Assembly (NCBI GenBank): GCA_030587475.2
Contig: JAUQYZ020000038.1
Coordinates: 1 to 33,589, forward strand
Direction: 5' to 3'
From: Candidatus Sigynarchaeum calidifontis
GTDB lineage: Archaea; Asgardarchaeota; Lokiarchaeia; Sigyniarchaeales; Sigyniarchaeaceae
DNA: 33,589 nucleotides
The notes below the pieces were generated by a model that saw nothing but the letters and a program-made list of their open reading frames with translations, did not search any database and had not been told where the DNA came from. The translations under genes and the position numbers were made by a program. Below, piece after piece: positions 1 through 33,589 of the stretch. Within the stretch, counting starts at the first letter, position 1, and every line of letters begins with the position of its first letter.

Positions 1-2
1 AT

Positions 3-167
3 GTCTTCTTGAAAAAGCTCAACCAGGAGGTCATCTGGGAACTCAAGCAAAAGAATTCCCACGCGGTTTTGACCAACCTGGTCGAATTAAGCCAGTTCCA
101 GGGTCTCAATGATCGCATCCAAGCGCTCTTGTATAAAGAGCATCGTAAAGAAAGGCTCATCAAGTAG
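3..167 (+). CDS. 3' end of a CDS truncated by the window start (hypothetical protein)
   Basis: Open frame from position 3 to TAG at 165-167 (VFLKKLNQEVIWELKQKNSHAVLTNLVELSQFQGLNDRIQALLYKEHRKERLIK*). Not in the ORF track because no start is visible. A GGATGA...TCATCC hairpin follows the stop. Confidence 0.6.
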   Translation, partial: VFLKKLNQEVIWELKQKNSHAVLTNLVELSQFQGLNDRIQALLYKEHRKERLIK

Positions 168-348
168 GATGATATGGATTTTTCATCCATGCCCCATGAT
201 CGATCGGAATCACTTCGTTTTCAGATTAGATCGTGCATTTCCAAAAACATGTGCCTGGTTCGGCACCATGGTATTCTCTCGATGACACCATGCTTGGAAT
301 ATGCGCGGGATGAGAATATCGTCAAGTCAAATCCACCATTAGACCGAA

Positions 349-768
349 GTGAACGACATGGAATTCTTCACAAAACACGCCAACGATGGTGTTTCTATGG
401 CTGCGAATGCCACGGCTATGCACAGCAGTTCGATGTTCGAGGAACCTGATTTTCCTACCCGGAAGTGTCGCATCGGCAAATCCATAAGCCCTGGTCCTGA
501 AAAGGGACGATTGGAAATCACCTTGATCTATAGGAACAAGGCAAATTTTCTCAGGGAAAACGTCGTGATCAACGAGTTCATACCTGCAGATTTCAGCATT
601 GTCTGCTCAAATGGCCATTACGGCACCACGCCACGTAACGGGGGCACGCTTGTCTCGTGGCTCATCGACAAGGTAGACCCGGACGAGGAAGTCGAGATCA
701 AGTATTCGATCAAGGCAGACAGCGATGCATCGAGCCTCAAGAACCTCGATTGCAAGGCATTCAAGTAA
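349..768 (+). CDS. Hypothetical protein with a DUF11/Ig-like beta-sandwich domain
   Basis: Pattern GKSISPG..LEITLIYRN..ENVVINEFIPADF..VSWLIDKVDPDEEVEIKYSI resembles DUF11-like domains. Start uncertain (GTG 349 or a later ATG). Confidence 0.6.
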   Translation: MNDMEFFTKHANDGVSMAANATAMHSSSMFEEPDFPTRKCRIGKSISPGPEKGRLEITLIYRNKANFLRENVVINEFIPADFSIVCSNGHYGTTPRNGGTLVSWLIDKVDPDEEVEIKYSIKADSDASSLKNLDCKAFK

Positions 769-846
769 TCCGCTTCAATCCTCTATTCATTGTATTTTTC
801 CAAACAATTCGCAAGAATTGAATAATTTTGAAACAACGCTTAGCAT

Positions 847-2412
847 TCAATCGTTGTAATCCAAATCTGTTAACGGCTTTCGCCGCTGGCTTTTGTCATG
901 GACCTTGAATGATGGCTTTTCGGCACGGCCGCCCCTTCTTTTAATGGTAAACAGGTGCACCAAGTATCTAATTACAATGAAAGAAGCGATAAATCCCGCA
1001 ACGATGATAATGAGGAGCAAACCAACAAGCCAGTTGACGGCCGGATCGATAGTGAAACAGAAGTAGATGCTGAGCAGCGCGAATTGAAATTGAACCGTCG
1101 TGAAGCCAAGCCTCATTATCTCCCGCGGGGTGACCGGGCGATTATGCTGCTTGGAGAGGGAAACGACGACCATGTTATCGCCCATCGCCGTTAAATTGTC
1201 GCCGAGAACGGTCGAGAATGCAAGTGCGGAATAAACGCTTCGGCTCGCTTCCCCGAGACCAAGATGGTTGATCACGGGCATCATGATTCGGGTAATCGCG
1301 GCTGGATCGGACACGCCGGCAAGGTAGCCGCTGACCCACAACACGAGAATGGTCGTTGCAAGAACGTTACCACCACTGATGCTACTAAAGCTTGCAGCGA
1401 CCGTGCCTAGAATCTCGACATCATACATTGCACCGCTGATAATGAAGATCCCGAGCAAATAGAACACGAGCTCGGCATCGAATTTTTCGAATATCTCGGC
1501 AATATTGAGACGGCTTATGATGACGAGCAAAATACCACCGATGAGTGCGATGATGTCGGGGGGGATGACGACCGGCGGTATTAGGATAAAAAAAGCCATC
1601 ACGCCAAGCAGCGTGAACAAGGACTTGTACATGAGCACCTTGTTAGGAATAAATGTCCACGTGTCAAATTCCTTGAGGATCTCGATTCCGGTTTCAATTT
1701 TTTTCCAGCTTTTCTTGTAAATGAAATAGAAAAGGATCATAGTGGGAAGGATCAAGACCATCGCGACGATCCCATTCGTCATGAAGAATTGAGCGAACGT
1801 GAATGGCACGTAAGTGGAGATCAAGATGTTTTCGATCGCGGAGATGGAAAACAGTGCTGCTCCGAGGTTCACAGAGATCCCCATCGTCAAGATGAATGGC
1901 TTGGCATCCAAATCGAGGATGCGACAGATCATAATGATTAAAGGAACGAGGATCATCACCGACAAGATGTTGTTCATCACGGCAGTGATCATGATAGCCA
2001 GGAGGTTGATCGTGACCATGAGCCGAAACGAGTTCTTGCCTGTCAGCTTGATGATGTTGAACGCGAGAAACTGGAACAGGCCCGATTGCGAGCAAACTTG
2101 AACGATGAGCAGCATTCCCACGATCAAAAATAGTGAATGGATGCTTGCGTAATTGTCGTCGGTATTGCCTACTATATACTCGATCACGCGTGAAAATTGC
2201 TTTCCTTCAATACATGTCACCACAAAGAAACAGACCAACGCGCCGCCTACCGATGCTGCGGCGCGGTTCAGTCTTTCTGTCACGATAAGGACGACAACGG
2301 TCGCTAGAACCGCCACGACGATGACGATGCTAATCAGTTGCGCCAAGGACAGATCACGATAAATTTGGATGGAGAACCAGAGTAGGCGTCCAACGTGCGA
2401 TGATGCAAGCAT
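847..2412 (-). CDS. ArsB/NhaD/SLC13-type (P-protein-like) ion transporter
   Basis: About 12-13 TM helices. Motifs LIVGMLLIV..SQSGLF, TAVMNNILSV, NLGAALFSI...ENILI, and LGDNLTAMG of the ion transporter (IT) superfamily. Confidence 0.85.
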   Translation of the reverse strand: MLASSHVGRLLWFSIQIYRDLSLAQLISIVIVVAVLATVVVLIVTERLNRAAASVGGALVCFFVVTCIEGKQFSRVIEYIVGNTDDNYASIHSLFLIVGMLLIVQVCSQSGLFQFLAFNIIKLTGKNSFRLMVTINLLAIMITAVMNNILSVMILVPLIIMICRILDLDAKPFILTMGISVNLGAALFSISAIENILISTYVPFTFAQFFMTNGIVAMVLILPTMILFYFIYKKSWKKIETGIEILKEFDTWTFIPNKVLMYKSLFTLLGVMAFFILIPPVVIPPDIIALIGGILLVIISRLNIAEIFEKFDAELVFYLLGIFIISGAMYDVEILGTVAASFSSISGGNVLATTILVLWVSGYLAGVSDPAAITRIMMPVINHLGLGEASRSVYSALAFSTVLGDNLTAMGDNMVVVSLSKQHNRPVTPREIMRLGFTTVQFQFALLSIYFCFTIDPAVNWLVGLLLIIIVAGFIASFIVIRYLVHLFTIKRRGGRAEKPSFKVHDKSQRRKPLTDLDYND

Positions 2413-2534
2413 GTTGGTATGCGATGAGGATATTCGTTATCTGAACTTAAGTCTGTTTCGCGGGCAATACAGATAAATACGGGACGGATGCATAATATAC
2501 GAAAGACACGAAGAGACTGACGGAATGGAGGTCG

Positions 2535-2921
2535 ATGCACGTGGATTATTTTCTGATTGAAAACAAGAAGATAGGAAAGGTCAAGATCCGGTTGTACAAG
2601 GATAAAGCACCTCGCACGATAGAGAAGATAGAAAAGTCTCTTCCCCTCGATCTTGACTTGTCTCGATGGGGAGACGAGCTTTATGGCGCGATTCCTGTTG
2701 AGGCAGAGCCAGAGAACCCTCAAGAAGAATGCGAAATAGGGGAGGTCGCATATTGGCTCGATGGGCCGGCGTTTTGCATCTTGTTTGGGAGAACGCCGGC
2801 ATCCCGGGGCCCAAAACCCCGCTTGATCTCTCCAGGCAACGTGTTCGGAAAAATCGAAGGTGACCCTTCAATCTTCAAGGAATTCGACACGTTCAAGGGA
2901 AAACTTCTGCCCGGTAAATAG
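2535..2921 (+). CDS. Cyclophilin-like fold protein (DUF369/TM1367-like)
   Basis: APRT..LP..RWGDELY..GEVAYW..GPAFCILFGRTP..NVFGKI signature. GGAGG precedes the ATG. Confidence 0.85.
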   Translation: MHVDYFLIENKKIGKVKIRLYKDKAPRTIEKIEKSLPLDLDLSRWGDELYGAIPVEAEPENPQEECEIGEVAYWLDGPAFCILFGRTPASRGPKPRLISPGNVFGKIEGDPSIFKEFDTFKGKLLPGK

Positions 2922-2927
2922 ATGACC

Positions 2928-4019
2928 CTAATACCTTGCGAACCGTTCGTAAGCATCGAACAAGGCTATCACGTTCTCGATACGCGTGTCGGCTTGAATG
3001 TTATGCGCCGTGCAAATGATGTAGCCACCATTCCGCCCCAGCGTCTCCTTGCACAAAGTCTTTACCTCGGCCTCGACCTCGACGGGGGAGCCGAAACGAA
3101 GCGGGCCTTGCAACGAGACACCGCCGTGGAAGATCAAGCGGCTCCCGAACTCTTCCTTGAGGGCAGCATGATCCATGTCATAAACGAGCGGCTGTATCGG
3201 GTTCAAGATGTCGAGACCGCACTCGATCATGTCCCCGATGATCGGGTGGATGGACCCGCATGAATGGTGCATCACGGGTACACCAGCAGCCTTCGATATT
3301 TGTATGAATTCCTTGAAGCCAGGCATGAGATTCTTCCGCCACACGTCCACCTGGCAGAACAAGCCGTTCTGGGTGCCAAAATCGTCCCCCGTCACGATGA
3401 CATCGATCTTTCCCCTCGCCGCCTTCAAGATTCTGCGCAAGTACTCGCGATAGAACTCGCGTATCTTGTCCCGCACGGCGATGAAGATCTCGTTGCTTTT
3501 GCGGCGCATGTCGATCAAGATCTGGTCGACCCCGCGCAAGTACATGGCAGGCTTGAGTTGGGCGATGCGGTTGAGCCGGTCGCCCATGAACATGGTCACG
3601 CGGTCGCCGCAAGCCTCGCATTGCTCGGCAATGGACGAGTAATCGTACCAGTCCGGGCTTGGCCATTTTGGATACTTCATGACGTCGTCCACGGTCTTGC
3701 AATCCTTCAAGGGATGAACGGTGACCGCCTTGTAGGATCCCCTGAACTCGCCTTCGCCCGTGAATATTGTTTGCCTCGGAACACCCCAGATATCATCTTC
3801 ACTGCCGTCCCCGTGCTTGGCAAGAGGAGGGCCGATATATCTCGGGCCATCGATGTATCGGAAGTCGATATCGAGTTTTTCCAGCAGATCCTCGCGACTC
3901 TTCAAGCCATAATGCTTCATCAAGCGCTTGTCGATCTCGGGAACTGCCCAATAATCACGGAGGACGCGATCGGGCAGCTCGCGCCGGAGAAGCTTCTTGA
4001 ACCGTTGCTTCGAGTTCAT
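2928..4019 (-). CDS. Uroporphyrinogen decarboxylase-family (URO-D/MtaA-CmuA-like) protein
   Basis: DIWGV, LRG.DQILID, GDDFGTQ, HHSCGS, GLDILNPIQP, FHGGV and GGYIICTAHNIQ motifs. Its ATG overlaps the upstream stop (ATGA, 4016-4019). Confidence 0.88.
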   Translation of the reverse strand: MNSKQRFKKLLRRELPDRVLRDYWAVPEIDKRLMKHYGLKSREDLLEKLDIDFRYIDGPRYIGPPLAKHGDGSEDDIWGVPRQTIFTGEGEFRGSYKAVTVHPLKDCKTVDDVMKYPKWPSPDWYDYSSIAEQCEACGDRVTMFMGDRLNRIAQLKPAMYLRGVDQILIDMRRKSNEIFIAVRDKIREFYREYLRRILKAARGKIDVIVTGDDFGTQNGLFCQVDVWRKNLMPGFKEFIQISKAAGVPVMHHSCGSIHPIIGDMIECGLDILNPIQPLVYDMDHAALKEEFGSRLIFHGGVSLQGPLRFGSPVEVEAEVKTLCKETLGRNGGYIICTAHNIQADTRIENVIALFDAYERFARY

Positions 4020-5227
4020 GCCTTCACCACGCGCTTGATCGATTCGACGAGGTAGTCAAGGTGTTCTTGCGTGAGGCGCGGGTGGCACGGCAGCGTGACG
4101 AGCCGCTCCCAGCGCTCGCACGCGACCGGGCATTCCCTTGGCGAATGCCCGCGATCCCTGAAGGCCTTGACATGAACGAGGGGCATATAATGGGTGCCAC
4201 ACTTGATCCCGAAGTCCTGGTGCAGCTTATAGATGAACTGGTCGCGGGTTACTTTCGAATCCTTTTCGACGAAGAGCAAGAAGAGATGGTACACCGATTC
4301 CGCGCCGGGCACGAGGGCCGTTGGCGTCATGCCCGGTATCTTTCCGAGTTCCTCGGCGAGGAACGCGGCGATTTCCTGGCGGCGCTGGTTCAGCTTCGTG
4401 AGCTTTTGCAGCTGGCAAATCCCCACCGCGCCTTGCAGATCGGTCATGCGGACGTTATACCCGCAATCGTCGAAATCCTGGAACCAGTATCTGCCCCTGT
4501 CCATTTCGCTCGCGTACTTGGAAGGATCGAGCGACAAGTATTTCGTCGACAAGCCGAACACGCGCGTGCAGTGAGACTTGTATGATCGCACACGCTCGTC
4601 GAGCGAATCGTCGTTCGTGGTTACCATCCCCCCTTCGCCGAGCGTGGACATGTTTTTTTGCTCGTGGAAGGAGAAGCAGCCGATGTCTCCGATGCTGCCG
4701 GCCATCCGTCCCTTGTACTTCCCACCTGGCGCGTGCGCCGCGTCCTCTATCACGCGCAGCCCGTGCTTCGCGGCGATCTCGACGACGGGATCCATGTCAA
4801 CCGCTTGCCCGTACAAGTGGACGGGGATGATGGCCCTCGTTTTTTTCGTGATCAAGGGCTCGATAGTCGCCGGATCCATGTTCATGGTCAATGGATCCAC
4901 GTCGCAGAACTTGATCCTCGCGCCGAGCACCACGGCGCTCGCGGCCGTGGCGATCCACGTGATAGGCGTCGTGATGACCTCGTCGCCGGGCTTGATGTCG
5001 ATGGCCTTGCAAGCCATGAGCAGCGCGGCCGTGCCATTCGAAACGGCTATCGCGTGCCTCGTCTTGCACATTTCGGCGAATTTTTGCTCGAACTCGACAA
5101 CGCTCTTGCCGCTCGTTGGTGCATCGCGGGCCAGGCACTCCGCGATGGCTGCCTTTTCCTCTTCACCATACACGGTTCCGAACCGGGTTTGCAAATCGTA
5201 CTTGACCGGTGTCGTTGGCGGGTTCAT
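4016..5227 (-). CDS. DegT/DnrJ/EryC1/StrS family PLP-dependent aminotransferase
   Basis: AVSNGTAAL, GDEVITTPITW, IIPVHLYG, IEDAAHA and SFHEQKNMSTLGEGGM (PLP lysine). Start reassigned to ATG 5227 (403 aa); the track's extension to 6346 is antisense to GDPD and aguB. Confidence 0.93.
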   Translation of the reverse strand: MNPPTTPVKYDLQTRFGTVYGEEEKAAIAECLARDAPTSGKSVVEFEQKFAEMCKTRHAIAVSNGTAALLMACKAIDIKPGDEVITTPITWIATAASAVVLGARIKFCDVDPLTMNMDPATIEPLITKKTRAIIPVHLYGQAVDMDPVVEIAAKHGLRVIEDAAHAPGGKYKGRMAGSIGDIGCFSFHEQKNMSTLGEGGMVTTNDDSLDERVRSYKSHCTRVFGLSTKYLSLDPSKYASEMDRGRYWFQDFDDCGYNVRMTDLQGAVGICQLQKLTKLNQRRQEIAAFLAEELGKIPGMTPTALVPGAESVYHLFLLFVEKDSKVTRDQFIYKLHQDFGIKCGTHYMPLVHVKAFRDRGHSPRECPVACERWERLVTLPCHPRLTQEHLDYLVESIKRVVKA

Positions 5228-5278
5228 AGTGATCGATATTTTTTGTTTATTGAACACAATAAGGTTTGGTGAACTGAA

Positions 5279-6034
5279 ATGGCCCGCTTGCTCTCGTTCC
5301 CAAGACCGCAGGTGCTCGCGCACCGGATGCTCGTGCCTGGTTACCCGGAAAACACGATCCTCTCGCTCAAGGAGGCGGTCAAGTTCGTCGATTGGGTCGA
5401 GTTCGATGTCAAGGTGCTCACCGATGGAACCATCGTGTCGCTGCATGACAGCACCGTGGATCGCACGACGGATGGGACGGGGGACATCACCAAGATGGAT
5501 TACAACGAAGTCAAGAAACTGAACGCCGGTAAAGGATACGGCTTCGGATTCGTCCCCATCCCGAAAGTCGAGGAGATCCTCGAGGTGCTCGGAACTTGTG
5601 GCAGGTTCGTCCGTGCCGAGATGCACATCCATAACCTCTGGGAACCGGAGCCGCTCGTCGCGATGCTCGACAAGTACCACGTGCGCGATCGTTGTTATTT
5701 CAATTTGAATGCCATGATGATGGCCATTTACATGCGGGAGGAATTGCACGACACCACGTCCTTGCTCAGCTTGAACGTGCAGGGAGATTCCCCCGAAATG
5801 AAAGACTTGTGCAATCAATACGACCTCGCCTATCTCTGCATCCCGCACGCGCTGTTGACCGCCGAGTATGTTGACCACATACACGCGTACCGGCGCGAGA
5901 ATCCCGTGTTCGTGCAATGCTATCCCGTGCAAACCGAGCGCGATTGGCAACGCATGATCGACATCGGCGTCGACGTGATACAGACCGATTTCCCTGATGG
6001 GCTGGCAGCGTACATTGCCGAGCACGTCGCGTGA
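5279..6034 (+). CDS. Glycerophosphodiester phosphodiesterase family protein
   Basis: AHR..PENT..VEFDV..TDG..HDSTVDRTT and C-terminal GVDVIQTDFP. HRM replaces the usual HRG. Confidence 0.88.
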   Translation: MARLLSFPRPQVLAHRMLVPGYPENTILSLKEAVKFVDWVEFDVKVLTDGTIVSLHDSTVDRTTDGTGDITKMDYNEVKKLNAGKGYGFGFVPIPKVEEILEVLGTCGRFVRAEMHIHNLWEPEPLVAMLDKYHVRDRCYFNLNAMMMAIYMREELHDTTSLLSLNVQGDSPEMKDLCNQYDLAYLCIPHALLTAEYVDHIHAYRRENPVFVQCYPVQTERDWQRMIDIGVDVIQTDFPDGLAAYIAEHVA

Positions 6035-6107
6035 TGCATGGGTAGTGGCAACAAGGCGCGTTTCCCGGGACCTTTTAACCACTCGCGCCATCTCATCTCT
6101 TGATCCC

Positions 6108-6971
6108 ATGAAGTCATCGAACGTGACGATCGCGTTGATCCAGGCCGCTGTCGGCGAGAAAATCGACGCGAACTTGGAAAATACCCGGCGGCTCGTCGTA
6201 AAAGCTGCGAAGCAAGGCGCGAAGATCGTTTGCTTGCAAGAGTTATTCGCGACCCGGTATTTCGCACAAAAAGAAGACAAGGAGGCCCTTAAACTCGCGG
6301 AACCCGTGCCAGGCAAGACAAGCACCTTCCTGGCCGGGCTTGCCAAGGAATGTCACGTCACGCTGGTTGGTGGCTCGATTTTCGAGCTCGGTGATGATGG
6401 AAACCGCTATAATACGTCCTTGATCTTTGATCCCGCGGGAAACCTCGTCGGGAAATACCGGAAGGTGCACGTCCCGCACGATCCGAACTATTGGGAAAAA
6501 TTCTATTTCACCCCGGGAAATCTCGGCTATGTCACTGCGAAAGTCGATAACCTGACCATCGCCCCGTTGATATGTTATGACCAATGGTTTCCAGAACCGG
6601 CCCGCATTCTCGCGATGCGCGGGGTCCAGATCATCTTTTACCCGACTGCCATCGGCTGGTTTCCCGAGATGAGAAGGTTCGAGCCGTGGACGGCGGACCG
6701 TTGGGAGGCGGCCATGCGTGCCCATGCCTCGATGAATGCCATCTACGTCGCCGCGGTGAATCGAACGGGAAAGGAGGGAAACTTGACGTTCTGGGGCAGG
6801 TCGTTCGTTGCGGATCCGTATGGCGAGATCGTTGCACGTGCACCGGAATCCGAGGAAATCGTGCTCATGGCCAATTTAGACCTCGAGAAAATATTCCAAT
6901 CCCAGGACGGCTGGTTATTCATGAAAAATCGTCGCCCCGACACGTATGGATCGCTGGTAGAAAAACAATGA
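6108..6971 (+). CDS. aguB: N-carbamoylputrescine amidohydrolase (nitrilase superfamily)
   Basis: E-K-C triad in CLQELF, YRKVHVP...EKFYFTPG and ICYDQWFPE; YPTAIGW motif; adjacent to agmatine deiminase. Start set at ATG 6108. Confidence 0.85.
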   Translation: MKSSNVTIALIQAAVGEKIDANLENTRRLVVKAAKQGAKIVCLQELFATRYFAQKEDKEALKLAEPVPGKTSTFLAGLAKECHVTLVGGSIFELGDDGNRYNTSLIFDPAGNLVGKYRKVHVPHDPNYWEKFYFTPGNLGYVTAKVDNLTIAPLICYDQWFPEPARILAMRGVQIIFYPTAIGWFPEMRRFEPWTADRWEAAMRAHASMNAIYVAAVNRTGKEGNLTFWGRSFVADPYGEIVARAPESEEIVLMANLDLEKIFQSQDGWLFMKNRRPDTYGSLVEKQ

Positions 6972-8035
6972 GATGGATCGAGGGCATCCCGTCAAAGCTC
7001 GGGTACCGCATGCCCGGCGAATTCGAGCGACAGAACGCCGTCTGGCTCGCCTGGCCTCACAACGAGGAGACATTTTATGGCCCGGAAAACGTCAAGGCGG
7101 TAGAGCACATTTACGTGATGAACATTGCCGCCTTGCATTCGGGGCAAAACGTGCACTTGCTCGTCAAAGACAGGGCCATGAAAAAGAGAGTAGAGAACAT
7201 ACTTGTATCGGCGGGCATCTCGATGGACAAGATCCATTTGCACGAGATCCCGACGGTCGACGTGTGGATACGCGATTACGGGCCGACTTTCGTCGTCAAC
7301 CCCGCGGCAAAGGAGCCTCTGGCCATGGTCAAGTGGACGTTCAACGCGTGGGGAAACAAGTACGACGACTTGGCCATGGACGACCGGGTGCCATTCGCGA
7401 TGCAAGCAAAAGCCTTCGACGTGCCAGCATTCGATCCCGGCATCGTGCTCGAGGGGGGCTCGATCGATTCCAATGGCCAAGGCTGCTTGCTCACGACCGA
7501 GCAATGCTTGCTCAACCCGAATCGAAACCCGTCCCTTTCCAAGGAGCAGATCGAACAGAAGCTCAAGGATTACCTGGGAGTAAAAAAGGTACTTTGGCTC
7601 GGCCAGGGTATCGCGGGTGACGACACGGACGGCCACGTGGACGACATCGCCCGGTTCACTAGTCCGAACACCATCGCGTGCGCCTACGAGGACGACTCCT
7701 CTGACGAGAACCACGACGTGTTGGCGGAGAACCACGAACGCCTCACCAGGATGACCGACGTGAACGGCGATCCGTTCACGATCGTGAAGATCCCCATGCC
7801 AGGCAAGGTCATGATCAACGACACGCGCCTGCCTGCCAGTTACTTGAATTTCTACGTCGGGAACGACGCGGTGACCGTGCCAATCTTCGGCCACGAGAAC
7901 GATGCCAAGGCAATCGAGATCCTCAAGGGACTTTTCCCCACGAGGAAGGTCATGGGCATCGAGTGCACCAAGCTGGTCTACGGCCTCGGGACGCTGCATT
8001 GCAGTAGCCAGCAAGAACCGGTACCTCGATTCTAA
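6968..8035 (+). CDS. aguA: Agmatine deiminase
   Basis: RMPGEF..WLAWP, WIRDYGP, FNAWG.KY, LEGGSID.NG, DDTDGHVDD, ASYLNFY and GTLHCSSQQEP. ATG at 6968 overlaps the aguB stop (ATGA). Confidence 0.92.
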   Translation: MRWIEGIPSKLGYRMPGEFERQNAVWLAWPHNEETFYGPENVKAVEHIYVMNIAALHSGQNVHLLVKDRAMKKRVENILVSAGISMDKIHLHEIPTVDVWIRDYGPTFVVNPAAKEPLAMVKWTFNAWGNKYDDLAMDDRVPFAMQAKAFDVPAFDPGIVLEGGSIDSNGQGCLLTTEQCLLNPNRNPSLSKEQIEQKLKDYLGVKKVLWLGQGIAGDDTDGHVDDIARFTSPNTIACAYEDDSSDENHDVLAENHERLTRMTDVNGDPFTIVKIPMPGKVMINDTRLPASYLNFYVGNDAVTVPIFGHENDAKAIEILKGLFPTRKVMGIECTKLVYGLGTLHCSSQQEPVPRF

Positions 8036-8103
8036 ATTCATCTTGTCATTTTTCAGCTTGGGATGTATAAAGGAGTGAGAAAAAAGGAGGACTCTCGATA
8101 GAA

Positions 8104-8871
8104 TTAATCCCGAATGCGTAGTCCCTGCCGGTAAAGAATGGCCGAGATGATTTGTAAAATATACCCGAATATCGTGTCCCATTTGGCCCATTCTGATATT
8201 CCAAAAGGTCTTGTGACCGATATCTCCATGATTGACAGAGTGTAGATAAACCCTATGTAAAACAATAGCGATGCGAAGATGATAGCAATTGATCGCACGC
8301 GTAGCTCGCCCGTCGATTCTTTGGCGAGCTTGATATTGATGCCCATGTTCATCACGAGGCCAATCACCACCCCAAGAACTGCCGCGGTGCATAAAACGAA
8401 AGAATAATACGTCCACGTGAGCTGCGGGATGAATATGAATAGGACACCAATTGAAACGATGATGAGAAACTTCGTAATGATCCATCTGTTCCAATTGAGC
8501 GTCAACTCCAGCGGATACACCTGGCCCGCGATGAGCAGCATCAAGGATGAAATTCCGATAATGAAGATGGGTTTCACCATTTTAAGAACGAAGAACAGAA
8601 TGGCCCGGTGCGATTCGCTGTAACCCGGAAAATCGCCCTCTAACCAGCTCGAGTCAAAGAGGTGTAAAGCCGATCCCAACTCGGAGATTGAATATCCTAG
8701 TTGGTAACAAAAGAGAACGAGGAAAAAGAATGCATAGCCGACGAAAAACTTGTTGGTGAAACCGGCCGCCTTCGACTTCAGATAATTTTTCCGGAAGAAC
8801 AAGAACATGTACAAATAGACGACGACGATGACGAATCTTGCAATGAGCACGAGTTCATTCTCAAATGCCAT
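8104..8871 (-). CDS. Hypothetical 7TM membrane protein (paralog of the N-terminal half of 8911-10356)
   Basis: Seven hydrophobic segments; basic loop after TM1 (RKNYLKSK); high identity to the neighbouring protein. Confidence 0.8.
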   Translation of the reverse strand: MAFENELVLIARFVIVVVYLYMFLFFRKNYLKSKAAGFTNKFFVGYAFFFLVLFCYQLGYSISELGSALHLFDSSWLEGDFPGYSESHRAILFFVLKMVKPIFIIGISSLMLLIAGQVYPLELTLNWNRWIITKFLIIVSIGVLFIFIPQLTWTYYSFVLCTAAVLGVVIGLVMNMGINIKLAKESTGELRVRSIAIIFASLLFYIGFIYTLSIMEISVTRPFGISEWAKWDTIFGYILQIISAILYRQGLRIRD

Positions 8872-8910
8872 GGCAACTCACTTTTTTGGATCGTTGTTCA
8901 ACCTTTGCAT

Positions 8911-10356
8911 TCATAAGGATTGATGACGCACTAAGAACGACGCGACCACCAGGCCGATCAACAGCTTGTCGACGAAGATCGTGAAGACGAGTAACCATTC
9001 GGTGAACGCGAAGCCCAAGAATGGGCCATACGAACCACCACTGTATTCGCCGACGACGATGAGATGGAAGAGGAACAGCCCCGCACCGACCGAGAGCGTG
9101 ATGATCGCGGTTAAATATCCGGCTATATGCCATTTTCTTGTTTGTTGCTGCTTGAAAAACATGCCAACGAGGATCCACGTGAAAATCCCTGCCAGGAAAA
9201 AACCACCGAATCCTATATAGGCCGAGATTAAATGAAGGTTTCTATAAGCGCTATCCTCTTGAAATAGGCCGGCCATGACCAAGCCGATCGACGTGAGTAA
9301 ATATAGTATGAACATGATAACAGCTAGGACCTTGTTTGTAGGACGCAGCAACTTGAGGAGAACGATATAATATGGTACAAGGCCGATCCCGGCAACCCAC
9401 AATGCCGCGGTGAAAAAATACCAGCCGTTTGGATTTTCAGCATACACGCCGAGAGTGCTCACGGTTTTATCAAGCATCGTAAACTCGTCTGGATACAATG
9501 CACGGGCTACAATGAGAAACACGAAGAATGCGACGATTACCCCTAGAAAATACAGGAGAAAACGGTTCCTCGGTTTGAGGGCGAGCGAACGGGCAATGTC
9601 AGACTCGGTCGGCGTGATACGAAGTCCTTGGCGATAGAGAACGGCGGAGATAGCTTGTAACACCGAACCAAACACGGTATCCCAAGCGAAATCCCCGAGC
9701 GAGATCTCCTTGATCTCCAGGGTCCAGATGAAGCCCATGTAAAACAAAATCGAGGCAAATATTATGCTGATGGACCGCCGGCGCAATTCACCAGTGGAAA
9801 CCCTCGCGATCTTAACATTCACTCCTATATTCATCAACAAGCCAATGATTACACCCAATATGGCAGCTAGCAAAATGATAAAAGAATATGTCGTCCACGT
9901 GAGCAAGGGGATGAATATCAGCATCACGCCAAGCGCGACGAGGAGCAAGTACTTCGTAATGATGATCTTGTTCCAGTTAAGCGTCAGTTCGAGAGGGTAT
10001 ACCTGGCCCGCGATGAGCAACATCAGGGATGAAATCCCAAGAAGGAAGATGGGCTTCACGAGGTTGTAGAGAAAGAGCACCGGGGCCATGATCACCTTGT
10101 CTCCATAACCCGGAAAATTGCCTCGAATCCAATCGGTCGGAAAAAGGTTGAAATAATCGCCCACTTCGGTAAAAGCATAGCCTACCTGGAAACCAAAGAG
10201 CACGAGAAAAAAGAACGCGTAACCGATAAAAAATTTGTTGATAAAACCGGCTGCTTTCGACTTCAAGAAATTGTTCCGGAAAAACCAGAACATGTAGAAA
10301 TATACCCCGATGAGACAAACCCGCGTGATAAGAACGATTTCGTTTTCAAAGGCCAT
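8911..10356 (-). CDS. 7TM membrane protein fused to a C-terminal DUF998/Frag1-like membrane domain
   Basis: The N-terminal ~248 aa align with 8104-8871. The C-terminal part has TVSTLG, GLFQED..LHLISA and TEWL motifs typical of the DUF998/Frag1 clan. Confidence 0.75.
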   Translation of the reverse strand: MAFENEIVLITRVCLIGVYFYMFWFFRNNFLKSKAAGFINKFFIGYAFFFLVLFGFQVGYAFTEVGDYFNLFPTDWIRGNFPGYGDKVIMAPVLFLYNLVKPIFLLGISSLMLLIAGQVYPLELTLNWNKIIITKYLLLVALGVMLIFIPLLTWTTYSFIILLAAILGVIIGLLMNIGVNVKIARVSTGELRRRSISIIFASILFYMGFIWTLEIKEISLGDFAWDTVFGSVLQAISAVLYRQGLRITPTESDIARSLALKPRNRFLLYFLGVIVAFFVFLIVARALYPDEFTMLDKTVSTLGVYAENPNGWYFFTAALWVAGIGLVPYYIVLLKLLRPTNKVLAVIMFILYLLTSIGLVMAGLFQEDSAYRNLHLISAYIGFGGFFLAGIFTWILVGMFFKQQQTRKWHIAGYLTAIITLSVGAGLFLFHLIVVGEYSGGSYGPFLGFAFTEWLLVFTIFVDKLLIGLVVASFLVRHQSL

Positions 10357-10465
10357 GTGATCTCACTTTATTGGATTTATTGGATTATTATCCGTTTGCA
10401 CGCTTAATTAGGGTATCTCTATGGCGAGTGAAATGATCGATAAATGAGCCTCTTTGCATCGATTT

Positions 10466-11983
10466 TTAAAAGAGATCGTAGAAGTTGAGGTGCTCCTTGC
10501 AAACAGGACACGTGCCCCGCATTTTTAACCATGCAACGAACTCGTCGAGATGGGCGAGTTTCAAGCAGACCGGACATTGAATTGCCGGGGTTTCCTTGCC
10601 GACACTCCCGCTCATTTTTGATTCCATCTTGTCGATGAGGCTCGTGATCTTGTCCGATTTCTCGCCAATATCGATTCCTTTCACGTTCTTTCCGACGATA
10701 TGGCGCACATCAACGACCTCTCCACATATGGAACACTTGTGGACTTGCGTGTTGCAGTTTGCACAGCGGTCTTGCTGCACCACGTCGACTGCCTGACCGC
10801 AATTCCGGCAATAATAATTTTGCTGGAACACGCTTGCCTTGCGAACGGGTAGATTGTAATTTCCCTTCAAGAACTGGATAAACTTGTCCTTCAACCGGGA
10901 GTGGTATTGCTTGTTGAAGGCAATGGTGAACACGAGAAAAAAACCGAAGACCAGCAGCACGAACCCGATAATGACGAGAAACCATGCGGGGTCAAGCTGC
11001 GAATCGATGATGACAATGCTCGTTATGATGATGTCCACGATCGCCAACAAGTGGAGAGCATCTTCCAACCACGAACCAACGTTCTTCACGATGCGATCCT
11101 TCTTGTCGAAGTAGTAAAGGTTTACTTCCATGGTGAGCAAGGGGGAGATGTATAGGAAGATAAGGACCAAGGGCAGTGATATGGCGAGGGAAACAAGCGT
11201 GATGTATGAAGCATTCCAAAACACTTTTTGCAAGTCTGGGATGACCACGAAGTTCTCCAGGATCAGGATCGCTATGCCGAGGACGAGTGTACTGCCGTAG
11301 CCGGCCCGCTTTATGCTTGCGCCGAAATTGGTCTTTTCATACTTGGCATTGTATTCCAGGAAGTAGAAATGCTGGCCATAAACGAGCTGGTGGAGTTTCA
11401 TGGTGAATTCAATGACGTGGATCCGCTTGTCGATGACCCACAAGATGAAATACGAGAAGACGAGTGTCCCTGGTACGAATATCCCCACGAGTAAAGGCAC
11501 GTAGGTATGCACCGCTGTCTCGAAAGTAGCAATGTTGATGAAAGGAACCGGTGTCGTCGTGGCCGGATCGAGGGCGATGAAATACATTGCATACAAGAGC
11601 AAGTAAAAGGCAATGAATGCGATAGCCGCGCAGATAGCAAGCCCGTAGAGTATCTCCTTTCGGGATTCGGTCATTTTGATCGGGATTTTTAACGTCTTCT
11701 TTTTTGGCAGAACAGAAGCCGTGTCGATGAACGATAGCTTCACGAGGTTCTTCTTAAGCTCGGTATTCCATATTTCCAGGTTCTGGCAGCGGAGACAGTG
11801 GTAAATGTAAATCGATTCAGATGATTGGATGCGGCTCAAAACCTGGAGCTTTTTTCGATCCCGGTCGTTGTTGACCTTCTCGATAAACGAAGAAACAAGC
11901 TTTTTACCCTCTGGGGAGGTCATCTTCACCCGTTCGACCTCATCATTGAAGCAAAGCGGGCAGAGAAGTTTTTTTTGACCCAT
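10466..11983 (-). CDS. Polytopic membrane protein with Zn-ribbons and a C-terminal RING-like domain (putative E3 ligase)
   Basis: N-terminal CPLC...CLRC; about 6 TM helices; CRNC...CANC; then CSIC-x49-CPVC-x4-H-x2-E-x3-W-x6-CPVC. Confidence 0.75.
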   Translation of the reverse strand: MGQKKLLCPLCFNDEVERVKMTSPEGKKLVSSFIEKVNNDRDRKKLQVLSRIQSSESIYIYHCLRCQNLEIWNTELKKNLVKLSFIDTASVLPKKKTLKIPIKMTESRKEILYGLAICAAIAFIAFYLLLYAMYFIALDPATTTPVPFINIATFETAVHTYVPLLVGIFVPGTLVFSYFILWVIDKRIHVIEFTMKLHQLVYGQHFYFLEYNAKYEKTNFGASIKRAGYGSTLVLGIAILILENFVVIPDLQKVFWNASYITLVSLAISLPLVLIFLYISPLLTMEVNLYYFDKKDRIVKNVGSWLEDALHLLAIVDIIITSIVIIDSQLDPAWFLVIIGFVLLVFGFFLVFTIAFNKQYHSRLKDKFIQFLKGNYNLPVRKASVFQQNYYCRNCGQAVDVVQQDRCANCNTQVHKCSICGEVVDVRHIVGKNVKGIDIGEKSDKITSLIDKMESKMSGSVGKETPAIQCPVCLKLAHLDEFVAWLKMRGTCPVCKEHLNFYDLF

Positions 11984-12109
11984 ATGGGCATACCACGCGA
12001 GAATTTCTGGATGGCGAGTAATAACAGTGCTCCTGCGGGCACTTGAAGCTGTTTTGACCTTTGATATGTCAACATGGCGGCTTTTATATCTTGTTTTGCA
12101 TTACCACGA

Positions 12110-13129
12110 CTAGTATCTTCCATCCACGAGAATCCGTTTCAACACGGGAGCCATGACTGAAACGTACCGGTGGAAGCCCAGGTCGTTCGCGTGGGTACCA
12201 TCCGCGGTACAATCCATGTCGTCTGGCCCGATCATATCCAATCCATCGACATAATGCACGTTCCGATCACCAGATCGAACTAGCAGATCATATGTTTCTT
12301 TTATCGCTTGGCGAACCTTGTCGCAAAGCCGGCGAAACTCCACATTCCACAGCGCTGCACCGATATGCTGCATGTTGTTTATCAAGATGGGCATCTTGGG
12401 ATGCCTGGCGCGGATCACGTTCAAGAACGCTGGATATCTCGACTGGATCAGCCCTTCCTCCACCGGCGCCGTGAGGTTCCCTCCTGCGTCCATCACCAGG
12501 CATGATGCATCGATCTGCGAGACAAGCTTTGCAACCTCCGGCTCGCACTTGCCGTTTCCCGAGAAACCCAGGTTGATGGTCTCTACATCGAGAAGACGAC
12601 CAATTTGGGCCGGGTACGCGAGGCCCGGCCGCGATGCATATGCCCCTTGCGTGATAGACGAGCCGTAGAACACGATTGGCTTTTCGATCGCGTGCGGAAC
12701 GGGTGGCTTGATGTCCTCATCGACACAGATAGATTTCAGTTCGATGGACGCGTACGTGGGCAAATAAATCGCATATTCGTGCGCCCGGCTGCTGTCTGTC
12801 TCCGCGACGCTGATGAAATAGCCATCGCGGGGCGGGATGAACGTGTGGATGTAGCGCCCGTCGGCATAAACGTCGATGCCACACTGCCCGGCTCGCGAGA
12901 ATTTCTCGTAGGCACGGGAGGGCTGCATAACGATCTCGATGCCGATCGACGCCGTGCGGGCCTTGAACCGGATGCAGCCACCCGCCGTGTTCGTTGCAAG
13001 AAACGCCACGTCCTTGCGCAACTGGCTGAACGACGAGGAGGGAAGCCGGACGAGCTCGTGATTCCCTTTCCCGAACCAGTAGAGCCCTTCAACATACCCT
13101 TCCAACTGATCGATGGTATATTCCACCAT
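12110..13129 (-). CDS. SGNH/GDSL hydrolase (GxDLY-type N-terminal domain), putative carbohydrate esterase
   Basis: GIDVY, YLPTY, FYGSSITQG, NLGFSGNG and DGTHANDLG. Confidence 0.88.
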   Translation of the reverse strand: MVEYTIDQLEGYVEGLYWFGKGNHELVRLPSSSFSQLRKDVAFLATNTAGGCIRFKARTASIGIEIVMQPSRAYEKFSRAGQCGIDVYADGRYIHTFIPPRDGYFISVAETDSSRAHEYAIYLPTYASIELKSICVDEDIKPPVPHAIEKPIVFYGSSITQGAYASRPGLAYPAQIGRLLDVETINLGFSGNGKCEPEVAKLVSQIDASCLVMDAGGNLTAPVEEGLIQSRYPAFLNVIRARHPKMPILINNMQHIGAALWNVEFRRLCDKVRQAIKETYDLLVRSGDRNVHYVDGLDMIGPDDMDCTADGTHANDLGFHRYVSVMAPVLKRILVDGRY

Positions 13130-13451
13130 TGCGACATCACGGATAACAAGGCATTATTGCTTTATCTTGGTTACACGGAATCCATTGGTAACACCGAGAA
13201 CAATGCGTTTTCTCACTAAATTCATGTGGCTTGCGAAACATTGCACGAAATAGTTATCCACGTTCGTGCCATGTGCGGACTCCATATAATAAGGGGTAGC
13301 GCAGCGGCAACAGAAGAGCAACCTGCCAATATTCCTCATAAGAACCATCTATGCAAATCAACCATCCCCGTGCACCATCGATGCACATATCGCTTTGCAA
13401 TACAATAGCGTAGACAATCGATACGGAGGGTGCGATGTGCTATGCTGCCGA

Positions 13452-14657
13452 TTAAACTTTGACCAAGAGGCTTACGATCAGAAATATCGCATAGAGAAAG
13501 AGAAACACGGATCCGAAAAACCGGCCGAGCGCGCGAGACGTGATCTTTCTATTAAAAATAGCGATGATAAACACGCCAACGATTATTGCGAGGGGGAGTA
13601 GGGTGAATATGATATGGTATGCGGAGGCGGTTTCCATAGCAATTTCTCTCGTGAACACGCCGAGCGAAATCGAGAGGAGGGGATCCACCACGTTCGAGCC
13701 GAGCAAGTTGCCGTAGGCAATCGTGTACCGCCGCTTGCGAACCGCGAGGAAAGAAACAACGAACTCGGGCAAGCCCGTTCCAAACCCAACGATGGTTGCC
13801 GCGATGACGTGTTCAGGCATGCCGAGGGAATGTGCAATGTTCACGCCACTTTCGACCATCCAATGGGCTCCAACGTAGCACAAGGATGTTCCCACGAGTA
13901 CCAAGATGATGTAGGAAAGGATCAACGTCCTCGATTTTTTTAATCGTAGCGGGACGATATCGAGCTTCCCTGTCGTTTCCTTCGCCTCGATTATCGCGCG
14001 CATCTCTTTGCGCGAGTGGACACCTTCGATCTCCTCGATCGATTCGGTCGCGACGATCTGCGCGACTTGCTTGGCCGGATTCTTTTTTGCCGATCTGTAA
14101 AGATAGGCCGTGTAAAGCACGAATACAGAAACCGAGATAATGGCCTCAAGGTACGTTAATTTGCCATCGATGATGTTGAACGACAAGAAACACAAGGCAA
14201 AGATCATGAGCCCGGCATCGCGCTTCACGTCGGGAACGAAGTACTTGTTGACCGTACGTGGAGCCCAAATGATGATAATGCCTAAGAACGCGGTGAGTTG
14301 CGTTATGTAAGAGCCATAAATGTCGCCAACGACGAACCCCCCAACCCCATTCGCGGATGACAAGATAGCAGTGAACATCTCGGGTATCGACGTCCCGATC
14401 GAGACGATCGTGAGACCGATGACCAGCTCGGATACGCCCGCAGCTTCTGCTAGCTTGACTGCAAATTCAAGGACGATGTTGCTTCCGGCGAGGAGGACAA
14501 GGAGCGAGCCCGCAAGCATGAAGATATTGGCGAGATTGTTGGAAATATCAACGTTGTATCCAAGAATCCAGCTCAAGAACATGATCGCCGCGCCAATGGC
14601 GATGACCTGGTACTCGCGGTAGTTCCTGCCCCCACCGTTTGTCGGTGGGTGCGACAA
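13452..14657 (-). CDS. Ca2+/cation (Na+) antiporter, CaCA/YrbG family
   Basis: Two alpha repeats: GLTIVSIGTSIPE..GDIYGS and ATIVGFGTGLPE..GNLLGSN. TTG start is uncertain. Confidence 0.88.
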   Translation of the reverse strand: MSHPPTNGGGRNYREYQVIAIGAAIMFLSWILGYNVDISNNLANIFMLAGSLLVLLAGSNIVLEFAVKLAEAAGVSELVIGLTIVSIGTSIPEMFTAILSSANGVGGFVVGDIYGSYITQLTAFLGIIIIWAPRTVNKYFVPDVKRDAGLMIFALCFLSFNIIDGKLTYLEAIISVSVFVLYTAYLYRSAKKNPAKQVAQIVATESIEEIEGVHSRKEMRAIIEAKETTGKLDIVPLRLKKSRTLILSYIILVLVGTSLCYVGAHWMVESGVNIAHSLGMPEHVIAATIVGFGTGLPEFVVSFLAVRKRRYTIAYGNLLGSNVVDPLLSISLGVFTREIAMETASAYHIIFTLLPLAIIVGVFIIAIFNRKITSRALGRFFGSVFLFLYAIFLIVSLLVKV

Positions 14658-14921
14658 GTTAGCTCGAGCTCGTCCATGTTGTAGTGATCAAATTGCGTAT
14701 ACCAAGGGAAACGAAGCGCATGATAGACTCGACACAAGTGGGGGAATTGATGCCGGTGGTGACGGGCGATTTTTAAGGCTTGTGGAAGAGATACCTCCGC
14801 ACCTAGTTCCCCTTGAACAGAATTAAAGCAGAGAAAAGGGCGTGTTGAAAATGAAGCACGATCTCTAGTCATTCAAGTCGATACGCTTCTCGTTTAAAAA
14901 AAAATTCACGAAATCCTTGCC

Positions 14922-16058
14922 TCAAATGGATTCCCATGCGTCTTCGAAGAACGGCCGTTCTTTCACCCACGTTTCCGTGAAACTCGTGTATTGTATATCG
15001 GTGACTCTTTGGGCCACGCCGTTCAAGGATATCACGTGTGATCGAGACCATGTGGCGTGCAATCTGCCGTCGGGGCCTTGCGAAAGTGTCGGGTAGCCGA
15101 AGCTCTCCGGTTCTGCATTTCCACCATCATCTTGATGCCATTCCAGCAAGTTCTTGCGATATGACCACGTCACCCCGTCATCTTCCGATAATGCCACGCT
15201 CAGCGGGTTCCGCGATTTTTGTTCGTTGCCGGGAGATGGTGCGTGGTTATAGATGATGGCGATGTTCCCGCTGGCCAGTCGCATCATGTGGAAGCCGCCT
15301 GCAGGGTTCGGCAAGACCCCGTTCGTCGCGGGAGTCCACGTGAACCCGCCGTCTGTGCTCGTCGATTCGAGCATCTTGCGCATCGGCTTGCCGTCGTTCC
15401 GGAAAAGCGCCAGGAGCGAGCCATCCCGCCGCTCGATCACGGTTGGCTGCTCGACTTGGCGCCCTTTCTTGGATTCATATCCCGCGGGAACGAGATCCGG
15501 GTGGAGATCGACGAAGCTCGATTGTCGCCACGTCTTCCCCTTGTCAGCAGAGATGAAAAAAACGCCCCGGAGGTACTTGAACTCGACGTAGGCGGGGAGC
15601 ACGTAGGTTCCCTTGGTCGTGAGTATGGGGGGATTCTTCACGCCGCGGGAAACGAACGGGTACACGTTTTTCTCGTCCTTCCAGGACCTTCCCCGGTCGG
15701 TGCTCGTCTTGTGCTTCGCGAACACGAAGCTCCAGCCCCAGCCCGCGTTGTAGAACAAGTGCAAGACCCCCGTGTCGGGAGCGACCCACAAAACCGGGTT
15801 CCCGTCGAAAAAAAACCTCGATTTCAAGCCCCACGCTTTCGGCTGCTCCCAGGTCTCTTGCCCGGGCAGCTTGCGAGAAATGTAGATTTCCTCGTCGATA
15901 TGTGCCTCTTTTACGGCCCAGTACCATGCAGCCACGAGCTCCCCGTCCGGGAAAGCGACGATGGTGCTACAATGCGCGTGGAGCAGCTTGCCGGCAACAG
16001 GTGTAGTGATCGTCTCGATCGAGATGCCGTTGGCTTGCTTGATCATGGGTTTTTTCAC
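14922..16058 (-). CDS. BNR/Asp-box beta-propeller, sialidase-like protein (paralog 1)
   Basis: Four Asp boxes (STDRGRSW, SADKGKTW, STDGGFTW, SEDDGVTW); HAHCST, RNPLSVA and GYPT; no signal peptide seen. Confidence 0.85.
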   Translation of the reverse strand: MKKPMIKQANGISIETITTPVAGKLLHAHCSTIVAFPDGELVAAWYWAVKEAHIDEEIYISRKLPGQETWEQPKAWGLKSRFFFDGNPVLWVAPDTGVLHLFYNAGWGWSFVFAKHKTSTDRGRSWKDEKNVYPFVSRGVKNPPILTTKGTYVLPAYVEFKYLRGVFFISADKGKTWRQSSFVDLHPDLVPAGYESKKGRQVEQPTVIERRDGSLLALFRNDGKPMRKMLESTSTDGGFTWTPATNGVLPNPAGGFHMMRLASGNIAIIYNHAPSPGNEQKSRNPLSVALSEDDGVTWSYRKNLLEWHQDDGGNAEPESFGYPTLSQGPDGRLHATWSRSHVISLNGVAQRVTDIQYTSFTETWVKERPFFEDAWESI

Positions 16059-16080
16059 GACGTGGTTTTAGCAATCGGAA

Positions 16081-17208
16081 TTATTCCTCCCAGGTCGACG
16101 AGAAAAACGGCTTTTGTTTTATCCAATCCTCCCTAAATGACGTGTACTTGATATCGCTAAAACTGGTCTTCTTGCCGTCGACCTCGGTCGTGTAGCTATA
16201 CGTCCACGTGGCATGGATCGTGCCGTCAGCGCCCTGGGTCATGGTCGGGTAACCCCCGATCCGCAGGTGCACGTCGTCGCCGCGCGCCTCCATGATGTTG
16301 CGCCGCCACTTCCACGACTGCCCGTCGTCGTCTGAAATGGCGATAGACAAGGGATTGCGCTCGAACCCGTGCCCTTCCTCGGGAACGGGCGCGTGGTTGT
16401 AGATCACGGCCAGGTTCCCCGATTGCAATCGTATCATATGAAAGCCCCCGCCAGGATTTGGCAGGATGTAGGGCTTGGCGGGAGACCACGTTTCGCCATT
16501 GTCCGTGCTCACGGTTTGATACATCTTCCCTACCGGCCGGGCTGCGCGCATGAGTGCCCAGAGTGTACCATCTTTGCGCTCGACAACGGTCGGCTGGAGC
16601 ACGAGCCGGCCCCATTTGCGTTTCCGGTTCTGGAGCACGACATCGGGCACCTCGTCATCCGGTATCTTGACCCGCCCGCGTTCTTTCCAGGTCTTGCCTT
16701 GGTCATCCGACAGGTAGAACACGCTGAAGTAATCGCGAAACTCGATGTAGGCGGGCAAGACATAACGTCCTGTTCTCGTGACGATGGGCGGGTTCTTGAT
16801 GCCGCGTGATATGAACCAGTAGAGTTTTTTTGGCGCTGACCATGAGTATCCGCGATCGTCGCTGTACACGCAGCGGGGATTGCAAGCTGCCCAGCCGCCC
16901 ATGGAATTCACGTAAAAGAGCCACAGCCGGCCATTGTCCGGGGCGATCCAGACCGCCGGGTTGCCCGTCATCATCCGCGGATGAGATATCATGATTTCTG
17001 GCTTCGTCCACTCCTTTTCCCCGGGCTTCTTTCGGCAAGCATATATTTTTTGCTTCCGGTTCGCCTCCTGGATGGCCCAGTAGAAAACCGCGAGCAGCTC
17101 GCCATCCGGGAATGCCACGATGCCCGAGCAATGGGCATGGTGCAGTTGTCCCGGTACCGGCGACGTGAGCGTTTCTACCTTCAACCCCTTCGCTGAAATG
17201 ATGGCCAT
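16081..17208 (-). CDS. BNR/Asp-box beta-propeller, sialidase-like protein (paralog 2)
   Basis: Four Asp boxes (SDDRGYSW, SDDQGKTW, STDNGETW, SDDDGQSW); collinear with paralog 1. Start set at ATG 17208 to avoid overlapping the upstream gene. Confidence 0.85.
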   Translation of the reverse strand: MAIISAKGLKVETLTSPVPGQLHHAHCSGIVAFPDGELLAVFYWAIQEANRKQKIYACRKKPGEKEWTKPEIMISHPRMMTGNPAVWIAPDNGRLWLFYVNSMGGWAACNPRCVYSDDRGYSWSAPKKLYWFISRGIKNPPIVTRTGRYVLPAYIEFRDYFSVFYLSDDQGKTWKERGRVKIPDDEVPDVVLQNRKRKWGRLVLQPTVVERKDGTLWALMRAARPVGKMYQTVSTDNGETWSPAKPYILPNPGGGFHMIRLQSGNLAVIYNHAPVPEEGHGFERNPLSIAISDDDGQSWKWRRNIMEARGDDVHLRIGGYPTMTQGADGTIHATWTYSYTTEVDGKKTSFSDIKYTSFREDWIKQKPFFSSTWEE

Positions 17209-17213
17209 GTCGT

Positions 17214-18608
17214 TCAGCACTCCTTCAATTTTCTTATCAGTTGCTTTTGCTTGTCGTGGGAGAACCCGCACGAGGAAAGGTAGGTGGTGATGCCGCCATT
17301 ATCCCGGATAAAACTTAGGGCTTGCAAGATGCGCTCCTCCCGTGTGTCTTGCCCAGAAAGCAAGTAGGCGGCCACGATTTTCTCCTCCGGGACACCAAGC
17401 AACAGCTCGACGAGGGCGGAAATCACGCCCGTGCGATCTTTACCCGCCCCGCAGTGGATCAGCGTGTTACCGGGGGATGCAAGCATGGCCTCGAACATTT
17501 GCCGCACGTTGTCCTTGCAGCCGATCAAGCCCTTCGTGTAATCGGAGGCCGGAACATCATCGGCGTTGAAGTTCAGCGCGTGGATGGTCTGGCCGAGTTT
17601 CTTGGCGAGAATTTGATCGTCCGGATCCCTTTCCACCTCTTCCGGGCGGAGCAAGTCTATCAAGGTCTTGATCTCGTTCTCCACGAACCATTTCTCGAGC
17701 CGCGGGTCGCCTGAAAAGGCCGCGGGTGCCAATGACCGGAATACCTTGCCCGTTCCCTGCACTGGCCTGAAATTGCGGAGATAATAAACGTCGTGCACGT
17801 GCTCGCAAAAGCTCGTGATCGTTTCGACCGACGCGGGAAGGGCATCGGCACCGAACTTCGCGAAAATGTCTTCGACAAGGGAGAGGAACCAGTCCATAAA
17901 GTATTGACGGGTCGCATTCGCCTCGCCGAAACCCGCGTTGAGCATGTACTTGGTGAAATATTGCTGCTCCGCTTCGCCCATTACGGCGTTGAGCAAGTGC
18001 TTCGTGCTTCCATTGGGGACACTTTTACCTGCGAGCACGCCTTGCAAGTGTATCGTTTCCACCAACATCGGATAGTGGATGGCATAATAGCCGAGGTAAT
18101 CGGAATGGTGGTGGGCGATCGCAGCGAGCTCGAACTTGTGCAAGATGCTCGACACGCGTTTCTTGAGGAAAGACGCGGTGGCGGATTCCTTGGAGCTCGT
18201 CCCGGCACGTGCCTTATCATCGATCAACAGACCCCCGTGCTTGGAACGCTCGGCAAGGACCGAGATGGTGCCGGCGTGTATGAACTCGCGGACGGCCTCT
18301 TCTGCCGGAGTCGCGATGAAGACGTTCACGCGCGGCATATCCTTCAAATGCAGCGAGATCATGTTGCAAGTATTTCCAAATGGGACGAGCAGCGCGATCA
18401 CGAGCTCCTCGCTAAATAATATCTTGAGTGCATCGAGTATCACGTTAGCATCATGGCCAGGATCGACCATGAGCAAGAAATCTATCTCGATCCCCGGGCC
18501 GGCGAGGCTACTCGCTGGGGACGTGACCTGGTACAAGCCCGCTATGAACGAGACCTTTTTTCCCCACGCGGCAAGCCTGGCGATGAGATCTTCCTTAACT
18601 TTATACAT
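17214..18608 (-). CDS. Tyrosine/dual-specificity phosphatase (Y_phosphatase3-like) with a long N-terminal, possibly degenerate nucleotidyltransferase-like region
   Basis: C-terminal RNFR..VFRS, IKTLIDL, HCGAGKDRTG (CX5R) and YLLS. N-terminal ~270 aa include GIEIDFLLMVD. Confidence 0.8.
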   Translation of the reverse strand: MYKVKEDLIARLAAWGKKVSFIAGLYQVTSPASSLAGPGIEIDFLLMVDPGHDANVILDALKILFSEELVIALLVPFGNTCNMISLHLKDMPRVNVFIATPAEEAVREFIHAGTISVLAERSKHGGLLIDDKARAGTSSKESATASFLKKRVSSILHKFELAAIAHHHSDYLGYYAIHYPMLVETIHLQGVLAGKSVPNGSTKHLLNAVMGEAEQQYFTKYMLNAGFGEANATRQYFMDWFLSLVEDIFAKFGADALPASVETITSFCEHVHDVYYLRNFRPVQGTGKVFRSLAPAAFSGDPRLEKWFVENEIKTLIDLLRPEEVERDPDDQILAKKLGQTIHALNFNADDVPASDYTKGLIGCKDNVRQMFEAMLASPGNTLIHCGAGKDRTGVISALVELLLGVPEEKIVAAYLLSGQDTREERILQALSFIRDNGGITTYLSSCGFSHDKQKQLIRKLKEC

Positions 18609-18656
18609 AGATAGGTGAATACACTAGCATTCTTGAATTGAACCAAGTGCACGCGC

Positions 18657-19937
18657 ATGTTTGATGTGAAGGATTTCGGGGCAAGGGGTGATGGAAAGGC
18701 GAACGACGCGAGGGGCATCGATGCGGCGATCGATGCTTGCGCTGCTGCCGGGGGAGGAGTCGTTTATTTTCCACCCGGGCGATACGTCTCGGGCACGATC
18801 CACGTGAAAAGCAACATGACGATCAATATCGCCCCGGGCGCGACGATAGCGATCGGGGACGATGACGACATCGACATGATCGAGGACCTCTCCTACAATC
18901 CAAATGCGGATAATGAAACAACCTATTTCAACTGTGCATTGTTCCGTCTCGACGGCGTCGAGAATGTTCGTATCGAGGGCGGGGGCATCATCGACGGCAA
19001 TCGCCATCATAGGCATGGGCCAAAGCCGATCGCGGTGAAGAGATGCACCAACCTGACCGTCCGAGATATCAAGATCATCTATGCCCCGAACTACGCGATC
19101 AGCTGCATCGACAGCGAGTTCCTGGTGGTCGAGGGGGTCTGGATCGAGAATGCCTTCGCCGACGGGATCGATTTCGATGGCTGCCGGTTCGTGAGGGTCT
19201 CGAACTGCCGCGTGAACAGTGCAGACGACGCCATCTGCTTGAAATCGAGCCCCGCCCTGGGGGAACAGATAGATTGCGCTCACGTAACGGTGACCAACTG
19301 CCACGTTGCCACTTCTGCCAATTGTTTCAAGCTGGGCACGGAATCGGGCCCGGGCGGCTTCACCGACATCACGATCTCCAACTGCACGTTCGACAAGCAG
19401 CCAATTTCCCGGCCGCCACCTGGGGGAATATGCATCGAATCTGTTGACGGAGCGATCATCGACCGCATCGCCGCCTCGAACATCACGATGAACAATGTAT
19501 CCTGCCCAATCTTCATCCGCCTGGGAAAGCGAGGGCGGGCGCAAAAGACGCCTTCCCCGGGCTCGCTGGAGAACGTCTCGATCTCCAACATCATTGCAAC
19601 GAACGCGGACATGCCGTGCATCATATCAGGTGGCCCGGGCTACCGCGTGAAGAACATCGCGCTCGACACGATTTCAGTCTTGTACGGGCCCTCGGCGAAG
19701 GGTCACGTTGAGAAGCTCGTGGAACCAAAAGCCGTGCCCGAGGCCGAGGACAAGTATCCCGACCCGCGCATGTTCGGAGACCTTCCGTGCTGGGCGTTTT
19801 ACTGCCGCCACGCGGAGAACGTGCGCGTGGTGAACATGCAATCGCGGATTCCGTTTGATCTCGGGAAAAAGAAGCCAGCGATCGTGCTCGATGACGTGGA
19901 ACGGTCGATCGTGAAGGTAGACGAGTATCATTTTTGA
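18657..19937 (+). CDS. GH28-like (polygalacturonase-type) beta-helix glycoside hydrolase
   Basis: FDVKDFGARGDG..AIDAC..GGGVVYFPPGRY, DGID, DDAICLKS and FKLGTES. Confidence 0.85.
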   Translation: MFDVKDFGARGDGKANDARGIDAAIDACAAAGGGVVYFPPGRYVSGTIHVKSNMTINIAPGATIAIGDDDDIDMIEDLSYNPNADNETTYFNCALFRLDGVENVRIEGGGIIDGNRHHRHGPKPIAVKRCTNLTVRDIKIIYAPNYAISCIDSEFLVVEGVWIENAFADGIDFDGCRFVRVSNCRVNSADDAICLKSSPALGEQIDCAHVTVTNCHVATSANCFKLGTESGPGGFTDITISNCTFDKQPISRPPPGGICIESVDGAIIDRIAASNITMNNVSCPIFIRLGKRGRAQKTPSPGSLENVSISNIIATNADMPCIISGGPGYRVKNIALDTISVLYGPSAKGHVEKLVEPKAVPEAEDKYPDPRMFGDLPCWAFYCRHAENVRVVNMQSRIPFDLGKKKPAIVLDDVERSIVKVDEYHF

Positions 19938-19952
19938 TAACATGAAGAGATC

Positions 19953-22900
19953 TCATGCACGCCCGAGCACTTGGCTAAAAAATGCCCCGATCGCGAATTG
20001 AAACGCGTTCGCTTGCCATGACCAGGTTTCAGTGTACATGTTGGACATGTGGGGGATGATCGGGTTGCGTTCGCGATTGTCCAGCGAGTTTTCGGCACCA
20101 TAGTCGCCCGGGAAGTACCGGAAACCGTCGGCGATGGCACCGGGAAACGCGCCATGCAGGTTGCCGGGTATGAACCGCTGGCGCGTGGCATAATTTTGCA
20201 CGAACACGTCTCCACCGGGTAGTCGCTCCATCATGCACGTGTTTTCCATGTTTCGGCCGAAAAGCCAGTCAAAATGGCGTGTCATGAAGTTGTACAACGA
20301 TTTTCGGGTCGTTGAATTGCTTGAAATGTTGAAAGCGTACGACGCCGCGAAGATCATGTTGAGATAGCCGAAGTTCCAATCGACCGGAGCACCGAATGGT
20401 TCCTTGCGCAAGTATTTGAAATAATTCGTCGGGTCGTCTGTCCTCGCCGAGATGTACTGCGCCAAGTGATCGGCAGTCTTGTTCCCCGCCAGGTAACCGA
20501 GCCCGTCCCACCCGCCGGTGCCGTTGAATTGTTGCGCGAACTGGATGGCCAATGCTAACAAGCGTGGCTCTCCCGGAAATGATGCCATGGATCCCGACGC
20601 GGCAATGACATTGTTGACGAAGCCACGAGCATTGTCGAAATATGTCATGTTTCCAGTGAGCCGGTACATTTCTGCCTCGCAAGCGATCGATTCCCAACCA
20701 CCGTTCAAGTAATTCTTGTATGCATTTCGTGTTTTGTTCGCGAAAGCTTCTAGTTGCGTCACGTTCTCGTTAAAAAAGCCATGTGCCTTGAACTGGCGGG
20801 CCAGTGCTGCTGCGGAAGCCGCGGGAAGTAGCCCCCAAGGACTCTGGAGGAACTGCATCTTGTATGCTTGTGCATACGTCATGTCCTCGGTTGGTGGAGG
20901 ATCGCCAACGACCCAGCGCCCGTTGCCAAAAAACTCCTCGAATTCGGGCGGGGCAAAGACGGTCCACCTGATACTCATGTTCTCGCCGAGGCAGTTCGAG
21001 TCGAAGAACCGCTGCTCAGGCTCGTAGAACCGTTTCATCCACCACTGGATGCCGAACCATGCCTCCTCGTAGATGTCGGGGATGCTATCGTTCTGGGGGT
21101 ACGCGGCACGGTTCTCTGGTTCGTTGAGGAAGGAAAACGATTGGTTCATGCTATATGCGAGCGAATAGATGGCCATTGCCATCATTGAACCATAGGTGTT
21201 GTAGTCGCCGGAATCGTGCCAGCCGCCCGTCAAGTTCAAGTCGTGGCGGTATTCGTAGGTACCCGAGTTGTTGTAGAGGTACCAGGCATCGTTCAAGTGG
21301 CAAGCCTCGTGCCCGATCGCGTTGTGCTGGACGGGCAGTACTTTCGTGCCGCACCGGGCGTAGTAAAACCAATACAAGCTCAAGTGCCGTGCCGCGTCCA
21401 AATAATTCGCGTCGATGGCGAACTCGTTCGATGTCGTTACATGTTGCCCCAATCGAGCGATGACCCGGTAGTTGCCCTCCGTCGCGAGGCTAGAAAAATC
21501 GCCCTTCCAGTAATGATCGCGCCAGAGCGGGCCTTGCCGGCAAAGGATGCCGGTGTATACCACGCGGCCCGATCGATCGACCACGTCGAACGTGCCGTTG
21601 ACCCCCGGCATGTCATTCTTGAGGGCGAGGAAGAATGTTTTTTCCTGGTTCGGGAGCATGCCAACGTTGTTGAGGATGATGCGAGGGTGATCGCCGAGGA
21701 TTTTCTCGCCAATGAAGGCGGGCAACGCGGTACCGAATCCCGCGACGAGGAAAACCGTGGCGATGGCTTCTAATTTTCTCGTGTTTGGGGATTCGAATAT
21801 GCCGTGCAAGGCCGGCATTTTTCTCGTCATGGCATTCTTCAAGGCCTTGATCCAATCGTTGATCTTGAAGCCGAGCATGTAGAGCGCGATGACGAGCGCG
21901 TTCAAGAACACGGAAGGAATGATCGCGTTGTATAACCACATGATCTCGATGTTGCCCCCGTCTGGATTGAGGGCAAAATACACGGCGAGCATCAGGAACG
22001 CGAAAAGCCCACCGAAAAACGAAACAACACGGACTATCTCGACATAATCTTTTCGCGACAGCACGACGAGCACGGCGACCAGGACGATGAAGGCGATGAT
22101 CGCAGAAACCTGGAAGGCTGCGATGCACGGGATTTCCGGCACGTCGATCTCGAAAATGTACAAGGCGGGCCAGAGTACCAATAATCCACTCGCGACCAGC
22201 GTGCCGACGGCCGCGATCGCGACGATGAGCGCTGCGGGGCGTATTTTCACCCGGAACGGGCACGGCGCGCTCGGGAGCATCGATCGCGTGGCAGGCAAGA
22301 GTATGCCAGTGATGATGAGCGCGTTGAGCAAGAAGACGAGCATCATGATGGCGGAATACCCCGTCACTGCTTCTTGGACGCGGATGGGCGTGTTCGCGGC
22401 AATTGCCATCCACCACGCGAGTGCCACGACGAGCATGATCACGGCAGCAGGCCGCACCTTCAATTTGCGAGCGACGTTCCCTTGTGCACGAAATCCAGAA
22501 ATGCCATTAACATAGAAAAAGATGCCGAGCCCGCAGGCGACCGGCACCAGAGTCATCACCATCTGGGGTATCGCGGGGATGTTGTTCGTCGTGTAAAAGC
22601 CTTCCGAGAGCAAGGTCGGGATGTCCCGATAGAAATCGCCAACGTACAAGTGACTGCCAAGGCCCGTTTGCGGGTTCCCGATCGCGGAGAACGCGATCTC
22701 GGCGACGACGATGCCGGCGGCGACGATGCCACAGAGCGCCCCGAACCGCTTGAGGCCCTTGCCCGGCTTGATGTCGCTTGGTTCGGTTCCATTCATGGAG
22801 ATTGCCCTCGGCCGGGCGAGGTGCAAGAAGCCGGTCATCAAAAGGGCATAGATAACGAAGAATGGAAGGTTGCCGAAAAAGAATTGCCAACCGAGGAGCT

Positions 22901-23108
22901 CGTTGATGCCCACGTTGCGGTAATGGGCGAGGTCGAGGAGGCCAAGCATGCTCATTGTTTCCGAGCCTGTATAATGGTATCGCCCGTGCACGGTGTCGTA
23001 GTTTCCAGCATAGGAGACCCATATGAACGCGGCGAACGCGAGGACGGGAATCCCGATGAGGAATAACGCGCCCCACGTGTCCTTGAAGACAGAATCACGG
23101 CGCTCCAT
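19953..23108 (-). CDS. GH9-family glycoside hydrolase with an N-terminal polytopic membrane domain
   Basis: About 11-12 TM segments in the first ~470 aa; CelD_N-like LNNVGMLPNQEK..GDFSSLATEGNY; LTGGWHDSGDY; DWLFGRN; C-terminal YTE. Start at 23108 or 23132. Confidence 0.8.
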   Translation of the reverse strand: MERRDSVFKDTWGALFLIGIPVLAFAAFIWVSYAGNYDTVHGRYHYTGSETMSMLGLLDLAHYRNVGINELLGWQFFFGNLPFFVIYALLMTGFLHLARPRAISMNGTEPSDIKPGKGLKRFGALCGIVAAGIVVAEIAFSAIGNPQTGLGSHLYVGDFYRDIPTLLSEGFYTTNNIPAIPQMVMTLVPVACGLGIFFYVNGISGFRAQGNVARKLKVRPAAVIMLVVALAWWMAIAANTPIRVQEAVTGYSAIMMLVFLLNALIITGILLPATRSMLPSAPCPFRVKIRPAALIVAIAAVGTLVASGLLVLWPALYIFEIDVPEIPCIAAFQVSAIIAFIVLVAVLVVLSRKDYVEIVRVVSFFGGLFAFLMLAVYFALNPDGGNIEIMWLYNAIIPSVFLNALVIALYMLGFKINDWIKALKNAMTRKMPALHGIFESPNTRKLEAIATVFLVAGFGTALPAFIGEKILGDHPRIILNNVGMLPNQEKTFFLALKNDMPGVNGTFDVVDRSGRVVYTGILCRQGPLWRDHYWKGDFSSLATEGNYRVIARLGQHVTTSNEFAIDANYLDAARHLSLYWFYYARCGTKVLPVQHNAIGHEACHLNDAWYLYNNSGTYEYRHDLNLTGGWHDSGDYNTYGSMMAMAIYSLAYSMNQSFSFLNEPENRAAYPQNDSIPDIYEEAWFGIQWWMKRFYEPEQRFFDSNCLGENMSIRWTVFAPPEFEEFFGNGRWVVGDPPPTEDMTYAQAYKMQFLQSPWGLLPAASAAALARQFKAHGFFNENVTQLEAFANKTRNAYKNYLNGGWESIACEAEMYRLTGNMTYFDNARGFVNNVIAASGSMASFPGEPRLLALAIQFAQQFNGTGGWDGLGYLAGNKTADHLAQYISARTDDPTNYFKYLRKEPFGAPVDWNFGYLNMIFAASYAFNISSNSTTRKSLYNFMTRHFDWLFGRNMENTCMMERLPGGDVFVQNYATRQRFIPGNLHGAFPGAIADGFRYFPGDYGAENSLDNRERNPIIPHMSNMYTETWSWQANAFQFAIGAFFSQVLGRA

Positions 23109-23196
23109 GATTCGAAGCTGACCGGGGTGCATAAAAAGGCTTTATTGGCCGAGCGTGAAGATGTCACACGAGTAACCGCGTTCGAGGAAACGGATC

Positions 23197-24462
23197 ATGG
23201 ACCGGCAACAAATCCAGCACGCGTTCGACCTTGCTTGCAAGGCATACGCGGAATTGGGTGTCAACGTGGAGCAAGTCTTGAAAAAAATGGATGCATTCTC
23301 GCTGTCCATCCATTGTTGGCAGGGGGATGATGTCGGAGGCTTCGAGAAACTGGGCACGGGCCTCGACGGCAGCGGGCTTCAAGCCACGGGAAACTATCCG
23401 GGGAAGGCACGCACGCCCGCCGAACTCCGGCAGGATTACGAAAAGGCTTTCTCGCTCATCCCGGGTCATCACCGGGCGAACATCCACGCCATGTACGGGG
23501 AATTCACGAAACCGATTGACCGTGATCAAATCTCGGTCGAACATTTTCAAGGATGGATCGACTGGGCAAAGAAACAAGGCTTGAAGATCGACTTCAACCC
23601 CACGTTGTTCGGGCACCCCAAAGCCAAGTCTGGGTACACGCTCGGCGACAAGAACAAGGACGTGCGCGATTTCTGGATACGCCACGTCCAATGCTGTCGG
23701 GAGATCGGCGATGCCATTGGGAAGCAACTCGGCGACCCGTGCATCAACAACATCTGGATACCGGATGGCGAAAAAGACAATCCTGTTGACCGGGCAGGGC
23801 ACCGGCGTCTCCTCGCGGACTCCCTCGACCAGATCTTTGCAGTGAAGCGAGACAAGCGATTCGTGAAGGATTTCATCGAGGGCAAGTTGTTCGGCATCGG
23901 CAGCGAGGCCTACGTCGCCGGCAGCCATGATTTTTACCTCGGGTATGCAGCAAAGAACCAGGTCGGCTTCACCATGGACATGGGGCACTACCACCCGACC
24001 GAGTCTGTCGCGGACAAGATCTCGGCGATACTCCCTTTCGTTCCAGAGCTGCTGCTCCACGTGAGCCGGGGCGTTCGCTGGGACAGCGATCACGTCGTCA
24101 TCACGAACGACGAGTTGCTGGCTGTCGCCGAGGAAATCGTCAGGTCCGGATGCATGAACCGCATTCACGTGTCGCTCGATTATTTCGACGCGAGCTTGAA
24201 CCGGATCGGCGCGTGGGTGACGGGCGCCAGGGCGACGCTGAAGGCTATACTCGTCGCGCTGCTCCAGCCATGGGAGCAGCTGAACGAGCTAGAGGAGGCC
24301 GGGCGGCTCTTCAAGCGCCTCGCGCTGCTCGAGGTCCTCAAGGTCATGCCCGCGGGAGCGGTCTGGCACCAGTACTGCGCCCAGAAAGGAGTCCCGGCAG
24401 GAATCGAATGGGTCGAAGCGGTCGAAGCGTACGAGAAAGACGTGTTATCGAAGCGCAATTGA
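23197..24462 (+). CDS. rhaA: L-rhamnose isomerase
   Basis: SIHCWQGDDV.GFE, TGNYPG.A, FNPTLF, NIWIPDG, EGKLFGIGSE.Y..GSHDFY, GHYHPTE and LHVSRGVRWDSDHV. Confidence 0.95.
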   Translation: MDRQQIQHAFDLACKAYAELGVNVEQVLKKMDAFSLSIHCWQGDDVGGFEKLGTGLDGSGLQATGNYPGKARTPAELRQDYEKAFSLIPGHHRANIHAMYGEFTKPIDRDQISVEHFQGWIDWAKKQGLKIDFNPTLFGHPKAKSGYTLGDKNKDVRDFWIRHVQCCREIGDAIGKQLGDPCINNIWIPDGEKDNPVDRAGHRRLLADSLDQIFAVKRDKRFVKDFIEGKLFGIGSEAYVAGSHDFYLGYAAKNQVGFTMDMGHYHPTESVADKISAILPFVPELLLHVSRGVRWDSDHVVITNDELLAVAEEIVRSGCMNRIHVSLDYFDASLNRIGAWVTGARATLKAILVALLQPWEQLNELEEAGRLFKRLALLEVLKVMPAGAVWHQYCAQKGVPAGIEWVEAVEAYEKDVLSKRN

Positions 24463-24474
24463 GGTCGAGGCAGA

Positions 24475-25377
24475 ATGGCAATCAAAACCATTGGCTGGAT
24501 CGGCACGGGGGTAATGGGAAATGCGATGTGCGGCCACGTGATACGAAAGGGAAAGGGCGAGTATGCAGCAGTCGTGTACAACCGGACGAAAGAAAAGGCA
24601 GCTGAGCTCGTGAAACTCGGCGCGACGTGGTGCTCGAACCCGAAAGAGGTCGCGGAGAGGAGCGACGTCGTCTTCACGATCGTCGGGTTCCCAAAGGACG
24701 TCGAGGAGGTGTATTTCGGCGAGCAAGGGGTCTTGCGGGGAATCAAGAAGGGAAAGATCGTCGTCGACATGACTACGACCGAGCCGACCCTCGCGATCCG
24801 CATCCACGAGGCAGCGAGCAAGATTGGCGCTTCGGCGCTCGACGCGCCTGTCTCGGGTGGTGACGTGGGTGCCAGGAACGGGACGCTTGCCATCATGGTC
24901 GGTGGCGACAAGGCGGCATTCGACGAGGTATTGCCATTGTTCCAGATGATGGGCGACAAGGAGAAGATCGCCTTCATGGGCCCGGCGGGCGCGGGACAGC
25001 ACACGAAGATGGCCAACCAGGTCATGATCGCCAGCACCATGGTCGGCGTCGTCGAGTCAATGCTCTACGCGGCGAAGGCGGGCCTCGACGTGGGCGAGAT
25101 GATCAACGTGATCGGGAAGGGCGCCGCGCAGAACTGGTCGCTCGTCAATTACGGGCCGCGCATCTTGAAAGGGGACTTCAATCCAGGCTTTTTCATCAAG
25201 CATTTCGTGAAGGACATGGGCATCGCCTTGCAGGAAGCGAAGCGCATGAACCTCGCGCTGCCAGGCCTCGCGCTGGCGCACCAGTTCTACATCTCGGCCA
25301 TGGCCATTGGCCTGGAGAGTCTCGGTACCCAGGGCCTCTACAAGGTGTACCAGCGCATGAACGGGCTCGAGAAATGA
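24475..25377 (+). CDS. NAD(P)-dependent beta-hydroxyacid dehydrogenase (3-hydroxyisobutyrate dehydrogenase/GarR/YkwC family)
   Basis: IGWIGTGVMG, LDAPVSGGDVGA, GAGQHTKMANQ and F.IKHF.KD.GIAL. Confidence 0.92.
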   Translation: MAIKTIGWIGTGVMGNAMCGHVIRKGKGEYAAVVYNRTKEKAAELVKLGATWCSNPKEVAERSDVVFTIVGFPKDVEEVYFGEQGVLRGIKKGKIVVDMTTTEPTLAIRIHEAASKIGASALDAPVSGGDVGARNGTLAIMVGGDKAAFDEVLPLFQMMGDKEKIAFMGPAGAGQHTKMANQVMIASTMVGVVESMLYAAKAGLDVGEMINVIGKGAAQNWSLVNYGPRILKGDFNPGFFIKHFVKDMGIALQEAKRMNLALPGLALAHQFYISAMAIGLESLGTQGLYKVYQRMNGLEK

Positions 25378-25381
25378 AAAG

Positions 25382-25404
25382 AAAAAAGGCAATTTCCTTT
25401 TTTT
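25382..25404. terminator. Putative bidirectional terminator between convergent genes
   Basis: AAAAAAGG-caattt-CCTTTTTT inverted repeat that gives a T-tract on either strand; lies between the stops at 25377 and 25423. Confidence 0.6.
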
Positions 25405-25422
25405 CAAACGTGAATTTAGAGA

Positions 25423-25959
25423 TTATTCGAGTTTCTTCCCGAACGTGTCGACGAACGCGATCTCGGACAAGGCCTTCCGCGACCTGGCAGCGGGTGCCTC
25501 GTCTGGGTAACCCAGGGGTGTCAAGGCGACCACCCGGTTGCTTTTCTTGATCGCGAGTATCTCCTTGAGCCGCTCCTCGTCGAAAAACCCGATCCAGCAA
25601 GTACCGAGGCCCTCGGCAGTGGCGGCGAGGACGAGGTGCTCGAAGGCAATGCCGACATCGAGCATGTAATACGCCATGTCACCATTGTTGCCGGACCACT
25701 TCGCGTCGCTGATGGCAACGATGAACATGGGTGCACTCGCGAACTTCCCTCTTTGGCTGGTGGCATCGATGACCTTCTCGACTTGTTCCTTGTCCGTGAC
25801 CACGATGTAACGAACACCTTGCATGTTTGCCCAGCTTGGTGCCAGGCGCGCCGCATCCAGCACGCGCTTGATCACGTCCATGGGTACCTTGTCTTGCTTG
25901 TACTTGCGGATGCTGCGTCTTGCCTTGATAGCATCGTATAAATCCATGTCTATTTTCAC
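25423..25959 (-). CDS. Nitroreductase family protein
   Basis: RRSIRKY, ARLAPSWAN.Q, LAATAEGLGTCWIG and LGYP. Confidence 0.92.
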   Translation of the reverse strand: MKIDMDLYDAIKARRSIRKYKQDKVPMDVIKRVLDAARLAPSWANMQGVRYIVVTDKEQVEKVIDATSQRGKFASAPMFIVAISDAKWSGNNGDMAYYMLDVGIAFEHLVLAATAEGLGTCWIGFFDEERLKEILAIKKSNRVVALTPLGYPDEAPAARSRKALSEIAFVDTFGKKLE

Positions 25960-26245
25960 CAGATCATTGTTGTATCTTGCTTCCAGAGGGATCTATGCCC
26001 ATAGACCCAAAAAGATGTTGATTTACTTTTCCCATGATATTCTTTTCCTACTACTTTATTACCCGGGGGGCCTGGTATAATGGCATGCCCAGTTCTCCCG
26101 ATGCCGGCGATGCAATGCTCTGCAATGAGCCGATTCCCATCCTGAACGCGCGACATGCAAGGAATCTAGGCGATTCATGGCACGCCACGGGCGCGTTCGC
26201 TTGACACGTGATCGCCAGGCAAGAATCACGCGAGGGGCTATTGTA

Positions 26246-26252
26246 TTTATAA
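26246..26252 (+). promoter_or_regulatory. Candidate archaeal TATA box
   Basis: TTTATAA about 60 nt upstream of the ATG at 26315, in a divergent intergenic region. Confidence 0.4.
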
Positions 26253-26314
26253 GATTGAAGTAGCTTGATCCCCTCGAATTACAGCAGCAATTCCTACACC
26301 CGAAGGGAACGAGC

Positions 26315-27085
26315 ATGCCCACGCACGTGTGCAGCATTTGCAGGAAAACGGAATTCTATTCGACACGGGTCGCCACGCTCCATACATGCCAGGTGTGCCA
26401 TCGCCCGTTTTGCAAGCAGTGCGCCGCGACGTTTTTTCTTTGTTCGCAATGCGAGCCAGACCTTCCTGCCGGGATTATTGACGACCTGGAAGCAGCACTG
26501 AGGCAACCAAGAAAAACGATGGAAATCACGCTTTGGACCACGGGTATCGGGATCATCTTGCTGCCCACGACCTTGATCGCCGTGGCCATCATTTCTGCAA
26601 CGCGTGCGTATCCCTTGATCTTCTTGCCGATCATCCAAGCATTATCGGGAGTGATGATCTTGATATCGAGCGCGGGGGTGCGATATTCGAGCCGAATCAC
26701 GATGCGGCAGGAAGCGCACAAGATCTTGCAACCTTTTTCGAGGGGATTCTACCATGGCCGCTATTACGGCGCGCAACCGGGGTGGCAACCGCAAACGTGG
26801 CAACCAGCCCAGCCGATGTACCAGCCCGCGCAGCCGGCCGCGTTCCCGCCGGCTCGCCCCGCGATACCGAGCTCGGCGTTCCTCCCCCAGGTGAACGAGA
26901 TCCCCTACGTGCCGCCGGGTACCCGCGCCGTGCCCGCGAGCATCGACGTCCCCGTGGCTGCTGCGGCCACGCAAGAACATGGCGCCCCGGGCAAGACCGG
27001 GTCTTATTGCGGTGCGTGCGGCGCTGCGATGCCGGACCTGCCGGGCTTGAAGTTCTGCCCCGATTGCGGCGCGCCGAGGGAATGA
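26315..27085 (+). CDS. Membrane protein: N-terminal Cys8 Zn finger, 2 TM, Pro/Gln-rich linker, C-terminal Zn ribbon
   Basis: C-x2-C-x15-C-x2-C-x4-C-x2-C-x6-C-x2-C; two hydrophobic helices; QPGWQPQTWQPAQPMYQPAQP; CGACG..CPDCG. Confidence 0.75.
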   Translation: MPTHVCSICRKTEFYSTRVATLHTCQVCHRPFCKQCAATFFLCSQCEPDLPAGIIDDLEAALRQPRKTMEITLWTTGIGIILLPTTLIAVAIISATRAYPLIFLPIIQALSGVMILISSAGVRYSSRITMRQEAHKILQPFSRGFYHGRYYGAQPGWQPQTWQPAQPMYQPAQPAAFPPARPAIPSSAFLPQVNEIPYVPPGTRAVPASIDVPVAAAATQEHGAPGKTGSYCGACGAAMPDLPGLKFCPDCGAPRE

Positions 27086-27185
27086 CATCTCGTCTTGTAC
27101 CTTTTCTTGTCTCATTTAGATTTTCTCTCGTGTCACTGCTTGGTCGCCCTGGCAATGCATTCACGAAAGAAAAAGCCGGGTACAT

Positions 27186-28889
27186 TCAAGCATTGAGTCC
27201 AAAGGGGAAGAAATTCACGATCATCCACGCGTAGAAGATGCAGAGGAACACGGTCGAGCCCACGATGTTGCGCCCCGAATGCATGTAGACCCACGTGACC
27301 ATGAGCTGCTGGATGACCGAGAAGGCGATGATCACGGTGATCGACAACGCGTAGAACGCCACCGTGGTGCTGTGATTTTGCCACGTGACGATCATGAGGG
27401 GGACGAGGATGATGTTGTCGACGAGGCAGCCGATGCCAGCCATCTTGATGTATTCCACGACCTTGTGCCCTGGCGCGAGGCGGCCTTGCACGGCTCGCAG
27501 GCCGAATTCCTTCACGAGCAAGAACGGGAAGAACGTGATCGCCATGCCGAGCATCGCGCCGACTTCCCGCGCCGTCAAGACCGTGGTCGTCACCGACCAG
27601 TCCATGACGAGCGTGATCGCACCGGCCGAGACGAATGCCGCGATGACACCATAGCAAGCGGCACGGCCGGGGTCGTGGCGGCACATGGCCTTCATCGTTC
27701 CGGCGAGGTCGTCGAACCGCTGCCGCACGCGTCCCCGCATCACGAAGATGAAATAGATCCCGAGAAAGCCGGCGGCATTCCCCGCCAGGATCGAGAAGAG
27801 CTGGTGCCCCATTGCCACGGGTAGCACGGCGGGGAAGAGCGGCGATAACGGGAACAGCAAGGCCAGCCCGATGCCGCACGCCAGCATCGACAAGCACGCG
27901 AGCTTCGCGGCCGAGGCGTCCTTCACGGCATCGCGCTCCGGCCGCGATTGCCCCCGCTTCCACGTGGCGTTGGCCAAGTACACGATGACCACGAACACGA
28001 TGCAGCAAGTCCCGGCCATGGCAACCAGCGACGACGCGACGAGGAAAGGCGCCGTTATTGTCACCGGCCACCGGACGCTCCCGTAAAACGCCAGCTCGAA
28101 CCATTCCACCATTTCTTGCAAGATGACGGCGTTCACGGGCTCGGTCAGGTGCTCGATGCCGGGCGCGATGGCCACCTTGCACGCGGTGCCCGCAGCGAAG
28201 GAGCCGTAGAGCGTGTTCAGTGCAACGATGGCTGAACCCGTGTAATTCCGCAAGAACGCGAGCTCGTTCTCCTGGCTGAAGAGCTGGTCGAGCTGGCCGA
28301 CTCCCATGAGGAGGTTGGGGATGCGGCTGAAATTGAAGGCGGTGGTTACCATGCCGATGGAGACCGTCGCGTTGACCCGGCCGTGTTCCCGCTCCGCGAG
28401 GCCGAGGGCTGCCCGCCCGCCCATCGAGTGGCCGACCAGCCCGACGTGGTTTATGTTACCAAGGCCGACGAGGTAATCGAGCGCGGCGCCCATGTCATCC
28501 TCGAGAATTGGATCCAGCCGGTTTGCCGGAACGTATCCACCGCTGCTGCCATGACCACGGAAGTCGATAGCCACGACGACCCAACCGCGCTTGACGAGCT
28601 CGATGCTCGCGGGCTGCATGTACCGCTTGTTTCCCGTGAAGCCATGCCCGACAACGATGCCCGGCATGTTCCCGGCGATCCCGAGCGGCGTGTAGACCAG
28701 CGCGTCGATCCGCGTGCCGTCCCTCGACGTGAGAGTCACGGGCGAGATCGAGTACGGGCGCGCGGGATCGGGGAAAAACGTGAGAAACGCGAGGGGGACG
28801 AGCCCCGCGGCGATGCAGACGAGGCTGAGGATGGCCCCGGCGCGCTTGCGGTCGGCCTTCAAGAATTGCACGAGATGCATGGAATCCAA
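27186..28889 (-). CDS. Membrane-anchored alpha/beta hydrolase with a C-terminal multi-TM domain
   Basis: N-terminal TM; HGF, DFRGHG.S, GHSMGG nucleophile elbow and EH; about 8 C-terminal TM helices. Confidence 0.85.
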   Translation of the reverse strand: MDSMHLVQFLKADRKRAGAILSLVCIAAGLVPLAFLTFFPDPARPYSISPVTLTSRDGTRIDALVYTPLGIAGNMPGIVVGHGFTGNKRYMQPASIELVKRGWVVVAIDFRGHGSSGGYVPANRLDPILEDDMGAALDYLVGLGNINHVGLVGHSMGGRAALGLAEREHGRVNATVSIGMVTTAFNFSRIPNLLMGVGQLDQLFSQENELAFLRNYTGSAIVALNTLYGSFAAGTACKVAIAPGIEHLTEPVNAVILQEMVEWFELAFYGSVRWPVTITAPFLVASSLVAMAGTCCIVFVVIVYLANATWKRGQSRPERDAVKDASAAKLACLSMLACGIGLALLFPLSPLFPAVLPVAMGHQLFSILAGNAAGFLGIYFIFVMRGRVRQRFDDLAGTMKAMCRHDPGRAACYGVIAAFVSAGAITLVMDWSVTTTVLTAREVGAMLGMAITFFPFLLVKEFGLRAVQGRLAPGHKVVEYIKMAGIGCLVDNIILVPLMIVTWQNHSTTVAFYALSITVIIAFSVIQQLMVTWVYMHSGRNIVGSTVFLCIFYAWMIVNFFPFGLNA

Positions 28890-28946
28890 CCCCGAACGAT
28901 GATGGAATGAATCGACATGGCATTGAAGATGGACGTGGACGACGGA

Positions 28947-29495
28947 TCATTTGTGGATAATGAACGTCTTTTTCTCCCGGTCGACCGTGACCACGAGGTT
29001 CTTGGATTTATCGAAAAACTTGACCACCTTCGCCCCGGGATCCTTGGTGTCCGCGGTCACGATGTCCATGTCGAACGCTTGCAGGTGGGTCACGAGATGC
29101 TTCGCGGCGAGGGTATGTCGCATGACCATCTGCATCTTGCCCGACTTGAGCGCAAACTTCCCGGCCATGAGGCCCTGGATCGGGTCGAGCTTGCCGGCGA
29201 GCAGCAGGAGCCAGTTCTTTTCAGGCCCGGCAAAGATGTAATCGCTCTGGGGCTTTTCCTGGCCATCGACCCAGAACTTGTAACCGCGGCACTTGCCGTG
29301 CCAGAGATCGAGCCAGACGCCGATCTCGAACGGCGTCGCCCCGCCATCGGGTTGTATGACGAACAGCATCGAGCCTTCCCAATCCTTCGCCGACGCCTCG
29401 TATTCCTTGGAATTGTTCAAGATCTCCATGTACTTCCGTGCCCACTCGTCCGAAGGGAATGCGACCGGGATCTTGTTGGTTGCTGGTGCTGACAT
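28947..29495 (-). CDS. SCP2 sterol/lipid-binding domain protein
   Basis: FPSDEW..LN....Y...A..WEG, LDLWHGKCR and W..LL.GKLDPIQGLM.GK..L: an archaeal-type SCP2 with a short C-terminal extension. Confidence 0.85.
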   Translation of the reverse strand: MSAPATNKIPVAFPSDEWARKYMEILNNSKEYEASAKDWEGSMLFVIQPDGGATPFEIGVWLDLWHGKCRGYKFWVDGQEKPQSDYIFAGPEKNWLLLLAGKLDPIQGLMAGKFALKSGKMQMVMRHTLAAKHLVTHLQAFDMDIVTADTKDPGAKVVKFFDKSKNLVVTVDREKKTFIIHK

Positions 29496-29901
29496 GTTCG
29501 TGTTGCCTCTTGCCTATCCGCTTGATGTTTACCAATGCCAGACGGGAGTTTAAAAATGCATGAGGATCGCCCGAGGGCCGGGGCACGATCGCATCACGTG
29601 CGATCCGATTAATTTCACGTATAACCCCCCCAACGCCGCCTGGCGTGGTGGTGCCACGGCGGACGCCGGTCGAAACCGTGCAAGGTGCCGGCGCCGGGGC
29701 GATGGCGATGGCGACCAACCTGCCCGCGCAGGCGCGCGAGCGCATCATCAACTCGGCGAGAGCATAGTAACAAGGCGACGACGATACGGGCGATGAGGCT
29801 TGGGGGATTCGTGGGAAGGTGAATGGCCGAACCATCCCTCGGGGTCATTCCGTGAATATAGAACCAAACATTAAAGTCCCTTCACGAAAAGAATAGCGTG
29901 C

Positions 29902-30993
29902 ATGGCGGAGATCGAAGATGGGCGCGTGGACGTGCGCCGGCTGCTGAAGCTCCCGCGCGAGACGAGGGCCGCCTACGAGGGGATGCTCGACCAGTTTATC
30001 GACCTCCTCCAGGCAATGATCGACGACGCGGAATCGGGCAAGAAAGTGAACTGGGAGAAGCCGTGGAGCCCGCGAGGCGCGGTCCATGCCAATTTCTCGC
30101 GCCCGAGCAGGCCATATTCCGCCTTGAACCAGTTCATGTGCGATCTCTATTGCATCGAGCACGGGTGGCAGTCCCGGTTCTGGATCACGAGGGAAAAGGT
30201 CGATGCCGTTGGTGGTACCCTCTTGCCAAATCAACAGCCCAACATCCTCTATGGATTCTATCCCACGTTCGTCCCGCAGGAACGTGAAAATGAGGCGACG
30301 ACGGGCAATGCGGGAGACACGACAGGCGACACGGGTGGCGTCCACGACTTGGAGAAAGGAAAGATCGTGTATTACATCTGGGAAGTGCCGGTCTATAACC
30401 TTGAACAATGCACCGGGATTCACCCGCCCAAGTGTCGACCGGTAAAAGTCGACGTCGCTGCCGAACGGATCATCTCGAAAATGCCTGACAAGCCCACCAT
30501 CATCTTCGAGGACATCGACCAGGCTTTCTATCATCCCAAGACCGATAGCATCCACTTGCGATCCATCGAATATTTCAAGTCGAAGGCGCAATACTACGAC
30601 ACGCTGTTCCACGAGCTGGCACATAGCACGGGGCACCAGAAGCGATTGAACCGCGAGACCATCGCGGGGGGTGCATATTCCCGGGATCACGAACGAGCGG
30701 AAGAGGAGCTCGTCGCGGAATTCGCGGCGGCCATCCTCTCCAACACGTGCGGCATCGCCACCCCACGCTCGTTCAAGGGAAACATCGAATACGTGAAGTC
30801 GTGGATAAAAGAATTGAGAGAGTGGAAAAGAAAAGCCCCGCACAAGCTGGGCATGTACTTGTCGATGGCAAAGCAAGCAGCGGATTATATCCAGGGGAGA
30901 AAGGTATCTACGAGCATCCGCAAAGCAGTGAAAAAACCGGCCACGGCTGCGGCGGTCGAACTGTGCCTCAGCCGGGACCCGATATTTGACTGA
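29902..30993 (+). CDS. ardC: ArdC-like antirestriction protein (DUF1738 ssDNA-binding domain plus zincin metallopeptidase)
   Basis: WEKPW, RPYSALN, W.T, VYNLEQ, QAFYHPKTDSIHL, YYDTLFHELAHSTGHQKRLNR, EELVAE and YVKSWIKEL. Confidence 0.85.
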   Translation: MAEIEDGRVDVRRLLKLPRETRAAYEGMLDQFIDLLQAMIDDAESGKKVNWEKPWSPRGAVHANFSRPSRPYSALNQFMCDLYCIEHGWQSRFWITREKVDAVGGTLLPNQQPNILYGFYPTFVPQERENEATTGNAGDTTGDTGGVHDLEKGKIVYYIWEVPVYNLEQCTGIHPPKCRPVKVDVAAERIISKMPDKPTIIFEDIDQAFYHPKTDSIHLRSIEYFKSKAQYYDTLFHELAHSTGHQKRLNRETIAGGAYSRDHERAEEELVAEFAAAILSNTCGIATPRSFKGNIEYVKSWIKELREWKRKAPHKLGMYLSMAKQAADYIQGRKVSTSIRKAVKKPATAAAVELCLSRDPIFD

Positions 30994-31022
30994 AAAACCG
31001 GGACCGGCTCGATTCAAGCGAG

Positions 31023-32885
31023 TTACATGTCCCATCGCTTGGCGAGCGTCTTGGCGAGGTTCGCTTCCTTCAAGGCGAGCAAATCACGGGCCTCGGCGAG
31101 CGCCTCGTCGGCCTCGAGAGGAAAGCGATTGAAGAGCCGGCTCTTGCTGCACACTTTCTCGGTCACCTTGTACATGGGCCACACGAACCACTTGCTCGGG
31201 CCGCTCATGCGGGCGGCATTCTGGAAATCCCGCAAGCTGTTCGTGTCCCAGGCCCCGAGCAGCGCCGTGAGTGGCAAGTACCCGAAGAGGAGGATGAGCA
31301 GGAGGATGACGAGCGCCACGCCGATGGCAGGGTAGAAACCGAGGGCCTGCTTGATCGGGAAAAACACGAAGTTGAGCATGGCCATGAGAACGCCGAATAT
31401 GATGATGCCGGACAATATCGGGGCGATAAGCGTTTGCCAGCGAGCGATCTTGATCTTCACGACCTTCTTGTGCGTGAACAAGTAGGACAAGATCGTCTTG
31501 TACATGATAGCGGGATACTCGCCGCATGGGAGGATCCAGATGAGCGCGGACAGGCCATACTTCCCGGGCAAGTCGAGCCACACGATCCAGAGCAGCATGA
31601 AGAAGATCTTGAGCATTTCCTCGGAACCCCTCAGCCACATAAGAAACGTGGGATGGTTCGTTCCCAGCTGGATCGAATCGGCGAAACTCGTGTAGGGTTG
31701 CTGGAAATTGCGGATGAGGGTCGAGAAAAAGAACGGGAGGGCGGCCAGGTAGTAGACCATGTTGAAAGCGACGAAGAAATCCCTCAAGACCAGGTACACG
31801 GTCAAGATGGACGGGAGAAACAGCATCTGGAAAATCACGATGTAGCGCAATGATTGCGCGAAATAGTATTGCGTGAGCTTTTTCTTCCCGTTCAAGAACG
31901 CCTCGGCAATGAGGGGGGTCGGCGCGCTCACGCCGCCCCAGTTGACGAACCCGGAGATCCCGGAGATCAAGCCACACAAGCTCGAGAAGGTCGCGTACTG
32001 GGGAATGAAGATGATGTTGATCCACAGCAAGATCTGCCCCGTGAACACGCCGATGAGGCTCCACGCGCCCGTCTTGATGCCGAAGACCACGCATTCCTTG
32101 ATCAAGTCCCATCCGAACCCGACGCGGAAGCAATCACGTGCCCGGATGCCGTCCTTCTTCATGGCCTTCGTGAAAAACCAAGCCGATAGCCACATGGCGA
32201 AGAAATCATCGATGTAGACGCCGATGCAAGCGCCGATCGCGATGCCCATGATCTCGCCGATCGCGGGCGTGTTCATCCCCCAGATACGACCGATGAACAC
32301 GAACGTGAGTTCCGTGAGTCGCTGGAAGCCCTCGCCGGTGATAAAGCCAAGCACGGCGGTTTTGTTGTACATCTGGAGGGAGCCAAGAACACCCCCAAAC
32401 ACGCCCAGGTAGCCTGGATATTGGTACGTGGCCACGATGAGCATAAGCCAGATGCCGTAGGACAAGGTTGTGCTGGGCACGATGAAGATCGCGTAAATAG
32501 AGACCATGGTCGTCTGGACCAGGCCCGTCCAGCACTGATACCATATAAAGTATTGTATGTAGTTCAACATCCGTGCAGGGTTCTTGATGCGTGCTTCTGC
32601 GATGAACCGGTCCATCGTCATGTGTGTCCCAAGGTCAAACATGACAAACAAGAGAGTAAATATGCCCCCGGTCAAGTTTCGGTATCCGTTCGATTCCGGG
32701 TAGGGGTAGAAAATGTTAACGATAACACCGGAGATGAAAAGGCCAAGAACCATGCTGATCAAGGAAAATATGAGATTGTACCAGAAACCGGCCAACGGCT
32801 TGTGAAATCCAATGGCTTCCCAGAGTTTTTCTACAGGCAAGTCGGGCTTGTTCCCGTCCTCGACTTTCGATGCTTCTGCACTCAT
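31023..32885 (-). CDS. Oligosaccharide flippase/MOP-superfamily-like polytopic membrane protein
   Basis: About 14 TM helices; FDLGT...DRFIAE in the N-terminal region; two-half organisation typical of Wzx/MATE-like exporters. Start probably at ATG 32885 (the track gives 32912). Confidence 0.65.
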   Translation of the reverse strand: MSAEASKVEDGNKPDLPVEKLWEAIGFHKPLAGFWYNLIFSLISMVLGLFISGVIVNIFYPYPESNGYRNLTGGIFTLLFVMFDLGTHMTMDRFIAEARIKNPARMLNYIQYFIWYQCWTGLVQTTMVSIYAIFIVPSTTLSYGIWLMLIVATYQYPGYLGVFGGVLGSLQMYNKTAVLGFITGEGFQRLTELTFVFIGRIWGMNTPAIGEIMGIAIGACIGVYIDDFFAMWLSAWFFTKAMKKDGIRARDCFRVGFGWDLIKECVVFGIKTGAWSLIGVFTGQILLWINIIFIPQYATFSSLCGLISGISGFVNWGGVSAPTPLIAEAFLNGKKKLTQYYFAQSLRYIVIFQMLFLPSILTVYLVLRDFFVAFNMVYYLAALPFFFSTLIRNFQQPYTSFADSIQLGTNHPTFLMWLRGSEEMLKIFFMLLWIVWLDLPGKYGLSALIWILPCGEYPAIMYKTILSYLFTHKKVVKIKIARWQTLIAPILSGIIIFGVLMAMLNFVFFPIKQALGFYPAIGVALVILLLILLFGYLPLTALLGAWDTNSLRDFQNAARMSGPSKWFVWPMYKVTEKVCSKSRLFNRFPLEADEALAEARDLLALKEANLAKTLAKRWDM

Positions 32886-32971
32886 GATTGACTTGTAGTC
32901 AGCGGAAAACAAGAAAAAACCCTCGTTTCGTCGCGGACGCGCGGAACGCCCCTCGTGACTCGTTCAGCGGA

Positions 32972-33589
32972 ATGCCCTTGCAGAAATACGTGGACGACAC
33001 GATCGATGGCATCGTATCCGGCGCGGGCGAGGTGACCGTGGCGAGTCCCGATGGATTCCACGTCACCCCGCCCGAGACCGCCGGCCTCAGGAGCCAACTC
33101 CAGGTCGCCGTCGTCGAGCACGTGCGGGACTTGCATGCGAAAGGCATCGGGTTCTTGTTCACCCCCAAGCTGGCCGAGAAGGTAGGATGCACGCCGGGTT
33201 CATTATCTACCGTTCTAGACAAGCTCGTGAATGAATATCACCGGCTTGCCGTCGTCGAAAAGTCGTTTGCATCGCTGTCAGCGTGTTATTCGTCAAAAGG
33301 CACATTTACCGAATATAATTTCTATACTTTGGCGAGCCAGGCCATCAATGTCGGGTCCCTCGCCGCGAAGACAAACGAGGTCCGGGAAGCGATCAATGTC
33401 TTGGCTGCCGGCGCGGTGCACGGCGGGGCCATCGATTGGGTCAAGTTCGTCGGGATGGAGCAATTCACGCGATCTGCGGCCACGAGTCGATATGCGGTGG
33501 AAGGTTATCAAACCAAATTTGCAAGAGCTTTATTCGACATGGTGATGACCCGCCCCAACGACCCCATGTGGAACCGCCCGGATTCCCCG
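32972..33589 (+). CDS. Hypothetical protein with a probable winged helix-turn-helix; runs off the window end
   Basis: ATG 32972 opens a 206-codon frame with no stop (MPLQKYVDDTIDG...VAVVEHVRDLHAKGIGFLFTPKLAEKVGCTPGSLSTVLDKLVNEYHRLAVV...). Absent from the ORF track. Confidence 0.65.
   Translation, partial: MPLQKYVDDTIDGIVSGAGEVTVASPDGFHVTPPETAGLRSQLQVAVVEHVRDLHAKGIGFLFTPKLAEKVGCTPGSLSTVLDKLVNEYHRLAVVEKSFASLSACYSSKGTFTEYNFYTLASQAINVGSLAAKTNEVREAINVLAAGAVHGGAIDWVKFVGMEQFTRSAATSRYAVEGYQTKFARALFDMVMTRPNDPMWNRPDSP

Follow-up and report, generated by a model that had tools for sequence, protein, structure and literature searches.

A six-helix membrane protein with a zinc ribbon-RING tail encoded by the Asgard archaeon Candidatus Sigynarchaeum calidifontis

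The gene and the layout of its product

Our analysis concerned a stretch of 33,589 nucleotides of Candidatus Sigynarchaeum calidifontis (contig JAUQYZ020000038.1, assembly GCA_030587475.2), here called the window, and a gene on its reverse strand whose parts are listed in Table 1. An earlier note, made from the letters of the window, had described the product as a split N-terminal zinc ribbon followed by about six transmembrane (TM) helices, a second ribbon and a cysteine-rich tail. All of these parts were found in the translated open reading frame. The spacing given for the tail (CSIC-x49-CPVC-x4-H-x2-E-x3-W-x6-CPVC) matches the 505-aa protein exactly, with C417-S-I-C420 and C470-P-V-C473 followed by H478, E481, W485 and C492-P-V-C495. 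Both the protein collection and the ESM Atlas have copies of the protein that begin at M21. However, conservation of a CPLC pair at residues 8-11 supports the ATG at 11983 as the start; C8 and C11 are seen in 12 of the 14 full-length homologues, and the remaining two lack the N-terminus.

Table 1. Features of the gene and its product, with positions in the window
Feature	Position	Strand	Description or basis
Whole coding sequence with stop codon	10466..11983	(-)	505 aa, ATG start
N-terminal cytoplasmic domain (predicted), residues 1-100, split zinc ribbon C8xxC11 ... C63xxC66	11684..11983	(-)	Alignment and AF2 secondary structure
Six-helix TM module, residues 106-376, with conserved loops 186-228 and 284-305 (predicted cytoplasmic)	10856..11668	(-)	AF2, alignment
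Second zinc ribbon, C392xxC395-x11-C407xxC410, immediately upstream of the RING	10754..10810	(-)	Alignment
RING ligand pair 1-2, C417-S-I-C420; I419 at the E2-contact position	10724..10735	(-)	Invariant; aligned to ligands C1/C2 of RING-H2 domains
49-aa insert within the RING, residues 421-469, with conserved helix 445-457	10577..10723	(-)	Alignment, AF2 secondary structure
RING second half: C470-P-x-C473 (ligands 3-4), H478 (5), E481 (position 6), W485, C492-P-x-C495 (7-8), K496 (linchpin position)	10496..10576	(-)	Alignment, profile, model

The cysteine clusters are strongly conserved. Among the 14 full-length homologues, which are 43-84% identical to the 505-aa protein, the ribbon cysteines C63, C66, C392, C395, C407 and C410 are invariant, as are C417, C420, C470, P471, C473, H478, D480, E481, C492, P493 and C495 of the tail, while the conservation of W485 and K496 reaches 90% or more. 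The same tail conservation was seen in 17 C-terminal domains. Because these residues are invariant across homologues, the ligand pattern must be under selection and did not arise by chance. In the AF2 prediction for residues 1-100, the split ribbon surrounds two helices and a small sheet; this domain is missing in two natural short forms of 380 aa, P0021 and P0022.

The gene appears to be monocistronic. Upstream GDSL/GxDLY esterase and BNR_2 genes are syntenic in orthologues of 62% and 51% identity, which is ordinary synteny among relatives. Genes of the ubiquitin system (ubiquitin, E1, E2), of ESCRT or of the proteasome adjoin neither this gene nor its paralogue or orthologues. We also considered a receptor plus E3 module formed with the two multi-TM genes that lie downstream (8104-10356), and dropped it, as neither of them adjoins the orthologues.

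The C-terminal module as an unusual RING finger

All eight metal-ligand positions of a RING are occupied in the tail, with cross-brace spacing and two deviations, namely a CxxC knuckle at ligands 3-4 and Glu at position 6. In HMM alignments, RING ligands 3, 5 and 6 fall on C473, H478 and E481, respectively. A profile of ribbon and RING together matched solved RING-H2 E3s, with RNF24 (5.5e-8), EL5 (3.2e-7) and RNF126 (3.6e-7) ahead of AMFR (1.6e-5) and synoviolin (6.3e-5); Arkadia/RNF165, RNF4 and listerin were also matched. With a tail profile built from the TM family only, RING-H2 ligases were still at the top, but the matches were weaker (AMFR 0.003, RNF126 0.0033). Alignment of the TM-family tail with soluble Asgard zf-RING_2/Prok-RING_1 domains by hhalign covered both halves of the finger at 99.4% probability (E 3.5e-21), with the insert as a single gap, and the AF2 model of the C-terminal module superposes on RING/U-box domains. 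The earlier claim of a RING-like tail is thus borne out by profile, profile-profile and model-fold evidence, all of which points to a RING finger that is genuine, if unusual, and belongs to the RING superfamily.

Pfam alone would have given a less clear picture. The whole protein has only sub-threshold zinc-finger matches (DZR, Zn_ribbon_6, TBPIP_C and zf-RING_2). Residues 412-505 score 17.8 bits against zf-RING_2 (PF13639; cut-off 27.3 bits); as the domain is split by the 49-aa insert, the match is limited to model positions 13-44. Against Prok-RING_1 (PF14446, cut-off 29.1 bits), the 505-aa protein itself has no match. Across the family, zf-RING_2 is matched by 13 of 17 members (E<=0.05, best 2.1e-6) and Prok-RING_1 by seven of 17 below threshold (best 8.8e-7). 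The short form P0022 aligns with positions 2-44 of the 44 in zf-RING_2 (26.6 bits, E 7.2e-6) and reaches 1.1e-4 with Prok-RING_1, and soluble relatives pass the Pfam cut-offs, at 36 bits for zf-RING_2 and at 33 bits (P0038) and 39.9 bits (P0042) for Prok-RING_1.

The two oddities pointed out in the earlier note, a Glu at the sixth ligand position and a 49-aa insertion, are both real. The short forms P0021 and P0022 have no insert and read CxxC-x12/13-CPxC-x4-H-x2-E-x3-W-x6-CPxC. The insert is also missing in the soluble relatives and is lineage-specific; within its helix, I450, M453 and E454 are invariant. With regard to the ligands, the pattern is C4-H-E-C2, with C470 as the fourth ligand of site 2 and a CxxC knuckle replacing C-x-H. 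The TM family has H-x-D-E where P0038 and P0042-P0047 have H-x-D-H (once H-x-D-D). Because His and Glu are exchanged between homologues, we infer that zinc would be bound by E481 or by the adjacent, invariant D480. Alternatively, the Glu may leave site 1 with weak zinc binding or none.

The comparison with P0038 and P0042-P0047 also shows where the module belongs. These soluble or single-pass Asgard proteins carry the ribbon and RING together as a homologous cassette, the RING following the ribbon with the pattern CxxC-x12-CPxC-x4-H-x-D-[H/E]-x3-W-x6-CPxC. P0045, for example, combines DUF11/NPCBM_assoc domains, a hydrophobic stretch (read from its sequence), a ribbon and a RING. Theirs is a finger with His (once Asp) at position 6 and no insert, whereas the protein studied here has a polytopic TM carrier and reaches neither Pfam cut-off. 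From these alignments, the module belongs to the Asgard Zn-ribbon-RING cassette related to Prok-RING_1, a common one in Asgard archaea that is found on many of their soluble and membrane proteins.

A likeness of another kind was seen with the C-terminal modules of GATOR2 (MIOS, WDR24, WDR59) and IFT-A (WDR19, IFT122, IFT144), which share the order of ribbon and RING and are carried on beta-propeller/solenoid proteins. The ribbon-RING profile aligns with both of their sub-domains at E-values of 3e-5 to 1e-3, weaker than those for RING-H2 ligases. Foldseek with the whole-protein model gave nothing at E<=1e-3, and GATOR2/SEA subunits were the top weak rows. The GATOR2 and IFT-A modules act mainly as structural or assembly glue and not as ligases.

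The membrane module and the spread of the family

Hydrophobic helices lie at about residues 111-137, 160-184, 229-250, 258-283, 306-327 and 334-357. Within 15 residues of the membrane, the side that bears both termini has 20 Lys and Arg and the opposite side has one, and every cysteine cluster is on the positive side. The predicted topology is therefore N-in/C-in, with the RING, both ribbons and the loops 186-228 and 284-305 in the cytoplasm. The earlier note had allowed that the domain might lie outside the cell, an objection that this charge bias removes.

An AF2 model of residues 100-385, built with 22 sequences from the subfamilies with and without a RING, was obtained with a pLDDT of 85.9 and a pTM of 0.84. 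In this model, six long helices are accompanied by an amphipathic helix and by a small sheet in the cytoplasm, which is built by the two conserved loops. Twelve residues are invariant in both subfamilies (H198, Y207, R226, G230, L233, P271, P281, R297, N301, G303, L310 and D317), of which D317 is embedded in the membrane. Foldseek of the TM model against the PDB matched no solved structure, Hrd1 included (best E 0.69). A structure search of the Atlas with the TM module returned only two clusters of Asgard hypothetical proteins (TM-score 0.63-0.65), and an ESM Atlas feature search with residues 100-385 gave no usable match. Based on the model and the alignments, we predict that this module is an Asgard-specific membrane family whose fold has no known relative. 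A likeness to ABC exporters (CydDC, PCAT1) was dropped as too weak (E about 1, TM-score about 0.2), and an ABC ATPase gene convergent to RING-less homologues was likewise too weak a signal for an exporter reading.

The family is small. In a set of 5.8 billion proteins it makes up 16 clusters, and in another of 1.84 billion it has 33 representatives at E<=1e-3. Where the homologues have a named source, this is Candidatus Sigynarchaeum/Sigynarchaeota, Lokiarchaeia or Promethearchaeota MAGs, and all of them carry the annotation hypothetical or 'zinc ribbon' protein; this agrees with the Asgard host that the earlier note had presumed. We found the family described nowhere in the literature searched on Asgard archaea with Hrd1 and on membrane-anchored RING proteins of Asgard archaea. 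Among 400 genomes of the phylum, full-length matches were confined to the source organism's own family (Sigynarchaeota-like). The host genome has two copies, namely the gene for the 505-aa protein and a paralogue of 39% identity (P0048, contig C233), and in other genomes of the same family there is one full-length copy in G281 and there are two in G282.

Outside this family, the two ends of the protein go separate ways. Homologues without a RING occur in other families, in about 50 of the 400 Asgard genomes; these proteins of 340-430 aa match residues 110-380 or so only and have no cysteine cluster. One of them is a named Hodarchaeota protein, and one Atlas cluster is mostly from Thorarchaeota. 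With many unrelated Asgard proteins, the match is to the last 40-90 residues only. Since the TM module and the tail are each found separately, the protein is a fusion, specific to its lineage, of two modules that move independently. Occurrence of the TM module alone in other Asgard genomes points to an autonomous function, and we take it that the module can function without a RING.

A possible membrane-embedded ubiquitin ligase

The earlier note had named the components that the host would need, namely ubiquitin, E1, E2 and Cdc48. In the host genome, which is 89% complete, all of them are present together with a JAB protein. Ubiquitin-fold genes lie on contigs C61 and C26. ThiF-type E1s are present; after one of them, of 409 aa and on contig C26, come a 175-aa E2 that has an HPN...C motif and a JAB/MPN protein. 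A second E2 is encoded on contig C42; contig C61 has in addition a 985-aa open frame with two ThiF (E1-like) matches. The genome also encodes three or four Cdc48 homologues and has 19 zf-RING_2-like matches.

The positions that form the E2 interface of RING ligases are conserved across the family. I419 (after C1), W485 (in the helix), P493 (after C7) and the linchpin residue K496 (after C8) are invariant or at least 90% conserved. Their significance can be judged from srfp, the RING protein of Caldiarchaeum subterraneum, in which I30Q, W58A and R69A abolish or impair ubiquitylation in vitro (PMC5654768); I30, W58 and R69 are the equivalents of I419, W485 and K496. An E1/E2/RING cascade of Helarchaeia is likewise active in vitro (bioRxiv 10.1101/2023.07.25.550441). 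These archaeal E3s share with the protein described here a RING-H2-type finger with Ile after C1, a Trp in the helix and Lys or Arg after C8, and a host with ubiquitin, E1 and E2. In addition, srfp has an extra Cys close to ligands 3/4 (PMC5654768), which recalls the CPxC knuckle of the 505-aa protein. In contrast, the srfp and Helarchaeia proteins are small, soluble and encoded in operons, whereas ours has 505 aa and six TM helices, is not encoded near ubiquitin genes and has a finger with Glu as its sixth ligand and 49 inserted residues.

With this in mind, we lean towards the view that the protein is a membrane-embedded RING-type E3 ligase, made of the Asgard Zn-ribbon-RING cassette and the Asgard-specific six-TM module. 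We predict that its RING would fold as a cross-brace, with C470/C473/C492/C495 as site 2 and C417/C420/H478 together with E481, or possibly D480, as site 1. Through I419, W485 and P493, the RING would dock the host's E2~ubiquitin, while K496 would act as the linchpin that keeps E2~Ub closed. Lysines of proteins at the membrane, or the ligase itself, could then receive the ubiquitin. The six-TM module would give the location and probably the recognition of a substrate or signal. The data show the identity of the domain, its conservation, the topology and the host's set of ubiquitin, E1, E2, JAB and Cdc48, whereas E2 binding, ligase activity, any substrate and a role in quality control are all inferred. 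Several observations count against the E3 reading, namely the sub-threshold Pfam score, the Glu ligand, the split finger, the lack of nearby ubiquitin genes and the likeness to GATOR2 and IFT-A.

Some of these observations would fit a protein that transfers no ubiquitin. The cassette could be a non-catalytic module for interaction or assembly (dimerisation, docking or regulation), attached to a six-TM transporter, channel or sensor. The occurrence of the TM module by itself, and hence its autonomous function, speaks for such a role, as do the invariant D317 within the membrane and the conserved cytoplasmic loops, the match of the GATOR2/IFT-A zinc modules across both ribbon and RING, the replacement of a canonical ligand by Glu and the absence of a ubiquitin-gene neighbourhood. 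However, I419, W485, P493 and K496 are conserved family-wide and their equivalents matter in an archaeal RING E3 (PMC5654768), and a purely structural RING would have no obvious need of a linchpin Lys or Arg. We regard a non-catalytic cassette as rather unlikely. A membrane-tethered zinc-ribbon protein, in which the cysteine clusters are ribbons only and serve a nucleic-acid binder or an anti-sigma-like or other transcription regulator, would account for the many weak Pfam matches to generic ribbons (DZR, Zn_ribbon_6, TBPIP_C) and for the three CxxC-pair ribbons beside the RING-like part. The ribbon matches are sub-threshold, however, and reflect generic CxxC pairs, whereas the last 80 residues align over their full length and specifically with RINGs, including the non-ligand residues W485 and P493; we therefore consider this very unlikely.

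The earlier note had called the architecture Hrd1-like, while allowing that shared architecture does not prove homology. Taken as a statement of descent, this would make the protein a real homologue of the ERAD ligases Hrd1 and gp78, or their forerunner, with a TM funnel that recognises or retrotranslocates misfolded membrane proteins and a C-terminal RING-H2 that ubiquitylates them as clients of Cdc48 and the proteasome. The parts stand in the same order, with a TM bundle and then a cytoplasmic RING of the RING-H2 kind, the RINGs of AMFR and synoviolin are among the sequence matches, and the host has Cdc48 homologues. Nevertheless, the module has six TM helices where Hrd1 has eight, many unrelated RING-H2 ligases score as high as AMFR and synoviolin or higher, and the ligands are C4-H-E-C2 and not C3H2C3. 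Similarity to the TM parts of Hrd1/synoviolin and gp78/AMFR was not detected, and unlike them the protein has a zinc ribbon between the membrane and the RING. Of the 400 genomes, only those of a single Asgard family have the fusion, and elsewhere the TM module comes with no RING, which points to a late and local event. For the DER1 family (PF04511), there was no match in the 89%-complete host genome, a result of little information as control genomes were equally silent. Homology to Hrd1 thus seems the least probable of the readings, close to negligible. 'Hrd1-like' does not hold beyond analogy, since the TM module matches no solved structure, is RING-less elsewhere and is fused in one archaeal family; judged from sequence and model, the resemblance is one of layout and not of descent. 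Being local to one family, the fusion lends no support to a descent of Hrd1 from the 505-aa protein.

The interest of the membrane-embedded E3 reading lies in its setting. Ubiquitin ligases embedded in membranes are regarded as a hallmark of eukaryotes, with roles in ERAD, endocytic sorting and organelle quality control, and to our knowledge those archaeal RING E3s for which activity has been demonstrated are small and soluble. It is possible, although on balance doubtful, that one Asgard lineage fused a ligase cassette to an undescribed six-helix membrane fold and so obtained a working polytopic E3, one that tags membrane proteins, or signals the state of its TM module, for handling by Cdc48 and the proteasome or by ESCRT. 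If true, prokaryotes would have arrived independently at the Hrd1/MARCH-type solution, and membrane ubiquitylation before eukaryotes would have a model open to experiment. The cytoplasmic fragment with the host's E1 and E2 supplies a testable construct. Distinctive in any case are the polytopic carrier, whose fold has no known relative, the change of a ligand from His to Glu and the conserved insert in the finger. The analysis has also brought to light an Asgard-specific six-TM family with a confident model.

Start codon and copies of the RING gene

P0001, the 505-aa product of the RING gene, is listed in the protein collection as P0002 (485 aa); both that entry and its ESM Atlas counterpart begin at M21. 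Orthologues conserve the first 20 residues of P0001 (window 11924-11983), among them the CPLC motif that forms one half of the split zinc ribbon at the N-terminus. Based on this conservation, translation more likely starts from the ATG at 11983. A second copy, P0048 (494 aa), is encoded in the same genome; it is alike in architecture, RING insert included. The related genome G282 likewise carries two copies.

Similar zinc modules and RING domains

When the Zn-ribbon and RING module (P0001 residues 385-505 and relatives) was used as a profile, its alignments to zinc modules at the C-termini of GATOR2 subunits (MIOS, 3e-5; WDR59, 2e-4; WDR24, 3e-4) and of IFT-A subunits (WDR19, IFT122 and IFT144, approximately 1e-4 to 1e-3) spanned both sub-domains. 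These profile matches suggest that the Asgard Zn-ribbon-RING cassette may be linked to the RING tails found in protocoatomer-type proteins.

The same type of RING was also found at the C-terminus of an approximately 1000-aa protein (zf-RING_2, E 3.4e-5). This protein, present in other Asgard families, combines a Dna2/PD-(D/E)XK nuclease with an SF1 helicase (AAA_11/AAA_12).

Genomic surroundings

The multi-TM genes next to the RING gene had no Pfam match, and they are missing from the downstream position in the orthologous loci L025-L027. GxDLY/GDSL esterase and BNR_2 genes also lie near the orthologues (L025-L027 and the P0013 contigs).

In the host genome, a 378-aa ORF with about three hydrophobic segments lies approximately 2 kb beyond the ubiquitin cluster. 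In the genome scan its resemblance to a RING was weak (18.8 bits on zf-RING_2), and no Pfam hit was obtained at E 0.01.

Homologues of the 6-TM module that lack a RING (L031-L037) are consistently accompanied by a convergent ABC-transporter ATPase gene with overlapping 3′ ends and, on the other flank, by a divergent gene of approximately 310 aa that had no Pfam match. This arrangement may be mere synteny or may hint at function.

Coordinates of the RING gene's neighbours, paralogue and related loci
Feature	Location	Strand	Remarks
Two adjacent multi-TM genes	window 8104-10356		255 and 481 aa; directly downstream of RING gene
GxDLY/GDSL esterase and two BNR_2 (sialidase-like) genes	window 12110-13129 and 14922-17271		upstream of RING gene
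P0048 gene	G000 contig C233:11572-13023 = L038:5546-7030	minus	paralogue, 39% identical to P0001
Ubiquitin cluster of host genome (G000) and 378-aa ORF	contig C26 (L004:200-2861; L023:607-1743)		E1, 409 aa; E2, 175 aa; JAB/MPN, 297 aa
Second candidate TM-plus-RING ORF	L020:406-1659
RING-less homologue/ABC ATPase region	L032:1339-2478 and 2455-3579		example from L031-L037
Nuclease-helicase-RING gene	L043:449-3439		Asgard genome G015, contig C1
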